Positions 1-64,000 of a stretch of DNA of 64,000 nt are shown piece by piece. The position numbers were made by a program, and so were the translations under genes. Below the pieces are notes generated by a model, which did not search any database, was not told the DNA's origin, and worked only from the letters and a program-made list of their open reading frames with translations. Positions within the stretch are counted from its first letter, which is position 1. The number at the start of each line of letters is the position of its first letter. Location of the stretch: contig CAVRAY010000001.1 in the NCBI GenBank assembly GCA_963719225.1, positions 320,001-384,000 of the forward strand. The letters are read 5' to 3'. The stretch comes from Thermoanaerobaculia bacterium (GTDB taxonomy: Bacteria > Acidobacteriota > Thermoanaerobaculia > UBA5066).

Positions 1-1039
1 TGAAGGGCGCCGAGAGCGCGGCGTAGAGCGAGGAGTAGAGGAAGTACCCGAGCAGGAAGAAGAGGACGAAGGCGCCGATCGTCCGGACGGGAATGTGAGG
101 CAACCCCTCGCCCATGCCGATCACGGCCGCGGCGCCCGGGAGAGTGATCGCGAGCGCGAGGCACGCCCAGACGGCGTATTGCGTGAGGCCGACGAGGCCG
201 ATTCCCAGGATCTTTCCGAGCATGAGCGTCGTCGGCTTCACGGAGGAGACGATCACCTCCACGATCCGGTTGTTCTTTTCCTCGAGGACGCCCCGCATGA
301 TGTAGGCGCCGTAGATGAAGATCGACATGTACATCAGGAAGAAGAACACCCCCGAAATCGCGAGATTCATCCCGACGTTCTTGCCGCTCTCGCCGCTCTC
401 GATCTCTTTCGCTTCGTGCGCCTCGAGATCCACGCGGATGCGCGCGGCGTCGTACAGCTTCGGGTCGACGCCCCGGTCCTTGAGGCGTTCTTTGGTCGCC
501 GCGCGGGAGACGTAGCTCGCGATCTGCTCGCGCATGACGACTTCGGCCTTGACGGACTGCGCACGCCATTCGGCGGCGCCCGTCTCGAGCGTCTGCGGCG
601 TCAGGACGATGTACGCCTTGATGCGCTCCTTCTGGACGTCCTCGTTGAGCTTCGTACGCACGGCCGGAAGCGTCTCGGGCGTCGCGTCGACCTTGAAGAG
701 GTCGAGCTGCGTCGTGAGCTTCGGCTTCTGAGCCTGGGTCGCCTTCTCGAGAGTCTCGGCGTCCCGAAGTCTCTCTTTCTTCTTCGCGTCGGTCTTCTTC
801 GACTCGTCCTCGTCTCCGGGCCGCGCGCGGTATTCGGCGACGATCCCGTCGTAGAGACGCCCGGAGAGATCCACGACGCCGATGCGGCCCTTCGCGACGA
901 GCGTCCTCGAGAGCGCGACCTGGATGAAGATGAAGGCGAGGCCGAGGGACGGAATCAGGAACGTCGCGATCCAGAACGCCTTCGTCCGGACCTGCTGGAG
1001 ATACTCGCGCCTGATGATCGCGAAAAGCTTGGAGTCCAT
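1..1039 (-). CDS. ABC-2 type transporter permease (NatB/YhaP-like), 3' end beyond window
   Basis: Manual translation from ATG at 1039: MDSKLFAIIRREYLQQVRTKAFWIATFLIP..., hydrophobic segments, 'VLEEKNNRIVEVIVSSV' motif; directly downstream of the ABC ATPase. Confidence 0.9.
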   Translation of the reverse strand, partial: MDSKLFAIIRREYLQQVRTKAFWIATFLIPSLGLAFIFIQVALSRTLVAKGRIGVVDLSGRLYDGIVAEYRARPGDEDESKKTDAKKKERLRDAETLEKATQAQKPKLTTQLDLFKVDATPETLPAVRTKLNEDVQKERIKAYIVLTPQTLETGAAEWRAQSVKAEVVMREQIASYVSRAATKERLKDRGVDPKLYDAARIRVDLEAHEAKEIESGESGKNVGMNLAISGVFFFLMYMSIFIYGAYIMRGVLEEKNNRIVEVIVSSVKPTTLMLGKILGIGLVGLTQYAVWACLALAITLPGAAAVIGMGEGLPHIPVRTIGAFVLFFLLGYFLYSSLYAALSAPF

Positions 1040-1041
1040 GG

Positions 1042-1827
1042 CTATTTCAGCTCCTCGGCGGTCGGCGCCTCGAGGCCCGACTCCTGAACGCATTTGATGA
1101 AGATCTTCTCCAGCTCGGGCTCGGGCTCGACGGGCGGCGGCAGCGGCACCCTCCCGAGATAGGCATGCTTTATCTCCTTCACGGTGCCGCCGAGGATCTT
1201 CTTCGCCCGATAGAGGAGCGCGATGCTCTCGCAAAGGCGCTCGGCCTGCTCGAGGACGTGCGTCGAGAAGACGACCGTCTTTCCGCTCCGCTTGAAAGCG
1301 GTCAGGAAGTCCTTCACGAGGACGACGTTGATCGGGTCGAGGCCGGAGAACGGCTCGTCCAGGATCAGGATTTCCGGGTCGTGCACGATCGTGCCGAGGA
1401 ACTGCACCTTCTGCTGCATGCCCTTGCTCAGCTCCTCGGTCTTCTTCTGGAGCCAGGGCCTCAGGTCCATCGAGTCGATCCACGGCGAGAGGCGCCTCAT
1501 CGCGTCCTGGCGGCCCACGCCTTTGATCGTCGCGAAGAACAGGAGCTGGTCGACGACCTTCATCTTGCGGTAGAGCCCGCGCTCCTCGGGCAGGTATCCG
1601 ATGCGCTCCTGCAGCTTGTCGTTCATCTTCTCGCCGAGGACGCGGATCTCGCCCGCATCAGGTTTCGTGATGTTCATGATCATCCGGATCGTCGTCGTCT
1701 TCCCGGCGCCGTTCGGGCCGAGGAGTCCGAACGTCGTCCCGTGCGGAACCTCCAGATCGAGGCCGTCGACGGCCGCGAACTTCCCGAAACGCTTCACGAC
1801 ACCGTGGAGAGAGATCGCGGCCGTCAT
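1042..1827 (-). CDS. ABC transporter ATP-binding protein
   Basis: Walker A GPNGAGKTT, signature LSKGMQQ, Walker B ILILDEPF, H-loop STH; GAGGAGG RBS. Confidence 0.96.
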   Translation of the reverse strand: MTAAISLHGVVKRFGKFAAVDGLDLEVPHGTTFGLLGPNGAGKTTTIRMIMNITKPDAGEIRVLGEKMNDKLQERIGYLPEERGLYRKMKVVDQLLFFATIKGVGRQDAMRRLSPWIDSMDLRPWLQKKTEELSKGMQQKVQFLGTIVHDPEILILDEPFSGLDPINVVLVKDFLTAFKRSGKTVVFSTHVLEQAERLCESIALLYRAKKILGGTVKEIKHAYLGRVPLPPPVEPEPELEKIFIKCVQESGLEAPTAEELK

Positions 1828-1931
1828 GCGGGTGTTCCTCCTCGAGGTTCCGGGACGATATACGAGGCGGGTGGGGATGAAGTTTAGGAGGCCAGGGACG
1901 AGCGTCCCCCATGCGCCTCCAGCGCAGGGAC

Positions 1932-1960
1932 TTGCGCCGTCCGCCCCCTTCCGCTAGTGT
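1932..1960 (+). promoter_or_regulatory. sigma70-like promoter of tRNA-Arg
   Basis: TTGCGC-17 bp-TAGTGT, about 25 nt upstream of the tRNA. Confidence 0.5.
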
Positions 1961-1984
1961 CCCCTTTCCGCGCGGTTCTCGCGT

Positions 1985-2062
1985 GCGCCCATAGCTCAAC
2001 TGGATCAGAGCGTTTGACTACGGATCAAAAGGTTGGGGGTTCGAGTCCTCCTGGGCGCACCA
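1985..2062 (+). tRNA. tRNA-Arg (anticodon ACG)
   Basis: GCGCCCA/TGGGCGC acceptor stem, anticodon arm TTTGA-CTACGGA-TCAAA, GGTTCGAGTCC T-loop, encoded CCA. Confidence 0.97.
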
Positions 2063-2208
2063 ATCGCAATCCAAGACTGGTCGAGATCGAACCGGTGGGG
2101 GGCGCCCGGGGTTGCCATGGGCCATCCGGCCCGCTGGAGCAGCGTTAGTTCACGGACCCGGCGATATGATCCCGGCGCAATCGCGCGTTTTCGGAGCGAT
2201 CGACGAAC

Positions 2209-5200
2209 GTGATTGTGTTTGCCAGGCTGCGCGTCGTTCCTGCCCGCCGGACAGTCCATGTCTGCGCTTTCGCGGGCCTCGCTTTTCTCGTGGGCGTTGC
2301 ACGCGCCGACGTCGACGTCTGGAGCAGCGTCGGGCCGGACGGAGGGAACGTGTTCGCCCTCGCGATCGATCCGCACGCGCCGGCGACGATCTACGCGGGC
2401 ACCGGCGGCGGAGCCCACAGGTTCAACAGCGCCGGCGGGGGCGGCGTCTTCAAGACCACGAACGGCGGGGCGAGCTGGGCCGGCGCCGGTACCGGCTTGC
2501 CGGGAGATGCCGTTCTTTCTCTCGCGATCGATCCGTTCACGAGCACGACCGTGTATGCGGGTACCAGAAGCCGCGGAGTCTGGAAGAGCACCGACGGCGG
2601 GACGAGCTGGACGGCGGCCGGCCTGACGGGAAGCAGGGTCTGGACCCTTGCGATCGACCCCGTGACGTCGTCCACACTCTATGCGGGCACGGCCAGCGGT
2701 GTCTTCAAGAGTACCGACGGCGCGGCGACCTGGACGGCCGCGACGAGCGGCATCGGAGCGCAGCAGGTCTTCGCCCTGGCAATCAACCCCGTCTCGCCCT
2801 CGATTCTCTATGCGGGCACGAGGGACAACGGCGTCTTTCGGACCTCTGATGGCGCCGCGACGTGGACGGCGGCCTCGATCGGCCTGACGGGGGCGGCGAA
2901 GAACGTCACCACGATCGCGATCGACCCGAAGACGCCCTCGACTCTCTACGCCGGGACGAACGGGAGCGGCGTCTTCAAGAGCACCGACGGCGCGGCGACC
3001 TGGAACGCGGCCGCCTTCAAGGGATTCAGCTTCGCCCTGGCCATCGATCCCGTCACGCCGACCACGGTCTATGCCTGCGCCAACGCCGTGCAGGTCGCGA
3101 AGAGCCTCGACGGGGGCGCGACCCTGAACAGGGTGACCGGCGGCATGCCGAACCCGACCATCAACGCCCTCGCGGTCGACCCGGTGACGCCCTCGACCGT
3201 CTACATCGGCGCGTCGACCGGCTTCTTCAAGAGCACGAACTCCGGCGTGACGGCGAGTATTTCAAATGCGGGCCTGACGGCGCACAAGATTTTCTCGCTC
3301 GCCGTCGATCCGAACCTGCCCGCGACCCTCTATGCGGGCACGGACGTCGGCCTTTACAAGAGCACGAACTCCGGCACGTCCTGGACCCTCGTCGCGTGGA
3401 ATCCGGGCGCGGCGAACGTCTACGCGCTCGCGATCCTGCCTGACTCGAGCATCCTCGCGGGGACGGATGCAGGCGGATGGCGGAGCACCGACGGAGGCGC
3501 GACCTGGACGTCCCTCGTCGGCGTGGGTGTGGCGTTCGCGTGGGCGGTGGACCCCGGATCGCCGATGACCGTCTATGCCGCCGGGGGGGTCGGCACGCCC
3601 GCAGCCCCCACTCCCCCGACGCAAGGAATCGCGTGGAAGAGCACCGACGGAGGCGCGACGTGGGCGACCTATGGTGACTCGAACGCCCCCCTGCCCCTCT
3701 TCGAGAGTGTTGTGGTCCCCGCGCCGGGGGCGACCGCGGCCGTCGGGACGGACTCCGGCGTCTACGGGATCTTCATCCACGGAGGGGGCCGATACGAGTG
3801 GGTCACGAACAACGCGCTGGCCGGCAAGATCGTCTACGCGCTGGCCGTGGACCCCGCCTCCTCCTCGACGCTGTGGGCCGGCACCAACGCCGGGCTGTAT
3901 CGCTCGACGGACGGCGGCGTGGGCTGGGCGCCGGTCACGAACGGCCTGCCCACGGCGACGATCACGGCCCTGAAGTTCGATCCCGTCTCGCCCTCGACGC
4001 TCTACGCGGCCACTTTCGTCGGACTCTTCAGGAGCACGGACCGCGGGGCCAGATGGACGCCGCTGAACGCGGGCCTCACGAACACCTTCGTGAACGCCTT
4101 CGCGATCGCACCGGGCTCGGCAACGCTCTACGTCGGCACTTTCGGACAGGGTGTGTACCGCTTCCCGACCCCGCCTCCGGTGGCGGACTTCACGTGGGCC
4201 GGGATTCCGATCGCCGGCCGGCCCTTCGACTTCACGGACCTTTCGAGCGGAAACCCGACGTCCTGGGCCTGGGACTTCGGCGACGGCGGCGCCTCGACGG
4301 CGCCGTACCCGACGCACACGTTCGCCGCCGCGGGCGCGTACCCGGTCTCGCTGACGGTGACGAACGCCGCCGGCCCGAACACCAAGACGCAGACGGTCAC
4401 GGTCGCGCCGGCGATCACGGGCAGCACGGTCACGAAGGTCGTCCCCATCGTCCTCGACGTCGCGGGTGTCGGCGGCGCGCGGTTCTCCTCCGAGCTGACG
4501 CTCACGAACCGGGGCACGACGGCCGCGACGCTCCAGATCACGTACGTCGCCGCGACGTCGCTCGGCGCCTCCGGAAGCGGGACCGTTGGCGAGACGCTCG
4601 GACCGGGACGGCAGATCATCATCCCGGACACGCTGGCGTACCTTCGCGGGAAAGGGCTCGCGATCCCGACGGGCTCGAACCAGGGGGGCGAGCTCTTCGT
4701 CACGTTCGAGGGGCTCTCGTCCGATACAGTCGCCTTCGCGGGCGCGCGCACGACGGCGCCGTCCGCGGGCGGCCGGGCCGGTCTCGCGTATCCCGGCGTC
4801 CGGCTCGACGACGGCTTCACCGGGCTCGTCTACCTGTTCGGCCTCCGCGAGAACGCCGCCGACCGGAGCAACCTCGCTCTCGTGAACATGAACGCGGCGG
4901 TCCCGAACACGCTCCGGGTGACTCTCTACGCGGGCGCCGACGGACGCTCGACCGTCCTTCCGAACGTCGTGCTCGGGCCGGGCCAGTGGACGCAGATCGG
5001 CCGCGTCCTCTCGGGGCCCGGTTACGACAGCGGCTGGGCGACCATCGAGCTTCTCTCGGGACCGGGACCCTTCTACGCGTATGCCGTCTTCAACGACAAC
5101 GTCACGTCGGACGGTTCCTTCGTTCCTCCGATGCCGCTCAGTCCGGGGAATCCCCAGACCCTGTCGGTGCTCGTGGAGACGGGGACGTTCCAGAGCGAGC

Positions 5201-5880
5201 TCGTCCTCGGAAGCCCGTACTTCGAGCCGATCACCGTCACGATGACGTACGTCGAGTCGCTGAGCCCCGCGGGCGGTGCGGGCGGCGTCGCCGTGGAGAC
5301 TCTCCAACCACACGAGCAGAAGATCATCCCCAACGCCCTCGACTACCTGCGCGGGAAAGGCGTCGCGATAGGACCAAAGGGGTCGGCTTCCTACGCGGGC
5401 GCGCTGCAGATCAGCGCTCTGCGCAACGGCAATCTCGCGTGGCTCTTCGTCGGGGCACGGACGGGAGCGCCAGCCGCTGGCGGCGGCCAGTTCGGCCTCT
5501 TCTACCGCGCGACACAGGTGTCCGAGGCCGCCTCCGGCCAGGCCTGGGTCTTCGGCCTCCAGCAGAACGCGGCGAACCGCTCGAACCTCGCCGTCGTGAA
5601 TTTCGCGAACGTCGCGGTGACCGACGGATACCGTGTCGACGTCTACGATGGGGATACGGGAAAGCTGGCCGGCAGCACGGCAGTGCAGAACCTGCCCGCC
5701 GGCGGGTGGTATCAGTTCTCGCCTATCCTCACGGCCTTCGGCGTCGCGAACGGCTACATCCACGTCGTGCGGACATCGGGCTCGAGCGCGCTCTACGCGT
5801 ACGGCGTGGTCAACGACGGCGCCACGTCGGGCAGCGGTGCGACGAACGACGGAAGCTTCGTTGTGTTCTCCAACCGCTAA
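2209..5880 (+). CDS. Large secreted protein: BNR/Asp-box beta-propellers + PKD domain + C-terminal duplicated module
   Basis: Signal-like N-terminus (start uncertain), many KSTDGGxTW Asp-boxes, PKD motif WAWDFGDG (~4174-4410), C-terminal module shared with 39400..41697. Confidence 0.88.
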   Translation: MIVFARLRVVPARRTVHVCAFAGLAFLVGVARADVDVWSSVGPDGGNVFALAIDPHAPATIYAGTGGGAHRFNSAGGGGVFKTTNGGASWAGAGTGLPGDAVLSLAIDPFTSTTVYAGTRSRGVWKSTDGGTSWTAAGLTGSRVWTLAIDPVTSSTLYAGTASGVFKSTDGAATWTAATSGIGAQQVFALAINPVSPSILYAGTRDNGVFRTSDGAATWTAASIGLTGAAKNVTTIAIDPKTPSTLYAGTNGSGVFKSTDGAATWNAAAFKGFSFALAIDPVTPTTVYACANAVQVAKSLDGGATLNRVTGGMPNPTINALAVDPVTPSTVYIGASTGFFKSTNSGVTASISNAGLTAHKIFSLAVDPNLPATLYAGTDVGLYKSTNSGTSWTLVAWNPGAANVYALAILPDSSILAGTDAGGWRSTDGGATWTSLVGVGVAFAWAVDPGSPMTVYAAGGVGTPAAPTPPTQGIAWKSTDGGATWATYGDSNAPLPLFESVVVPAPGATAAVGTDSGVYGIFIHGGGRYEWVTNNALAGKIVYALAVDPASSSTLWAGTNAGLYRSTDGGVGWAPVTNGLPTATITALKFDPVSPSTLYAATFVGLFRSTDRGARWTPLNAGLTNTFVNAFAIAPGSATLYVGTFGQGVYRFPTPPPVADFTWAGIPIAGRPFDFTDLSSGNPTSWAWDFGDGGASTAPYPTHTFAAAGAYPVSLTVTNAAGPNTKTQTVTVAPAITGSTVTKVVPIVLDVAGVGGARFSSELTLTNRGTTAATLQITYVAATSLGASGSGTVGETLGPGRQIIIPDTLAYLRGKGLAIPTGSNQGGELFVTFEGLSSDTVAFAGARTTAPSAGGRAGLAYPGVRLDDGFTGLVYLFGLRENAADRSNLALVNMNAAVPNTLRVTLYAGADGRSTVLPNVVLGPGQWTQIGRVLSGPGYDSGWATIELLSGPGPFYAYAVFNDNVTSDGSFVPPMPLSPGNPQTLSVLVETGTFQSELVLGSPYFEPITVTMTYVESLSPAGGAGGVAVETLQPHEQKIIPNALDYLRGKGVAIGPKGSASYAGALQISALRNGNLAWLFVGARTGAPAAGGGQFGLFYRATQVSEAASGQAWVFGLQQNAANRSNLAVVNFANVAVTDGYRVDVYDGDTGKLAGSTAVQNLPAGGWYQFSPILTAFGVANGYIHVVRTSGSSALYAYGVVNDGATSGSGATNDGSFVVFSNR

Positions 5881-5913
5881 GAACGCGGTTGGGGCCACGC
5901 CCTACAATGAATC

Positions 5914-6669
5914 GTGTTCGACAGGCATTTCGAGGCGTTCCTCGCGGATACGGAGCCGGCTCGGGAGACGCACTACCGAATCCGCTACCAGGTCTACTGC
6001 CGGGATACCGGCTGGGAACCTGCCGAGAAGTTCCCCGACCAGATGGAGCGCGACGAATACGACGCGTCTTCCATGCCCTTTCTCGTGCGCCGGCGTTCCT
6101 CGAAGGGCTGGATCGCCACGATGCGTCTCATCCGGAAGCCTCTCGAAGCGCTGCCGATCTCGTGTTTCACGAATCTCCGCCCAGGCCGCCTTCCCGCCTC
6201 GGCGGGGGGCCGGACGGTCGAGCTCTCGCGCCTCGCGGTGGTCAAGAAATACCGCCGCCCTACTCTCCAACGCATCAGCGGCGAGAGGGCGGAGCCGCAG
6301 CCGCCCCGGGATTTCGACGATTCGTTCCTGGCCAGCGGATACCGCAGGAGCGAATCGTGGATCTTCATGGGCCTCGTCCGCGCCAGCTGGCAGTGGAGCA
6401 TCCAGAATGACGTCGGCTACTGGCTCTGCTTCATGGCGGACGCCCTCGCCCGCATCGTGCGGCGATCCGGGTTCTCGGTCGAGCCGGTAGGCGACGAGGT
6501 GGAGCACCGGGGACTCAGGCGGCCGTACCTCTTCGAGATCCCGCGCGGCTCGCCGCCCGTGAACCGCGACGTCCCGGAGGTCTATGCAATGTTTCAGGAG
6601 TTGCCGGCGTACCGCAAATTCTCCGACCTGAGCCTTCAGTCCAGGGGCGTGCGACGCGGCCCACGATGA
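5914..6669 (+). CDS. PEP-CTERM/exosortase-associated acyltransferase (FeeM/LuxI-like GNAT fold)
   Basis: RIRYQVYC, ERDEYD, ATMRLI, ELSRLAV, VEHRGLRRPY motifs. Confidence 0.8.
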   Translation: MFDRHFEAFLADTEPARETHYRIRYQVYCRDTGWEPAEKFPDQMERDEYDASSMPFLVRRRSSKGWIATMRLIRKPLEALPISCFTNLRPGRLPASAGGRTVELSRLAVVKKYRRPTLQRISGERAEPQPPRDFDDSFLASGYRRSESWIFMGLVRASWQWSIQNDVGYWLCFMADALARIVRRSGFSVEPVGDEVEHRGLRRPYLFEIPRGSPPVNRDVPEVYAMFQELPAYRKFSDLSLQSRGVRRGPR

Positions 6670-6792
6670 CGGGACTGAGATCCTCCGGGCCGAGCTCGAG
6701 CGCGTCCTCGCCCCGGGTCGCGTCCTCGCGGACCGGCCGCTACATCGGCGACGTCTCCGAACCATGCCCGCCGGCAACCGAGCGGGTGCGCG

Positions 6793-7059
6793 TCAGCCCC
6801 CGAGCTTCAACCTCGGGATCGATCCGGAGATCCGCGCGCGAAGGCTGTTCCAGCGCGCTTCCGAGATCTCGATCGTCGGCTCGGAAAGCAGCTTCCCCAG
6901 CCCGAACGGCAGCTTCTTGAGCTTGCTCTCGTGCGCAGCCTCGGCCTGCACGGCCTCGAAGAACTCCGCGTCCTCGCGGCGCAGGAACGCGCGCTCTTTT
7001 TTCTCCGGGTAAACGAGCTCGAAGATCGAGGCGTTGAATCTCGAGATCTCGACCTTCAC
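6793..7059 (-). CDS. Hypothetical protein (88 aa)
   Basis: AAGGAG RBS before GTG; protein-like composition. Confidence 0.6.
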   Translation of the reverse strand: MKVEISRFNASIFELVYPEKKERAFLRREDAEFFEAVQAEAAHESKLKKLPFGLGKLLSEPTIEISEARWNSLRARISGSIPRLKLGG

Positions 7060-7105
7060 GGGCGCGCTCCTTTAGGGGTCGACGTCGAGAGTCGACGGCG
7101 CATGC

Positions 7106-8011
7106 TCATCTTCGGCGGACGCGCGTGGGGTCTTCCGGGTTGACGAGCTTTTCCGGCGGCGTCTTGACGTCGACTTCGTGGAACGAAGAGATCCTCCACT
7201 CGCTTCCGGTCTTGATCATCACCTGGAGGAGCCGCGCGCGGATGACTTTCTCGGCGTCGAGGAAGACCGCGGGGGGTGCCTTGTGGAAACGCGACACCTC
7301 GGCGTCGATCTCCACGAGCGCGACGTCCGGCCTGAGAAGACGGATCCTCCTCACCTTGAGGGCGAGAAGGCCGCCCTTGAAGTAAGACGTGAAGAGCTCC
7401 GACTGGCGGCGCTCGATCTCCGTTCGACCGTGCGAGACCGCGCCGAGGAGGTCCGTGAACGTGCCTTCATCCTCGAACCGCGCCGCGAAGGCTTTCGCGT
7501 CGGCGCGATTCCAGGCGTCTTCCTCCGCGTCGACGGTCTTCCGGATCAGCGGCTCTTCGGCGGCCGCGACGGCGTCCGGCTGAAGAGTGCCCGGGGGGAA
7601 CATCGCGGGCTTTCCTTCCGGCAGCGCGGCGGCGCCCGGCGGCGTCGCCGCGACGGCCGGAGCGCTTCCGCCCGCCGGCGGCTCGTATTCGGAAGAGAGG
7701 ATCCTGCCGTCGCCGGCGTCGACCGTGATTTCCTGAACCCCTCCCTTGCTCGCGAAGCGGAGATCGAACGGCCACGCGAGACACCCGTTCACGACCTCCA
7801 CGCCGGAGGACATCACCGACGTCACCCTTTCCGGCGCGACGGACGCGATCGCGCGAGCCTCGGCGTCCTTCGGGGACAACCTCGCCATGCGCGCGAGGTC
7901 CTCCTGAGAGGTCCCGCGGGGCGGCCGGATGGTGCAGTCCGGCTTCTGGGCGACGGCCGAGGCAGCGGCGAGAAGGAGGAATGTGACGGCGGCGTAGGAA
8001 CGCGGGCCCAT
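7106..8011 (-). CDS. Secreted PepSY + SnoaL/NTF2-like (DUF4440) protein
   Basis: Signal peptide from ATG 8011 (GGAG RBS), PepSY-like ITVDAGDGRIL, NTF2-like AWNRADAKAFAARF...WRISSFH. Confidence 0.8.
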   Translation of the reverse strand: MGPRSYAAVTFLLLAAASAVAQKPDCTIRPPRGTSQEDLARMARLSPKDAEARAIASVAPERVTSVMSSGVEVVNGCLAWPFDLRFASKGGVQEITVDAGDGRILSSEYEPPAGGSAPAVAATPPGAAALPEGKPAMFPPGTLQPDAVAAAEEPLIRKTVDAEEDAWNRADAKAFAARFEDEGTFTDLLGAVSHGRTEIERRQSELFTSYFKGGLLALKVRRIRLLRPDVALVEIDAEVSRFHKAPPAVFLDAEKVIRARLLQVMIKTGSEWRISSFHEVDVKTPPEKLVNPEDPTRVRRR

Positions 8012-8044
8012 GGAGGCTCCTCGCGGCATTATGAGCGCGATTCG

Positions 8045-8060
8045 CGGCACACGCCTTGCG
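8045..8060 (+). promoter_or_regulatory. sigma54 -24/-12 promoter
   Basis: CGGCAC-ACGCC-TTGC (GG-N10-GC) upstream of 8083. Confidence 0.55.
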
Positions 8061-8082
8061 GCAAAACCCGCTGGAGGCGCCC

Positions 8083-8541
8083 TTGAAGAAAAGTGAAAAG
8101 GAAAAAAGCGGGCACTCGGCACACCGGGTGGGGACCGCGATCGGCGCCGTGAGCGCCGGGGTCGCCGGAGCGGCGGCGGGCGCCGCGATGGGCGGCCCGG
8201 TCGGAGCCGTCGTGGGCGCGGCCGCGGGCGCGGCCGTCGGCGCGGTCGCGGGCAACAGCTTCACCTCGGAGTTCGACGCCGCCGAGGAAGCGAGCTACTG
8301 GAGCGATCAATTCCAGCTCCGTCCCTACTACCGCTCCGGAACGACGTTCTCGGACTACGAACCTGCGTATCGGTACGGCTGGGAGACCGCGCGCCGTCCT
8401 GAGTTCAGACACCGGACGTTCGAGGAGCTCGAGGACGACCTGGCCGCGGAGTGGCGCCGGGAACGGGGCGCCGTCGGAGACGACTGGAAGCTCTACCGCG
8501 ACGCGGTGCGCGACGCCTGGCACCGGATCCGAAACGGCTGA
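8083..8541 (+). CDS. Glycine-zipper-containing conserved hypothetical protein
   Basis: GGAGG RBS + TTG; GAxxG glycine zipper, then YEPAYRYGW...AVRDAW domain. Confidence 0.8.
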   Translation: MKKSEKEKSGHSAHRVGTAIGAVSAGVAGAAAGAAMGGPVGAVVGAAAGAAVGAVAGNSFTSEFDAAEEASYWSDQFQLRPYYRSGTTFSDYEPAYRYGWETARRPEFRHRTFEELEDDLAAEWRRERGAVGDDWKLYRDAVRDAWHRIRNG

Positions 8542-8559
8542 AGGCCGGCGCGGTCCCGC

Positions 8560-9909
8560 CTACTTCCCGCCCGCGAAGATGGGCAGGGACGGCGCGGAGG
8601 GCGCGGGGGGAGCGATCGGCTCGTGCCCCGCGGGCGCGTCGGCCATGAGGACCGGCAGAATCTGACCCGTCAGCGGATTCCAGACCTTCACGCCCTCTTC
8701 CGTCCTGACCTCGAGCGGCTTTCGAATGAACGTCTCGCGCGCGGCGTTGTGCGCGCACATCGAGACGAAGCCGCGGTCGGTCGCGACCATGAACGTACAG
8801 GCGGCGACGCGCTCGGGATCGAGATCGTTCGCGTCCATGAAGTTGTGAATGATGAGCGTGAGCTTCCGGATCTCCTTCCGCCCCTCCCAGAGGGCGCGCG
8901 CGTGGCGCCCCGTGAACAGGACGAGCCGCTTCAGGATCAGGAAGAGAAAAGCCGGCCGCGCGAGGGACCAGAAGAGGACGCGCGCGCCCGTGCGGAAGGC
9001 ATTGATCCGCGAATAACGGAGGTCGGTCGTCTCGCGAATGATCGCCGCGAAGAGGGCCGCGTCCGTATTCAGGTCGAGGAAGCGGTCCTTCGCGAGAAGG
9101 ACGTAGGACACCGAGTTGCAATCCGGATGGCCGACGCGGATGTTGTCCCAGGAAAGCCCCGTCCCGCACGCCTCCTCGATGCGTCGGCGCACGTTCGGGA
9201 GCGTGATGGCGCTCGTCCTCTCGGTGAGGACGCCGCGTCCGGTCGCGGCCTGGATCTGGAACGAGGCGAGGCCCACGACGTCGGCGTTCTTCGAGAAGAA
9301 CCTCAGGAGGGCCGGAATCTCCGCGAGGTTGCCGTCGAAGACCGTCGTGTTGAAGATGACGTGAAGACCGAGGCCGCGCACCCTCTCGACGTACTCCTGC
9401 CGGATCGCGTTCAGGCTTTCTTCCGAAGCGTAGCCCTTGCGCTCCTGGGTGAGATCGACGTGGATGGCGACGTCCGTGAGTCCGGCTTCCTTCAGCTCCC
9501 GGGCGAGGTCTCGCGTGAGCTTGATGCCGTTCGTCATGAGCGAAGGCTCGAGACCGAGGTGAGCGGCTTCCCTCACGATCGCGACGAGCTCCTCGCGCTT
9601 GCGCAGCGTTGGGTCGCCGCCCGTGATCTGCACGCTCACGCCGTCTCCGTACCGTTCCCGCACGCGCGCGAGGCGCTCGAGGACGAGCGCGAGAGGGATG
9701 TCCTTGACCTTTTCGGACGACTCCGAGAGATAGCAGAGCGTGCAGTCGAGGTTGCAGCGTTGGGTGATCTCGACGGCGACGCATCCGACCGAATACCTTC
9801 GTCCGATGGCCTGCGCCGGGACGCGGAGCTTCGGGTCGAGCTTCTCGAAAGCCGCCTTCAGCTTCGCGCGCCGGCCGGGGAGGTCGTCGAAGACAGGGAG
9901 TCCTTCCAT
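8560..9909 (-). CDS. Radical SAM protein, Tes/MJ0619-related C-terminus
   Basis: CNLDCTLC, TGGDPT, MTNG; C-terminal HPDC...FMD...RVAAC...SMCAHN. Confidence 0.88.
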   Translation of the reverse strand: MEGLPVFDDLPGRRAKLKAAFEKLDPKLRVPAQAIGRRYSVGCVAVEITQRCNLDCTLCYLSESSEKVKDIPLALVLERLARVRERYGDGVSVQITGGDPTLRKREELVAIVREAAHLGLEPSLMTNGIKLTRDLARELKEAGLTDVAIHVDLTQERKGYASEESLNAIRQEYVERVRGLGLHVIFNTTVFDGNLAEIPALLRFFSKNADVVGLASFQIQAATGRGVLTERTSAITLPNVRRRIEEACGTGLSWDNIRVGHPDCNSVSYVLLAKDRFLDLNTDAALFAAIIRETTDLRYSRINAFRTGARVLFWSLARPAFLFLILKRLVLFTGRHARALWEGRKEIRKLTLIIHNFMDANDLDPERVAACTFMVATDRGFVSMCAHNAARETFIRKPLEVRTEEGVKVWNPLTGQILPVLMADAPAGHEPIAPPAPSAPSLPIFAGGK

Positions 9910-9981
9910 GGGTTTCCATCATCTTATCCGTTTGAGACCCGGTCTCCGGATCACCGGGGCCTCCCGTCGTACCCTTGGCGG

Positions 9982-10461
9982 ATGAAAGCGCCCTCCGACG
10001 AGCGGTTCATGCGGGACGCCCTCGCGACGGCCGGCCGGGCTCTCGCGCATGGCGACGTGCCGGTCGGCGCCGCCGTCGTGAAGGATGGGGCGGTGCTCGC
10101 GCGGGGGCGCAACGCGCGGGAGAGAGACGGCGATCCCACCGCCCACGCCGAGATCGTCGCGATCCGGCGCGCGGCGAAGAAGCTCGGCACGTGGCGGCTC
10201 GAAGGCTGCACGCTGTACGTTACGCTCGAGCCCTGCGCGATGTGCGCGGGCGCGATGGTACTTGCGCGCCTCCCGCGGCTCGTCTACGGCGCCGCGGACC
10301 CCAAGGCGGGATTCACCGGCTCTCTCGGTGACCTCGTCCGGCATCCCCGGCTCAATCATCGAGTGGAGGTCACGGGGGGAATCCTCGGGACGGAATGCGG
10401 CAGAATGCTCGTGGAGTTCTTCAGTGAAAGACGAGCCGAAAAGCCCTACGCGGCGCGCTGA
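9982..10461 (+). CDS. tadA: tRNA adenosine(34) deaminase
   Basis: DVPVGA, DPTAHAE, TLEPCAMCAGA, LNH motifs. Confidence 0.95.
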   Translation: MKAPSDERFMRDALATAGRALAHGDVPVGAAVVKDGAVLARGRNARERDGDPTAHAEIVAIRRAAKKLGTWRLEGCTLYVTLEPCAMCAGAMVLARLPRLVYGAADPKAGFTGSLGDLVRHPRLNHRVEVTGGILGTECGRMLVEFFSERRAEKPYAAR

Positions 10462-11173
10462 GACGCCGTTCGACGCCCCGGAGGCGCCCGCCCTGCGCTG
10501 CCCTTCGTGCGGCGCCGCGGCCACGGAAGGCGATCGCGCGTGCGGGCACTGCGGCTCGCTCCTGTCGACGCGCCGGTGCGCGGTCTGCTTCGCGCTCTCG
10601 CCCCGGGATGCCGAACGCTGTGTGAGGTGCGGCGCGCTCCTCCCGGCCGAGGCTCTGAAACCGGCCGCCGGCAGCTGTCCGGACTGCCGTCAGCCGCTCG
10701 TCGCGCGGACGGCCGGAGTCGCCGGCTTCGCCGAGTGCGCCCGGTGCGGCGGCCTCTTTCTCGGGCAGGAGGTCTTCGACGCGGTTGCGAAGGACGCCGA
10801 CACGCGCCAGAAGGTCCGCGCGTACGACGAGATCCCACAGAAAGGGGCGAAGCCCGAAAAAGGCTTCCATTACCGCCCGTGCCCCGTTTGCCACAAGTTC
10901 ATGAACCGGTCGAATTACGGCGGAGGCTCGGGTGTCATCGTGGACGCCTGCGGGCCGCACGGCGTCTTCTTCGACAGGGGCGAGCTCACCCGCATCGTGG
11001 ATTTCCTCGAGAAGGGCGGCTGGGACCGGGTGAAAAAGCGCGAGAAGCAGAGGATGGAAGAAGAGATCTCCGCCCTGGAAAGCAGAAAGATGGGCGCGCT
11101 CGATCTCGGTTCGGGTCCCGGCGGCGGACTCACGGGAATCCTCGGGTTCCTCGCCTCGATCCGGGATCAATAG
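10424..11173 (+). CDS. Multi-zinc-ribbon protein (double zinc ribbon + zf-TFIIB-like)
   Basis: Seven CxxC plus CGPH knuckles, VIVDAC..HGVFFDRGEL; GTG with GGAG overlapping the tadA end. Confidence 0.8.
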   Translation: MKDEPKSPTRRAETPFDAPEAPALRCPSCGAAATEGDRACGHCGSLLSTRRCAVCFALSPRDAERCVRCGALLPAEALKPAAGSCPDCRQPLVARTAGVAGFAECARCGGLFLGQEVFDAVAKDADTRQKVRAYDEIPQKGAKPEKGFHYRPCPVCHKFMNRSNYGGGSGVIVDACGPHGVFFDRGELTRIVDFLEKGGWDRVKKREKQRMEEEISALESRKMGALDLGSGPGGGLTGILGFLASIRDQ

Positions 11174-11311
11174 AAGTCCTCCGGAACGGAACCGGCTCCT
11201 CCAAATCGGCGGCGGGGTTCGCGGCGCGGGGCTGCTGAAAACGAGCGTGAAACGGGGAGATCTTTTCCCCCTGCGCCTGCTATCCTTTTTCTCGACCAAA
11301 GAGGTGACCAG

Positions 11312-14300
11312 GTGAAGCATGCCGTGCTCCGCGGGATTCTCCCGCTGCTGCTCGTGACCGCCGGAACCGCCGCCGCACAGGATCCCGTCGAAGCCCGGCT
11401 GAGCCGGCCCGTTCCGGCCGACATCGGGAAACCCTCCGAGATCGCGATGCGACGCGCCGCGAGTACGACGATGGACCTGCGCCTTCTCCCGCAGACGAAG
11501 CCTCCCAAGTTCGAGAGGCCTGAGCGCGAGGAGCCGCCGATCACGCGAGTCGAGCTTCCCGGAGGCCCTTCCGTCCCGAGCGCGCCCGTGCCCCCGGTGC
11601 GGAACGCTCCCGCTCCCCCGACGATCGCGAACTTCGATGGGCTCGACTTCACCACGTGGGGCGCCGGGCACCCGCCCGACACGAACGGTGACGTCGGTCC
11701 GAACCATTACATCCAGACGATCAACACCTCGATCGGGATCTACGCCAAGACGGGCGCTTCGATCGCGGCGTTCACGTTCAACACCTTCATGAGCCAGGGC
11801 AGCTTCGGCAATTTGTGCGACACGAACAATTTCGGCGACCCGGTCGTGCTCTACGACTCCTTCGAGGATCGCTGGGTGATCACCGACTTCGCCTTCCAGC
11901 TCAACAGCGGGAACGTCGTCAACCCTCCCGGGTCCTTTCAGTGCTTCGCGGTCTCGAAGACGGGTGACCCGGTGGCCGGCGGCTGGAACTTCTACTCGAT
12001 CAACACGGCCGGCGGGCTGGGCGATTACCCGAAGTTCGGGGTCTGGCCGGACGGCATCTACATGTCGGCGAACATGTTCGGATATCCGTCCGGCGCCCCC
12101 TTCCAGAACCCGCGCGTCTACGCGTTCAACAAGGCGCAGATGTATGCCGGCGCGCCGACCGTCCAGGTCGTCACGTTCAACGCGCCGTCTTCGGACTTCA
12201 CGCTGCTGCCGAGCAACGCGCGCCTTCAGACCGGCACTCCGCCCCTCGGCTCGCCCAACTACTTCGTCTCCAGCTGGCAGTTCCTGAACGCGCTCACGGT
12301 TTACAAGATGCACGTCGACTGGGTCCGTCCCGCGTTGTCGACGTTCACCGGACCGGACACGCCGCTGGCGGCCACGAGCTGGCCGAACGCGGCCGTGCCG
12401 AACGCTCCTTCGCAGGGCGGCAACGCCCTGGACGTCCTCCAGATCCGGGCGATGATGCAGAACCAGTACGTGAACCTGGCGGGCGTGGAGTCGCTCTGGC
12501 TGCCCCACACCGTGAGAAGGGGGAACACGACCGGCTTCGCGGCGCCGCGCTGGTACCAGGTGGACGTCACGGGCGGCACCGTCGCCGCCAACATTCCCCA
12601 GGCCTCCACGTGGGACCCGGATGGCGCGAACGTGATCTACCGCTTCATGCCGAGCCTGGCCTTGGACCGCGCGGGAAACATGGCCCTCGGCTACAGCACC
12701 TCCAACAGCACCACGAAGCCGGCGATCAAGTATGCCGGGCGGTTCGCCGGCGATCCGGTGAACATGCTGCCTCAGACGGAACAGCTCCTCATCCAGGGCA
12801 CCGGTACGCAGACCGGGAACTGCGGCGGCGTGGCTTGCCAGCGCTGGGGCGACTACAGCGCGATGTCGCTCGACCCGGACGGGTGCACCTTCTGGTACAC
12901 GAACATGTACTACGCGGTCGACGGGCTGAATCACCTCACCCGGATCGGCAGCTTCACGTTCGCTCCAAGCAACTGCACCCCGGTCGGGGCGGGCGGGACG
13001 CTCTCGGGCACGGTGACCGCCGCGGTCGGTGGCGCGCCGATCGCGGGAGCCACGATCACCTTCGGAAGCCGGACGACCACGACAGACGGCTCCGGCGTCT
13101 ATTCCTTCACGAGCGTCCCCGCCGGTACCTATCCGAGTGTTACGGCGGGCGCTCCGGGGTACAACCCGAGCACCGCGACGAACATCGTCATCTCCGACGG
13201 CGCAACCACGACCCAGGACTTCTCGCTCGCGACGGCCCCGCGTAGCGCGTGTCTCGCGGACACGACCCAGCTCGACTTCCAGACCGGGGTGCCGACCAAC
13301 ATCGACCTGACGACGAGCCCGGGCGACGTGACGCTGTCCAAACCGGATCTGATCGACCAGCAGAACACCGCGGGTACGACGACCGGGACGGGCTTTGGGA
13401 CGCCCGCCTGGACGGGGCAGACCTTCATTCCGGCGTTGACCGGGCCGCTCGTCAAAGCCGAGGTTCAACTCTTCTGCAATGGTTGCGGAGCGACCCCCCC
13501 CGACCTCACGCTTTCCGTTCGCAGCACGAGCGCCGGCCTGCCGACAGGCGCCGACCTCGCCAGCACGACGATTCCCGGCTCGACGTTCGCGAGCGGGGCG
13601 AGCGTCGCCTTCACGGCGACCTTCGGCTCGCCGGCAGCGCTGACGACCGGAACGCAGTACGCGCTGATCCTGCGTCCCGTGTCGGTTCCGGCCGGGAGCG
13701 GCTATTTCTGGATTCGCTCCAGCCCCAGCACGTACGCGAACGGCTCGCGAGTTCTTTCGGGGGACAGCGGGGGGACCTGGTCGGCCGACGCCACGCGGGA
13801 CTACAACTTCAAGACCTACGTGAACAACGGATACGCGAGCTCCGGGAACCTCGTCTCCTCCGTCAAGGACGTCAACCCCGGCGCAGGGCTCGTGCCGCAC
13901 TGGACAACGCTCTCCTGGACCGGGTCGACCCCCGCGAACACCTCGTTGAAGTTCCAGGTGGCGGCGAGCAACAGCCCCGCCGGACCGTTCGACTTCGTCG
14001 GCCCCGACAGCACCGCGGCCACGTTCTTCACGACGAGCGGCGCCCCGCTCTCGCAGTTCAACGGCATGAGGTACCTGAAGTACGAGGCATTCCTGGACAC
14101 GACGGACTCCGCGGCGACCCCGGTCCTGAACGACGTGACGGTCTGCTTCTGCGATGCGCCGGCGGCGCCGACGATCACGCCGGGAGGACCGACGACCTTC
14201 TGCTCCGGCGGCAGCGTCATGCTGACCTCGTCGAGCGCGTCCGGCAACGAGTGGTACCTGAACGGCAACCCGATCGGCGGCGCGACGGCGCAGACGTACA

Positions 14301-15256
14301 TCGCGACGGCCTCGGGCAACTACACGGTCGTCGTCACGGCGAGCGGCTGCTCGAGCGCGCCTTCCGCCGCCACGACGGTCACCGTCAATCCGGTTCCGCC
14401 CACGCCCACGATCACGCCCGGAGGCCCGACGGTGTTCTGCACGGGCGGCAGCGTCACGCTGACCTCGTCGAGCGCGTCCGGCAACCAGTGGTTCCTGAAC
14501 GGCAACCCGATCGGCGGCGCGACCAGCCAGAGCTACTTCGCCACCGCCTCGGGCAATTACACGGTCGTCGTCACGACCGGCGGCTGCGCGAGCGCGCCTT
14601 CCTCCGCGACCGCGGTCACGGTCAACCCGGCTCCTTCGACTCCGGTCGTCACGGCGCCGTCGTCGGTGTACCCGGGCTCTGTGGGCAACACCGCTTCCGT
14701 TCCCTCGAACGCGGGCTCGACGTACGCGTGGACGATCTCCAACGGAACGATCACGGGCGGCCAGGGAAGCGCGCAGATCACGTTCACCGCCGGATCCATC
14801 GGGACCTTGACGCTCTCGGTCGTCGAAACCGGCGCCAACGGCTGCGCCTCGCAGAGCGGTTCGGCGAACGTCGACGTCGTCGGCTACCAGTTCTTTGCGC
14901 TGACGCCCTGCCGCCTGCTGGACACGCGCGATCCCGACGGCCCGTACGGCGGTCCGGCGCTGCCTGCGCTGTCCTCGCGTACCTTCGTCGCGTCCGGCCA
15001 GTGCGGCATCCCCTCGGACGCGAAAGCCCTGGCGATCAACATCACCGTGACGGAGGGCGCAGCCGGCGGCGACATCGTCATCTGTCAGACGGGCATCGTT
15101 CCACCGGCGGTTCCGATCATCTCCTACGGCACCGGCCAGACGCGGGCCAACAACGGCATTCTGGCGCTCGGGGCCGGCGGCGACTTCATGGTGAAGAGCG
15201 AACAGCAGGCCGGCACGGTGCACGTGATCGTCGACGTGGAGGGTTATTTCCGATAG
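11312..15256 (+). CDS. Large secreted multidomain protein (PPDTNGDVGP domain, carboxypeptidase-regulatory-like, Ig-like repeats)
   Basis: Signal peptide, PPDTNGDVGPNHYIQ, RWGDYS, two Ig repeats, C-terminal LTPCRLLDTR...VIVDVEGYF domain. Confidence 0.88.
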   Translation: MKHAVLRGILPLLLVTAGTAAAQDPVEARLSRPVPADIGKPSEIAMRRAASTTMDLRLLPQTKPPKFERPEREEPPITRVELPGGPSVPSAPVPPVRNAPAPPTIANFDGLDFTTWGAGHPPDTNGDVGPNHYIQTINTSIGIYAKTGASIAAFTFNTFMSQGSFGNLCDTNNFGDPVVLYDSFEDRWVITDFAFQLNSGNVVNPPGSFQCFAVSKTGDPVAGGWNFYSINTAGGLGDYPKFGVWPDGIYMSANMFGYPSGAPFQNPRVYAFNKAQMYAGAPTVQVVTFNAPSSDFTLLPSNARLQTGTPPLGSPNYFVSSWQFLNALTVYKMHVDWVRPALSTFTGPDTPLAATSWPNAAVPNAPSQGGNALDVLQIRAMMQNQYVNLAGVESLWLPHTVRRGNTTGFAAPRWYQVDVTGGTVAANIPQASTWDPDGANVIYRFMPSLALDRAGNMALGYSTSNSTTKPAIKYAGRFAGDPVNMLPQTEQLLIQGTGTQTGNCGGVACQRWGDYSAMSLDPDGCTFWYTNMYYAVDGLNHLTRIGSFTFAPSNCTPVGAGGTLSGTVTAAVGGAPIAGATITFGSRTTTTDGSGVYSFTSVPAGTYPSVTAGAPGYNPSTATNIVISDGATTTQDFSLATAPRSACLADTTQLDFQTGVPTNIDLTTSPGDVTLSKPDLIDQQNTAGTTTGTGFGTPAWTGQTFIPALTGPLVKAEVQLFCNGCGATPPDLTLSVRSTSAGLPTGADLASTTIPGSTFASGASVAFTATFGSPAALTTGTQYALILRPVSVPAGSGYFWIRSSPSTYANGSRVLSGDSGGTWSADATRDYNFKTYVNNGYASSGNLVSSVKDVNPGAGLVPHWTTLSWTGSTPANTSLKFQVAASNSPAGPFDFVGPDSTAATFFTTSGAPLSQFNGMRYLKYEAFLDTTDSAATPVLNDVTVCFCDAPAAPTITPGGPTTFCSGGSVMLTSSSASGNEWYLNGNPIGGATAQTYIATASGNYTVVVTASGCSSAPSAATTVTVNPVPPTPTITPGGPTVFCTGGSVTLTSSSASGNQWFLNGNPIGGATSQSYFATASGNYTVVVTTGGCASAPSSATAVTVNPAPSTPVVTAPSSVYPGSVGNTASVPSNAGSTYAWTISNGTITGGQGSAQITFTAGSIGTLTLSVVETGANGCASQSGSANVDVVGYQFFALTPCRLLDTRDPDGPYGGPALPALSSRTFVASGQCGIPSDAKALAINITVTEGAAGGDIVICQTGIVPPAVPIISYGTGQTRANNGILALGAGGDFMVKSEQQAGTVHVIVDVEGYFR
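14168..14628 (+). repeat. Two tandem 237-bp intragenic Ig-like repeats
   Basis: PTITPGGPTxFCxGGSVxLTSSSASGNxWxLNGNPIGGAT... repeated with high DNA identity. Confidence 0.85.
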
Positions 15257-15321
15257 CGCGACTTCGAGCCGCCTTGACGCCCGCCTCCGTTTCGGGGCAA
15301 CCTGCGCGTTCCGCCGCGCGC

Positions 15322-15411
15322 GGACAGGTGTCCGAGTGGTTTAAGGAACACGGTTGGAAGCCGTGCGTAGCCGAAAGGTTACCGTGGGTTCGAATCCCAC
15401 CCTGTCCGCCA
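15322..15411 (+). tRNA. tRNA-Ser (anticodon GGA)
   Basis: GGACAGG/CCTGTCC stem, CACGG-TTGGAAG-CCGTG, long variable arm, GCCA end. Confidence 0.97.
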
Positions 15412-15437
15412 TCGTTTCGACCCGGAAGAAAAAGATC

Positions 15438-15453
15438 CGGCACGTCTTTCGCA
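15438..15453 (+). promoter_or_regulatory. sigma54 -24/-12 promoter
   Basis: CGGCAC-GTCTT-TCGCA (GG-N10-GC) upstream of 15501. Confidence 0.45.
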
Positions 15454-15500
15454 CTCCCCGGTGTGGTGCCGCTCCCCGGTGCCGGAAAGGGGTCTGTCTG

Positions 15501-15974
15501 ATGAAGAACGTACTCCGCCCGACTCTCGCGTGTCTCGGGGTCTCTCTCTCTCTGCTTCTCGCCGCGCCGATCGCCGTGGCCGCGGGCGGCCCGTTGCTCG
15601 AGAAGGAGATCGAGGTCCCGCGCACGACGCGCATCCCACTCGACCTCAAGTGGGAGAAGTGCGCCCTCGTGGACGTCGAGACGCAGAACGAGCCGTCCGA
15701 AAAGACGATAAAGGCGGCAAAGGACCACGACCCGAAGGACCTCACGTTCCTCCTCGTGCGCTTCCGCTACGCGAATACCGACTGGGTCGACCATCGCGTG
15801 CGCCTTCGCGCGGTCTTGCTCGACGCGTCGGGAAACGTCGTCGCGGACGCCGGCCGGACGGGCACGATGGACAAGAACCAGACGGACGACACGCTCAGCT
15901 TCCCGATGAAGGTGAAGACCGTGGACTGGGCGAACGCTCAGAAGATGAAGGTCACCGCGAGCTTTCTGAAGTAG
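15501..15974 (+). CDS. Secreted hypothetical protein (paralog of 56348..56806)
   Basis: Signal peptide MKNVLRPT...AVA; FRYANTD and RTGTMDK..DDT motifs. Confidence 0.82.
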   Translation: MKNVLRPTLACLGVSLSLLLAAPIAVAAGGPLLEKEIEVPRTTRIPLDLKWEKCALVDVETQNEPSEKTIKAAKDHDPKDLTFLLVRFRYANTDWVDHRVRLRAVLLDASGNVVADAGRTGTMDKNQTDDTLSFPMKVKTVDWANAQKMKVTASFLK

Positions 15975-16007
15975 CAGCCCCTATAATCCGCCGTTCCGAT
16001 CGGCCGC

Positions 16008-16097
16008 GGTGAGGTGCTGGAGTGGTTGATCAGGACGGTCTCGAAAACCGTTTTACCCGAAAGGGTAACGTGGGTTCGAATCCCACCCTCACCGCCA
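16008..16097 (+). tRNA. tRNA-Ser (anticodon CGA)
   Basis: GGTGAGG/CCTCACC stem, ACGGT-CTCGAAA-ACCGT, long variable arm, GCCA; TATAAT at 15982-15987. Confidence 0.97.
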
Positions 16098-16137
16098 TTT
16101 CGCCCGTTCTTCTTGCCCGGACGTGAGCAGGCGCCTC

Positions 16138-16165
16138 GGAACCTCTTTCGGGGGGTTGGCGTATT
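16138..16165 (+). promoter_or_regulatory. ECF-sigma-type promoter
   Basis: GGAACC-N16-CGTATT just before the GTG at 16175. Confidence 0.5.
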
Positions 16166-16174
16166 ACGTCCACA

Positions 16175-18427
16175 GTGTCCGAGAGCCGGCTGCGAGGGGT
16201 CGTCGTCCTCTCACTCTTGATCTGCGCCGGCGATGCCGCCGGGAGTGAACCGACGAAGGGCCCGGAGCTCCACGCCTCCCGGGTTGCCGGGCCGATCGTG
16301 GTCGACGGAGATCTCGATGACCCCGGTTGGCAGGGCGCGACCCGCGTGGAGACCTGGTATGAGACGAATCCAGGCGACAACCTTCCCGCCAAGCTGAAGA
16401 ACGTCGGGTACCTCGCCTACGACGACAAGTTCCTCTATGCGGGTTTCATGTTCGCCGACCCCGACCCATCCCGGATCCGCGCGCCCTTCGCGGACCGGGA
16501 CAACGTCTCGGGCTCCTCCACCGACTACGGCGGGCTCATCCTGGACACGAGAGGCGAGGCGAAGAACGCCATTCTCTTTCTCGCGACTCCGCGCGGCATC
16601 CAGTACGACGCCGTGACGGACGACAGCAGCGGCGAGGATTCGTCACCCGACTACCACTGGGAAGCCGCGGGCAAGATCACGAAGGTGGGCTGGCAGCTCG
16701 AGATCCGCATTCCGTTCTCCTCGCTGCGGTATCCCAAGGCCGAAGTCCAGAAGTGGAACGTCCTTCTCTACCGCAATTACCCGCGGGAGTTCCGCTACCA
16801 GATGTTCTCGGCGAAGCTGCCGCGAAACGAAAACTGTTTCATCTGCCACTCGAACCCGCTCTCGGGGCTTCAGGGGCTTCCCCGCGGGGGCAATCTCGTC
16901 GTGGCGCCGTACGGCACCGCGAAGGAGGAGGGCGTGCCGCGGGAGGGCCTCGGGAGCCCGCTCGTCAACCAGCCCGTCAAGCTGGACGGCGGACTCGACG
17001 TGAAGTGGACACCGAACGCCGTCACGGCCCTCGACGGCACGATCAATCCCGACTTCTCGCAGGTGGAATCCGACGTGGCCCAGCTCTCGGTCAACCAGCG
17101 CTTCGCCCTCTTCTATTCCGAGAAGCGCCCCTTCTTCCTGGAGGGAATCGATCTCTTCGCGACCCCGATCCAGGCCGTGTACACCCGGACCATCACGGCG
17201 CCCCGCTGGGGCGCGCGCGTCACGAGCAAGCTCGGGGGCACTTCGTTCACGGCGCTCGTGACCGAGGACAAGGGGGGAGGGAGCGTCATCCTTCCGGGGC
17301 CGAACGGCTCCAGGTTCGCCGACCAGGACTTCAGGTCTTTCGCCGCTGTCGGCCGGGTCCGGCACGAGATCGGAAACTCCTTCGCCAGTCTTCTCGTCGC
17401 CGATCGCGAGGTGCAGGGCGGCGGCTACAACCGGGTCATCGGTCCGGACTTCCAGTGGCGCCCGACGCCGCAAGACACCGTCCGGGGGCAGCTCCTCCTG
17501 AGCGCCTCGGAGACGCCTAATCGCCCCGAGCTCGCGGCCGAGTGGGACGGGCGAAAGCTTTCCGGGCACGCGGCGGACCTTTCGGCGTCCCGCAGCACGG
17601 CCGTCTTCGATGTGTACGGCGAATACAAGGACTTCGGAAAGGAGTTTCGCGCGGACGACGGCTTCGTCCCCCAGGTCGGCTTCCGGGAGGGCTACCTCGA
17701 GACCGGCTACACCCTCCGCCCGAAGAACGCCCCGATCACCCGACTCAGAACCTACCTGATCGGCGATTATCAGGCCGCGACGGAAGGCCCGCTGATCTTC
17801 CGGCAGATCTCTCCCGGGTTCGGGATGGACGGCCTCTGGAGCTCGTTCACGGGCATCCGGGTCGCGTTCGACCGCGTGCGGGCCGGCGACGTCACGATTT
17901 CCCGCACGCAGCTCATCTACACGGTGCAGCTCAGCCCTTCCCGCTTTTTCTCGCGGATCGCCCTCGACGGGTTCCTGGGAGAGGAGGTCGATTTCGACGG
18001 GGCGCGGCCGGGCCACGGGGGCCGGGTCACCGCATCCGCGAACATCCGCCCGACGAACCACCTCGAGCTGCAGTTCGACGGCGACCTCCGCTGGCTGAAC
18101 GTGAAGCCCTTCGAAGGAGCCGAAGCGAGACGCCTCTTCACCGCGGAGGTGGAGCGCCTGAAGGCCACGTACAACTTCACCGCCCGCTCGTATCTGCGGC
18201 TCATCGGCCAATACGTCCAGACGGAACGCGATCCGTCGCTGTACGCGATCCCGGTGAGCGAGCGCGATGGGTTCTTCAGCGGGTCGCTCCTCTTCGCGTA
18301 CAAGCTGAACTGGCAGACCGTCCTTTTCGTGGGCTATGGAGACAACCGGACCCTCGTCGAGGAAAACCGTCTCGAGAAGGCCGACCGTCAGTTCTTCCTG
18401 AAGGTCTCCTACGCGTTTCAGCGCTGA
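16175..18427 (+). CDS. CBM9-like + DUF5916 outer-membrane protein
   Basis: IVVDGDLDDPGW, EIRIPFSSLRY, TINPDFSQVESD...EKRPFFLEG, C-terminal FFLKVSYAF beta-signal. Confidence 0.88.
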   Translation: MSESRLRGVVVLSLLICAGDAAGSEPTKGPELHASRVAGPIVVDGDLDDPGWQGATRVETWYETNPGDNLPAKLKNVGYLAYDDKFLYAGFMFADPDPSRIRAPFADRDNVSGSSTDYGGLILDTRGEAKNAILFLATPRGIQYDAVTDDSSGEDSSPDYHWEAAGKITKVGWQLEIRIPFSSLRYPKAEVQKWNVLLYRNYPREFRYQMFSAKLPRNENCFICHSNPLSGLQGLPRGGNLVVAPYGTAKEEGVPREGLGSPLVNQPVKLDGGLDVKWTPNAVTALDGTINPDFSQVESDVAQLSVNQRFALFYSEKRPFFLEGIDLFATPIQAVYTRTITAPRWGARVTSKLGGTSFTALVTEDKGGGSVILPGPNGSRFADQDFRSFAAVGRVRHEIGNSFASLLVADREVQGGGYNRVIGPDFQWRPTPQDTVRGQLLLSASETPNRPELAAEWDGRKLSGHAADLSASRSTAVFDVYGEYKDFGKEFRADDGFVPQVGFREGYLETGYTLRPKNAPITRLRTYLIGDYQAATEGPLIFRQISPGFGMDGLWSSFTGIRVAFDRVRAGDVTISRTQLIYTVQLSPSRFFSRIALDGFLGEEVDFDGARPGHGGRVTASANIRPTNHLELQFDGDLRWLNVKPFEGAEARRLFTAEVERLKATYNFTARSYLRLIGQYVQTERDPSLYAIPVSERDGFFSGSLLFAYKLNWQTVLFVGYGDNRTLVEENRLEKADRQFFLKVSYAFQR

Positions 18428-18433
18428 GAGCCC

Positions 18434-20032
18434 TCAGCGCGACGCGAGCTCGGGCTCGAAGAGGCGGTCGCGGTCGGCGATCGCCGCGAAAGCCACGTCG
18501 TCCACGTACCCCGATTCCGCCATGCGTGCGAGCCGCCAGAAATCCTCCACGTGCCCGCGGATGCGCGCCTCGGCGTAGTCGCGGGAGACTTCGTTGTCGA
18601 TCAGGAACGGCCAGTCGGACGACTGGAGGAGCAGGGCCTGCCGCTCGAGGGCCGCGAACAGCGGAAGTGGGATGTTCTCGCGCCGGTCCTCGAATGCCTC
18701 CAGGGCGCGCTCGGCCGCGTCCACTTCGCGCCAGTACGAGATGGTGTGGTCGTTCCACCACACCTGAAAGTCGCCGCCGCGTCCCCAGGTGCCCGGGGGC
18801 AGCCGAAGGACGACGGGAGGGGGCGCGGCCGCGAGCGCTTCGGAAGCGGTGCGCGGCACGACCCGGTCGTTTCCCGCGAGCCGGGAGAAGACCGCCTCGA
18901 GGAAGTCCACGCCTTCGAACCACCAGTGGCCGAACAGCTCGAAGTCGAACATCGCGACGACGACCGGCGCATCGCCGCCGGGAACAGCGGGTGCGCTCTC
19001 GAGCAGCTTGACGAAGTGGTCGGCGTGCGACGCCAGGGCGCCCGCGACGGCGGCGCGCTCGTAAGGAAGCTTGTCGCCGAGGTCGAGGCTCGAATCCGTG
19101 ACACGCCAGTAGCGGTGGCCGCTCGGAGCGCGCTTCTTGTGGAACTCGAGATAGCGCCCGTCGCCGGGATAGCCGACCTTGCCGGACCAGACCTGCTGCG
19201 AGGAGAGCGGATCCCGTGCGAAGACGCCGACGCGCTCGCCGTGCGCGGCGCGAACCGCGTGGATGCGGTAGGGCGTTGCGCCGCTTTCCGGCAGATCGAC
19301 CTGCCCGCCGTAGGCGGGGACGACCTTGCCGCCCGTGACGAGATGCGTCTCCACGAAGAAGTACTTCAGGCCGCGCACGGCGAGGAACTCCTCGAGGCCC
19401 GAGCGCTCTTCCACGTGTCCGTCCGCGGGAGACGTCCACGGGCCGCCCGGCCGGTACGCGCACTCGGGGAGCCAGATGCCGCGCGCGTCGCGCCGGAAGT
19501 GCCGCCGGTGCGCCGCGAGCCCGGCATCGAGCTGGCGGTCGATGGCGCGATCGTTCGGGAGGAGCGGCAGGAACCCGTGGGTCGCGGCCGAAGCGATCAT
19601 CTCCAGCGCGCCGCGCTCGGCGAGGCGTCGGAAAGACGGCGTGAGGCCGCCCGGGCGTCCGGCGAAGTCCGTGCGCAGGCCTTCGTAGAAAGCCGACCAG
19701 AAACCGGCAACGGCCGCGGCCGAAGAGTCGCCGCCCGCCGAGAGGCGCGCCTCGTCTTCCCGGGCCGCACGCGCGCGCTGCGCGAGATAGCCCTCGAAAC
19801 CGTGCGTGAAGCGCTCGTCCGCGAGCTGTTCGGAGAGCACGGGCGTCATCCCGACCGTCGCCTTCACGGGAATTCCCGCCGCGAGCAGCCGCTCGACGGC
19901 CATGAGGAATGGCTGGTACGTCTCGGCAGCGGCCTCGTAGAGCCAGTTCGCGCCGTGGGGCCACGTCCCGTGTCCGAGAACGTCCGGAATGTGGCCGTGC
20001 AGCACGAGAACGAGCGTGACGGGAGGGCGCAT
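18434..20032 (-). CDS. GH57 1,4-alpha-glucan branching enzyme (DUF1957)
   Basis: LVLHGHIP, WLYEAAAETY, ATHGFLPL, GIWLPECAY, FDFELFGHWWFEG, LLLQSSDWPF; start ATG 20032. Confidence 0.92.
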   Translation of the reverse strand: MRPPVTLVLVLHGHIPDVLGHGTWPHGANWLYEAAAETYQPFLMAVERLLAAGIPVKATVGMTPVLSEQLADERFTHGFEGYLAQRARAAREDEARLSAGGDSSAAAVAGFWSAFYEGLRTDFAGRPGGLTPSFRRLAERGALEMIASAATHGFLPLLPNDRAIDRQLDAGLAAHRRHFRRDARGIWLPECAYRPGGPWTSPADGHVEERSGLEEFLAVRGLKYFFVETHLVTGGKVVPAYGGQVDLPESGATPYRIHAVRAAHGERVGVFARDPLSSQQVWSGKVGYPGDGRYLEFHKKRAPSGHRYWRVTDSSLDLGDKLPYERAAVAGALASHADHFVKLLESAPAVPGGDAPVVVAMFDFELFGHWWFEGVDFLEAVFSRLAGNDRVVPRTASEALAAAPPPVVLRLPPGTWGRGGDFQVWWNDHTISYWREVDAAERALEAFEDRRENIPLPLFAALERQALLLQSSDWPFLIDNEVSRDYAEARIRGHVEDFWRLARMAESGYVDDVAFAAIADRDRLFEPELASR

Positions 20033-20046
20033 GGAGGGCGGCGATT

Positions 20047-22197
20047 CTACGCCGGGGTCTGCCGCGCTCTTCTGAGGCTCGCGGGGGACGACGCGGGGCC
20101 GGGCGGGCGGAAGCGGACCCAACCGTCTTCCGGAATCGTCTCCTGCGTGCGTCCGTCGGCGTCGAGGAGCGCGATCCGGAAGGAGAGCGCGGCGCGCGCG
20201 CCGGGAGCCGACGGAACGCGTACTTCGAGCACGCGATCCAATCCCACACGGAGGCTGCCGTCCCCGGTGACGCCGGGCGAGAGCGACAGGTCCGTCTTCA
20301 GGGGAGCGTCGCCGTCGCCGGAAGGTTGGACCTCGATGCGCAGGATCCGCCCGTAAAACGTGGATGCGTCTCTTTCGGGGTCGAGCCTGAGAAAGAGAGT
20401 GTCTCCCGACGCCGAAGCTCCAAAGAGGACCTGCTTCACGAGGCCCGCGCTGCGATGCATCGTGCCGCGGCTTCCTCCGCGGATGCAGCCCGCGCCCGCC
20501 CAGTCCGCTTCGCCGGCGAGGCCGTCGATCGCGGGCCAGAGCGCGCTTCCGGGCGGCATGACCTCGGGGCCGTGCATCGGATCGACGGGCTCGAGGAGCT
20601 CGGGCGGCACGGGACGCGCGGCCGCGCGGTAGGCGGCCGTGAGGTGCCGGCGAAAGAGCGCATCGAAAACGGCATCGTGCGCGGAAGAATGGTCGTCGCC
20701 GAGCCACCAGAACCAGTCGGACGCCTCGGCGGCGAAGAGCGCGGCCTTGGCCGCGGCCGGCGTCGAATCGCCGTTGAGGACCTCGGCGGGGGAGACCACG
20801 GGCGCGGCCGCGATCTCACCCCCGAGAGCTTCGCGCGCATCATGAAGGAGGCTCCAGGCCTTGTTCTTCGGAGGCGCTCCGATCCACGTCGCGAGGTTCC
20901 CGTCGACCCAGGAGCCCGCGACGACGCGCTCGAGGCTCGCGGGCGGGGCCGCGAGGCGTTCGAGGGCTTCCGACGGAGTCACGACCTCGAAGTCCTGCCT
21001 GGCGGCGAGAGCCGCCGCCAGGGCCCGGAGGAACGGCGCGCCGTTGTCGGGATACGACTCCCAGGCGTTCTCGCCGTCGAGGATCACGGGCACGACGAGC
21101 TCGGCCTCGGGCGCGGCCGCGCGGATCGAAAGGAGCCGCGCGACGAAGTCGGCGGCAGCGTCGGAGGGATCCCACGTGGCGTACGAGAAGCCGATCCGGT
21201 CCGAGAGGATCCGGTCGCGGAAGAAGATCGCGGGCGACGGTACGCCCGCGAGGCGCCAGGGGCGGAACACCGTGCGCGCGCGGTCGCCCTCGCCGAAGTC
21301 GCGCTTGCCCGCCGACAGCGATTGCAGGAGGACGGCCTCGTCCGACGCCGTCCAGGCGACGCCGGCCTCTCCGAGGAGCGCGAGCGTCCCTTCCGAGAGC
21401 GCCCCCTCGGGCGGCCACATGCCGCGCGGGCGGAAGCCGAAGTGCTTTTCGAACGTTCCGAGGCCGAGCGCGAGCTGCGACCGCGCGTCGTCGGCGTGCG
21501 AGAAGCGGGGAACCGGAACCGGCAGGTCGGGACGCGCGTCCTTACCCGCGCTCGAGTCCAGGAGGAGGGGCAGGATCGGATGGTGGTACGGGCTCGTCGC
21601 GGCCTCGACGAGCCCCGAGTCGAAGGCGCTCTTCCAGGCGGGAATGACGCGGGAGAGGAAGGCCGCCTGATGATCCAGGAGAGCGTTCTTCTCCGTCTCG
21701 GTGAAGCCGTGCCCGCGCTTGCGCAGGTGGACCACGAGCGCGTCCTTCTGGAGAGCCGGCCCCGACCACGCGAGATGGAAGAGCACGACGAGGTCCGTGA
21801 GGTCGGAAGGCGAGAGGTCCTCTCCTTCGTCGGCGCGCCGCTGGAGCTCCGCGAGGCGCGGGAACCGCTCGAGAATGCGCGGATGCACCGCGAAGAAATT
21901 CTGGCGCGCGAACCGGACGGCGGCCGAATCCCATTCCGCCGCGGGCACGCGCGCGACGTCGAGAAAGGCGTCCGAGCCGCCGCGCGCGAGAAGATCGATC
22001 TGGTCGAGAAGCGCGGGCACGAGGTTCGCGGTGTGATGGATGCGCGGCTCCTCCGAGAGGAGCGCGGGCAGGTCGAAGTAGTCCTTCAGGGCATGGAGGC
22101 GCACCCATGGGAGCGCGGGCGGCACGCCGTCGAACGTCGGATACCACGGCTGGTGGAAATGCCAGAGAAAGACGACGCGGAGAGGCGGGACGGTCAC
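20047..22197 (-). CDS. GH57 glycoside hydrolase (amylopullulanase-like)
   Basis: LWHFHQP, PWVRLHALKDY, SPYHHPILPL, GMWPPEG, ILDGENAWE, AEASDWFWW. Confidence 0.93.
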   Translation of the reverse strand: MTVPPLRVVFLWHFHQPWYPTFDGVPPALPWVRLHALKDYFDLPALLSEEPRIHHTANLVPALLDQIDLLARGGSDAFLDVARVPAAEWDSAAVRFARQNFFAVHPRILERFPRLAELQRRADEGEDLSPSDLTDLVVLFHLAWSGPALQKDALVVHLRKRGHGFTETEKNALLDHQAAFLSRVIPAWKSAFDSGLVEAATSPYHHPILPLLLDSSAGKDARPDLPVPVPRFSHADDARSQLALGLGTFEKHFGFRPRGMWPPEGALSEGTLALLGEAGVAWTASDEAVLLQSLSAGKRDFGEGDRARTVFRPWRLAGVPSPAIFFRDRILSDRIGFSYATWDPSDAAADFVARLLSIRAAAPEAELVVPVILDGENAWESYPDNGAPFLRALAAALAARQDFEVVTPSEALERLAAPPASLERVVAGSWVDGNLATWIGAPPKNKAWSLLHDAREALGGEIAAAPVVSPAEVLNGDSTPAAAKAALFAAEASDWFWWLGDDHSSAHDAVFDALFRRHLTAAYRAAARPVPPELLEPVDPMHGPEVMPPGSALWPAIDGLAGEADWAGAGCIRGGSRGTMHRSAGLVKQVLFGASASGDTLFLRLDPERDASTFYGRILRIEVQPSGDGDAPLKTDLSLSPGVTGDGSLRVGLDRVLEVRVPSAPGARAALSFRIALLDADGRTQETIPEDGWVRFRPPGPASSPASLRRARQTPA

Positions 22198-22246
22198 GCC
22201 CCCTCCTTTTATCGTCCGGAGCGGACGGACACAAGTTGCCTCTGGC

Positions 22247-22255
22247 TGCTAGAAT
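22247..22255 (+). promoter_or_regulatory. Extended -10 promoter of ffs
   Basis: TGC-TAGAAT, 6-7 nt before the RNA stem. Confidence 0.6.
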
Positions 22256-22261
22256 CCGCAT

Positions 22262-22394
22262 CCCCCGGGCCCCCGGATGAGTTCGGGTCCCGCGCGACGG
22301 TCCCCTCCGAACCGTGTCAGGTCCGGAAGGAAGCAGCACTCAGGAGAAAGGCCCGGGCGCCGCGGATCGCCCGGACTCATCGGGGGGCTCGGGG
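22262..22394 (+). ncRNA. ffs: Signal recognition particle RNA (small 4.5S type)
   Basis: Conserved TCAGGTCCGGAAGGAAGCAGC domain IV; long terminal stem (GATGAGTTCGGG / CCCGGACTCATC), followed by a T7 run; upstream of dnaX. Confidence 0.93.
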
Positions 22395-22420
22395 CCCTTT
22401 TTTTCGAGTACAGTCGCGAC

Positions 22421-24339
22421 ATGGCCGAGCAGGCTTCCTACGTACCCCTCGCGCGCAAGTGGAGGCCGCGCACGTTCGCAGACGTGGTGGGACAGGACGA
22501 GATCGTCCGCGCCTTGACGAACGCGGTTTCCGCCGACCGGCTGGCGCATGCATACCTCTTTTCCGGCCCGCGCGGCGTCGGCAAGACGACGACGGCGCGC
22601 CTCCTCGCCGCCGCGATCAACTGCAGCTCCTCCGACGGCCCGACGGCGACTCCCTGCGGCACGTGCGCCTCCTGCGTGGAAGTGCTCGAGGGACGTTCTC
22701 TCGACACCCTCGAGATCGACGGCGCCACCCACGGCAAGGTGGACCAGGCGCGCGACCTCATCGAGGTCGTGGCCTACGCGCCGTCGCGCGACCGGCGCAA
22801 GGTCTTCATCATCGACGAGGTCCACGCGATCTCCTCGGCCGCGTTCCAGGCTCTCTTGAAGACGCTCGAGGAGCCGCCGTCGCACGCGGTCTTCATCCTG
22901 GCGACGACCGAACGGCACAAGATTCCCGCGACGATCCTGTCGCGCTGCCAGCGCTTCGACTTCCGGCGCCTCACGGACGACGAGGTGTGCGGCCGCCTCG
23001 CGGACATCGCCGTGCGCGAGGGCTTCGAGGTCGTCGACGCGGGTCTGGAGGCCGAGGGGAAGAAACCGGTCGTCGAGCGCGCGGCGCTGGCCGCGCTCGC
23101 CGCCGCGGCCACGGGCAGTCTCCGCGACGGTCTCTCCCTTTTCGACCAGGCGGCGGCGCGCTCCGGCGGCGGCGTGAGGGCGGAGGACGTCTCGGCGCTC
23201 CTCGGAGCGCCGGACCGGACGGCGCTCGTCAGCCTGCTCGGTGCCGTGCTCGCCGCGGACCGGATCGGCGTCTTCAAGGGTTGCGCCGAGCTCGAGGCCG
23301 CGGGCGCCGAGCCGCGCGCCACCCTTCATGACCTCACCGCGCTCGTGCGCGGCGCCGTGCGCCTCGCCGCCGATCCGGCGGCGGCGCCGCCGACGGGGCT
23401 CTCGGAGGAAGGCGCCGAGCGCGTGCGCGAGTTCGCGCGGCTCACGCCATATTCAACGCTCCTCCGTCTCCTCTCCCTCCTTTCCGAGTCCGACGGCACT
23501 CTGCGCCGCTCGGACGTCCCCGCCCTCGCGTTCGAGGTTCTTCTCCTGAAGCTCGCCGAGCTCCCGCGACTCGTGCCGATAGAGGAAATTCTTGCTGGGA
23601 AGATCCCCGTGCCACCCGCTCTGCCTGGCGCGACGAGTGGCGCGACCGCACCGGGCGGCGGCGCCGGGGGATTCTCTTTGAAAGGTGATTTGGCCGCGGA
23701 GCGCAATGCCAGCGGCGCGCGCACGAGCGGCGCCTCCGCCCCTGAAGCGGCCCCTTCCCCCTCTTCCCCTTCTAAGAAATCTTCAGACGCTGCGGCTGCT
23801 TCGGCGCAGCACGCAGCGGGCAGCCGTGCCGGTGTGCGGTCCGAAGCAGAAGATTCTTCTTCTTCCGACGTCCCCCGGTTCGTCGGGCTGACGCCGCTGG
23901 AGATCGTTCCCGATCCGGTGGCGACGCCGGATCCCGCGGGCGCGTTTCGCGCGGCCGTCGAGAAGAAGCATTCGCAGCTCGGTGCGGTCCTCGACGACGC
24001 CTCGATCCGCTTCGAAGGCAAGGACGTCCTCATCTCGCTCGACCCCCCGAGCGTCGTGACCGAAAAGCGACTGGCCGAGCCTGCGATGGCGAAGGTGCTC
24101 GAGGAGGCCGCCATCGCGGTCCTCGGGAGGGGGGCGAAGGTGACGGTCGAAAGCGTCTCCCCCCCGCGGGCGATCTCACGGCGGCCGCGGCCGTCGCCGA
24201 CCCCAAAACGCTCGAAAGGGACCACCTGAAGATGAAGGTGGCGACGGACGAGCGCGTGAAAAGGATGATGGATCTCTTCGGCGGCGAGATCGCCGACGTG
24301 AAGCGCGACGGCGGGCCCGACCGGGCGAAAGGCCGGTAG
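22421..24339 (+). CDS. dnaX: DNA polymerase III gamma/tau; apparent -1 frameshift at C7 run 24159-24165
   Basis: LARKWRP, GPRGVGKTT, Cys zinc motif, IIDEVH, SRC; zero frame stops at 24229, shifted frame gives a tau-like end DERVKRMMDLFGGEI, stopping at 24339 next to recR. Confidence 0.92.
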
Positions 24340-24342
24340 AGA

Positions 24343-24951
24343 GTGGCCGGCCTCCCGGCGTTCGACCGGCTCGTGGCGGCGCTCGAGAGACTCCCGGGCA
24401 TCGGTCCGAAGAGCGCGCGCCGGCTCGCGTACCACCTCCTGGCCGCGCCCGAGCACGATGCGGGAACGCTGACGGCCGCGCTCGCCGAAGCGCGGTCGCG
24501 CACCCGCTCGTGCTCGGTCTGCCACGCGCTCACCGAAGCCGATCCGTGCGGGATCTGCTCGGATCCGTCGCGTGACCAGCGCCTCCTCGCCGTCGTGGAG
24601 GATGCGGCGGATGCCGACGTCCTCGAGAGGACGCACGAGTTCCGGGGCCGCTACCACGTGCTCGGAGGAGCGCTCGCGCCGCTGCGCGGAATCGGGCCGG
24701 ACGACCTCAACGTCGCCGATCTCCTCGCGCGCGTCGATTCTCCGGCGGCGGGCGAGGGCCTGGAAGAGGTCGTTCTGGCGACGAATCCGAACGTCGAGGG
24801 CGAGTCCACCGCGCTGTACCTGGCCCGCCGTCTCAAGCCGCTCGGCGTGAAGGTCACCCGCCTCGCCCTGGGCCTTCCGGTGGGCGCCGCGCTGGAGTTC
24901 GCGGATGAAGTGACCCTCGGGAGGTCCCTCGCGGGCCGCCGGGAGATCTGA
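24343..24951 (+). CDS. recR: Recombination mediator RecR
   Basis: LPGIGPKSA HhH, C4 zinc finger, YHVLGG, ATNPNVEGE Toprim. Confidence 0.97.
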   Translation: MAGLPAFDRLVAALERLPGIGPKSARRLAYHLLAAPEHDAGTLTAALAEARSRTRSCSVCHALTEADPCGICSDPSRDQRLLAVVEDAADADVLERTHEFRGRYHVLGGALAPLRGIGPDDLNVADLLARVDSPAAGEGLEEVVLATNPNVEGESTALYLARRLKPLGVKVTRLALGLPVGAALEFADEVTLGRSLAGRREI

Positions 24952-24977
24952 TCGGTTAGACTTGCGTTCAAAAGCGC

Positions 24978-25472
24978 ATGTCGGATTTCATTCTTTTTGA
25001 CGAAGAGTTTCACCAGATCAAGGACGTCATCGGACGCCTCAAGGCGGACGCCCAGGCGAAAGTCGTCTTCATCGTCGACAAGAACGGTCAACAAATCGCC
25101 GCCCAGGGGGACATGGAATCGCTCGACACGACGTCCCTCGCGTCGCTCACGGCCGGCAACGTGGCCGCCACGGACGGCCTCGCGCGGCTCATCGGCGAAA
25201 AGGAGTTTCCCGTCCTCTTCCACGAGGGCGAGCGGGACAACGTCTACATCTCGATCGTCGGCCAGAGGGTCATCCTCGTCGTCATCTTCGACGAGCGCTC
25301 GTCTCTCGGCCTCGTGCGGCTGCGCGTGCGCAAGGCGAACGGCGAGCTCGAGCGGGTCTTCGACACCATCCAGAGGAAGGTCGAGAGCGAAAAAACACGC
25401 CGCCAGGAGGGCTACGACTCGCCGTTCGCCGAGATCACCGACGAAGACATCGACAGCCTCTTCCGCGAGTAG
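24978..25472 (+). CDS. mglB: Roadblock/LC7 GTPase-activating protein MglB
   Basis: DTTSLASLTAGNVAAT, LFHEGERDN, SSLGLVRLR, FAEITDEDID tail. Confidence 0.93.
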   Translation: MSDFILFDEEFHQIKDVIGRLKADAQAKVVFIVDKNGQQIAAQGDMESLDTTSLASLTAGNVAATDGLARLIGEKEFPVLFHEGERDNVYISIVGQRVILVVIFDERSSLGLVRLRVRKANGELERVFDTIQRKVESEKTRRQEGYDSPFAEITDEDIDSLFRE

Positions 25473-25478
25473 CCGCGC

Positions 25479-26063
25479 ATGACCTTCATCAACTACGCCG
25501 CCCGGGAGATCAACTGCAAGATCGTGTACTACGGTCCCGGCCTCTGCGGGAAGACGACGAACCTGCAGTACATCTACGACCGGACGAACCCGGCCGCCAA
25601 GGGCAAGCTGATCTCGCTCGCGACCGAGACGGACCGGACGCTCTTCTTCGATTTCCTCCCGCTCGACCTCGGCACGGTGCGCGGCTTCAAGACGCGCTTC
25701 CACCTCTACACGGTGCCGGGGCAGGTCTTCTACGACGCGAGCCGCAAGCTCATCCTGAAAGGCGTGGACGGCGTCGTCTTCGTGGCCGACTCGCAGGAAG
25801 CGCGCATGGACGCGAACGTCGAATCGCTCATGAATCTCGAGAAGAACCTCGTCGACCACGGGTTCGACCTGCAGGCGATTCCGTACGTCCTGCAGCTCAA
25901 CAAGCGCGACCTGCCCACGGCCGTCTCCGCCGAGGAGCTCTACCGCCAGCTCAATTTCAAGGGCGAGCCCACCTTCGAGGCCACCGCCCCGACCGGCCAG
26001 GGCGTCTTCGACACGCTCAAGGCCGTGGCGAAACAGGTCCTGATGGAGCTCAGGAAGAAGTAG
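25479..26063 (+). CDS. mglA: Small Ras-like GTPase MglA
   Basis: [41 protein letters not shown]. Confidence 0.97.
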
Positions 26064-26295
26064 CGTCAGGGGGCCAGTGGTCGAGACCAAGAGATCCGGA
26101 CGCCGGAGGAAGGAAGTCATGGCGGTCACCGCGGCCGCGGGCGTGGAAAAGGTCCGCGCCGCCGGTCGGGAAGATGGCCTGGCGGGACTTGCCGGAGGAT
26201 GGAGGGGTTCCGATGCCCTCGTCAAAGAGCTCACGTCTCTGAAGCGGTCGCGCCCGCGCCGCGGTCTTCGGCGGCACTGAGTCCTGGTCCCGACA

Positions 26296-26526
26296 TCACC
26301 AGGAGCCGCGCTCGCGATCGATCCACTTCTGGATGTTCTTCCCCTTCCAGAACCCGGCCCCGAGCCCTTTGAGGTCGTCGACGGTGTACTTTGGTGCCGG
26401 ACGAATCATCGCTTCGACGAGGAGCATCGTGACTTCACCGCTCAGCGAACGGTGATTCCTCTTCGCCCGTATCTTGAGTTTTCGGTAAAGGCTGTCAGGG
26501 AAGTTCTTGACGTTGAGGGTGGCCAT
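26296..26526 (-). CDS. Ribbon-helix-helix (FitA/Arc-like) antitoxin-type protein
   Basis: MATLNVKNFPDSLYRKLKIRAKRNHRSLSGEV; GGAGG RBS. Confidence 0.8.
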   Translation of the reverse strand: MATLNVKNFPDSLYRKLKIRAKRNHRSLSGEVTMLLVEAMIRPAPKYTVDDLKGLGAGFWKGKNIQKWIDRERGSW

Positions 26527-26577
26527 GGGCATTCCTCCAGAACGCCTCCATTTTGCCTCCACCAGTGACGCAGCCCC

Positions 26578-27705
26578 CTACGTCCCCTTCTTGTACAGGT
26601 ACGCCGACTCCAGGGTCCTCACGCCGTCGTTGTCGCCGACGACGTGCTTGCTGCCGCTCCAGATCGAGGCGCCGGCCGTGCGGCCTTTCGCGTCGACCGC
26701 GTAGAAGCTGACGTTGAAAATCGGGCGGCCCTTCGCGTCGCGGTGGCGGGGGACCTTGTGGGTCTTCTCGTCGATGCGTTTCAGGGCGGCGAGGCAGGCC
26801 TCCTCCGGGCCCTTTCCCTGCCGCATGAACTCGACGACGGTGTGCGAGCCGCAGGTGACGAGATTCGCCTCGCCGCGCCCGGTCGACCCGCAGCTTCCGA
26901 CGCCGCCCTCCGAGTAGATGCCCGCGCCGACGACCGGTGAATCGCCGAGGCGCCCGGGGATCTTGAAGAAGAGTCCCGACGTCGTCGTGACGCCCACGAG
27001 CTCGCCCTTTGCGCTCCTCACGGACATGTGGATCGTGCCCTGCGGCCGGAAGATCTCGTTGCCGTACTTCTCTAGGAACCACTTCACGTCCGGGTCCTGG
27101 GCCTCCTTCGCGGAGAGCTCCCAGTCGTCGATGTCGGACATGCGCTCTTTCCAGTACAGCCAGATCTTCTTCGTCCTCGTCGTCAGGAGGTCCTCGACGG
27201 GGAAGCCGTGCGCGGTCGCGAACTTGCGCGCACCTTCGCCCACGAGAAACACGCGGTCGGTGCGCTCCATGACGAGGCGCGCCACCTTCGATGGGGTCTT
27301 GCAGCCTTCGAGCGCGCCGACGGCGCCCGCCTTCATCGTGCGCCCGTCCATGACGCACGCGTCGAGCTGCACGACGCCTTCCTCGTTCGGAATGCCGCCG
27401 TACCCGACGCTGACGTCGTTCGGGTCCAGCTCGTTCACGTTCACTCCGGCGATCGCGGCGTCGAGAGGGTCGTAGCCCTGGATGAGCGCCTGCCGCGCCA
27501 CCTTCGTGGCCTCGACGCCGTTCGAAGACGTCACGAGGACGTAGGAGGAAGAATTTGCTTCCCCGGCAGACGGGGGGGGCCCGGCCGGGCCTGCGGCCGG
27601 AGGGGTCTGGCCCGCGAGCTTTTCTTCGAACGGGGAAGAGGGGAGAACGCTGGCAACGGAAACCGCGGCTGCCGTTCTCAGGAAACGGCGTCGAGAACTG
27701 GTCAT
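26578..27705 (-). CDS. N4-(beta-N-acetylglucosaminyl)-L-asparaginase (Ntn hydrolase), Tat-exported
   Basis: SRRRFL Tat motif, SVGYGGIP, LDACVMDG, QGTI cleavage site, GRLGDSP, TGRGE. Confidence 0.92.
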   Translation of the reverse strand: MTSSRRRFLRTAAAVSVASVLPSSPFEEKLAGQTPPAAGPAGPPPSAGEANSSSYVLVTSSNGVEATKVARQALIQGYDPLDAAIAGVNVNELDPNDVSVGYGGIPNEEGVVQLDACVMDGRTMKAGAVGALEGCKTPSKVARLVMERTDRVFLVGEGARKFATAHGFPVEDLLTTRTKKIWLYWKERMSDIDDWELSAKEAQDPDVKWFLEKYGNEIFRPQGTIHMSVRSAKGELVGVTTTSGLFFKIPGRLGDSPVVGAGIYSEGGVGSCGSTGRGEANLVTCGSHTVVEFMRQGKGPEEACLAALKRIDEKTHKVPRHRDAKGRPIFNVSFYAVDAKGRTAGASIWSGSKHVVGDNDGVRTLESAYLYKKGT

Positions 27706-27707
27706 CT

Positions 27708-28118
27708 CTACTCCTCCGGCAGCTCGGTCTCTTCCTCTTCCGCGCGCACGCCGCCGGGAAGCGCGTACTTCATGACGATGTCGCCGAGGTGCTGCGAAAA
27801 GGCCGAGCGGGGCAGAACCTGGTCGCAGCCGGCCTTTTCGCCCTTCTCGAGGAGGTCCTTCCTCACGTGCTCGTAGTAGCCCACGACGGCGATGCCTTTG
27901 GTCTTCGGGTTTTTCTTCAGGGCCACGATCGCGGCGAAAGGATCGTCGCGGAGCGCGAGGTCGACGATCACGAGACCCACGCGCCCGGATTCCGCCTTGG
28001 CCGCGAGCTGTGCGGATTTCTCGATGAAGATCCCGGTCGCCTGCGCGGATTTCAGCGTGTGATCGATCTTGGTTTTCCAGAACAGATCGTCCGCCAGGAC
28101 GAGGACGGTGGGGTTCAT
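27708..28118 (-). CDS. Atypical single-domain receiver protein
   Basis: VLADD...VIVDL CheY-like fold; conserved Thr and Lys replaced. Confidence 0.7.
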   Translation of the reverse strand: MNPTVLVLADDLFWKTKIDHTLKSAQATGIFIEKSAQLAAKAESGRVGLVIVDLALRDDPFAAIVALKKNPKTKGIAVVGYYEHVRKDLLEKGEKAGCDQVLPRSAFSQHLGDIVMKYALPGGVRAEEEETELPEE

Positions 28119-28282
28119 GGAATGCCTCCTCGGGCGAAGCTCGAACCGGTGATCTCAGGATGGGCGTGCGATGGGTCGAGCCAGGACAGTATAGGCCCGA
28201 GGGCCGGTCTTAGGATCGACAAGGCGCCTCGGGGGATGTCAGACTCCCCGGCGGTTTTTCGAAAGACCAGGAGGACAGACGG

Positions 28283-30272
<1,990 letters not shown>

Positions 30273-30283
<11 letters not shown>

Positions 30284-30554
30284 GGCGGCGTTTTCCATCG
30301 CCGCTGCCGTCGCTGGGGCAGGATTCTTTTATCTTTATTTCGTGGACCCGGCTACGTCACCCTTTGCGCCGCCGTGCCTCTTCACGGCGGCGTTCGGGGT
30401 CCGGTGCCCCGGCTGCGGCAGCCTGCGCGCCCTGCACGCGCTCGCGCACGGGGGCCTAAGAGCGGCTCTCGAATTCAACGCGCCTCTCGTATGTGTCCTG
30501 CCCCTCGCGGGTGCTCTCTTTCTCTTTCCCTTTCTAAGAGAATCTTCTTCTTAA
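30273..30554 (+). CDS. DUF2752 membrane protein
   Basis: PCLF...CPGCGSLRA...HG...N motif. Confidence 0.8.
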
Positions 30555-30654
30555 GGCATGGACATACGGCCCGCCCTTTTCGTTCAAGTGTCCCTTTTCG
30601 GCGGCACGAAAACGTGCAGGACGGCTGGCATCAGCGGTTTTCGGCCGTTTTCCC

Positions 30655-30670
30655 GGGCCTCGCGTTTGCA
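30655..30670 (+). promoter_or_regulatory. sigma54 -24/-12 promoter
   Basis: GGGCCT-CGCGT-TTGCA (GG-N10-GC); GGACA/TGTCC elements about 65-95 bp upstream. Confidence 0.4.
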
Positions 30671-30720
30671 CTGGAGATCGTGTCCCCGAAAAGAAACCGG
30701 GGCAGAAAGAGAGGCCGAAC

Positions 30721-31161
30721 ATGAAGAACCTGATGCGCACCCTGACGCTGTCCGCCGCGGCCCTCGCGGCCCTGGTGGCGGCTCCGAAGTCCGACGCCCA
30801 GCAGGTCCGGCGCGGCGAAACGCACGAGACCTTCCGTGGAAGCCCGGGACGCGGAAACCACGGAAACCCTAGCTACGGAAACCCGAGTCGCGGAAACCGG
30901 AACTACGGAAACCGGAGCTATGGAAACCGGAGCAATGGCGGATACAACCGGGGATTCGTCCGCCCGCCGGCTTTCTACGGTCGCCGTTACGTCTCTCCGT
31001 TCCGGGTCTACGCCGGAAGCCGCTTCTATTCGTACTGCCCGGGGCCCGGCTTCATTTACATCGACGAGCTCGGCTGGGTCTTCCCGCCGTTCCCCGGCGC
31101 GAGATGGTTCCCGGGTTACGTCGACCGGTACGGCGTCCAGATCGACGGCTGCTGGCGCTGA
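30721..31161 (+). CDS. Small secreted Gly/Asn/Tyr-repeat protein
   Basis: Signal peptide, GNxSY repeats, aromatic C-terminal domain (WFPGY...GCWR). Confidence 0.8.
   Translation: MKNLMRTLTLSAAALAALVAAPKSDAQQVRRGETHETFRGSPGRGNHGNPSYGNPSRGNRNYGNRSYGNRSNGGYNRGFVRPPAFYGRRYVSPFRVYAGSRFYSYCPGPGFIYIDELGWVFPPFPGARWFPGYVDRYGVQIDGCWR
30853..30939 (+). repeat. 15-bp coding minisatellite (GGAAAC core)
   Basis: GGAAAC at 30853, 30862, 30877, 30892, 30907, 30922. Confidence 0.85.
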
Positions 31162-31177
31162 ACGCGCGCCGCGCGCG

Positions 31178-31870
31178 CTACTTTCGGAAAAGCGGCAGCA
31201 ACGTGGGTTCGAGGCGACGGTACAGCGCGGCCGTCGCCTCGACGTCTTTCCGGCAGTAGTCGGCGATCTCCCGCACGCGCCCCTGCCGGTAGAGCTCCCC
31301 CACGGCATAGCCGTGAATCTCCTCGCTCTTCGGAGACGGGATCCCGAACGCGACGCAGGACGCGTGGAGAGAAGGCTGCTGATCTCTCGCAACCGCGCCT
31401 TGAAAGCTGAGCACTTCCATGAGGTCGACGTGCGTTTCGACAGAGTAGCGATAGCCCGAGAGATTCTTAGAAGGTGAAAGAGAGTGGACGGCGCTTCGCA
31501 CGGAGAGGAAGGGCCCGTCGAAGGAACGGCCGTTGAAGGAGACGAAGCGCTTGAACTTCTCGACGTTTTCCCAGAACTCCCGCAGCATCGTCGGCTCATC
31601 GCAGGCGATGTATTCGAAGAGCTCGTCCTCGGAGAGTCCCGTCGCGCGCCCACCTAGCGCCTCGTACCAGACGATTCCGCGCCCGGTCTCCGGATTCAAC
31701 ATCCCGATCACGATCACCTTGCCCGTGTAAGGAGAGAGCGCCCCGCCCTCTTTCCTTCTAAGAAAATCTTCATGGTCTTCCGAATAGCGCGTGAGCTTCT
31801 CGCGCTGCAGCGCGTCCAGCTCGAGCCACGGAAACGACACCGTTTCGATGTCGAAGACGACCGTCTTCAC
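31178..31870 (-). CDS. PolB-like 3'-5' exonuclease (RNase H-like)
   Basis: ExoI VFDIET, ExoII SFNGRSFD, ExoIII YCRKDV; GTG start 31870. Confidence 0.88.
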   Translation of the reverse strand: MKTVVFDIETVSFPWLELDALQREKLTRYSEDHEDFLRRKEGGALSPYTGKVIVIGMLNPETGRGIVWYEALGGRATGLSEDELFEYIACDEPTMLREFWENVEKFKRFVSFNGRSFDGPFLSVRSAVHSLSPSKNLSGYRYSVETHVDLMEVLSFQGAVARDQQPSLHASCVAFGIPSPKSEEIHGYAVGELYRQGRVREIADYCRKDVEATAALYRRLEPTLLPLFRK

Positions 31871-31881
31871 GAGACGGGAGC

Positions 31882-32715
31882 TTACTTCGGTCCGCGCGCC
31901 GGCGGCGTCGGCGCCGCAGGCGGCGGGACGCCGAGGCGCTCGGCGAGCCATGCGAGCGCGGCCCTCTTGGCCTCGGGGTGCTCGCGGAGTACGGCGAGGT
32001 TGTGGGCGCCGCCCGGGAACAGAAGCATGCGCTTCGGCTCCGCGGAGGCCGCGAGGAGCTTGTGCGCCGACGCGGACCGGCCGGGGTCGGCTTCGCAGGC
32101 GAGAAGGAGCGCCGCGTGCGGCACGACATTCTTCCCGCCGGCGAGCGGCCGAACACGCGGCTCGTTCACGGAGATCGCCACGGCCGCGTCCACCAGCTTC
32201 TCCGACGAGGCCAGAAGGGCGAGATAGCCGCCGACCGAGAGGCCGAGGGCCGCCGTTCGCGGCGACTTCGTCCTCAGCCACCTGGCCGCGGCCTCGACGT
32301 CGCGCGGGAAAGCCGCCGGGTCCTTGAGGAGGGAGGGGGAGATCCGGAGCGTCGAGCCGCCTCTCTTCGTCGACTCGCCGTGGGCGCGCAGGTCGAAGGA
32401 GAGAGTCGCGAAGCCCCGTGCGCGGAGCTCCTCGGCGAAAGGTTCCCACTCGCGCCGGTCTCGCGAAAAATCGTGGATGAGGAGGACGCCCGGCGCCTGC
32501 GCGTCGCCGTTCACGGGACGCCAGGAAGCTGCGAGAGCGACCCCGTCGGCCGTCGGGATCGTCACGCGGAAGGGGTCGACGGGACGCGGCACCGGCGTGG
32601 GCTCCGGGGTCTTCCTCTTCTTCCTTTTCGCGGCTTCGGCGGTCCCGCTCGCGAGAAGCGCGACAGCAGCGGTCGCGGCGATCGCGCGCCGGAGGGCGGG
32701 CCCGAAAACGGTCAC
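31882..32715 (-). CDS. Secreted alpha/beta hydrolase
   Basis: Signal peptide, FDLRAHGES, nucleophile elbow GLSVGG, GGAH; GTG overlaps upstream TGA. Confidence 0.85.
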   Translation of the reverse strand: MTVFGPALRRAIAATAAVALLASGTAEAAKRKKRKTPEPTPVPRPVDPFRVTIPTADGVALAASWRPVNGDAQAPGVLLIHDFSRDRREWEPFAEELRARGFATLSFDLRAHGESTKRGGSTLRISPSLLKDPAAFPRDVEAAARWLRTKSPRTAALGLSVGGYLALLASSEKLVDAAVAISVNEPRVRPLAGGKNVVPHAALLLACEADPGRSASAHKLLAASAEPKRMLLFPGGAHNLAVLREHPEAKRAALAWLAERLGVPPPAAPTPPARGPK

Positions 32716-33737
32716 TTCGGCTTGAAGCCGCTGCCGAAGGCGAAGAGGAAGTGGTCGTGCGCGTAGTGGGTGAGCAGGAACGAGAGCACGACCGCGTAGT
32801 AGCTGGGTTCCGCCGGCAGGCGCAGCACGACGGTGAGGAGCAGGATCACGAGCGTGGCCCCGGTCGTCATCAGGAGATTCCAGCCGTAGTAGCGGAAGAA
32901 CTTCCCGGGCCGCCCCATTTTCCTCACGAATTCGGCGCCGGCCGCGGCGTTGTCCTGCCGGAGGATGAGGTACGTGAGCCCGAGGTACTGGAAGGAGTGC
33001 CACGCGTTGAACCCCTGGAAGGAGATCGAGAGCTCGGGCAGGCGCGGGACGAGGAGGGCCACGCCGATCGTGAGTCCCATGAAGAAGGCGTACGGACCGG
33101 CGAGCTCGCGGCGGCGGATCTGGTTCGCGGTGAAGACGACCCATGCGGCGATGAGCGCCGCCGTGAAGAAGGCGAAGGAGTCGGCGAACCAGGCGTGCTT
33201 CAGGAAAGCGGGGAACCAGAGCGTCGTTTCACCGATGCGGAACGTGCCCGCGACGTGCCGGTACATCGCGTAGCTGTAGAGCGACGTGATGACGACCGAG
33301 AAGTCGAGGAGACGCTGCCACGGGCGCGCCGCGCCGCCCTTCTCGCGATAGAGGTACCCGATGTACGAAGCCTGGTCGCACACGTGGATCGATGCCCACG
33401 TGAAGAAGAACGTGAGGAGCCACGGGAAGGCGTAGACGGCGCCGAGGATGACGCCGATCGGGACGACCACGACGGGCGCCCACGTGAGCGCCGGGTGAAG
33501 CTGCCGGAAGCGGGGCTCGAAGACGGTCTTCAGGAACGTGGCGTACATGTGCGGGCCGCCGATGAGGAGCGTGATCAGAAGGTCCACGCCGCCGGCCGTG
33601 GTCTTGCCGAACGTATGCATCAGCGGCGGAACGGCGACGAGAGCCGCCGACAGGGTCAGAACCACGAGGTCCCAGCGCGGATTCGCGATCCACTGCGAGG
33701 ACCGGGAAGGGGCCAGGACCTGCGCTTCGGCGTTCAT
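32712..33737 (-). CDS. Polytopic membrane protein with conserved His motifs
   Basis: About 8-9 TM segments; GPHMYATF, SIHVCDQ, WHSFQY, THYAHDH. Confidence 0.8.
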   Translation of the reverse strand: MNAEAQVLAPSRSSQWIANPRWDLVVLTLSAALVAVPPLMHTFGKTTAGGVDLLITLLIGGPHMYATFLKTVFEPRFRQLHPALTWAPVVVVPIGVILGAVYAFPWLLTFFFTWASIHVCDQASYIGYLYREKGGAARPWQRLLDFSVVITSLYSYAMYRHVAGTFRIGETTLWFPAFLKHAWFADSFAFFTAALIAAWVVFTANQIRRRELAGPYAFFMGLTIGVALLVPRLPELSISFQGFNAWHSFQYLGLTYLILRQDNAAAGAEFVRKMGRPGKFFRYYGWNLLMTTGATLVILLLTVVLRLPAEPSYYAVVLSFLLTHYAHDHFLFAFGSGFKPK

Positions 33738-33827
33738 GACGTGGTCGCGGGCCTTGGGGCTTCGGGCCCGGCGGCGCGAGTGTAGCAAAGGGAAGAAAGG
33801 CCTTCGGGCGGGCGTTAAGATCGTCGA

Positions 33828-34820
33828 ATGAGCGCGCTCCCGATCGCACGCCCCGCGCCGGTCGACCCGGCGCTCGACCTCGAGGCCGCGATCCGCGGCC
33901 TCAAGAAGGAGCGCAACGCGGTCGTTCTGGCGCACTACTACCAGGAGTCCGAGATCCAGGATCTCGCCGACTTCGTAGGCGACTCGCTCGAGCTCGCGAG
34001 GCGCGGGACTCAGGTGAAGGAGAAGGTCATCGCGTTCGCGGGCGTCCACTTCATGGCCGAGACCTCGAAAATCCTCACGCCGGAGAAGACGGTGGTCGTG
34101 CCGGACCTCGAGGCCGGATGCTCGCTCGCGGACGGCTGCCCGGCGCCGCTCTTCGGCGAGTGGCTGAAGAGATACCCCGGACACACGGTCGTCAGCTACA
34201 TCAACTGCTCGGCGGGCGTGAAGGCGCTTTCGGACGTCATCGTGACGTCGTCCTCGGCCGAAGTCATCCTGAGGCAGATTCCCGATCCGGTCGTGTTCGC
34301 GCCGGACCGGAACCTCGCCGCATGGCTCGAGAAGAAGCTGAACCGGAAGTTCGTCGTGTGGCCCGGGACGTGCATCGTGCACGAGACGTTTTCGGAGAAG
34401 AAGCTCGTCGACCTCATGACGCGAAATCCCGAAGCGGAGGTCATCGCGCATCCTGAGTGCGAAGAGCGGATCCTGCGCCACGCGACCTTCGTCGCCTCCA
34501 CGTCCGGCCTCCTGAAACACGTCACGACGTCGCCCAAGAGGGCGTTCATCGTGGCGACCGAGGAAGGGATCCTCCACCAGATGCGCCGGGCGGCACCGGA
34601 AAAGACGCTGATCCCCGCGCCGCCGGACGCGGATTGCGCGTGCAACATCTGCCCGCACATGAAGCGCAACACGCTCGAGAAGCTTTATCTTTGCCTGCGC
34701 GACCTCGAGCCTGCGATCGAGGTTCCCGAAGACGTGAGGATCAGGGCGAAGCGCTCCATCGACCGAATGCTCGAGATGACGGCCGGAATGACGCTGACCC
34801 CCGTCGGCTCGCGGTCTTGA
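33828..34820 (+). CDS. nadA: Quinolinate synthase
   Basis: LAHYYQ, GDSL, GVHFMAET, AGCSLA, YINCS, AHPEC, CPHMK. Confidence 0.97.
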   Translation: MSALPIARPAPVDPALDLEAAIRGLKKERNAVVLAHYYQESEIQDLADFVGDSLELARRGTQVKEKVIAFAGVHFMAETSKILTPEKTVVVPDLEAGCSLADGCPAPLFGEWLKRYPGHTVVSYINCSAGVKALSDVIVTSSSAEVILRQIPDPVVFAPDRNLAAWLEKKLNRKFVVWPGTCIVHETFSEKKLVDLMTRNPEAEVIAHPECEERILRHATFVASTSGLLKHVTTSPKRAFIVATEEGILHQMRRAAPEKTLIPAPPDADCACNICPHMKRNTLEKLYLCLRDLEPAIEVPEDVRIRAKRSIDRMLEMTAGMTLTPVGSRS

Positions 34821-37141
34821 GCGCGCAACCCCGGCCGCGCCTCCCCCGGGCCGCGCTGGGCGTGGGCGCGCTCCTCCTCGCGACCGGACTCGTCGCGGCC
34901 TTGCGCGTCCTTCCGGAATGGCGGGCTGCGAATCCCCGCCCGGCGGGCCTGATCGAGAAGGCGCGGGGGATCGCCGCTTCCGCGGGCGCCACGCTGTCGC
35001 GCGCCTCCGTCGTCCTCGAAGGTCGGCCGGATGCGTCGCGGATGTTCGAACGCGCCTATCGGCGGCTCCGTCGCCGGGCCTCGACGTATCTCGAGGCGAC
35101 GGGCGGCGCGATGGCCTGGACGGTGTCGGGCAACATCGAGGTCCCGGCGACCGGCACAGGTCCGGCGGAATTCGCCTTTTTCCCCGATGGCTCCCTGCAG
35201 GCCTTGCATTGGCGTCCCGCCGGCTCGCTGTTCGGTGCCACCGACACGAAGCTCCAGCCCCTTCGCCGGGCGTTCTTCGATCGCATCGAGGTTCCGCTGG
35301 CGGCCGGCCAGAAAAGGTCGGGATCGGAATACGAGTTCTCGGGAGGGAACGGCCTGGTCCGGGTCCACCCGCTCGAGACCGCGGAAGGCAGGCCTGCGGA
35401 GTGCATCGTCCTCCAGGAACGCGGAAACGTGCTCTTCTCCGCCTCGCGTCAGCTCTCCGACCCCGACGCGCCCAAGCAGTTCGACGCCGAAGGGATCACC
35501 CGGCAGATCTACAGGTTCGTCCCGAGGCTTCTGCTTTTTCTTTCCGTCATCGCTCTTTTTGGAGTCCTCCTCTACAAGCGCCGCCTCGGTTTCAGGATCG
35601 GAATCTCCCTCGTCGTTTTCGCGGCGGTCTACGAGATCGCGGCGGGCCTCGGAGACGACGCGAACCTCGGCAGCCTCGCCGGTTTCGTGATCGCGGTCCG
35701 CATCTTCCTGCTCCTCTATTTCCTGGGTCTGTGGGCCGTGGCCGAATCGCTTCTCCGCGACACAGTCCCGGGCTTCACGACGAGCCTCGACGCGTTCGCG
35801 GCGAGACGGCTCGGTCCGCGCGGCGGGCGGGCCATCCTCGCCGGCCTCGGCGGAGGTGCCGCGCTCGTGGGGGTCTCCCTGCTCGCCTTCTCCGCGGCCG
35901 CCGTTGCTTCGCCTTCGGGCGTGTGGCCGTCGGCACCGTCGTTCCCGTATCCGCTCTTCCAGCCGCAAAACGGGCCCTTCTTCGAAGGAGGATTCGACAC
36001 GGCGCTCTTCGCGCTCTTCGTCGCGCTCTTCCGTTTCGTCGTGCCGCGCCGGCTCGCGAGCGTCGCGGCGGCCGTCTCCTTCGCGCTCTATACCTCGGTA
36101 TCAATGCCCCTTCATCCATGGGGAGCGGGCCTCGCCCTGGCGCTTGCGTCCGCGGCGGTGCTGCTGTGGGCGTTCGACCGGTACGGGCTCGCGGCACTCC
36201 TCGTCGCAGCGGTTTCCTCGGCGCTCCTGCGCGACGCTCTCGTTGCGAGCATGCATCTCGAAGGCAACCTCCTCCCCGCGCTCCTGACGGTGGGGCCCCT
36301 TCTCGCCGTCGCCGCGGCCGGCGCGGTCGGGCTCGCGCGGCCCGAACGCGACGAGGAAGGCCGCCTCGACGCGCCCGGCTACGTGAGGCGCCTCGAGTCG
36401 GAAAGGCGCGTGAAATACGAGATGGACCTCCTTTCGCGCATGCAGCTCTCCCTTCTCCCGGAGAGGCCGCCCTCCGTGGAGGGACTCGAGCTATCGGTGA
36501 AGACGATCCTCGCGACCGAGGCGGGCGGCGATCTTTACGACTTCGTGCGGGACGAGGCGGGCGCCCTTTGGATCGCGGCGGGCGACGTGTCGGGACACGG
36601 CTATTCCTGCGGCATCCAGCAGGCGATGGTCATGGCCGCGCTCTCGAGCCTGGTGAAGGCGGAAAGAAAGCCGTCGGAGATTCTCGTGGAAATCGACCGC
36701 GTCCTGCGCATGGGCCGCAGCGCGCGGCTCTTCACGTCGGTTGCGCTCCTGCGCCTCGACCCGGCGACCGGCTCCGGTCTGCTCGCGAATGCGGGACACC
36801 CCTTCCCGATCCTGCTGCACGAAGGCAAGACGGTCGAGGTCACGGGCTCCGGCCTGCCGCTCGGGCAGGGTCCGAAGCGAACGTACGCGGACGTCCCGGT
36901 CGAGATTCCGAAGGGCGGCGTGCTCGTCCTCGCGTCCGACGGACTCTTCGAGGGGTCCGACCGGTTCGACGTCCCTTACGGCTTCGAACGTCCCCGCACG
37001 GTCCTCGAGTCGACGAGCCTCTGGCGCCGGCCGCCCGAGTCCATCGTCGAAGCGCTCCTCGCGGACTGGCGGCTGCACGTGGGTGACGGGCCTCCCTCCG
37101 ACGACACGACGATCCTCGTCGTCAAGAGGCCGCTGTTTTGA
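34817..37141 (+). CDS. Membrane-bound PP2C/SpoIIE (RsbU-like) phosphatase
   Basis: Multiple TMs, then GGDLYD, GDVSGHG, NAGHP, SDGL, DDTT. Confidence 0.9.
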   Translation: MSAQPRPRLPRAALGVGALLLATGLVAALRVLPEWRAANPRPAGLIEKARGIAASAGATLSRASVVLEGRPDASRMFERAYRRLRRRASTYLEATGGAMAWTVSGNIEVPATGTGPAEFAFFPDGSLQALHWRPAGSLFGATDTKLQPLRRAFFDRIEVPLAAGQKRSGSEYEFSGGNGLVRVHPLETAEGRPAECIVLQERGNVLFSASRQLSDPDAPKQFDAEGITRQIYRFVPRLLLFLSVIALFGVLLYKRRLGFRIGISLVVFAAVYEIAAGLGDDANLGSLAGFVIAVRIFLLLYFLGLWAVAESLLRDTVPGFTTSLDAFAARRLGPRGGRAILAGLGGGAALVGVSLLAFSAAAVASPSGVWPSAPSFPYPLFQPQNGPFFEGGFDTALFALFVALFRFVVPRRLASVAAAVSFALYTSVSMPLHPWGAGLALALASAAVLLWAFDRYGLAALLVAAVSSALLRDALVASMHLEGNLLPALLTVGPLLAVAAAGAVGLARPERDEEGRLDAPGYVRRLESERRVKYEMDLLSRMQLSLLPERPPSVEGLELSVKTILATEAGGDLYDFVRDEAGALWIAAGDVSGHGYSCGIQQAMVMAALSSLVKAERKPSEILVEIDRVLRMGRSARLFTSVALLRLDPATGSGLLANAGHPFPILLHEGKTVEVTGSGLPLGQGPKRTYADVPVEIPKGGVLVLASDGLFEGSDRFDVPYGFERPRTVLESTSLWRRPPESIVEALLADWRLHVGDGPPSDDTTILVVKRPLF

Positions 37142-37224
37142 AACCCCTGCTTCCCGCCTTGCCTCTTCCTCACGGATCAGGCGCTGTGAGTTCATTCTGA
37201 TATATTCTGCTTCGGAGTGAATCC

Positions 37225-37473
37225 GTGCCCAGAACCGTGACCATCCGGCTGCCCGACAAGTCGTACGAAATCGTGCGGGCCGCCGCTGAAGCGGACCGGC
37301 GCTCCATCGCGAACTTGATCGAAACCGCCACGCTTCGGTACCTCGAGGAAGAGTCCTTCATGGAGGCCGCCGAAGGTCGAGAGGTCCTGTCCGACCGCGG
37401 ACTCCTCCGGCGGCTCAAAACCGGGCACGCCGAGGCCATGACGCGGAAGGGGCGCTTCGTGCGTGGCCTATAG
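37225..37473 (+). CDS. RHH antitoxin
   Basis: TVTIRLPD...AAEADRRSIAN; overlaps the toxin gene. Confidence 0.8.
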   Translation: MPRTVTIRLPDKSYEIVRAAAEADRRSIANLIETATLRYLEEESFMEAAEGREVLSDRGLLRRLKTGHAEAMTRKGRFVRGL

Positions 37474-37741
37474 GGTTTTCGAGACGCGGCAGTTTCAACG
37501 GGATCTCGAGGCGCTCGGGCCCGCCGTGCGCGACAGGCTCGAGAAGAAGTTGCGAAGCCACGTGTATCCGTTCCTCGCCGAGAGCCCCCGCTTCGGGCCC
37601 AACGTGAAGCGCCTCCTGGGATTCGACCCGCCCACGTGGCGATACCGAATCGGAGACTGGCGTTTCTTCTTCTCGATCGACGATGAGAAACAGATCGTGT
37701 CGATGTTGACGGCGGATCACCGGAGCCGGGCGTACCGATGA
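37463..37741 (+). CDS. RelE/ParE family toxin
   Basis: FQRDL, NVKRL, WRYRIGDWRFFF, HRSRAY. Confidence 0.9.
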   Translation: MAYRVFETRQFQRDLEALGPAVRDRLEKKLRSHVYPFLAESPRFGPNVKRLLGFDPPTWRYRIGDWRFFFSIDDEKQIVSMLTADHRSRAYR

Positions 37742-38910
37742 TTGAAGTACGCCGCCCGCCGCTCGAAGGAATCGTCGTGCTCGACCTCTCCCGCGTCCTG
37801 GCCGGGCCGGTCGCGACGATGGTGCTCGCGGATCTTGGCGCCCGCGTCGTGAAGGTCGAGGATCCGCGCGGCGGCGACTTCTCACGCGGCTGGAAGCCGC
37901 CGATTCTCGACGGCGAGTCGGCGTACTTCCTGTCCGTGAACCGGCGAAAGGAATCGGCGGCGGTGGATCTCGGGACGGCGGTGGGCGCCGAGTTCGTGCG
38001 GCGCTGGGCCGCGAAGGCGGACGTCCTCGTCGAGAACTTCCTTCCGGGCGCGCTCGAGAGGCGCGGTCTCGGGGTCGAGTCGCTTCGCGTGCTGAATCCA
38101 CGCCTCGTCGCCTGCTCGATCTCCGGCGCCGGAGACGTGGGGCCCGAAGCCGGCGAGCCGGGCTTCGACCTCCTCGCGCAGGGGGCCACGGGGCTCATGT
38201 GGATCACGGGCCCTACGGATGGAGGCCCTTACAAAGTGGGCGTCGCGGTCGTCGATGTTCTCGCCGGGTGGTCCGCGGTGACGGCGATCCTCGGCGCGCT
38301 GCAGGCCCGTGAACGAGACGGAATCGGGGCTCACGTGAGGACGAACCTCGTCTCGACGGGGCTCGCCGCGCTCGTTAACGTCGCGGGCTCGGCGCTCGCG
38401 ACGAACCGGGAGGCGACACGCCACGGCAACTCCCACGCGACGATCGAGCCTTATCGCGCCTTCGAGGCTTCGGACGGCGGGTTCCTTCTCGCGATCGGAA
38501 CGGACCGGCAATTCGGGATTCTCTGTGAAGGGGTCATCGGGCGGCCGGACCTGGCCACGAATCCGCGGTTCGCCACGAACGTGGGACGCGTCTCGAACCG
38601 CGCGGCGCTCGTTCCGATCCTCGAAGAAATCTTCGCAAGGGAGTCCCGAGCCACGTGGCTCGCACGCCTCCGCGAGGCCGCCCTTCCCGCCGGGCCCATC
38701 GCGGGCCCCCTCGAGGGGATTCGCTCGCCCCAGGCGACCGCGCTGGGATCGGTACTCGAGACGACCCGGGACGGGCGGACCGTCCCGACGATCCGGCCGC
38801 CTTTCTTCCTCGACGGCTTCGCCGAGCCCGCCCCCGTCGCCCCCCCGCGCCTCGGCGAGGACACCGAGCGCCTCTTCGCCGAAGTCGGACTCGACTGCGC
38901 CGAACCATAA
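37738..38910 (+). CDS. CaiB/BaiF family III CoA-transferase
   Basis: DLSRVLAGP, LADLGA, NRRKES, DVLVENF, GFD, PRLGEDT. Confidence 0.95.
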   Translation: MIEVRRPPLEGIVVLDLSRVLAGPVATMVLADLGARVVKVEDPRGGDFSRGWKPPILDGESAYFLSVNRRKESAAVDLGTAVGAEFVRRWAAKADVLVENFLPGALERRGLGVESLRVLNPRLVACSISGAGDVGPEAGEPGFDLLAQGATGLMWITGPTDGGPYKVGVAVVDVLAGWSAVTAILGALQARERDGIGAHVRTNLVSTGLAALVNVAGSALATNREATRHGNSHATIEPYRAFEASDGGFLLAIGTDRQFGILCEGVIGRPDLATNPRFATNVGRVSNRAALVPILEEIFARESRATWLARLREAALPAGPIAGPLEGIRSPQATALGSVLETTRDGRTVPTIRPPFFLDGFAEPAPVAPPRLGEDTERLFAEVGLDCAEP

Positions 38911-38921
38911 GGAGACCGATC

Positions 38922-39338
38922 ATGCCGGACCTGATTGAGCTGCTCACGTTCGAATCGCACAAGCTGGTGATGGCCGCCCCGCACCTCCTCAAGCACCGAC
39001 TCAAGGAAAAGATCAAGAAGCTCGTGCGGGAGCCGTTCTTCAACGAAGCCGCCATGATCAAGGCGATGAAAGAGGTACAGCGGGAGCTGGACCTCCATTT
39101 GAGGTCACATCCCGATCGGGAGAGAGCGATGGTCGGAGCGATGATCGTGTACTGCGTGCTGCTCCGGGAAGAAGTGCGTCAGATGGTACATCTCGACCAC
39201 CAGCACCCGGACATGCACTTGCTGCGGGGCCACGTTAACAACGTATTTCGCCTGCAGGCGATGATTCAGCCCTTGCTGAAGGAGGCTAACGCTCACCAGA
39301 TCGAAGAACTGGAAGAAGCACTCCGACGAATTCACTAG
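38922..39338 (+). CDS. Hypothetical His-rich helical protein
   Basis: AAGGAG RBS, 138 aa, 12 His, lower GC than flanks. Confidence 0.7.
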   Translation: MPDLIELLTFESHKLVMAAPHLLKHRLKEKIKKLVREPFFNEAAMIKAMKEVQRELDLHLRSHPDRERAMVGAMIVYCVLLREEVRQMVHLDHQHPDMHLLRGHVNNVFRLQAMIQPLLKEANAHQIEELEEALRRIH

Positions 39339-39399
39339 TCCAGGGTTGGCCGTCATTAGCGTACTTTTCGGTGCAGAATGGGTGCACAGGAGGCCTCCA

Positions 39400-41697
39400 A
39401 TGCCCGGTCGCGCCGCTCGTCCGCTCTGTGCGCTCGCCTTCGCATTCGCATCCCTGCCTGCGCTCGCGGCGTCCCGAGTCGTCGTCGTGCCGATCGTCCT
39501 TTCCTCGGCGGGCGCGCAAACCTCTTTCTTCACGACGGAGCTCGCGTTCACAAACCGCGGCACGACGGACGCGACCATGACGCTCGCCTACACGAACGCG
39601 TTCGGAGGCGCGAACGGGTCGAGGCAGCAGACGCTCGGCGCGGGAGCCCAGATGATCGTGCCGGACGCGATCGTCTATTTGCAGAACCTCGGGATCCCCG
39701 TCGGGTCCTCCGGGAATCGCGGCGGGACGCTGCGCGTGACTTTCGACGGGCTCTCCACGGATGACGCCGGCGCGGTGACGGCGCGGACGACGACCGCGGT
39801 GACGGGCGGGCGGGCCGGGCTCGCGTACGCCGGCCTCGACCCGTCCCGCCTCCTCTCGGCGCCCGTCGTCCTGAGCGGCCTGCGTCAGAACCTGAACGAC
39901 CGGTCGAACGTTGCCGTGATTCACGGGGGAGCTCCCTCCGACGGCGACATCACGTTGCGGCTGACCGTCGTCTCGGGCGACCCGGCGAATCCGCTCACGC
40001 GCGTGCTGCCCGACATCCCGCTTTCGCCAGGAGGTTTCGCGCAGATTTCCGGAATCCTGACCTCGAACGGCCTGAATCTGACGAACGCGTGGGTCAAGGT
40101 CGAGCGCGTCTCGGGCACGGCCCTCTTCTACGCGTACGGCGTCGTGAACGACCAGGCGAACTCCGACGGGTCCTTCGTTCCGCCCGCGCCATTCGCGCCG
40201 CCGGACGCGATCGCGCGGCTGACCCTGCCGGTCATCGTCGAGACGAGCGTCTTCAACAGCGAGCTCGTCCTCACGAACTTCGGGAGTACGGCGCGCCATC
40301 TCGTCCTCACCTACCGCACGTCGGCTGTTCCGGGAGGCGCCGTGACCCTCGGCCTCGACCTCGCGCCGAACGAGCAACAGATCCTCTCCAACTTCGTCCA
40401 GCTTCTCAGGGACCGCGGCGTGCTCACGGTGCCGCAGGGGCCGACGTTCACGGGCGCGCTCTTCGTGAGCGAAAACACGGGCGACCTGCGCGGTCTCGGC
40501 GTGGGCGCGCGCACCGCGACGCCGGGAGGGGGCGGGCGCTACGGCCTCTTCTACACGGCGGTCCCGGGTCCGACGGATGCGGTTTACACGGCATGGCATT
40601 ACGGCCTCAGGCAGGACGCCGAAAACAGGACGAACCTCGCGTTCGTGAACACGGGCGCCGTGGATGCCTCGGACTGCGTCCTCCGTCTCGACCTCTACGA
40701 CGGCGACACGGGACACCTCGCGGGAACGGCCGACAACGTGACGATCCCCTCGGGAGGATTCCTTCAGCTCAACCAGGTTCTCTCGACGTACGCGCCCGGC
40801 GTCTCGAACGGGTACGGTCTCGTGACGAAGAAGACGGGGCTGAATCCGTACATCTCGTACACCGTCGTCAACGACGGCGGCGCGCCGGGGCAGCGCAGCG
40901 GAGACGGCGCCTACGCGCAGAGCGAGGCCTGCTCGCCGAAGGTCACGGTCGACATCACGTCTTACTACTCACTCCGCCAGTCGTCGCCGAACTTCACCGG
41001 CACGTGCTTCACGCCGAACAGCAACGTCTCGATCTCCAATTTCACGAATTTCTTCGAGCCCTGCCGGGGCCTCATCGTCGTCCCGGGCACGACGCATCCC
41101 GTCGATGCGAACGGGAGCTTCCAGTTCCAGCTCCCCCCGACCGCGTTCGCCTTCTGCACCGTCACCGGAGACTGGACGAACACCTTCTATGACGTCGGCG
41201 GCAAGTCGATTCCCATCACGTTCCACGTCATCGACGGTGGGGCGGCGAACACGCTCGTAAAGGCGGGAGACACGCGCGTTCCGCTGACAGCGCGCATCGG
41301 CAGCGAAAACGGTTCCGGCACGGCCGTCATGACCCAGCTCAAGCCCGTCGTCGACGTTCCGGGCTCCCTCGGCACGTCGCGCGGCGACGTCTTGTACACG
41401 GTCACGGGCGCGCAGCCCAACCGGACCTATACGGTAATTCTGAAGGGATTCGGGCTCTGCTCGGGCTTCGGCGCGGCGACGAGCGACTCTTCCACGCGTT
41501 CCTTCGGGACGGTCACGTCCGACGCGACGGGCAAGGTGTCGGGGTACCTCCACACGTACCTCCGCGACACCGGGGCCACGGGCTACTTCGCCCCGATCCT
41601 CTCGCTCACGACCGACGGCGGCGTTCCGCTCTCGGCGAACGTCGCGTACCAGGCGACGTTCACGATCGTGAACGCCTGGCGGGCGCCTCTCTTCTGA
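39400..41697 (+). CDS. Secreted protein with N-terminal duplicated module
   Basis: AGGAGG RBS, signal peptide, module homologous to the C-terminus of 2209..5880. Confidence 0.85.
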   Translation: MPGRAARPLCALAFAFASLPALAASRVVVVPIVLSSAGAQTSFFTTELAFTNRGTTDATMTLAYTNAFGGANGSRQQTLGAGAQMIVPDAIVYLQNLGIPVGSSGNRGGTLRVTFDGLSTDDAGAVTARTTTAVTGGRAGLAYAGLDPSRLLSAPVVLSGLRQNLNDRSNVAVIHGGAPSDGDITLRLTVVSGDPANPLTRVLPDIPLSPGGFAQISGILTSNGLNLTNAWVKVERVSGTALFYAYGVVNDQANSDGSFVPPAPFAPPDAIARLTLPVIVETSVFNSELVLTNFGSTARHLVLTYRTSAVPGGAVTLGLDLAPNEQQILSNFVQLLRDRGVLTVPQGPTFTGALFVSENTGDLRGLGVGARTATPGGGGRYGLFYTAVPGPTDAVYTAWHYGLRQDAENRTNLAFVNTGAVDASDCVLRLDLYDGDTGHLAGTADNVTIPSGGFLQLNQVLSTYAPGVSNGYGLVTKKTGLNPYISYTVVNDGGAPGQRSGDGAYAQSEACSPKVTVDITSYYSLRQSSPNFTGTCFTPNSNVSISNFTNFFEPCRGLIVVPGTTHPVDANGSFQFQLPPTAFAFCTVTGDWTNTFYDVGGKSIPITFHVIDGGAANTLVKAGDTRVPLTARIGSENGSGTAVMTQLKPVVDVPGSLGTSRGDVLYTVTGAQPNRTYTVILKGFGLCSGFGAATSDSSTRSFGTVTSDATGKVSGYLHTYLRDTGATGYFAPILSLTTDGGVPLSANVAYQATFTIVNAWRAPLF

Positions 41698-41729
41698 TAC
41701 GTCCCGACTAGAATCCGTCGGGAAAGGCG

Positions 41730-42317
41730 GTGGAGGTGCGAGTCGCGCCCGTGGGGGACATCACCTTGCTCCTCGCCGCCATCCGCGCGGGCGACGAAGA
41801 CGCGTCGTCGCGGCTTTTCTCTCTCGTCTACGACGAGCTCAAGCGCATCGCGCGCCGGCAGCTCCGCGTTCGGCTCCGACCCACGCTCACGACGACCGCT
41901 CTCGTCCACGAGACGTACGTGAAGCTCTCGGCGCACGGGCGCTGGTCGGCTCGCGACCGTTCTCACTTCTTCGCGCTCGCCGCGCGCGCGATGCGTCAGG
42001 TCGTCGTGGATTACGCGCGTGAACGGACCCGCGCCAAGCGGGGCGGGCGTGCGGCGCGCATCACGCTCGACGCGGCGTACGTCGTCTCGGTCGACGGCCC
42101 GGCCGAAGAAATCCTCGCGGTGGATCAGGCGCTCGAGCGGCTGGGGGAAGCCGATCCGGACCTGGCGCGCATCGTGGAGTGGCGGTTCTTCGGCGGACTG
42201 TCCATCGAGGAGATCGCCGACTCGCTGGAAGTCTCCGACAGGACCGTGAAGCGCCACTGGCGGGCCGCCCGGGCCTTCCTCTATCGGGAGCTCGGGGCTG
42301 GAGGCGCCACGGGATGA
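41730..42317 (+). CDS. ECF sigma factor (ECF43/TIGR02999-like)
   Basis: LVYDELKRIA, TTTALVHE, AARAMRQ, KRGG, RFFGGL, RTVKRHW. Confidence 0.92.
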   Translation: MEVRVAPVGDITLLLAAIRAGDEDASSRLFSLVYDELKRIARRQLRVRLRPTLTTTALVHETYVKLSAHGRWSARDRSHFFALAARAMRQVVVDYARERTRAKRGGRAARITLDAAYVVSVDGPAEEILAVDQALERLGEADPDLARIVEWRFFGGLSIEEIADSLEVSDRTVKRHWRAARAFLYRELGAGGATG

Positions 42318-45205
42318 AGGGCTCGGAACGCTTTCGCGAGGCGCGGGATCTCTTCGTCGAGCTCGTCGACCTGCCTCCCGCCGGGCAGGAGGCGCGCCTC
42401 GAAGCGCTCGCGCGCCTGGATCCCGAGCTCGCCGTCGAGGTGCGCCTTCTCTTCGAAGCCGACGCGAATGCAGAGGGATTCCTGGAAGAGCCGGCGCCGG
42501 AGCGGCTCGCCGCGCTGGCGGGCGAGGGCACCGGGAACGAGGGACTCGAAGACGAGCCTGAGACCCCCCTTGGCGAGCGCATCGGTCCCTACCGGACCTT
42601 GCGGCTCCTGGGGCGCGGTGGCATGGGCGAGGTCTTTCTGGCCGAGCGCGCGGACGGACAGTTCGAGCAGCGCGTGGCCTTGAAGCTCGTCAAGCGCGGC
42701 ATGGACTCGCAGGAAATTCTCTCCCGGTTCCGGCGTGAACGTCAGATCCTGGCGCGCCTCTCGCACCCGAACATCGCACGGCTTTTCGACGGAGGGCTCG
42801 CGGACGACGGCCGGCCGTACTTCGCTCTCGAATGCATCGACGGAGAGCCGATCACCGCGTATTGCGCCCAGCGGGACCTCCCGATCGAGGAGCGCGTGCG
42901 CCTCGCGGTCGTCTGCTGCGACGCGGTCGAGGTGGCGCACCGGAGCCTCGTCGTCCACCGCGACCTCAAGCCGTCGAACGTCCTCGTGACGACGGACGGC
43001 GATGTGAAGCTTCTCGACTTCGGGATCGCGAAGCTGCTCGAAGCGGACGACTCCGACGCCACCGTCACCCGGCGCGACTTCCGCGCTCTCACGCCGGCCT
43101 ACGCCGCGCCCGAGCTGATCCTGGGAGAGCCCGCCACGACGGCAGCGGACGTCTATTCGCTCGGCGTCGTTCTCTACGAGCTCCTGACGGGGACTCTGCC
43201 CTTCGAGCGAAAGGGCGCCTCGGCACATCGGCTTGCCGCTCACCTCGACGACGAGCTCCTCGAGCGCCCGAGCGTGCGCGCCCGGCGCGTGCTCGCCGAT
43301 CGACGCGCCGCCGCGCGGCAGGCACGCCGCCTCGCGGGTGATCTCGACAACATCCTCCTCACCGCGCTCCGCCGCGAGCCGGAAAGGCGGTATCGATCCG
43401 CCGCCGCCCTCGGCGAGGACTTGAGAAGGCATCTGGCAGGGCTGCCGGTCCGGGCGCGGGCGGACACGTTCCCATATCGCGCCGGCAAGTTTCTCAAGCG
43501 GCATCGCGCGGGGGTCGCGGCGGCCGCGTTCGTGCTTCTCGCTCTCGTGGCGGGACTCGCAGGAACGAGCTGGCAGGCGCGCCGTGCCGAGGCGAGCGCG
43601 CGCGAGGCCTCCGCTCAGGCGCTGCGCGCGGCACGAGTCAAGGAGTTTCTCATCACGCTCTTCGAGATCGCGGACCCGGAGCAGGCGGCGGGCGACCGGA
43701 TCACCGCCCGGCAGATCCTCGACCAGGGAACGCGCCGGCTGAGGACCGAGCTGGCCGCCGAGCCAGCCATTCAGGCCGACCTCCTGGAGGCCGTGGCGCG
43801 AATCGACCGTAGCCTCGGATTGCTCGAGCCGGCCGCCCTTCTGGCGGAGGAGTCCTTGCGGCTCCGGCGCGGGCGCCTCGCTGGAAGCGATCCCGCCGTG
43901 GGGAGCAGCCTGGCGACGCTGGGCGCCATTCGGATGGGCCAGGGAAAGCTCGACGAGGCCGAGCGCCATCTCAAGGAAGCGCTCACGATTCTGACGGCAC
44001 GCGAGTCGTCGTCGAGCCTCACGCTCGCCCGCGCGAGAGGCGACTACGGCGAGATCCTGTTCTGGAAGGGCAAGGTGGAGGAATCGGAGAAGATCGAGCG
44101 CCAGGTCTACGAGACGTATCGTCAGGTGCTCGGAGCCGAGCACGTCCAGACGGCGATCCACCTCCGGAACCTGTGCGTCCTCCTGGAGGCCGTCGGCCGC
44201 CTGGACGAGGCCGAACAGGCGTGCCGCGACTCGCAAGGCGTCCTGGAGAGGCATCTCGGTCCCGACCATGCGAACCTCGGCCAGAGCTATCTGAACCTGG
44301 CGGTGCTTCTCGACCACCGGGGAAAATCAGGCGAGGCGGAAACCCTCTATCGGCGCGCGCTCGGCGTCCGGAAGGCCACGCTCGGACCGAACCACCCGGC
44401 GACGGGGCAGAGCCTGCAGCTCCTCGCCCTCTTCCTCTTGAAAGAAGGGCGTATCGACGAGTCGGAGACGACGTACCGCGAGGCACTGACGCTCTTCACG
44501 AGGATCGATCCGAAACACTTCGAGATCGCCAAGTGCCGGAACGGACTCGCGCTGATCGAGTCGCGCCGCGGCCACTTCACCGCGGCGGAAAGCATCCTTC
44601 GCGAAGTCGTCGCGTCGTTCCGCGAGTCGCTCGGCGAGAAGCACCCGTTCGTCTGGCAAGGGACCGGAAACATGGCCGAACAGATCGCCCTTCAGGGACG
44701 CCTCGCGGAGGCGGAACGGCTACAGCGGCAGGTTGTCGCGCACCTCGAGGAGATCACTGGAAAAGAGAGCGGCGAAACCGCGCAGGCGCTGGGGCGCCTC
44801 GGCGACACGCTGCGGCGGCGGGGGACCGCGGCCGAGGCGGTTCTCCTTTGTCGGCGGTCGCTCGAGATCCAGAAAAAGATACTCGGTCCCGATCATCTGG
44901 ACGTGGCCCTGGCGAGCTCTCAGCTCGGCGCCGCACTTGCGGGTCTCCCCGAGGAAGCCGGATATCGCGAGGCCGACGAGCTTCTGGAACGCTCCGCCGC
45001 CGTCTATCGCAAGCTGAAGCCGGACCACCCTCGACTGCCGGACGTCCTTCTCACGCAAGGCCGGCTCGCGGCGGCCCGCGGCGACAATGAGCGTGCCCGC
45101 TCGCTGACCGCCGAGGCCGCCTCACTCCTCGAGAAGCTCTACGGAAAAGGCGACCGCCGGGTGCGGGAGGCGCGCGCCCTGCTAGCGTCCCATCCCGCCA
45201 CCTGA
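42314..45205 (+). CDS. Membrane Ser/Thr protein kinase with TPR repeats
   Basis: GRGGMG, VALK, HRDLKPSN, DFG, YAAPE, one TM, kinesin-light-chain-type TPRs; ATGA overlap with the sigma gene. Confidence 0.95.
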   Translation: MKGSERFREARDLFVELVDLPPAGQEARLEALARLDPELAVEVRLLFEADANAEGFLEEPAPERLAALAGEGTGNEGLEDEPETPLGERIGPYRTLRLLGRGGMGEVFLAERADGQFEQRVALKLVKRGMDSQEILSRFRRERQILARLSHPNIARLFDGGLADDGRPYFALECIDGEPITAYCAQRDLPIEERVRLAVVCCDAVEVAHRSLVVHRDLKPSNVLVTTDGDVKLLDFGIAKLLEADDSDATVTRRDFRALTPAYAAPELILGEPATTAADVYSLGVVLYELLTGTLPFERKGASAHRLAAHLDDELLERPSVRARRVLADRRAAARQARRLAGDLDNILLTALRREPERRYRSAAALGEDLRRHLAGLPVRARADTFPYRAGKFLKRHRAGVAAAAFVLLALVAGLAGTSWQARRAEASAREASAQALRAARVKEFLITLFEIADPEQAAGDRITARQILDQGTRRLRTELAAEPAIQADLLEAVARIDRSLGLLEPAALLAEESLRLRRGRLAGSDPAVGSSLATLGAIRMGQGKLDEAERHLKEALTILTARESSSSLTLARARGDYGEILFWKGKVEESEKIERQVYETYRQVLGAEHVQTAIHLRNLCVLLEAVGRLDEAEQACRDSQGVLERHLGPDHANLGQSYLNLAVLLDHRGKSGEAETLYRRALGVRKATLGPNHPATGQSLQLLALFLLKEGRIDESETTYREALTLFTRIDPKHFEIAKCRNGLALIESRRGHFTAAESILREVVASFRESLGEKHPFVWQGTGNMAEQIALQGRLAEAERLQRQVVAHLEEITGKESGETAQALGRLGDTLRRRGTAAEAVLLCRRSLEIQKKILGPDHLDVALASSQLGAALAGLPEEAGYREADELLERSAAVYRKLKPDHPRLPDVLLTQGRLAAARGDNERARSLTAEAASLLEKLYGKGDRRVREARALLASHPAT

Positions 45206-45223
45206 CCCCTCGTCTACGTTCGC

Positions 45224-47083
45224 TTAGTTCGCGTGCGCTCGCAACGCGACGCCGGCGGCGACCACCAGGAGCAGACCGAGGAGCCCCAGCGCCCATGGCT
45301 GCAACGTTGGAACGTCCGTCGGCGCCGCACCGACCGGAATCACCGTGACGCTCGCCGACGCGGTGTCGCCCGCCCCGCCTTCGACCGAAGTCACGGCGCC
45401 GGAGACGTTGTTCTGCGTTCCCAGCGTCGTACCGGTCGCGTTCACGCCGAAGTTGCACGAGGCGCTCGCCGCGAGCGTCGCGCCCGCCAGGCTGACGGCA
45501 CCCGACCCGGCAATCGCCGTGATCGTGCCTCCACCGCAGCTCCCTGTGAGTCCGTTCGGAGTCGAGACGACGAGACCCGCCGGTAGCGTGTCGGTGAAGC
45601 CGACGCCGGTCAATGCCGTGGAAGAGTTGGGATTGTTGATCGTGAAGCTGAGCGAGGTCGACCCGTTCAGCACGACGGTCCCTCCGCCGAAAGACTTTGC
45701 GATCGTCGGCGGCGCGACAGCAGCCGCGACCGTCACGCTCGCCGAGGCCGTCCCGCCCGCACCGCCTTCGACCGAAGTCACCGCACCGGTCCCGTTGTTC
45801 TTCGTTCCCGTCGTGGTGCCGATCACGTTCACGCTGAAGGTACACGAGGCACTCGGCGCGAGCGTCGCGCCCGCCAGGCTGACGGCACCCGACCCTGCGG
45901 TCGCCGTGATCGTCCCGCCGCCGCAGCTGCCCGTGAGCCCGTTCGGGGTCGAGACGACGAGGCCCGCCGGCAACGTGTCGGTGAAACCGACGCCGGTCAA
46001 CGCCGTTGAAGCATTGGGGTTGTTGAGCGTGAAGCTGAGCGAGGTCGACCCGTTGAGCGGAATGCTCCCAGCACCGAAGGTCTTCGCGATCGTCGGCGGC
46101 GCGGTGGCGGCGCCGGTCGTGATGCGCCCGATCCGGTCGAGATTCTCTTCCGTGAACCACAGGTTGCCGTCGGGGCCGGCCGTGATGCCCTCCGGCCCGG
46201 CGGGGGCGGTGAGGCCGGCGCTGAACTCGGTGACGACTCCGGCCGGGGTGATGCGCCCGATCCGGTTGCCGCCTTCTTCCGTGAACCACAGGTTGCCGTC
46301 GGGGCCGGCAGTGATGCCGCGAAGCCCGGCGCCGGCTGTGATGCCAGCGCTGAATTCGGTGACGACTCCGGCCGGGGTAATGCGCCCGATCCGGTCGCTG
46401 CTGTTTTCCGTGAACCACAGGTTGCCATCGGGGCCGGCCGTGATGCCGTAGAGCCCCGCGTCGGCGGTGATGCCGGCGCTGAACTCGGTGACGACTCCGG
46501 CCGGGGTGATCCGCCCGATCCGGCTGACGTCGGCGCTTTCCGTGAACCACAGGTTGCCGTCGGGCCCTGCCGTTATGCCGAAAGGGGTCGAGCCGGGGCT
46601 AATGCCGGCGCTGAACTCGGTGACGACTCCGGCCGGCGTGATCCGTCCGATTCCGTCGGGATTGATTGTGAACCACAGGTTTCCATCCGGTCCGGACGTG
46701 ATGGAGCAATTTGGGTTGCCGGAGAGGCCGGCCGTGACCTCGGTGATGACGCCGAGGGGGGTGATCCGCCCGATCCGGTTGCCGCTCTCCGTGAACCACA
46801 GGTTCCCGTCGGGGCCGGCCGTGATGCCGCAAGGCGCCACGAAGCCGGCAGGGGTGAACTCGGTGACGACGCCGAGCGGAGTGATCCGCCCGATCAGGTT
46901 GCCGCCTTCTTCCGCGAACCACAGGTTGCCGTCGGGGCCGGCGGTGATTCCGAAAGGCGACGCGAACGGGCTGATGCCGGCGCTGAACTCGGTGATGACC
47001 TGGGCGTGAGCCGTACCGCTGAAAAGCCCGAGCAGGGCGAGAAACGCCGCCGTCGGCGCAGAGAGTCTGAGAAGACGCTGCAC
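45224..47083 (-). CDS. Surface protein: 7-bladed Vgb-like propeller + two Ig-like domains + IPTL-CTERM signal
   Basis: AAGGAGG RBS + GTG 47083, signal peptide, 7x GPDGNLWF, 2x PPTIAKxFG domain, VPTLQPWALGLLGLLL...R tail. Confidence 0.88.
   Translation of the reverse strand: MQRLLRLSAPTAAFLALLGLFSGTAHAQVITEFSAGISPFASPFGITAGPDGNLWFAEEGGNLIGRITPLGVVTEFTPAGFVAPCGITAGPDGNLWFTESGNRIGRITPLGVITEVTAGLSGNPNCSITSGPDGNLWFTINPDGIGRITPAGVVTEFSAGISPGSTPFGITAGPDGNLWFTESADVSRIGRITPAGVVTEFSAGITADAGLYGITAGPDGNLWFTENSSDRIGRITPAGVVTEFSAGITAGAGLRGITAGPDGNLWFTEEGGNRIGRITPAGVVTEFSAGLTAPAGPEGITAGPDGNLWFTEENLDRIGRITTGAATAPPTIAKTFGAGSIPLNGSTSLSFTLNNPNASTALTGVGFTDTLPAGLVVSTPNGLTGSCGGGTITATAGSGAVSLAGATLAPSASCTFSVNVIGTTTGTKNNGTGAVTSVEGGAGGTASASVTVAAAVAPPTIAKSFGGGTVVLNGSTSLSFTINNPNSSTALTGVGFTDTLPAGLVVSTPNGLTGSCGGGTITAIAGSGAVSLAGATLAASASCNFGVNATGTTLGTQNNVSGAVTSVEGGAGDTASASVTVIPVGAAPTDVPTLQPWALGLLGLLLVVAAGVALRAHAN
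45341..46102 (-). repeat. Two direct repeats with 387-bp period (Ig-like domains)
   Basis: 45341-45715 and 45728-46102 nearly identical. Confidence 0.9.
46115..47000 (-). repeat. Seven ~120-129-bp tandem propeller-blade repeats
   Basis: Recurrent GAACCACAGGTT.CC.TC.GG.CC on the + strand. Confidence 0.9.
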
Positions 47084-47233
47084 GATTGTCCTCCTTACCT
47101 CGGGGCTCGGCACTCCGGGCCTGAATAGGTAATCGACGAATTCGAGGAAAAGGGGACAACCCTTATCCGGAAAGCCGAGGTCAGTCCGCGAGCCTCCATG
47201 ACGCGCCGCGCGGCGCTGATATCCTCCGCGCGG

Positions 47234-47836
47234 ATGAAGGTCGCGTTCATCGGCACCCACGGCGTCGGGAAAACCACCCTCTGCTACGACCTCGCGGCAG
47301 CCCTGAAGAAGAGGGACCTGACCGTGGAGCTCGTCCGGGAGGTCGCGCGGGAGTGCCCGCTGCCCATCAACCGGGAGACGACGCTCAAGGCGCAGGCGTG
47401 GATCCTCCACACGCAGATCGCCTGGGAGCTGCAGGCCGAGGCGAAGGCGGACGTCGTGTTCTGCGACCGCGCCGTCCTCGACAACTTCTGCTACATGCGG
47501 CGGGCTTTCACGGGCGCCCCCTCCGAGGGCGTCCTCGAGGAGCTCGTGCGAAGCTGGACGAAGACGTACGACGTGCTTTTCAAGGTCCCGATCGTCGGCG
47601 ATCCGCGCTTCGACGGTGTGCGGGACATGGACCTGAAGTTCCAGCGGGAGATCGACGGCTCGATCGGCCAGACTCTTGCCGTCTGGGGCGTTCCGCACAT
47701 TCCACTCGATCCGGCCCGGCGCGGCGAATGGGGAGCGCTCGTCCTCGGGGTACTACTTCCGCGCCTTCGACCACAGGAGCTGCTCTTCCCCGAGCCGGGA
47801 GAGCGCCTCGCCACCACGGGAGCTGCCGATGCCTGA
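47234..47836 (+). CDS. P-loop NTPase/kinase (AAA_28, NadR-like)
   Basis: IGTHGVGKTT, EVAR, CDRAVLD, DGVR. Confidence 0.85.
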   Translation: MKVAFIGTHGVGKTTLCYDLAAALKKRDLTVELVREVARECPLPINRETTLKAQAWILHTQIAWELQAEAKADVVFCDRAVLDNFCYMRRAFTGAPSEGVLEELVRSWTKTYDVLFKVPIVGDPRFDGVRDMDLKFQREIDGSIGQTLAVWGVPHIPLDPARRGEWGALVLGVLLPRLRPQELLFPEPGERLATTGAADA

Positions 47837-48763
47837 AACGACGTCCCTCGGCGTGAACGAACGCGCCCGCAATCTCGAAACGCTCGCGTCCACGCCCGCC
47901 GCCCTCAAGGCTGCCCTTCGCGGCGTCCCCGCAAGCTTCTTCTCTTCGCGCCGGCGCCGGGCAAGTGGTCGATCCTCGAGATCCTGTGCCACCTGCGCGA
48001 CATGGAGCGCGAGGGATATCTCGAGAGATACACGCGCATCCTCGCCGAGAACGAGCCGCGCCTTCCCGACCTGAACGGCGACGCGCTCGCGATCGAGCGG
48101 GACTACCGGGCGCAGAAGGCGGGAGACGTCCTGCGCGACTGGATGCGCCTGCGCCGCGAGAGTCTCCGGCTCCTGAAGAAGTCGAAGCCCGAGCAGTGGC
48201 GGCGCGCCGGCATTCACGAGACGGCGGGCCGGCTCACGATCGACGACCTCGTCGTCCGGCACGCGGTCGGGAACGACACGGCTCACCTGGCCCAGATCGA
48301 CGCGATCAAGCGCCGGGCGGCGATCCTCGGACGGCTCTCCGCCGCTCCCGCGGCGCTCGCGGAAGCCCTCAAGGGCGTGGCGGACGACGTCGTCCGGCGC
48401 CGCCCGCCGACGGGAAAGTGGTCGATGGTCGAGAACGCGGCGCACATCCGGGACATCGAGCGTGTCTACCAGGAGCGGTTCTCGAAGATGGCGTTCTCAG
48501 ACCGTCCGGCGTTCTGGATGCTGGACAACGACCGCGCCGCGGCGCAGCTGAAATACGGAGAGTCCGATCCGGGGACCGTCCTGAAGGAGTTTCGGCGGCT
48601 CAGGGAGGACACGCTCCTCCTCCTGCGCGCGCTGCCCGATACGGCGTGGCGGCGCACAGGACTGCACCCGAAGCGCGGCGAGCTGACGGTCGAGCAGCTC
48701 GCGGAGGTGCTCGCGAGCCACGACGACAGCCACATTGGAAGGATCCGCGAGCAAAAAGGATAA
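47829..48763 (+). CDS. Tandem DinB/YfiT-family protein, frameshift at C-run ~47927-47930
   Basis: Two GKWSxxExxxH..D domains with terminal H/NDxxH; adding one C restores GVPRKLLLFAPAPGKWS. Confidence 0.82.
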
Positions 48764-48771
48764 GGTCGCCC

Positions 48772-48801
48772 TTGACATATCAATATTAGTTGATATATAT
48801 T
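48772..48801 (+). promoter_or_regulatory. ars promoter with ArsR operator
   Basis: TTGACA...TATATT enclosing ATCAA-TATTAG-TTGAT (48779-48794). Confidence 0.85.
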
Positions 48802-48807
48802 GCCGCC

Positions 48808-49202
48808 ATGGCAGGACCAGCCATCCCGGCTAGGAGATTCCGAGAAAGACTTGATGTGGGACGCCTTGCGCGGCTGTTCCATGCGCTTTCGGACGAGACA
48901 CGGCTGAAGATCGTCGAGCGGCTGCTTAGCGGTGAGCAGTGCGTCTGCAACCTCATGGAACCACTAGGTTTAGGGCAATCTCATCTGTCGTTTCACATGA
49001 AGACCCTGAAAGACGCCGGGCTTGTGACCGATCGCCGAGCCGGTCGTTGGATCCACTATTCACTCAAGCCGGGAACCCTCGAGGAGATTCAGGAGTTCCT
49101 CGGGACGGTCGGGAAAAGGCCGCCCAGCTGGAGGCGGCACGGTGCTGCGAGAAGGATAAGAAAGAGTCGCCGGGACAGCTTTATGGTTTCTCTATCTTCT
49201 AA
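48808..49202 (+). CDS. arsR: ArsR/SmtB repressor, probable frameshift ~49111-49117
   Basis: ALSDETRL, EQCVC As-binding box, QSHLSFH, GRWIHY; shifted frame ends AARCCEK...stop 49202 (unshifted frame runs to 49254). Confidence 0.88.
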
Positions 49203-49204
49203 GA

Positions 49205-49220
49205 ATCAAAAAATCTTGAT
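49205..49220 (+). promoter_or_regulatory. Second ArsR operator upstream of arsM
   Basis: ATCAA-AAAATC-TTGAT. Confidence 0.78.
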
Positions 49221-49235
49221 TGAATGGAGCCTGCC

Positions 49236-50059
49236 ATGTCAGAAACGAACCTGAAGGACATCGTGAAGGAGAAATACGGCGAGGCCGCCAAGCGCGCGTC
49301 GACGGGCGGCAGCGCTTGCTGTGGAGGGGCTTCCGCGATCGCCGGGGCGAAGGATCCCATCACGTCGAATCTCTACGGCGCCAACGAGACGCTCGGCCTT
49401 CCCTCCGCGGCGGTCTCGGCTTCTCTCGGCTGCGGCAATCCGACGGCGCTCGCCGAGCTCCATGAAGGCGAAACGGTCCTCGACCTCGGCTCGGGCGGCG
49501 GCATCGACGTCCTGCTGTCGTCGCGGCGCGTCGGACCCGCGGGGAAGGTCTACGGCCTCGACATGACGGACGAGATGCTCGCGCTCGCGCGGGAGAACCA
49601 GGGGGGCGCGCGCGTCACGAACGTGGAGTTCCTGAAGGGCGAGCTCGAGAACATTCCCCTTCCCGACGGGAGCGTCGACGTCATCATCTCGAACTGCGTC
49701 ATCAACCTCTCGGCCGACAAGGACCGCGCCCTGTCCGAGGCGTTCCGCGTCCTGAGGCCGGGCGGCCGGTTCGCGGTCTCCGACGTCGTCGTACGCGGCG
49801 CGGTCCCCGTGGAGGTGCGCCGCGAGCGTCGAGCTCTGGATCGGCTGCCTCGCCGGCGCACTCGAGGAGAAGGAGTTCGACGCCAAGCTGACGAAGGCCG
49901 GATTCGACCGGCGTCGAGATCGTCCCGACGCGCGTCTACGACGTCGACGACGCGCGCGACTTCCTCGCGGCGGCCGGAATCGATGCGGACGCGCTCGCTC
50001 CCCAGGTGGACGGGAAGTTCATGAGCGCGTTCGTGAGGGCCACGAAGCCGGCTGCCTGA
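49236..50059 (+). CDS. arsM: Arsenite methyltransferase with two apparent +1 insertions (~49822, ~49908)
   Basis: SACCG, SLGCGNP, LDLGSGGG, SNCVINL; other frames give LWIGCLAGAL and SAFVRATKP; length 824 = 3n+2. Confidence 0.9.
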
Positions 50060-50068
50060 GGCCGAGCC

Positions 50069-51136
50069 ATGGGAACCTTCGAGCGCTTCCTCTCGCTCTG
50101 GGTCGCCCTCTGCATGGCGGCGGGCGTCGCGCTGGGCACGCTGTTTCCGGGCGCAGTTGCCGCGCTGCGCGGGCTGGAGCTCGGCGAGGGAAGCCACGTG
50201 AACGCGGCGATCATGGTCCTGATCTGGCTCATGGTCGCGCCGATGATGGCGAGGATCGACTTTCCGGCCATTCGCAACATCGGGCGGGAGCCGCGCGGGC
50301 TCGCCGTCACGCTCTTCGTGAACTGGCTCGTGAAGCCGTTTTCGATGGCCTTCCTCGCCTGGCTCTTCTTCCGGCACGCCTTTGCCGCGTGGATCGCCCC
50401 CGCGGTGGCGGATCAGTACATCGCCGGAACGATCATTCTCGCCGCAGCGCCCTGCACGGCGATGGTCTTCGTCTGGAGCGCGCTCACGCGCGGCGACCCG
50501 GCGTACACCCTCGTCCAGGTGGCCCTGAACGACCTCGTGATGCTCGTGCTGTTCGTCCCGATCGTGCGCTTCCTCGTGCGCGGGGCGTCTTCTCTCGAAG
50601 TCCCGATGCGCGTGCTCGTCACGTCCGTCGTCGCGTTTCTCGTCGTCCCGCTCGCCGTCGGAATCGTGTTACGTGCGTGGGCCATCGCGCGGCGCGGAAA
50701 GGTCTGGCTCGAAGGCACGCTGCTGCCCCGGCTCGCGCCGGTCACGGTCGCCGCGCTCCTCCTGACGCTCGTCGCCATCTTCGCGTTCCAGGCGGACAAC
50801 GTGCTGGGGAAGCCTCTTCACGTCGTCCTCATCGCGGTTCCCATCCTGCTGCAGGTCTACTTCAACTCGGCCCTCGCCTACGGTCTCATGAAGGCGGCCG
50901 GCGTCAGGCATGCGATCGCGGCCCCGGGCGCGCTCATCGGCGCAAGCAACTTCTTCGAGCTCGCCGTGGCCACCTCGATCGCGCTTTTCGGGCCCGAGTC
51001 GGGAGCCGCTCTCGCAACCACCGTCGGTGTTCTCGTCGAGGTGCCCGTCATGCTCTCCGTCTGCGCCGCGTGCAACCGCACGCGCGCCTGGTTTCCGGCT
51101 CCCGGCATGGCCCATGCGGCCGGAGGCCCCCTGTGA
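50069..51136 (+). CDS. acr3: ACR3 family arsenite efflux transporter
   Basis: FERFLSLWV, NWLVKPF, APCTAMVFVW, ASNFFELA, VLVEVPVML. Confidence 0.96.
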   Translation: MGTFERFLSLWVALCMAAGVALGTLFPGAVAALRGLELGEGSHVNAAIMVLIWLMVAPMMARIDFPAIRNIGREPRGLAVTLFVNWLVKPFSMAFLAWLFFRHAFAAWIAPAVADQYIAGTIILAAAPCTAMVFVWSALTRGDPAYTLVQVALNDLVMLVLFVPIVRFLVRGASSLEVPMRVLVTSVVAFLVVPLAVGIVLRAWAIARRGKVWLEGTLLPRLAPVTVAALLLTLVAIFAFQADNVLGKPLHVVLIAVPILLQVYFNSALAYGLMKAAGVRHAIAAPGALIGASNFFELAVATSIALFGPESGAALATTVGVLVEVPVMLSVCAACNRTRAWFPAPGMAHAAGGPL

Positions 51137-51543
51137 AAGCCCGAGGACTCCTCTTCCTGTGCGTCGCGAACTCGGCTCGAAGCCAGATCGCCGAGGGACT
51201 CGCCCGCGCGCGCTTCGGGGACGCGGTGCGCGTCCAGAGCGCCGGCTCGGACGCCGCGGGCGTGAACCCGCTCGCGGTGAAGGTCCTGGCGGAGCTCGGC
51301 ATCGACATCTCCTCACAGGCCTCCAAGACCGTCGATACGATCGATCCCGCGACCGTCGACACGGTCGTCACCCTCTGCGCCGAGGAGGTCTGCCCGGTCT
51401 TCCTCTCGAAGGCGCGGCACCTCCACTGGCCTCTTCCGGACCCGACGGCCGGAGGCGGAACGGAGGAGGAGCAGCTGGAGCGTTTCCGCCGGACGCGGGA
51501 CGAGTTGAAGCTCCGAATCGACTCGTTCGCGATTCTTACTTGA
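51133..51543 (+). CDS. arsC: Thioredoxin-type (LMW-PTP fold) arsenate reductase
   Basis: LFLCVANSARSQ, TLC...CP, HWPLPDP, FRRTRDE. Confidence 0.93.
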   Translation: MKARGLLFLCVANSARSQIAEGLARARFGDAVRVQSAGSDAAGVNPLAVKVLAELGIDISSQASKTVDTIDPATVDTVVTLCAEEVCPVFLSKARHLHWPLPDPTAGGGTEEEQLERFRRTRDELKLRIDSFAILT

Positions 51544-52622
51544 CGATCTGATAGACGAGCGCGCGAGGAGCCCGCCACCGGCAGCGTGACGAGCCACGCG
51601 AGGAGCATCTCGCGGACGGTCCGCCACTGGATCCGGCTCTCCTTCGACTCGGCCCCGATCCCGATGATCGCCCCCGAGGACACGTGCGTCGTCGAGACGG
51701 GAAGCGCCCAGAAGGAAGCGGCGCTCACGAGCGCGCGAGGTCGTGAGGTTCGCGAGGAGGCCGTCGTCGTGGCCGATGCGTGTGACCTTTCGCGCGAGCG
51801 TCTCCGTCACGCGGAAGCCCCCGAGGAAGCTGCCGAGGCTCATCGCCACGGCGACGAGCGCGTAGAACCCGAACGCGCGAGATGCCGAAACCGGCCGTCG
51901 CCGCGATGCCGAGAGCGAGGATCTTCGGCGTGTCGTTGAGCCCGCGGAAGAAGCTCGTCGCACCCGCCGAAGTCCAGTGCAGCGAGTCGAGGAGCGCCCA
52001 CGCGCACAAGCGTCTCGGGCGGGCAGTCGGATGAGGCGACGAGGTCCAGCGTGGGGAGGGGAGACGCGAACGCCACGCCGGCCGCCGCGGGAACGGGCTC
52101 CCGCCGCTCGACGCAGACGCAGAACCGGTGCGCGCGGCGAAAGACGGGGAGAACGGCGGGCGCGAGGAGCAGCACGATCGCGGCGGAGATCACGGGCGAG
52201 AGCGCGAGCGGCAGCGCAACCTTCTTCGCGACCGCCGCCCAGGCGACGCCCGGGGCGCCCGACGCGGCGAGACCGGCGCCGCAGAGGGCGCCCGGCAAGC
52301 GCATGCGTCGTCGAGACGGGAAGCCCCGTGCGGGTCGCGAAGAGAAGCCACCCGATCGCGCCGCAGGCGACCGAAAGGAGAAGAGCGTTGCCGCTTCCGG
52401 CGGATTCACGAGGAGCCCCTTGCCGCTGAAGGTCGCGACGAGTCCCTGAGAGAAGAATGCGGCCACGAGTCCTCCCGCGAGCGTCCACGCCGTGCCCCAC
52501 GCGACCGCGGTCCGGTACCTGGTCGTTCCCGAGCCGACGAGCGTTGCGATGCCCTTCGACACGTCGTTCGCGCCGTTCGCGAACGCGAGGCCGAGCGTCA
52601 GGAGAACGAGGACGACGCCCAT
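51536..52622 (-). CDS. PiT-family inorganic anion transporter, multiple frameshifts
   Basis: FANGAND, GLPVSTTH, RGLNDTPKI, LPVSTTHVSSG motifs spread over three frames; TGATG coupling with the upstream gene. Confidence 0.8.
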
Positions 52623-55120
52623 CAACAGCAGCTCGTCCCGTCGGCGCCCGGCGCGCAGCACGCGTAACCGGCGCGCTCTTCACCCGGCTCGAGGATCGCG
52701 AAGAAGCCCTGGTACGGGGGATGCGAGAGCTTCGCGACGGTGTCGGTGCAGATTTCGTAAGGCTCGTTGCGCGGGAACTGGTGACCCTCCTCGTCGACGA
52801 AGGCCTTGCCAGGCCCGAGGTAGACGGCGCGATGGCCCTGGAAGACGCAGCCTGAGGTCTTCTCGAACTTGAAGCCCCGTACCGTGACGGAGAAGAAGGG
52901 ATATCCCTCGACGTCCTTCCAGTAGCTCTTTTTCAGGATCTCGAGGCCGTAGAACCCGGCGCGTTCGAGGCCGGCGAGGAAGCCCTCCTGCGTGAGCGCG
53001 CCTACGAGGCACTCGCCCCACAGCCGCGGGTTCGTCTTGAGGTGCGGCGGCACGTCCTCTTCCGAGACGATGTCCGAGATCACGATGCGCCCGTGATCCT
53101 TCAGGACACGCCAGATCTCCTCGAAGACGCGCGGCTTGTCGGGCGAGAGGTTCACGACGCAGTTCGAGGTGACGAGGTCGACGGTTTTCGATTCCACGGG
53201 GATCTTCTCGAGGAACCCTTCGCGGAACTCGACGACGTCGTATCCGAGCGCCGCGGCCACGATCGGCTTGTTCTCGTGCGCGACCGCCAGCATCCGGTCC
53301 GTCATGTCGACGCCGATGGCCTTCCCCGTTCCTCCGACGAACTTCGCCGCGATGAAGACGTCGATGCCCGCCCCCGAGCCGAGGTCGACGACGGTCTCGC
53401 CTTCCCGGATTCCGGCGGTCGTCATGGGCGAGCCGCACCCGTAGAAGCGGTCGATCACGTCCTTGGGGATGTGGGAAACCGCCGCGTCGTCGTATTTCGT
53501 CGGGCAGCACAGCTCGGGCTGCGGCGTCTCGGCCGCGGCGCCGTAGAACTCGCGCATCTTCGCGCGCGGCTTGTCGACGTCGAACGAGAGGACGCAGTTG
53601 GAATGAAGCGTCAGCACCGCCTTCTCGGCGAGCGTTCCGTCGGCGGTTCCGCAGGCGATCGCGCCTTCTCCCATCGCATGGAGGACGAGCGGCGCGTCGT
53701 ATCCGGAACGCACGTTCCGCCGTCCTCTCTTCTCGCGGCCGAGGTCGGTCATGACCCTCTTCGTGAGCGCGACGGAGATCGGGTAGTAGGGATCGTCGCC
53801 GAGGAAGTCTCCGCCGGAGAAGCACCACGCGTGCTCGAGATCCCCGCCGCCCGTGAAGAAGCGGAAGGGATCGCCGTTCATCGACGGCTTCCGGGCGAGC
53901 GTGGCGGCCCGAAGCGTCCTGACGATCGGCGACGTTTCGAGGACCTCGCGAAGATCCTGCCGCGAGACGTCGCCGCAGACGAGCGCCGGCTCGTTCGCGA
54001 GGGCCGCGGTCGGGTAGACCTTGCCGTCCGCGTACACGCAGATCGAGTCCCAGCCGGCGTTTCCGAGGTCGTACTTGACGCCCGGGACGCCGTTCACGCG
54101 GCGCTTGATCGCCTCGAGGTTGTCGAGCGTGGTTCCCTCGCGTGCCGCGGCATCCGCGACGGCGAGAACTGCCTTGAGGAGAAGGACGTTCTCCGGAAAG
54201 AAGCCGTTTCCGCTCTCGAGCGCACGGCCGCGCCGGTGGCTCCACATGAGGTGCTGGCTCTTCGCGCCGACGCGCTTGACGAGGGCGGGGATCTCGACGA
54301 GCTCGGAGAGGTTCTCCTCGGTCGTGACCGTCGTCAGGGAGACGTCGAAGCCCATGTCCGCGAGGAGCTTCGCGCCGTCGAGAGCCTTCACGAACGTGCC
54401 GCCTCCGCGGATCGGGTCGTTCGTCTCCGGGCGCGCGCCGTCGAGGGAGACCTGGAACTTCACGCGGGAACGATCGAGCGATTCGAGGCCATTCTTCACG
54501 GCGCCCACGAAGACGGTCGCGTTCGTGAGGACGATCATCTCGGCCCCGTGGGTCTCGGTGGCGCGCTTCGCGAGATCGAAGAGATCCTTCCTCAGGAACG
54601 GCTCCCCGCCCGTGACGTAGAGGCGTTCCATCCCGAGCTCGGCCGCGCGGTCGACGAGCTTCGCGAGGGCGGCGGGATCGATGCCCGGCGCGCCGCCGGG
54701 CCCCGACGAGACGAGGCAGTGCGTGCAGGTGAGGTTGCAGGCGTTGTTGATCTGCAGCCACAGCTCCCGAAGTCCCGACGGCTCGATGAGAGCGGCGCGG
54801 CCGGGGTATGGCGCCCGGGCGAACGGGGCGTCGTGCAGCATGCCCGCGCGGTCGAGGGCGCGGAGGAAGCCGTGGACGTGGACCCATGCCTTCCCCGCCT
54901 CGAGCTGGTGATCCGCGGCCCAGCGCGCGACGCAGGTTCCGAACGCGAGAGGCGCGCCGGCCTCCTCCGCGGTCCGAATCGCGCTGAGCAGCTCTCCGCC
55001 GCGCGCGTCGACGGCGATCCAGTTCGGCGCCTCGGGGTCGACGGCATAGAGGACGTCGTCCTCGGTGAACGTGTGGAACGCGGGCAAGTGGAGCGGAGTC
55101 CGCTCCGCGAGAACGGTCAT
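52622..55120 (-). CDS. Radical SAM-ArsM-type methyltransferase fusion
   Basis: CNLTCTHC, TGGEP, LTN, SLDG; then LCCP, YGCGSP, DLGSGAG, SNCVVNL, WGECLVGA, C-terminal SCC; GGAGG RBS. Confidence 0.92.
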   Translation of the reverse strand: MTVLAERTPLHLPAFHTFTEDDVLYAVDPEAPNWIAVDARGGELLSAIRTAEEAGAPLAFGTCVARWAADHQLEAGKAWVHVHGFLRALDRAGMLHDAPFARAPYPGRAALIEPSGLRELWLQINNACNLTCTHCLVSSGPGGAPGIDPAALAKLVDRAAELGMERLYVTGGEPFLRKDLFDLAKRATETHGAEMIVLTNATVFVGAVKNGLESLDRSRVKFQVSLDGARPETNDPIRGGGTFVKALDGAKLLADMGFDVSLTTVTTEENLSELVEIPALVKRVGAKSQHLMWSHRRGRALESGNGFFPENVLLLKAVLAVADAAAREGTTLDNLEAIKRRVNGVPGVKYDLGNAGWDSICVYADGKVYPTAALANEPALVCGDVSRQDLREVLETSPIVRTLRAATLARKPSMNGDPFRFFTGGGDLEHAWCFSGGDFLGDDPYYPISVALTKRVMTDLGREKRGRRNVRSGYDAPLVLHAMGEGAIACGTADGTLAEKAVLTLHSNCVLSFDVDKPRAKMREFYGAAAETPQPELCCPTKYDDAAVSHIPKDVIDRFYGCGSPMTTAGIREGETVVDLGSGAGIDVFIAAKFVGGTGKAIGVDMTDRMLAVAHENKPIVAAALGYDVVEFREGFLEKIPVESKTVDLVTSNCVVNLSPDKPRVFEEIWRVLKDHGRIVISDIVSEEDVPPHLKTNPRLWGECLVGALTQEGFLAGLERAGFYGLEILKKSYWKDVEGYPFFSVTVRGFKFEKTSGCVFQGHRAVYLGPGKAFVDEEGHQFPRNEPYEICTDTVAKLSHPPYQGFFAILEPGEERAGYACCAPGADGTSCC

Positions 55121-55169
55121 CGCCAACCTCCTGGAACTTCGCGGGGGTTTCTCGTGCGGGAGAGGGGCT

Positions 55170-55862
55170 TCAGGCGGCGGCCGGGGCGGGAGGGGCGCGC
55201 GCGGGCGCGACCGGGCGGAACCCGTGGGTGAACGCCGGACGGACGCGCGCGGGAGGGGCGGGGACGGGACGAAGCGAAACGAGGAGCGTCGCGAGCGCGG
55301 GATCCAGGTCCGGCCCCGACGCGAGCACCGCGAGGTCGGACGGGCGATCCACGTCGAGGAGCGGGTCCAGCAGGGCCGCGCCGGGCGCGTTGCGGAGGAG
55401 AGCCCAAAAGACGCCCGCCGTCCGCCACGGCACTTCTTGGAAGAGTCCCGAAAGGTCGGTTGCCGCGCGCGACCCGATCAGCCAGACGCCGCCGTCCGGG
55501 GACGGGCCGAGCACGATCTCCCGCGTTTCGAGCGCGAGGAAGGCGGCGGCCAGCTGCGCTTCGCAAAGGCCGGGGACGTCTCCCGGCACCGCGACGATCT
55601 CCGAGTAGCCGCGCGCGCGCGCGTCCTGGAAGGCGTTCTTCAGGCGTTCGCCGAATCCGCGGCCGCGCTGCGGCAGGACGCTCGCCCGTTCGTGCGAGAG
55701 GCCTTCACCCGCGACGACCAGGTCGACTCCGAGAGTCCGCGTCACGTCGGACACGCGCCGCATCGAGAACGCGAAGAGCCGGCCGCCGCCCGGCATTCTC
55801 TTCATCGCCCCTTCGCGGAGAGGGGACCTCGAAAACAGCAGGACGCACCGGGATGGGCTCAC
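55170..55862 (-). CDS. DUF2064/TIGR04282-like (CofC-fold) transferase
   Basis: QRGRGFGERL, PGDVP, VLGPSPDGGVWLIG, FQEVPW, LLDVD. Confidence 0.85.
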   Translation of the reverse strand: MSPSRCVLLFSRSPLREGAMKRMPGGGRLFAFSMRRVSDVTRTLGVDLVVAGEGLSHERASVLPQRGRGFGERLKNAFQDARARGYSEIVAVPGDVPGLCEAQLAAAFLALETREIVLGPSPDGGVWLIGSRAATDLSGLFQEVPWRTAGVFWALLRNAPGAALLDPLLDVDRPSDLAVLASGPDLDPALATLLVSLRPVPAPPARVRPAFTHGFRPVAPARAPPAPAAA

Positions 55863-55984
55863 GTGTCTGACTTCTGAATGCTAATACGACCCTCCCGCAT
55901 TCCCCGGATCATGTGGACGGGATCTCCGTCGCGGGGGGGCGGGCCTCCCTCAGCCCTACGGCTCTCTGATTTTTCCGCGGATTC

Positions 55985-56012
55985 TGAAACCTTTTCGGAC
56001 CGATTGCGTCTT
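55985..56012 (+). promoter_or_regulatory. ECF-sigma-type promoter
   Basis: TGAAAC-N16-CGTC upstream of 56063. Confidence 0.5.
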
Positions 56013-56062
56013 CTTTCTTGAAGCGAGGCCCCCGGGGGCGGAAAAAGGTGAACGAGGGAATC

Positions 56063-56341
56063 ATGGAAACGGCCGCAGAACTTCACGAGGCGAGAGTCCT
56101 CAGGGCGCGAATCGAGATGAAAGAGGCCGAAATGGCGGCCCTCGACGGAAGCGTTCCGCCGGACGAACGCGCGCGGCGCGCCGAGGAGATGGGGAACGAG
56201 ATCTCGCACATGAAAGAGGACTACCGGCGGGTCCTCGCGCGCCAGGCCGACGAGGACTATTCCCGCCGCCGCGCCGAGTGGCGTGCCCAGCAGGGCCGTC
56301 GCGCGTCCTGCCGCCGCTCCGGCACGAGCGCCTGCGCCTGA
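56063..56341 (+). CDS. Hypothetical coiled-coil protein (92 aa)
   Basis: GAGG RBS, helical charged composition. Confidence 0.65.
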   Translation: METAAELHEARVLRARIEMKEAEMAALDGSVPPDERARRAEEMGNEISHMKEDYRRVLARQADEDYSRRRAEWRAQQGRRASCRRSGTSACA

Positions 56342-56347
56342 ACCAGG

Positions 56348-56806
56348 CTACTTCTTCGAGACCTCGAAGCTGATCTTGATCGTCCTGGCGATCTTGTAAT
56401 CGTTCGTGAACATCTTCACGAACATCGAGTTCGTGTCGTCGATCTTTCCCTTGTCGAGCGTCGCCGTCCGGTCGTTCTCGCCGAACGGCTTGCCGCCCTT
56501 GCCGCCCGGGATCGTGACGACGTACTTGCACTTGTAGTCCTTGTCACGGTCCCGGTTCGAGTAGCGGAACTCCACGACCATCGTGTGCTTGTCGTTCAGG
56601 TCCTTCTGGGCCTTCTGGAAGTCGTCGGAGTCGGGCCAATGCCGGATGCGGAAGGACTCGATCGTCACGTCTCCGACCTTGATCCCGATCTTGATGTCCT
56701 TGTCGCCTTCGAAGGGAAAGGTGCGGTCGAATTTTCCCGACTGGGCGAAAGCGGAAAAGCACGCGAGCAGCGCGGCCGCGAGAGCGGCAAAGCGAAGCCG
56801 TTTCAT
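56348..56806 (-). CDS. Secreted hypothetical protein (paralog of 15501..15974)
   Basis: GGAGG RBS, signal peptide, FRYSNRD and RTATLDK..DDT. Confidence 0.85.
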   Translation of the reverse strand: MKRLRFAALAAALLACFSAFAQSGKFDRTFPFEGDKDIKIGIKVGDVTIESFRIRHWPDSDDFQKAQKDLNDKHTMVVEFRYSNRDRDKDYKCKYVVTIPGGKGGKPFGENDRTATLDKGKIDDTNSMFVKMFTNDYKIARTIKISFEVSKK

Positions 56807-56831
56807 ACAGGAACCTCCATTCCCGCGAATC

Positions 56832-57743
56832 TTAGCTCCCGCCGCCGAGGGACTCGTAGACCGTGAGGAGGGCCTGCGTGCCGTCCTCGGCGCGGCCGCC
56901 GGCCTCGAGCGCCGCGAGGAGCTGATGAACGAGCGCGGTGCCCGGAAGAGGAATGCCCCGCGCCCGGGCGCTCCTCAGGACGATCGCGAGGTCCTTCTGC
57001 TGGTGCTTGACCGCGAAGGCCGGCTTGAAGTCACGGTCGATCATCTTCTTTCCGAGCACCTCGAGCGCCCACGAGTTCGCCGCCCCCGAGGTGAGCGCTT
57101 CGTGAAGGGACGCCAGCGGAAGGCCGGCTTTCGCGGCGAACGCGAGCGCTTCCGAGACTCCCATGAGGTTGTTCGCCACGAGAATCTGGTTCGCCGCCTT
57201 GCCGAGCTGGCCCGCTCCCGAAGGCCCGAGGGGCGTGAGCCGGCGGCCCATCGCCTGGAAGACCGGCCGCGCTCTCTCGAGCGCCGCGGCGTCTCCGCCG
57301 ATGAAGAACGTGAGAGTTCCCTCGATCGCCCCCTTCTGCCCGCCCGACACGGGCGCGTCCAGGAACGCGAGGCCCTTCTCTTCGAGTCGCGCCGCGATCG
57401 CGCGCGCGGCCTCGGCGGCGATCGTCGAGCAGTCGACGACGATCGTGCCCTTCCGCGCGCCCTCGACCGTGCCGTCCGTGCCGAGATGGACGTCCTCGAC
57501 CTCGGGCGCGTCCGGGACGCACGAGACCACGACGTCGGCGCCTCGGGCGGCGGCGGCCGGCGTCGCCGCCGCACGCGCGTCGCATCCCTCCGTCGAGAGA
57601 GCGCGCGCGAACGCCTCCGCCTTGCCGGGAGTCCGCGTCGCGACGGCAAGGGGGAAGCCCGCCTTCGCGATGTTCCTGGCCATGCCCTGACCCATCGTGC
57701 CGAGTCCGATGAAGGCGACGCGCGTCGAGGAAGGTTCGCTCAT
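56832..57743 (-). CDS. NAD(P)-dependent beta-hydroxyacid dehydrogenase (GarR/MmsB family)
   Basis: FIGLGTMG, DAPVSGG, GQLGKAANQ, KDL. Confidence 0.93.
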   Translation of the reverse strand: MSEPSSTRVAFIGLGTMGQGMARNIAKAGFPLAVATRTPGKAEAFARALSTEGCDARAAATPAAAARGADVVVSCVPDAPEVEDVHLGTDGTVEGARKGTIVVDCSTIAAEAARAIAARLEEKGLAFLDAPVSGGQKGAIEGTLTFFIGGDAAALERARPVFQAMGRRLTPLGPSGAGQLGKAANQILVANNLMGVSEALAFAAKAGLPLASLHEALTSGAANSWALEVLGKKMIDRDFKPAFAVKHQQKDLAIVLRSARARGIPLPGTALVHQLLAALEAGGRAEDGTQALLTVYESLGGGS

Positions 57744-57779
57744 GGTGGAAGCGAGTTTAGTTCCTGCTACCATTCCATC

Positions 57780-58364
57780 GTGAAACCGGGAGTCGACGCG
57801 ACTCTCGCGGCCGGGGCGGCCGCGGTCCTTGCCGCCGTGTCGCTCTCCCACCTTCCCGTCGCGCGATTCCTGCACTACCTCTCGTTCACGGGAGACGTGG
57901 ACCTCGGCCGGCTCGCGTGGTTCGCGCCCGCGGCGATCCTCGGCGCTTTCCTCTTCGAGCGCGTGGTGCGGGGCACTTTCTACGGCTGGCTCCGAACGAG
58001 GCTGCCGGCCGGGATGGCCGCGCCCGTCGTCGCCGCGATCGGCGCGGTTCCCGTCGCGGGGCTGCGCCTTTGGCTCGCTCCGCGTTTTGCGGCTCCCCCC
58101 TTCCTCGCGATCACGCACGCGTATCTCGTCGCGTTCACGCTCGGCCTGGGCCTGACCTTGCTCGCGCTCGGCACGGGCGCGACGTGGCCCGGCGGCGCCG
58201 CTCTCGCGTTAATCTGGCTCGTGAAGGGGACGCTGCCCGTCGCCTTTCACGGGCGCCCGGTCCCCGTTCTCGAGCTCGTGGCCGCGGCCCTCGGCGCCGT
58301 TGCCGTGGCTCTGGTCCTGATGAAACCGCTCGCCCCTCACCGCGACGCGCTGTGGGGTGCATGA
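57780..58364 (+). CDS. Membrane protein, possibly a degenerate CAAX/Abi-like fold
   Basis: About 6 TM segments, FERVVRG pattern; GTG after TACCAT. Confidence 0.65.
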   Translation: MKPGVDATLAAGAAAVLAAVSLSHLPVARFLHYLSFTGDVDLGRLAWFAPAAILGAFLFERVVRGTFYGWLRTRLPAGMAAPVVAAIGAVPVAGLRLWLAPRFAAPPFLAITHAYLVAFTLGLGLTLLALGTGATWPGGAALALIWLVKGTLPVAFHGRPVPVLELVAAALGAVAVALVLMKPLAPHRDALWGA

Positions 58365-58392
58365 GAGAGGAGATAAGAGTGGAGGTGTCCAC

Positions 58393-58962
58393 ATGAGCGC
58401 GGTTGCGTCGCGTCTCAGGCAGCTCGACCTCTTCCTCGAGGAGCCGCCGTCCTCCGCCGAGCTTGGCGCCGAAGAGGTGGCGCTCCAGGCCCGTTACGAC
58501 GCCCTGGCCGATTCCTGGAGCCTTCCGCGGGCGCACGTGATTCTCTCGACGCGGCGCGCGACCGGCGGCGTTATCACCTACGGCCCGCCGCACGTGATCC
58601 GCATCTCGAGCCACATGTCCTCGGAGGACCGCCTCCAGACGCTGCTGCACGAGACGGCGCACGCGATCTGCTTCGCGCGCTGGGGCGTCGCGGAAGGCCA
58701 TTCGCCGCGCTTCTGGTCCCTCGCGAAAAAGCTCGGCGTCGTACGAAAGGTCGCGCCGGAGACCGAGCGCCTGCGCCGCGTGCGCGAGGCGAACGCGCGT
58801 TACGCGTACCGTTGCCCGGGGTGCACGGCCGAATGGACACGCCGCACTCCCTTCGGGCGTGCGCGCCTCTGCGCGTCCTGCGAGCGCGCGGGACGCCCGG
58901 CACGCCTCATTCTCGTCCGCCGCCCGAAGCCGGCGCGCCGGCGGGCGGCGCGCTCGCGCTGA
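58393..58962 (+). CDS. SprT-like zinc metalloprotease
   Basis: TLLHETAH, HSPRF, YRCPGC...CASC zinc ribbon. Confidence 0.88.
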   Translation: MSAVASRLRQLDLFLEEPPSSAELGAEEVALQARYDALADSWSLPRAHVILSTRRATGGVITYGPPHVIRISSHMSSEDRLQTLLHETAHAICFARWGVAEGHSPRFWSLAKKLGVVRKVAPETERLRRVREANARYAYRCPGCTAEWTRRTPFGRARLCASCERAGRPARLILVRRPKPARRRAARSR

Positions 58963-60745
58963 GCGGGGCGTCCAGCCGGAAGACGGGCACGAGGCCGACG
59001 GTCTCGTCGAACCAGGGCGTCCGGCGGTAGAAGAAGCGGTGGCGCGCGCGCGCGTCGCCCGCGAACACCGGATCCCTGAGCTTCTCCTCCCACTCCGCCT
59101 TCAGCGCGGGGTCCTTCGCGAGCATTTCCCGGGCGAGCGCATCGAGGACGCGCGTGTCCATGTATTCCTTCTCCTCGAGGCACGAAGAGAGCTCGCCCCA
59201 GGCGAAGAGGGAGTCGGGACTCTCGGGCTCGAGAAGGGCGATCGCCACGTTCGCGAGCTCCGTGTCGAGCGGCACGTGGAGCGAGCCGGCCGGGATCACG
59301 CGCGTCTCTTTCGCGCGCGCGATCTTCGCCTCCACGCGCACGCGCCCCTGGTACGAGCTCTTCGCGAAGACGGCCGAGGAGGCGCGCGACGTCCCGACGG
59401 CAAGCGTGCGGGCCGCGGGGAGCACGTCGTACCGGATGCCGTGCGCCTTCAGTCGTTCTTCCACGTTCCCGAAGCCCGGCGGGATCAGGTACGCCGCGGG
59501 GCGCGGCACCGTCACGGTCGCCCGCGCGTGCTCGAGGCTCGGAACGTGGATCGTCTTCCTGCGTGTCGGGTCCCAGCGCACGACCGGCCGGCCCGTGACC
59601 TCCGAGACGGCCTGCCTCCACTCGTACGTCGGAAAGGCGACGGTCTCCGGCCGCGCGGGATCTCCTTCGGCCGCGACGACGATGGGTGCGCCGGGGGGAG
59701 CCGTGCGCGCGGCCGAGCGCGCCTTCTCGCGCGCTTCCAGAAGGCCTTTCGCGCTCCTGGCCGTGCGCTCGAGGAGGGCCCGGAGAAAGACGGCGTTCGA
59801 CCGGACGCGGTCGCCGAACGACTTGATCGCGTGCGTCTCGACGAGGATCGAGGGTACGTTCCGGACCGGAAAGTAGCCGGTGGAATACCGCGGGGAAAAG
59901 ACCGACGAGTCGAATCCCTTCATCGGATCGCCGGAGTCGCGGAAGTCGACGTACGCGTTGTTCGTGACGAAGCCTTCGCCCTCGACGTCGGACAGCGCCT
60001 TCGGGACGACGGACTTCAGCCAGCTCCGGAGCGGCTCCGGCGTGACGGGCTCGTTCGCGTACGAGACCGTGAGCGTCGCCTGGAAGTCTGCCCCGTCCGT
60101 CACGTGGTCGTCCACGAAGAGGTCCGGCTTCCAGGCGTCCGCGAGAGCGAGGAGCGCGCGCGTCTCTTTCGCGTCGGCCTTCACGAAGTCCCGGTTCAGG
60201 TCCAGGCCCCGCGCATTCGACCGGAAGCCCATCTCCTCGGGACCGTTCTGGTTCGGACGGTTGTACGGCGAGACCCGCACGTACCCGTCGACGTTGTAGA
60301 CGACGACCGCCACGAGCGTGACGCCGTCGAAGAGCTCGAGCCGGTTCGTGAGCGCGATGTCGCGCAGGAGCATCAGGGTCGCGTCGGTGCCGTCCACCTC
60401 GCCGGCATGAATGGAGTTCAGGACGAGGACCACGGGCTTCGCGCTCTTGAAACGCTCGGCGGGGTCGAAGAGCTTGTCTTTCGAGGCCACGACCACCGGG
60501 ATGCGCCGCCCCTGCTCGCTCGGGCCGATGAACGAAACACGGAGGTAAGGTGACAGCCGCTCGAGACGCGTCAGGAAAGCGAGCACCTCGTCGTACGTCT
60601 GGGTTTTCCGGAAGCCTGTCAGTTCCCCTTGCGTGAGGAGGTCGGGAGGCACGGGGATCTGGGGACGCTGTGCCGCGCACGTCGCGGCTGAGATGAGGAA
60701 GGCGAAGAGGACGGCCGCAGGAATGGCGAGGGGACGTGCGTGCAT
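58907..60745 (-). CDS. M14 zinc carboxypeptidase, secreted
   Basis: Signal peptide, IHAGE, NVDG, DLNRD, DDHVTDG. Confidence 0.92.
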   Translation of the reverse strand: MHARPLAIPAAVLFAFLISAATCAAQRPQIPVPPDLLTQGELTGFRKTQTYDEVLAFLTRLERLSPYLRVSFIGPSEQGRRIPVVVASKDKLFDPAERFKSAKPVVLVLNSIHAGEVDGTDATLMLLRDIALTNRLELFDGVTLVAVVVYNVDGYVRVSPYNRPNQNGPEEMGFRSNARGLDLNRDFVKADAKETRALLALADAWKPDLFVDDHVTDGADFQATLTVSYANEPVTPEPLRSWLKSVVPKALSDVEGEGFVTNNAYVDFRDSGDPMKGFDSSVFSPRYSTGYFPVRNVPSILVETHAIKSFGDRVRSNAVFLRALLERTARSAKGLLEAREKARSAARTAPPGAPIVVAAEGDPARPETVAFPTYEWRQAVSEVTGRPVVRWDPTRRKTIHVPSLEHARATVTVPRPAAYLIPPGFGNVEERLKAHGIRYDVLPAARTLAVGTSRASSAVFAKSSYQGRVRVEAKIARAKETRVIPAGSLHVPLDTELANVAIALLEPESPDSLFAWGELSSCLEEKEYMDTRVLDALAREMLAKDPALKAEWEEKLRDPVFAGDARARHRFFYRRTPWFDETVGLVPVFRLDAPLSASAPPAGAPASGGGRE

Positions 60746-60754
60746 GGGTGGAGG

Positions 60755-63088
60755 TTAACGCGGGATTTCCACGTGCGGAGCGCGCAACGTCTCGCGCTTC
60801 AGCTGAGCCGCTCGAAACGTCGCGGGCTCTCCCGCGGCGGACCGTGAAAGCCGGAGATCGACGAACGGCCCTTCCGAGGGACAAAGTGTGACCCTGAGCT
60901 CCGGGCCATCGAGCGCGATCTCCATTGGTGCGGCCGGCGTTCCACAAGATCCCCTCACCTCGTCGCCGGTGCGAAGCGCACGATCGGCTGTGAGGACCAG
61001 GACGGCGGGGCTGCCCGTGGCTTTCACGAGGGCGCTCGGGATGCGGAGATGCAGGAGCGGAGAGTCCCAGGCGAGGCCCTCGGGGAGGGCGAAGTTTGCG
61101 ATCAGTCCGCTTCCTTCCCGATCGAAATGGAGCCGGTACTGGTCCGGGTGCAAGCGGAAGAACGAATCCGCCTGCCCCGGATGCAGGAAGCTGCGGGGAA
61201 GGGGTTGCCCCGGCCTCGTCACCCCCTGCCCGGCCGGGTTCCGGAATTGCCCGGTCAGCGCACCTTCGAGCCGTCCAGTCGCGATGCCGGCTGCGATCTC
61301 TTCCTCCGCCACGGGAAGAAATCGAATCATAGGCAACGAGCGGAAGAGGTGAAAGACCGTGTCGTTGTATTCCGGGGCGATCCCGAGCGTGGCGCCGCCG
61401 GGATACATCTCGGGCAGGTGCCTCGTCCACCAGGACATCACGTCCTCGCGCAAACCGTCCCCGAAGTCCCTCCTGCGGTACTCGCCACGACGGATCCCGT
61501 CCGGCCCCGAAGCCGTCACCGCCACGGCGACGACGAGAGCCGCAGCGCAGAGCGCGGTCACGACGGCGAAACGTCCTCGTCCCCGGCTCAGCCGCGGGAC
61601 CGTGGCGGCCGAGACGAGCGGAAGGGCGACGAGAAAGTACCGCACTTGCGCTCCCCAGGGCTGCGACATGAGTAAGAAAGCAATGGACCATCCGGCAGCC
61701 ATGAAGACGAAGCAGGCCTCCGAGAGGTGGGCCGGATCCCGCTTTCTTCGGAAGTCGCGCAGTGCAAGGACGAGGACGATCGGCGAAACGAGGACCGAAA
61801 GAAAGCCGACCGGGCCGAAGCCGGAGAGGTCCTCGTTGGGAATCCATCGGCCGTGCAGGAAAGCGGGGCGCATCTCGTGGAACGAGGCGTCCCGCCCGAG
61901 GATCCCGGCGAGGGCCGAGAACACCGCGTCCTGGGTGCGAACAACTAGGCTCTGGTCCGTCCGGACGAGCCCCGGCCAATCGAGCATCTGCTCGAGGTAG
62001 CGCAGCGCGTTGGACAGCTGGTCGAGCTGCCAGGAGGCGCTCCCGGCGTAGGCGAGCTCCCATGCGCGGTGTGAACCGGCGAGCTTGCCGAATTCGGCGA
62101 GGTTGAGGGCGTAGTTGTACGCGCCGAACACGACGAAGCCGATCGCGGCCGCGGCGCCGAGGCGCGGCAGAGACTCGAGCTTCTTCCGCGAGGCGGCCAG
62201 GACGGCAAGAGCGATTGCCAGAGCCGGAACCAGGAACAGGAACGTGAGCTTCGTTCCGGCGGCCAGTCCGAACGCGAGGCCGAAGTACACGAGATCCCCG
62301 AGGTTCTCCTGTTGTGAGGAGAGTACGAGACGCATACCGAAGAAGACCGCGCAGGCGCCCGCTGCCGCGACGAGAAGGTCGGTCTGCGAGGAGCCCATCT
62401 GGAGAATCGCCAGCGGCCACGTCAGCGCGAGGACGCCCGTGAAGAGCGCGATCGCGCGGCCCGCGCCGGCGAGGCGCGCGAATGCCGCCGTCGCCGCGGC
62501 GACCGCGAGACCCGCCGTCCACTGCGGGACGTGGAGCCCGGAGAAACCGCTGGACAGGGCGAGGATCCAGGCGAAGACGAACGACGCGTTCGGCGGCATC
62601 TCGTTCATGCGGAAGTCGACCGTCGGGAAGTGCCGCGCGGAACCGAGCTGAATCCAGTAATAGGCCCGCGGGAGATGATGGGCGTTGGCGTCGCCGTTGA
62701 GCGGGGGGTAGAAGAACGAGAGAGCCAGGTTGGCCAGAACGAGAAGACCGACCGCCGTCGCGAAGAGCGCGAGGCCGGGGGACTCCCGGACGAACGCCCG
62801 TACCGCCTCGGCGGTGCCGCGCGGCCACGGAACGAGCCGTCCGTTTCCCAGGCGCACGAAAGCGATCAGCGCCGCACCGAACAGGATCACGTGCGCGGTC
62901 AGCATTCCTGCGCGCCCCAGGGCGTGGAGCTCCGATAGGATCTCGGAGATCAGGACGATCTGACCGAAGGAGAGGAGCCAGATCGACAGGAATGACGCGA
63001 AGATCCCCCTGGTCGGAAGAAAAGAGCGGAGGAGAAGGCTGGTCGCGAGAGCGAGAGCTCCCGCGACTCCCATGGCGATCGCGCCCAC
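60755..63088 (-). CDS. GT-C fold (ArnT/PMT-like) membrane glycosyltransferase
   Basis: Many TMs, DANAHHLPR, QTDL, LAAGTK, RYFLV. Confidence 0.75.
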   Translation of the reverse strand: MGAIAMGVAGALALATSLLLRSFLPTRGIFASFLSIWLLSFGQIVLISEILSELHALGRAGMLTAHVILFGAALIAFVRLGNGRLVPWPRGTAEAVRAFVRESPGLALFATAVGLLVLANLALSFFYPPLNGDANAHHLPRAYYWIQLGSARHFPTVDFRMNEMPPNASFVFAWILALSSGFSGLHVPQWTAGLAVAAATAAFARLAGAGRAIALFTGVLALTWPLAILQMGSSQTDLLVAAAGACAVFFGMRLVLSSQQENLGDLVYFGLAFGLAAGTKLTFLFLVPALAIALAVLAASRKKLESLPRLGAAAAIGFVVFGAYNYALNLAEFGKLAGSHRAWELAYAGSASWQLDQLSNALRYLEQMLDWPGLVRTDQSLVVRTQDAVFSALAGILGRDASFHEMRPAFLHGRWIPNEDLSGFGPVGFLSVLVSPIVLVLALRDFRRKRDPAHLSEACFVFMAAGWSIAFLLMSQPWGAQVRYFLVALPLVSAATVPRLSRGRGRFAVVTALCAAALVVAVAVTASGPDGIRRGEYRRRDFGDGLREDVMSWWTRHLPEMYPGGATLGIAPEYNDTVFHLFRSLPMIRFLPVAEEEIAAGIATGRLEGALTGQFRNPAGQGVTRPGQPLPRSFLHPGQADSFFRLHPDQYRLHFDREGSGLIANFALPEGLAWDSPLLHLRIPSALVKATGSPAVLVLTADRALRTGDEVRGSCGTPAAPMEIALDGPELRVTLCPSEGPFVDLRLSRSAAGEPATFRAAQLKRETLRAPHVEIPR

Positions 63089-63169
63089 GGAGGGCAGCTT
63101 AGAGCAGCACCCCGCTTGACGGGACCGCGTGGAAAAGTCGTGTGAACTATTGTGAAGGGAGGAAATCGT

Positions 63170-63553
63170 ATGAAGCGCCTGCTCGCCATCGTTCTCGTCG
63201 CCCTTACGGCAGCCTCAGCCCTCGCGGCGGGGCGGGCCTCCCTGAACGTCTACTTCCAGAGCAACCTCAAGAACACGGCCTATCAGAACAGGACTTTCGA
63301 GAAAGCCGTGAAGGCGTGGAGGGCGCCCGAGGCCTCGCAGGTCCCGGACGTCGGCAGGAAGGCCGTCGTGCAGGCCGTCATCGCGAAGGACGGGAAGCTC
63401 ATCTCCGCGGTCGTCTCCATGAGCTCGGGCAAGAAAGGCTGGGATTCAGCGGCGCTCGCCACGGTCCGGTCAGCCGCGCCTTTCGATCCTCTTCCCGAGG
63501 GCTACTCGGCGTCGACGATCGAAGTTCACTTCCACGTGAGCGTCGTCCCGTAG
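63170..63553 (+). CDS. Secreted TonB/TolA C-terminal domain protein
   Basis: GGAGG RBS, signal peptide, IAKDGKL...SSG...WDSAAL...AAPF.PLP. Confidence 0.85.
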   Translation: MKRLLAIVLVALTAASALAAGRASLNVYFQSNLKNTAYQNRTFEKAVKAWRAPEASQVPDVGRKAVVQAVIAKDGKLISAVVSMSSGKKGWDSAALATVRSAAPFDPLPEGYSASTIEVHFHVSVVP

Positions 63554-63562
63554 CTCCAGCGA

Positions 63563-63865
63563 TCAGAGCAGGATCGACCACGCGCGTCTGCCGTGAAGCA
63601 CCCGATAGACCCAGACGACGCGTCCAGAGACCTTGAAGAAGTTCAGGTAGGGCTGCCGGACGAGGAACCGGAATCCCCGCCGGCGGAGATGCTCGTCCCG
63701 AGGGCGGGAACCGCGCTCCGGCCACCGGGCGAGGCCCTCGATGGCGTCGAGCAGATCGCCGACGATTCGGCCGGCCGATTCCGGAGCTTCGTGGCCGAGG
63801 TAAGAGCGAAGCTCGACGAGGTCACTCTCCGCCCGCTTGAGAACGCGGACGCGATGGGTCTTCAA
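63563..63865 (-). CDS. RelE/ParE family toxin
   Basis: AESDL...L.R.PERG...R...Y..F...V.V.RVLHG. Confidence 0.88.
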   Translation of the reverse strand: MKTHRVRVLKRAESDLVELRSYLGHEAPESAGRIVGDLLDAIEGLARWPERGSRPRDEHLRRRGFRFLVRQPYLNFFKVSGRVVWVYRVLHGRRAWSILL

Positions 63866-64000
63866 CCGCGAAGTCGTCGACGGAGGACCTTTGGAGAGGT
63901 ACCGGTGTCCCCGGCCCGCCTGTCCTGCTCGGCCTCATCCAGGCGGGCGTAGAGCTCCGTGCGAGCCTTTTCGCGTTCCCACGCGGCGGCACTGAGAATC
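63862..64000 (-). CDS. Antitoxin (probably Phd/YefM), 5' end beyond window
   Basis: ...ILSAAAWEREKARTELYARLDEAEQDRRAG...LRG*, stop overlaps the toxin TTG. Confidence 0.7.
   Translation of the reverse strand, partial: ILSAAAWEREKARTELYARLDEAEQDRRAGDTGTSPKVLRRRLRG

Follow-up and report, generated by a model that had tools for sequence, protein, structure and literature searches.

Organisation of the locus

The locus described here raises the question of what is made by an enzyme that joins a radical SAM module to an arsenite methyltransferase, and whether its operon works together with the arsenic resistance operon that it meets. Both lie in the window, the whole stretch of 64,000 nucleotides from a Thermoanaerobaculia bacterium that was analysed.

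The minus-strand operon consists, in order, of a DUF2064 gene (55170-55862), the fusion gene (52622-55120) and a PHO4/PiT gene (51536-52622), the last two translationally coupled by TGATG at 52620-52624. The plus-strand operon carries arsR, arsM, acr3 and arsC, of which arsM and acr3 score above the cut-offs of PRK11873 and TIGR00832, respectively. The operons meet tail to tail with their stops overlapping at 51536-51543 (pit TAA at 51536-51538, arsC TGA at 51541-51543). This layout had been described in the sequence-only reading, and the genes, the coupling and the overlap at both stop codons were all recovered, with the fusion intact and pit frameshifted.

48772..48801, plus strand: sigma-70-like promoter overlapping an imperfect palindrome, 11/12 consensus match
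48808..51543, plus strand: ordinary ars operon (arsR 48808-49254, arsM 49236-50059, acr3 50069-51136, arsC 51133-51543)
51536..52622, minus strand: PiT/PHO4 phosphate-type transporter, PF01384 matches in three frames, 7 small indels

The promoter is the sole sigma-70-like one in 48600-56400, where none was found for the minus-strand operon, and its palindrome is a probable ArsR operator. Small indels in the assembly affect pit (7), arsM (2) and the upstream dinB (1) and are grouped within about 4.5 kb; the other neighbouring genes tested aligned in a single frame with two relatives. The extra bases at 49906, 51735, 51877-8 and 52395 are absent from the short-read contigs of close relatives. 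The frameshifts in pit and arsM are likely to be assembly errors, although they may alternatively reflect pseudogenisation. In a homologous locus (L001) an intact pit copy encodes 360 aa and gives 198.6 bits with PF01384.

The fusion protein

52622..55120, minus strand: 832-aa fusion with RRE-like domain, radical SAM barrel, Cys-less SPASM region, two-Cys tail, three-domain ArsM and C-terminal CC..CC
54848..55081, minus strand: RRE/PqqD-like domain, aa ~14-91, three strands and three helices in the AF2 secondary structure
54086..54784, minus strand: radical SAM core with CxxxCxxC, PF04055 82.6 bits, C128/C132/C135 at 54716-54739
53723..54076, minus strand: degenerate SPASM region without auxiliary-cluster cysteines in alignment to PqqE
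53585..53674, minus strand: tail of the radical SAM module with C490 and C509, both present in 59/59 homologs
52625..53578, minus strand: three-domain arsenite methyltransferase with Cys-rich end; four ArsM cysteines C538/539, C562, C654 and C704

The barrel has peptide maturases as its closest solved folds (CteB, SkfB and ChlB, with TigE also among the best), and model residues 13-464 align with CteB (5WGG) at Z 30.8 and rmsd 4.5 over 407 positions. The RRE region matches the N terminus of CteB, so that the full-length model, by its predicted topology and this alignment, points to an RRE domain of the kind found in RiPP maturases; one relative also matches PF05402 (E 3.7e-10). C128, C132 and C135 are invariant in 59/59 full-length homologs. 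The auxiliary-cluster cysteines of the SPASM region, which RiPP maturases carry, have been lost: the positions in PqqE correspond to G/N, T and D/R/T/D in the fusion, and deeper relatives keep the cysteines. Besides this loss, the fusion differs from CteB, SkfB and PqqE in having an ArsM part.

The C490/C509 tail is a predicted arsenic-binding segment. Stand-alone and ArsM-first relatives terminate at this motif, and AF2 pLDDT falls below 50 at residues 488-493 and 508-515. The remainder combines a class I methyltransferase fold with the N- and C-terminal domains of ArsM, as residues 511-809 align with CrArsM (5EVJ) at E 1.3e-40 and the 6CX6/4FR0 folds superpose at Z 28.1 and rmsd 6.9 over 271-276 residues. 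The ArsM cysteines align with the Cys motifs of CrArsM and CmArsM and are kept in 59/59 homologs, and the terminal CC is present in 56/59.

An enzyme belonging to neither ArsS nor ArsL had been proposed, and the HMM comparison bore this out. Membership of the ArsS family was ruled out by a TIGR04167 score of 61.8 bits (64.5 in a second run) against a cut-off of 300, covering model positions 5-150 of 303, and by the absence of the C-terminal DUF3641 domain that is present in ArsS controls; the barrel shares 28% identity with ArsS over 149 aa only. The ArsL model NF040542 gave no match at this locus even at E<=1, which ruled out that family also, and the RCCLKC tail is absent. Against whole-protein ArsM models the fusion stays below cut-off throughout (PRK11873 232.6/263, NF040538 201/500, NF038099 157/400). 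Our literature search, mostly of open literature, found no paper on the fusion or on DUF5714 together with radical SAM and arsenic.

Among the relatives, three (P0176, P0177 and P0189) have the reverse order with the ArsM-type domain first, one (P0269) is fused to DUF2064, and some carry TusA or a non-ArsM methyltransferase in place of ArsM. In a quick, unfinished tree, the supported fusion clade does not include the ArsM-first and DUF2064-fused forms. ArsS itself also occurs in a single chain with ArsM, as found for 8/8 long ArsS frames fetched (659-717 aa), with accessory cassette genes beside 7/8. A plasmid search with the radical SAM part of the fusion gave no match at 1e-20.

A probable DUF2064 leader

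55170..55862, minus strand: DUF2064 (CofC-fold) leader of 230 aa at the head of the operon, PF09837 79 bits
55188..55199, minus strand: RAPP motif, residues 222-225, five residues before the stop
55121..55315, minus strand: C>G-rich stretch of leader 3' end and 49-nt spacer, a candidate Rho-utilisation region by composition only

The first gene of the operon had been read as a simple tailoring transferase, which was not supported: it belongs to a divergent, RAPP-tailed subtype in which the N-terminal K-x-P..KTRL motif is replaced, it reaches 90 bits with TIGR04282 against a cut-off of 134 (model 66-189 only), and a separate canonical-type DUF2064 copy is found elsewhere in the genome. The AF2 model (pLDDT 92) predicts a folded domain to residue ~197 and, beyond it, an unstructured linker with no helix or strand. 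The fold resembles 3CGX (TM 0.72) and CofC (7P97) and agrees with a nucleotidyltransferase-like protein, with D95, D123 and D172 invariant and D170 nearly so; the conserved aspartates presumably correspond to those with a Mg-binding role in CofC. Because D95, D170 and D172 are kept, the leader may still be an enzyme.

An R[AG]PP motif was found in 23/26 DUF2064 copies directly upstream of the fusion vs 0/7 of the remaining copies at these loci; it mostly follows the last D-x-D motif at a distance of 52-57 residues. Within the last 16 residues it occurs in 21/858 called genes, all of them these leaders. In 78-nt windows across 55121..55315 the C content is 0.47-0.55 vs 0.27-0.28 for G, and C exceeds G in the spacers of 26/28 leader loci vs 69/132 other spacers, the kin among these not being independent. 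The motif and this composition make the DUF2064 gene a probable RAPP ribosome-arrest leader, although most Gemmatimonadota fusions are without such a leader (17 of 43 DUF2064 match patterns aside). The RAPP end, the RRE-like domain of the fusion and the indels in pit, arsM and dinB had gone unmentioned in the sequence-only reading.

Ligand control by stalling and Rho has reportedly been shown for CruR. By analogy, a ribosome stalled at RAPP, from whose tunnel the DUF2064 domain has just emerged, would cover the C-rich Rho site; once the ligand binds, the stall would be relieved and transcription would terminate ahead of the fusion gene. Taken on its own, we regard this arrest and Rho-shielding mechanism as quite likely. 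The leader shares with CruR (DUF2946) and the RAPP/RGPP leaders (ApdA/ApdP; S. lividans set of PMC12992588) the R[AG]PP near the stop, the position as first gene of an uptake-type operon and the C>G-rich region; unlike those, with their small exported or CxxC peptides, it would use an entire cytoplasmic CofC-fold domain of ~200 aa as its sensor. According to PMC12992588, RAPP alone is insufficient for arrest. DUF2064-RAPP proteins appear in the source-data table of that paper and DUF2064 never in its main text, and we found no DUF2064 leader in the main text of any paper in the mostly open literature searched. Its supplement holds at least 44 DUF2064-RAPP rows and, among the rows listed, 7 stand before the ArsS-associated TIGR04169 and 37 before TonB/SusC receptors.

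Gene neighbourhood

The fusion had been placed in a system that converges on an ars resistance operon. A conserved link of this kind was rejected, since any ars gene was found in only 6/68 homologous loci, five of them close syntenic kin, and acr3/arsC in 4/68. Ars genes were absent from 62/68 loci and from 23/29 flanked by 5 kb or more on each side, as judged by tblastn with one reference for each neighbour gene, by which distant ars genes may be missed.

Accessory genes of the ArsS type are shared in part: TIGR04283-type genes in 8 of the 68 loci (one scoring 228 vs a cut-off of 182), canonical DUF2064 in 7, MerA-like in 12, TVP38 in 10 and DUF547 in 8, with any cassette gene in 23/68 only. 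A true ArsS locus (L123) carries ArsM-PiT-ArsS-TIGR04282/04283-DUF547, the same genes as fusion loci. The architecture had been said to match neither arsMS nor arsLM; this stands for the enzyme families, but the genes present resemble the arsenosugar (ArsS) cassette far more than had been assumed.

A functional link between PiT and the fusion, as proposed earlier, was supported by the recurrence of a phosphate-type transporter (PiT or Pst) in 41/68 loci. Downstream of fusion homologs PiT was present in 26/54 and Pst in 9/54 loci, and both together in 0. As the Pst ABC importer replaces PiT and never accompanies it, import is favoured and export, which had been offered as an alternative, is unsupported.

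Distribution across genomes

In 201 genomes sampled from the class, the fusion was found in 25 and ArsS in 52, and none of the genomes had both (6.5 expected). A third radical SAM enzyme of ~295 aa was present in 51/201, with the fusion in 2 and with ArsS in 3. In one genus (g1) 12/12 genomes carry exactly one of the three enzymes, which share one chromosomal slot, often beside arsM, and in one family (f5) at least one of the three was counted by hand in 47/48 genomes. In a second phylum, with ArsS in 136/201 genomes, ArsS was found in 3/9 homolog-bearing genomes vs 6.1 expected.

The exclusion is not absolute, as in one genome (G444) fusion and ArsS are both intact, and its P values are overstated because kin genomes are not independent. 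An overlap of 1 vs 1.5 expected in 251 Gemmatimonadota-phylum genomes was uninformative, and in 8 distant DUF5714-type genomes the overlap with ArsS was at chance (2 vs 2.1 expected), the cut between close and distant homologs having been drawn after the hits were seen. DUF2064 is present in 128/129 genomes carrying one of these enzymes; however, this co-occurrence carries less weight, as the canonical copy occupies a fixed housekeeping site and is kept in 31 genomes without any of them.

Proposed pathway and alternative explanations

Our main reading, to which we give a probability of about 0.55, is that the operon encodes a radical SAM-ArsM enzyme likely replacing ArsS plus ArsM and a likely arsenate importer, under a RAPP-tailed leader predicted to shut both off in the presence of its ligand. 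PiT, or a dedicated Pst-type ABC transporter in other genomes, would import arsenate, which ArsC or a thiol system would reduce to As(III) in trans. The fold and the four invariant cysteines argue strongly that the ArsM domain would methylate As(III) to MAs(III)/DMAs(III), and the methylarsenical would be handed over to C490/C509 in the tail, at the barrel mouth. Radical As-C bond formation by the fusion, claimed earlier, is probable. ArsS adds the adenosyl group to arsenic redox-neutrally, and the lost auxiliary clusters fit such chemistry; by analogy, the 5'-deoxyadenosyl radical would add to arsenic to give DDMAA or a close relative, and we propose a DDMAA-type arsenosugar precursor as the best reading of the product. 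Canonical TIGR04282 and TIGR04283 proteins would then move the ribosyl-arsenic to sugars or lipids, their genes lying beside the fusion in some genomes and at other chromosomal sites here. Through the predicted leader, production of the fusion and of the predicted importer likely follows demand and not arsenic stress.

The ArsM plus ArsS arsenosugar pathway (TIGR04167, NF038099, TIGR04282/04283/04169) resembles the fusion system in its radical SAM enzyme with three-domain ArsM, accessory genes, PiT, slot in close kin and Cys-rich tail. It differs in that the fusion barrel derives from an RRE-radical SAM-SPASM scaffold with an RRE-like domain and without DUF3641, that ArsM is fused across the whole fusion clade, and that leader control occurs in part of the fusion range. 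The ArsL plus ArsM arsinothricin pathway (NF040542, arsQML) shares the proposed radical SAM As-C chemistry, a Cys tail thought to hold arsenic and a four-Cys ArsM; unlike it, the fusion has no ArsQ beside it and lies mostly away from ars genes, while arsQML is an arsenic-induced ars operon according to PMC8552651.

The same logic of uptake and synthesis could lead to another As-C product, by ArsL-like aminocarboxypropyl transfer or radical coupling to a co-substrate to yield a new organoarsenical, which we consider rather unlikely. At the family level the barrel shows no relationship to ArsS, the Cys tail of ArsL binds arsenic (10.1101/2024.02.01.577332), and the ArsM domain scores higher with the arsinothricin-type than with the arsenosugar model (201 vs 157 bits), both far below cut-off; this last argument is weak because the ArsS-linked ArsM in L123 ranks the same way (330 vs 121). 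The silence of NF040542 speaks against such a product, and the accessory genes common with ArsS, together with the mutual exclusion, indicate a shared one.

It is improbable that the target of the RRE-radical SAM module is a peptide or protein, whether its own Cys tail or the precursor of a RiPP, with ArsM adding arsenic or a methyl group to that product. Conserved beta-3 and helix-3 residues in the RRE-like domain would suit a peptide substrate, as would the folds of CteB, SkfB and TigE and the sactipeptide maturases among the best NCBIfam radical SAM matches, all far below cut-off. However, 385 candidate small ORFs within 4 kb of 90 fusion loci included no conserved precursor, no conserved peptidase or exporter was found near the fusion loci, the SPASM cysteines are lost, and ArsS, for which the fusion is exchanged, needs no peptide.

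A substrate other than arsenic (Se, Sb, Hg or a sulfur or phosphorus compound), for which ArsM-like domains were recruited, has an equally low probability. MerT/HMA/MerR near 3-6/68 loci, GrdB/PrdB-like genes near 6/68, the TusA fusions and the resemblance of DUF5714 to the selenoprotein MbdU point that way, and it is surprising, for a toxin pathway, that nearly all genomes of some families seem to need one of the three enzymes. Against this, none of the four ArsM cysteines has been lost, nor has the C-terminal domain of ArsM, phosphate-type importers suit arsenate, and ArsS, which the fusion excludes, makes DDMAA according to PMC13598754 and 10.64898/2026.04.29.721666.

Very improbable, finally, is a synthesis-and-export unit integrated with the convergent ars operon and using DUF2064 for tailoring: the stops overlap here, arsM or more adjoins the cassette in 6/68 loci, genus g1 has an arsenic island at this slot and the leader keeps its CofC-type aspartates, but most loci lack ars genes, the Pst importer replaces PiT, and the operons lie on opposite strands with an ArsR-type promoter on the ars side only.

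Significance

To our knowledge, As-C bond formation has been established for two families of radical SAM enzymes. If the arsenosugar-type reading is true, the fusion would be a third, derived from a peptide-maturase scaffold and equipped with its own methyltransferase, so that a single polypeptide could take arsenite to a precursor of arsenosugars. It would escape any survey based on arsS counts: of the 201 class genomes, 52 have ArsS, whereas 129 have ArsS, a fusion type or the third enzyme. The tendency towards one such enzyme per genome, together with the importers and the arrest leader, suggests that organoarsenical synthesis has a purpose beyond detoxification. More tentatively, and with considerable doubt, many soil and groundwater bacteria may import arsenate as a nutrient (by dedicated PiT, Pst, porin or TonB systems) and build an arseno-ribosyl metabolite or lipid by any of three interchangeable, non-orthologous radical SAM enzymes (ArsS, the RRE-derived ArsM fusion or the third enzyme), with an enzyme-fold arrest leader that would sense the product and provide feedback.

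Family membership of the fusion

All seven gene positions given by the sequence-only reading were confirmed, as were the start of pit, the PiT/PHO4 phosphate-type transporter gene, within a TGATG and the tail-to-tail overlap of pit and arsC (8 nt). The gene for the radical SAM-ArsM fusion is as follows.

55120-52622 (-), fusion gene, intact, 832 aa

Ten small indels, absent from the sequence-only reading, were clustered at 47900-52400 of the window (seven in pit, two in arsM, one in dinB), several of them in GC-repeat context, whereas other nearby genes stayed in frame throughout when aligned with two relatives. Of the extra bases, four have no counterpart in short-read contigs from close relatives, and we read the indels as probable long-read assembly errors. 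The arsR gene (148 aa) overlaps arsM; its kin have about 112-131 aa. Window 42179-45205 (+) presumably encodes a Ser/Thr kinase that is coupled to an ECF sigma factor and has TPR-like repeats; 45224-47159 (-) presumably encodes a surface protein of beta-propeller repeats whose C-terminal anchor is of the IPTL type. Neither is related to the fusion.

The claim of an enzyme unlike ArsS or ArsL was supported. As a candidate ArsS the fusion was rejected (61.8 vs 300 bits, DUF3641 absent), and the ArsL model NF040542 gave no match. A quick tree built from 60 barrels placed 21 rows, the window among them, in one clade (SH-aLRT 99) far from ArsS. The nearest named homologs were from Thermoanaerobaculia (88-91% identity), which suggests this class for the window. 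The family is broad: it spans no fewer than 120 near-full-length clusters with identities of 72% or above and 130 representatives at E<=1e-30, and its Atlas clusters are foremost from Acidobacteriota, Nitrospirota and Thermodesulfobacteriota. We found no description of the fusion in the literature searched, and the passages available from PMC8552651, PMC13188914 and 10.1101/2023.11.02.563126 are silent on it.

A sister subfamily (L087-L096, L140, L154) has about 1,000-1,050 aa and a C-terminal DUF5714 resembling the selenoprotein MbdU, lacks the first ArsM cysteine and co-occurs with ArsS at chance level. In P0151, P0153, P0141, P0149, P0156 and P0269 a relative of the radical SAM module is fused to TusA, a non-ArsM methyltransferase or DUF2064.

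Distribution relative to ArsS

Among 201 genomes of the class, including three flagged as unpublished (G004, G174, G178), the radical SAM part of the fusion was matched in 33, of which 25 had the ~830-aa type (at least 41% identity) and eight only the ~1,050-aa DUF5714 type, the cut between the types being set after the hits were seen. ArsS was found in 52/201 and never together with the ~830-aa fusion (0/25, 6.5 expected); for all 33 matching genomes the overlap was two (8.5 expected). These counts include related genomes, which are not independent of one another, and each genome is an incomplete sample. A third radical SAM enzyme, neither ArsS nor the fusion, came to light behind the same type of DUF2064 leader that directly precedes the fusion. 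It was present in 51/201 genomes, shared with the fusion in two and with ArsS in three (13.2 expected).

L105:3063-3947 (-), third ~295-aa radical SAM, unnamed; also in L106, L108, L111-L114 and L173-L176

This enzyme has an ArsS-like Cys tail and is followed by a calcineurin-like phosphoesterase gene; in many loci the RAPP leader precedes it, accompanied by genes of TIGR04169-like, porin and ABC type, and in L176 it immediately follows an ArsM-type gene. True ArsS (L155-L162) was in one chain with three-domain ArsM (659-717 aa) in 8/8 long frames fetched.

In one genus (g1) all 12 genomes had exactly one of the three enzymes, and in one family (f5) 47/48 had at least one. Within g1 the three occupy one slot behind an AAA_28-DinB pair, which was Pfam-checked in the window and L115 and recognised elsewhere from gene size and order. 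The slot holds ArsS in L115 and L116 and, together with arsM-arsC, in L118; it holds the third enzyme with arsM in L105 and L106, and the fusion in the window. ArsS, TIGR04169 and the third enzyme were not found in the host genome (G000).

The phylum of G203, which from its order name we take to be Nitrospirota, had ArsS in 136/201 genomes; ArsS was absent in 6/9 genomes with a fusion homolog and present with the three most distant homologs. Exclusion was not supported in Gemmatimonadota, where 18 fusions and 21 ArsS overlapped once against an expectation of 1.5 and where G444 has intact copies of both.

We propose that the product of the fusion is DDMAA, the arsenosugar precursor formed by ArsS, with a probability of about 55%. 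Formation of another As-C product is unlikely.

Anatomy of the fusion

Residues ~14-91 were predicted to form three strands and three helices, and the predicted model of residues 13-464 superposed on CteB, an RRE-radical SAM-SPASM enzyme, with Z 30.8 and rmsd 4.5 over 407 aligned residues. The CxxxCxxC motif was kept in 59/59 full-length homologs. In contrast to PqqE and deep relatives of the fusion, where the SPASM cluster cysteines are present, every one was substituted in the fusion by alignment. A single [4Fe-4S] cluster is predicted for this clade, and more than one for the deep relatives in which those cysteines are retained. Modification of a peptide, to be judged on both the likeness to CteB and the lost SPASM cysteines, is improbable.

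C490 and C509 were invariant in the homolog alignment. Stand-alone and ArsM-first relatives stop at this motif, so the radical SAM module has its tail here. Viperin-like structures aligned up to residue ~513-517, where model confidence is low, a weak hint that the Cys tail may reach the barrel. Residues 511-812 form an ArsM in which all three domains and the four cysteines are present, and a terminal CC was found in 56/59 homologs.

Gene neighbourhood

The sequence-only reading had the system converging on an ars operon. At 68 GTDB loci (three pairs share an assembly), acr3/arsC was found at four and any ars gene at six, five of the latter being close syntenic kin; the convergence is thus local, and the claim does not extend to the family. 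Recurrent accessory genes were TIGR04283 (8), canonical DUF2064 (7), MerA-like (12), TVP38 (10), DUF547 (8), DUF3047 (4) and DUF3179 (6), with one or more at 23/68 loci. Most of these also flank true ArsS (L123, L126, L141, L143). A non-arsenic substrate is likewise improbable. The host genome carries the following copies.

G000:C1:2512749-2513438, canonical-type DUF2064, apart from the fusion operon
G000:C1:2751087-2751806, TIGR04283-like gene, 147.6 bits over model 73-221, below cut-off, possibly frameshifted
G000:C1:3189520-3191733, MerA-like and TVP38 pair
G000:C2:260824-261690, DUF547

A phosphate-type transporter recurs: among 54 loci with enough flank, PiT adjoined the fusion in 26 and Pst ABC in nine, never both. 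Since a binding-protein ABC importer replaces it elsewhere, PiT is likely for uptake; of the two directions suggested earlier, import is favoured and export is not. An ars-coupled export system, as the convergence in the window might suggest, is the least probable reading.

The fusion-linked PstS (L039:3221-4060 and seven other loci) had no tblastn match to the housekeeping PstS of G000 at 1e-5 and may thus represent a subfamily with a specialised role. ORFs of about 50 aa with an ELEERIAP-type motif (L058:15169-15318 (+), L065:14930-15250 (+)), beside GAF and kinase genes roughly 2.5 kb downstream from the fusion, resemble RiPP-type precursors and would belong to an unrelated system.

The DUF2064-RAPP leader

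The C-terminus of the upstream DUF2064 protein carries RAPP. R[AG]PP lay within the last 16 residues in 23/26 directly upstream DUF2064 copies vs 0/7 other copies, the other three having Pro-rich variant ends; such an end occurred in 21/858 called genes, all 21 being upstream DUF2064 leaders. The motif is mostly 52-57 residues past the last D-x-D and 2-10 ahead of the stop, and in the predicted structure the CofC-like domain runs up to residue 197, about 25 residues ahead of the motif. Both the 3' end of the leader and the spacer are rich in C (spacers with C>G: 26/28 behind leaders vs 69/132 others).

Passages of PMC9426467 describe the same arrangement for CruR, where a stall bars Rho and ligand releases the stall. 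PMC12992588 reports that proteomes strongly avoid RAPP/RGPP while leaders are enriched in it, and its table has 44 DUF2064-RAPP genes, 37 preceding TonB/SusC receptors and seven the ArsS-associated TIGR04169 gene; the family appears in the table and is unnamed in the text. Taken with our loci, these rows indicate that a single type of leader stands at the head of uptake genes as well as of operons with ArsS, the third enzyme or the fusion. Arrest at the DUF2064 leader, taken alone, is probable. The leader aspartates are retained, and the protein may combine an enzymatic with a sensing function. A separate 83-aa ORF ending RAPPAA (L173:14830-15081 (+)) is a possible further arrest leader.

Proposed pathway

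The analysis established the anatomy, conservation, gene context and distribution of the fusion. In the proposed route to DDMAA, arsenate would be imported and reduced in trans, and the ArsM domain would methylate the arsenic. The methylarsenical would be passed to the Cys tail, by analogy with ArsL, whose RCCLKC tail binds As according to 10.1101/2024.02.01.577332 and passages of 10.64898/2026.04.29.721666. The 5'-deoxyadenosyl radical would then add, yielding DDMAA as in ArsS, which forms it without net reductant (passages of PMC13598754). TIGR04282/04283 proteins would process the product further, and the leader would give feedback shut-off.

What is new is the evidence for the fusion substituting for ArsS, a third interchangeable enzyme, the swap of PiT for Pst, and the view of leader and enzyme as parts of a single system.

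Follow-up and report, generated by a model that had tools for sequence, protein, structure and literature searches.

Two radical S-adenosylmethionine (SAM) enzymes, ArsS and ArsL, are the only ones credited with forming carbon-arsenic bonds in the literature that we covered. Both work with ArsM, a methyltransferase for which four conserved arsenic-binding cysteines are the rule (PMC8552651, in the part available). ArsL, of the arsinothricin pathway, has a single cluster and binds As(III) through a cysteine tail (bioRxiv 2024.02.01.577332; likewise the accessible portion of bioRxiv 2026.04.29.721666). The peptide maturases built as RRE-radical SAM-SPASM proteins are a further group for comparison. 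In SPASM enzymes, a seven-cysteine motif binds two auxiliary clusters, according to the available text of PMC5715301. The locus described here lies in a window of 64,000 nucleotides (the whole stretch of DNA that was analyzed) and encodes an RRE-radical SAM-ArsM fusion, no description of which was found in a literature search limited to the main text of openly accessible papers. Its features are as follows.

52622..55120, minus strand: the whole fusion gene (RRE, radical SAM, degenerate SPASM, Cys tail, ArsM), an intact ORF of 832 aa from its ATG
55127..55132, minus strand: ribosome-binding site AGGAGG, read directly from the sequence, 6 nt upstream of the ATG at 55120
54827..55120, minus strand: RRE/PqqD-fold domain of three strands and three helices (model, Foldseek, Pfam PqqD matches of relatives)
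54107..54772, minus strand: radical SAM core, about residues 119-340, with CxxxCxxC at 54716-54739 (Pfam PF04055, 82.6 bits)
53729..54079, minus strand: SPASM fold in which none of the seven cluster cysteines remains and D429 and H432 occupy the former first-cluster site (structure and alignments)
53582..53695, minus strand: radical-module tail carrying C492 and H508-x-x-C511, a candidate arsenic-binding element (family conservation)
52682..53581, minus strand: ArsM/AS3MT-type methyltransferase and its C-terminal domain, with C540/C541, C564, C656, and C706 (profile, PDB, Foldseek)
52625..52669, minus strand: flexible C-terminal CC...CC arm (conservation in close relatives; pLDDT under 50)
55170..55862, minus strand: TIGR04282/DUF2064-like gene upstream of the fusion (90 bits, cut-off 134)
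51536..52622, minus strand: PiT/PHO4 phosphate-type transporter downstream of the fusion, frameshifted in this assembly
48790..51543, plus strand: ars operon arsR, arsM (frameshifted), acr3, arsC, convergent with the fusion (profile matches)

The AGGAGG placed 6 nt before it makes the ATG at 55120 the likely start, in agreement with the coordinates given in an earlier note on this DNA; residues are numbered here from a TTG at 55126 (834 aa). That note had proposed a four-part enzyme, and profiles together with the predicted structure of the whole chain (pLDDT 92, pTM 0.91) recovered all four parts: an RRE fold, a radical SAM core, a SPASM fold, and an ArsM/AS3MT module. The matches listed include at least 120 homologues at 72-91% identity, nearly all of full length. 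Searching the ESM Atlas returned generic radical SAM/SPASM clusters only, a plasmid search with the locus gave no match, and a sequencing-run search gave no RNA holder among the matches listed (best share, 0.21).

Folded alone, the RRE domain reaches a pLDDT of 95.5. Its top Foldseek matches are TbiB1, PqqD, a lasso B1 protein, CteB, and TigE, the best at E 2.6e-3 with probability 1.00 and none at E<=0.001; TM scores to target against stand-alone RREs are 0.68-0.76 (Foldseek). The Pfam PqqD cut-off was passed by 3 of the 20 proteins scanned, all three of them relatives, which bears out the RRE-like N terminus that had been suspected. The resemblance to CteB, SkfB, TigE, PqqE with PqqD, and anSME extends from RRE topology to the fold of residues 13-464, for which CteB (5wgg) is the closest structural match (Z 30.4, rmsd 4.5, 411 aligned). 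Unlike these peptide maturases, the fusion has its seven SPASM cysteines replaced, an ArsM fused to it, and no nearby precursor. The 310 candidate small ORFs on the coding strand that lie up to 1.2 kb from a full-length gene of the family include none that is conserved; this radius would miss a distant precursor. Small ORFs that did recur were rejected as precursors, being pieces of neighboring genes. The RRE in the fusion is likely structural or vestigial.

The radical SAM core carries CxxxCxxC on a partial TIM barrel, as expected of the superfamily. Its cysteines (residues 130, 134, and 137) are all kept in each of the 182 rows that span them, and this motif, GGEP, and the barrel residues are near-invariant across the family alignment. 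What of the SPASM region? Structural matches to CteB and anSME reach model residues 464-488, so the fold is there, with PF13186 scoring 18.4 bits, slightly below its cut-off of 21.5. In a direct alignment, G355, T373, M416, D419, T425, D429, and Y448 sit on the seven cysteines of a two-cluster relative, leaving 0/7 positions as Cys. "Cysteine-less SPASM," as the region had been called, is thus right for every ligand position and wrong for the region as a whole, where C363, C384, and C435 persist at non-ligand places and are conserved in close relatives only. The loss of the clusters themselves is borne out across the family: of 337 distinct aligned rows, 56 keep the ligands of both clusters, 19 those of the second only, and 259 neither. 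Judged by these ligand sets, the relatives show a staged loss of auxiliary clusters. A single origin of the second-cluster loss has an AU p of 0.46; the first family tree was built with the cysteine columns included, which makes it partly circular for cluster loss. The further idea that the clusters were replaced gains some support from D429, present in 278/278 rows lacking the first cluster, and H432, present in 263/278.

The tail of the radical module, which was absent from the earlier note, has C492 in 249/253 and C511 in 249/252 cluster-less rows. Both cysteines also occur in one- and two-cluster relatives, and the tail is also where the radical module ends when it stands alone or comes in reverse order. 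As a carrier of arsenic for the radical site, this tail is a stronger candidate than the cysteines of ArsM. In viperin, a lid lies over the barrel. Structural alignments of the fusion to nucleotide-bound viperins and BlsE reach model residues 513-519, while the match to apo viperin ends near 400, hinting that the C492/C511 tail may lie over the barrel in the manner of that lid. Covariation (359 rows, effective ~203) gave no placement of the tail, its pairs being weak.

The methyltransferase module scores 232.6 bits against NF008823 (NCBIfam), just under the cut-off of 263, which one relative (P0170) exceeds at 273. PDB ArsM matches reach E 1e-40, and the best 12 Foldseek matches are all ArsM/AS3MT. 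With the algal (4fr0, 5evj) and human (8xt7) enzymes it shares the class I methyltransferase fold, the AS3MT C-terminal domain, and four cysteine positions; unlike them, it ends a multidomain radical enzyme. On solved algal ArsM, C564, C656, and C706 fall at C72, C174, and C224, and the N-terminal cysteine of Chlamydomonas ArsM lines up with C540/C541, so the claim that the arsenic-binding cysteines are retained holds. So does that of an AS3MT-like tail ending ACC...SCC, which in close rows keeps C823 (170/176), C824 (160/176), C833 (174/176), and C834 (173/175). The reported match to motifs of the neighboring ArsM needs one correction: that arsM is frameshifted here, which puts its WIGC in another frame.

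How does the fusion compare with ArsS? Like ArsS and its ArsM, it pairs a radical SAM enzyme with an ArsM that keeps arsenic cysteines, and it shares the chromosomal slot and the accessory genes TIGR04282, TIGR04283, VTT, MerA-like, DUF547, and PiT. Natural ArsS-ArsM fusions in Nitrospirota have the same domain order and Cys-rich end. Twelve ArsS matches there fall within reading frames some 660-720 codons long; in all 5 that were inspected the ArsM domain directly follows ArsS, 2/5 read as single ORFs, and 4/5 have cassette genes. Unlike ArsS, the fusion has an RRE, a full SPASM fold, and its own C492/C511 tail, and it lacks DUF3641 and its cysteines (no PF12345 match at E<=0.1; a true ArsS scores 168 bits). 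It scores 61.8 bits against the ArsS profile TIGR04167 (cut-off 300), over residues 117-262 only, and is 27% identical to ArsS over 175 residues. None of its conserved H292, D335-N336, D353, D429, H432, C492, and C511 is matched by a residue of the ArsS consensus. ArsS stands on a long separate branch, and a clade of ArsS, the short type described below, and the fusion family is not rejected (AU p 0.60). With ArsL the fusion shares the cysteine tail, a single cluster (predicted for the fusion), and work with ArsM, and it differs in gene context and in lacking the RCCLKC motif or a family match; across the genome the ArsL profile NF040542 gave three weak matches elsewhere and none at the fusion gene.

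The gene context that marks ArsS (ArsM with TIGR04282/TIGR04283) is found at fusion loci. Among loci of 8 kb or more, at least one of TIGR04282, TIGR04283, VTT, MerA-like, and DUF547 lies within 6 kb at 62/94 fusion loci and 14/27 ArsS loci, all five being missing at 32/94 fusion loci; TIGR04169 accompanies the fusion at none of the 94 and ArsS at 16 of the 27. In the window, the TIGR04282/DUF2064-like gene is a divergent second copy, the main copy being elsewhere in the genome. The PiT gene, intact in relatives, has its ATG overlapping the stop codon of the fusion (TGATG). ArsS and TIGR04169 are missing from this genome, which is 97% complete, and no TIGR04283 scores above cut-off. The lack of TIGR04283 and the separate arsM next door count against reading the fusion as ArsM and ArsS in one chain.

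Do the fusion and ArsS occur together? Each of 12 genomes of the genus has exactly one of three radical SAM modules: the fusion in 4, ArsS in 5, and an unnamed short type in 3. This module mostly sits in one chromosomal slot, which ArsS fills in 4 of its 5 genomes. In G176, the slot is bordered on both sides by sequence that matches the window; it holds 1.6 kb with TIGR04169 and ArsS in place of the 4.5 kb of the TIGR04282-like gene, fusion, and PiT. Among 201 genomes of the class Thermoanaerobaculia, the fusion family occurs in 33, ArsS in 52, and the short type, which is RRE-less and paired with a metallophosphoesterase, in 51; the ~830-aa form of the fusion is in 25, none of them with ArsS. 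Against expectations that treat related genomes as independent, so that the statistics overstate the exclusion, the fusion family and ArsS coincide in 2 class genomes (8.5 expected), only 7 of the 129 with at least one of the three enzymes have two (25.8 expected), and in Gemmatimonadota, where the three types occur in 15, 20, and 29 of 201 genomes, 0/64 have two (6.1 expected). The exclusion is imperfect: G042 and G070 combine a DUF5714 form with ArsS, G051 and G175 the fusion with the short type, and 3/9 Nitrospirota genomes with the fusion family also have ArsS. TIGR04282 is in 128 of the 129, but it was set aside as specific evidence on its own, being present in 158/201 genomes, 30 of which have none of the three. 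Gene context and exclusion with ArsS together strongly support an arsenic link; the exclusion shows that the role is shared, which does not make the product the same.

What, then, might the fusion make? Since it sits in the slot filled by ArsS in close relatives, it is likely to produce the arsenic-adenosine compound from which arsenosugars are made. We put at about 0.6 the probability that it is a one-chain equivalent of ArsM plus ArsS, making dimethylarsinoyl-adenosine, the arsenosugar precursor, by a second route. (i) Gene context suggests that arsenate would enter via the coupled PiT or a Pst transporter and then be reduced by ArsC. (ii) As homology strongly argues, the ArsM module would likely bind As(III) at its four cysteine positions and methylate it twice with SAM. 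(iii) The C492/C511 tail may then hold dimethylarsinite at the barrel, the flexible CC...CC arm perhaps handing it over. (iv) SAM would be cleaved at the single predicted [4Fe-4S] cluster, giving a 5'-deoxyadenosyl radical that would add to the arsenic atom. (v) TIGR04282/TIGR04283-type proteins, by their association, may act downstream. ArsS turnover is reported to be redox-neutral, in that the arsenic radical can return an electron to the same cluster (PMC13598754, in the part available); with such a return here, auxiliary clusters would be dispensable.

The earlier note proposed that one polypeptide could channel a Cys-bound arsenical between the methylation and radical sites. The radical half also occurs alone and in reverse order, so fusion is not required. 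The stand-alone forms adjoin TIGR04282 at three loci (L139, L141, and L150); L067, another candidate, was discarded, as its gene runs off the contig end. Among two-cluster relatives, P0150 and P0157 have methyltransferases without arsenic cysteines as fusion partners and P0152 has TusA; SenA/GrdB-like neighbors occur at a few loci. With such different fusion partners, substrates may vary across the family.

It is possible, if rather unlikely, that the fusion is a C-As bond former in the cellular role of ArsS with a different product, such as a monomethyl adenosyl-arsenical, an ArsL-like aminocarboxypropyl adduct, or that of H-abstraction from a methylarsenical. The low identity to ArsS, conserved residues without ArsS counterpart, loci without TIGR04169, and a cysteine tail recalling ArsL would fit, but the downstream cassette and slot common to ArsS are simplest with the same product, and the silence of NF040542 at the gene argues against the ArsL type. 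Might the radical half instead mature a peptide, or its own chain, or the system handle Se, S, or Sb? This seems improbable. The confidently retained RRE and the peptide maturases among the top structural matches point that way, as do the TusA fusion and SenA/GrdB-like neighbors; yet the small-ORF search found no conserved candidate within 1.2 kb, the clusters used by such maturases are gone, and the exclusion with ArsS and an RRE-less short type would go unexplained. Hardly credible is a radical module that is a decaying or purely structural passenger on a detoxifying ArsM. The seven lost cysteines and the ars resistance operon adjoining in this genus would agree with it, against which stand the near-invariant core, new invariant residues at the lost first cluster, stand-alone radical forms beside TIGR04282, and the lack of acr3 or arsC near most loci beyond this genus.

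The one-chain ArsM-ArsS reading can be taken further, though only tentatively and with real doubt. A peptide-maturase scaffold would have turned arsenic enzyme with its own cysteine tail as the substrate carrier, C492/C511 threading into the barrel at the peptide site, clusters shed in two stages, and D429/H432 as a new site at the first-cluster position. It would be one of three interchangeable enzymes (ArsS, fusion, short type) for one step in 129/201 class genomes, often with a coupled importer, arsenic being taken up to build a metabolite, not to be detoxified. If the one-chain reading is true, one and the same chain would put SAM to polar as well as radical use on a single arsenic atom. 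If the family stands in for ArsS, arsS-based surveys miss a large share of organoarsenical producers, ArsS accounting for 52 of the 129 class genomes carrying one of the three enzymes. The family is also a natural series, set in the same gene context, whose members have two, one, or no auxiliary clusters and in which the role of SPASM clusters is directly testable. Three proteins first labelled as outgroup (P0205, P0215, and P0222) were placed inside it in the tree.

The fusion, which joins RRE, radical SAM, SPASM and ArsM parts, is an intact open reading frame on the minus strand of the window (52622-55120). Its ATG start has a good ribosome-binding site and gives 832 residues; residue numbers used here begin at an upstream TTG and equal the model number plus 2. 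Pfam matches a radical SAM domain, a methyltransferase and, weakly, SPASM. The top NCBIfam matches are arsenite methyltransferases, and all NCBIfam radical SAM families score far under cut-off. The AlphaFold2 model (128 sequences; pLDDT 92, pTM 0.91) parses much as the earlier note had proposed. CteB, an RRE-radical SAM-SPASM enzyme, aligns with model residues 13-464 (Z 30.4, rmsd 4.5, 411 aligned), and algal ArsM with 535-814 (Z 28.1, rmsd 6.9, 278 aligned). Residues 1-110, modelled separately, match TbiB1, PqqD and other RREs, which bears out the suggested RRE-like N terminus. The arsenic-binding cysteines said to be kept are near-invariant in close rows: C540/C541 (185/185), C564 (185/185), C656 (182/183) and C706 (182/183), the last three being C72, C174 and C224 of solved ArsM by alignment. 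The family is large (1744 matches at E<=1e-20; 7997 candidates scored). The best 120 of the 1744 share 72-91% identity and are named only methyltransferase or radical SAM/methyltransferase protein; its close kin are found in Thermoanaerobaculia and Gemmatimonadota, and the window is most likely from the former.

What has become of the SPASM clusters? The seven-cysteine motif is divided between two clusters, according to the consulted part of PMC5715301. A 36%-identical relative retains all seven cysteines, which in the fusion are G355, T373, M416, D419, T425, D429 and Y448; the cysteine-less SPASM read from the sequence holds at the ligand positions only. The loss is also conserved: among 337 distinct rows, in which close relatives are over-represented and some SPASM enzymes from outside the family are included, 259 have neither ligand set (cluster-less), 19 the second only (one-cluster), 56 both (two-cluster) and 3 the first only. 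In a core-only tree, 16 rows that retain first-cluster ligands separate from 28 that lack them (support 92). In rows without the first cluster, D429 is found in 278/278 and H432 in 263/278. Of 110 representatives, two-cluster forms are already fused to ArsM, in the fusion's order in nine and in reverse order in three, and DUF5714 is added in 28 cluster-less forms. Family forms of about 1050 aa with a C-terminal DUF5714 occur at loci L092-L097, L100, L101, L126 and L142, many rows being without C540/C541. The two-cluster relatives P0270, P0152, P0150, P0157 and P0177 are fused to DUF2064, TusA, non-ArsM methyltransferases or a reverse-order ArsM.

Between the two halves lies a cysteine tail that is absent from the earlier note. 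C492 and C511 are present in 249/253 and 249/252 cluster-less rows, 17/17 and 16/16 one-cluster rows, and 21/25 and 26/26 two-cluster rows. Where the radical module stands alone or comes in reverse order, the motif closes it and therefore belongs to the radical half. Because position 509 is Cys in 26/26 two-cluster rows versus 14/269 others, the alignment suggests a place for the tail near the first-cluster site, with phylogenetic confounding possible. The C-terminal cysteine motif of ArsL binds As(III), holds no extra cluster and is required for product (bioRxiv 2024.02.01.577332; bioRxiv 2026.04.29.721666); by analogy, the tail of the fusion may have a like role.

In the window, the fusion is flanked by a TIGR04282-like gene and a coupled PiT transporter and faces arsR-arsM-acr3-arsC. 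Other features, in window positions, are as follows.
8563-9909: unrelated radical SAM gene, minus strand
45227-46972: repeat protein resembling virginiamycin B lyase, with DUF7933, minus strand
49236-50060: neighboring arsM, frameshifted (at least 2 frame changes); relatives intact; assembly error or decay
51536-52622: PiT gene, frameshifted (at least 4 frame changes); relatives intact; assembly error or decay
63566-63865: ParE toxin gene, minus strand

In a set made up of the window and 68 related loci, the genes that recur nearby are PiT (31), TIGR04282 (30), a MerA-like reductase (14), VTT (12), DUF547 (8), TIGR04283 (8) and Pst genes (8 per cluster). The Pst phosphate ABC genes lie directly downstream, with PiT absent, at nine loci (L008, L009, L018, L024, L025, L037, L039, L043 and L061); they also follow arsM in some short-type loci. 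The "arsenosugar" label on TIGR04282 and TIGR04283 is NCBIfam's naming and presumably based on association only. Within 6 kb, one or more of five cassette genes (TIGR04282, TIGR04283, VTT, MerA-like, DUF547) are found at 62/94 fusion-family and 14/27 ArsS loci (loci of at least 8 kb, some redundant; profiles built from neighbor clusters); 25/94 fusion-family loci lack all ten markers. The cassette is seen beside two-cluster, one-cluster, cluster-less and DUF5714 members alike. TIGR04169 occurs at 0/94 fusion-family versus 16/27 ArsS loci of that length. One more distant family member (L182) directly follows a TIGR04169-like gene, the sole such case seen. SenA/EgtB-like genes lie near the fusion at L013, L016, L044, L051 and L068, and GrdB-like genes at other loci.

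Do fusion and ArsS replace each other? In the window genome (2 contigs, 97% complete), neither TIGR04169 nor an ArsS above cut-off is present. Among 12 genomes of the genus, 4 carry the fusion, 5 ArsS and 3 a third module. In 4/5 of the ArsS genomes, TIGR04169 and ArsS occupy the fusion's own slot; the DNA of G176 resembles the window up to 51454 and again from 55985, with 1.6 kb in between. The third module, which comprises a paralogue of TIGR04282, an ABC importer similar to those for 2-aminoethylphosphonate, a radical SAM enzyme of 294 residues (the short type) and a metallophosphoesterase, sits in the same slot in the remaining three, two contiguous and one over two contigs.
L225:569-8869: third module, genome G009
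L226:4269-10459: third module, genome G112
L227/L228: third module, genome G019

These counts come from samples of genomes in which kin are non-independent and absent means not found. In 201 class genomes, 33 have the fusion family, 52 ArsS and 2 both (each the long DUF5714 form); 129 have one or more of the three types and 7 have two, versus 25.8 expected. Unpublished genomes G004, G175 and G179 are included, G175 among the seven. Within family f5, 47/48 genomes have one of the three. TIGR04282 is present in 128/129 genomes with a type and in 30 without any. In family f14, TIGR04282 is found in 29/29 and any type in only 5; there may be a fourth partner or some other role. The 201 Gemmatimonadota show no overlap (fusion family 15, ArsS 20, short type 29). 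The 201 Nitrospirota have fusion family in 9, ArsS in 136 and both in 3, versus 6.1 expected, and the three members closest to the fusion come from genomes without ArsS. DUF5714 forms make up 3/5 of the co-occurrences with ArsS.

With fold, motifs, cysteine loss, context and exclusion in hand, what does the fusion do? In ArsS catalysis, dimethylarsinite takes up an adenosyl radical, after which the resulting arsenic radical gives an electron back to the SAM cluster (PMC13598754, in part); Synechocystis ArsS acts together with ArsM (PMC8552651, in part). The simplest reading, at a probability of about 0.6, is that the fusion performs both jobs; it probably resembles ArsS plus ArsM in working, yet lies outside the ArsS family. 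The ArsM module very likely methylates arsenic, the radical half would plausibly yield the adenosylation product, the tail might conceivably carry arsenic, and the fusion might conceivably channel it. Natural ArsS-ArsM fusions of Nitrospirota share the order, AS3MT-type end and cassette; those at L129-L133 are about 660-720 aa, with a small Cys motif at the end and TIGR04282, TIGR04283, VTT and MerA-like genes around.

Against the ArsM-plus-ArsS reading, the fusion is not ArsS by family score, TIGR04283 over cut-off was not found in the window genome, and several genomes are double carriers. Other methyltransferases or TusA on some two-cluster relatives, an RRE that is not accounted for and a separate arsM close by also count against it. 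Among the rival readings, a different carbon-arsenic product is a tentative second choice, peptide or non-arsenic chemistry is unlikely, and a passive radical half is very improbable. Our literature search found no paper on the fusion, and the portions consulted of PMC12159101, PMC13188914, PMC10456119 and PMC8124187 do not describe it; new from this locus are the three-way swap in one slot, the stepwise loss of the clusters and the conserved cysteines of the tail.

The short type could be a third family of arsenic radical SAM enzymes. It scores under every NCBIfam cut-off, matches no named family, occurs in 51/201 class genomes and 29/201 Gemmatimonadota, and seldom shares a genome with ArsS or the fusion. 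It aligns end to end with ArsS, closing cysteine pattern included; in its core it stands nearer the fusion family (profile E-values of 5e-47 versus 3e-18). A tree groups short type and fusion family (support 98) and places ArsS on a long branch; the analysis neither demonstrates nor rejects a clade of all three. At 20 further short-type loci, ArsM is found at 6, a TIGR04169-like gene at 7, and TIGR04282 or Pst genes at several.
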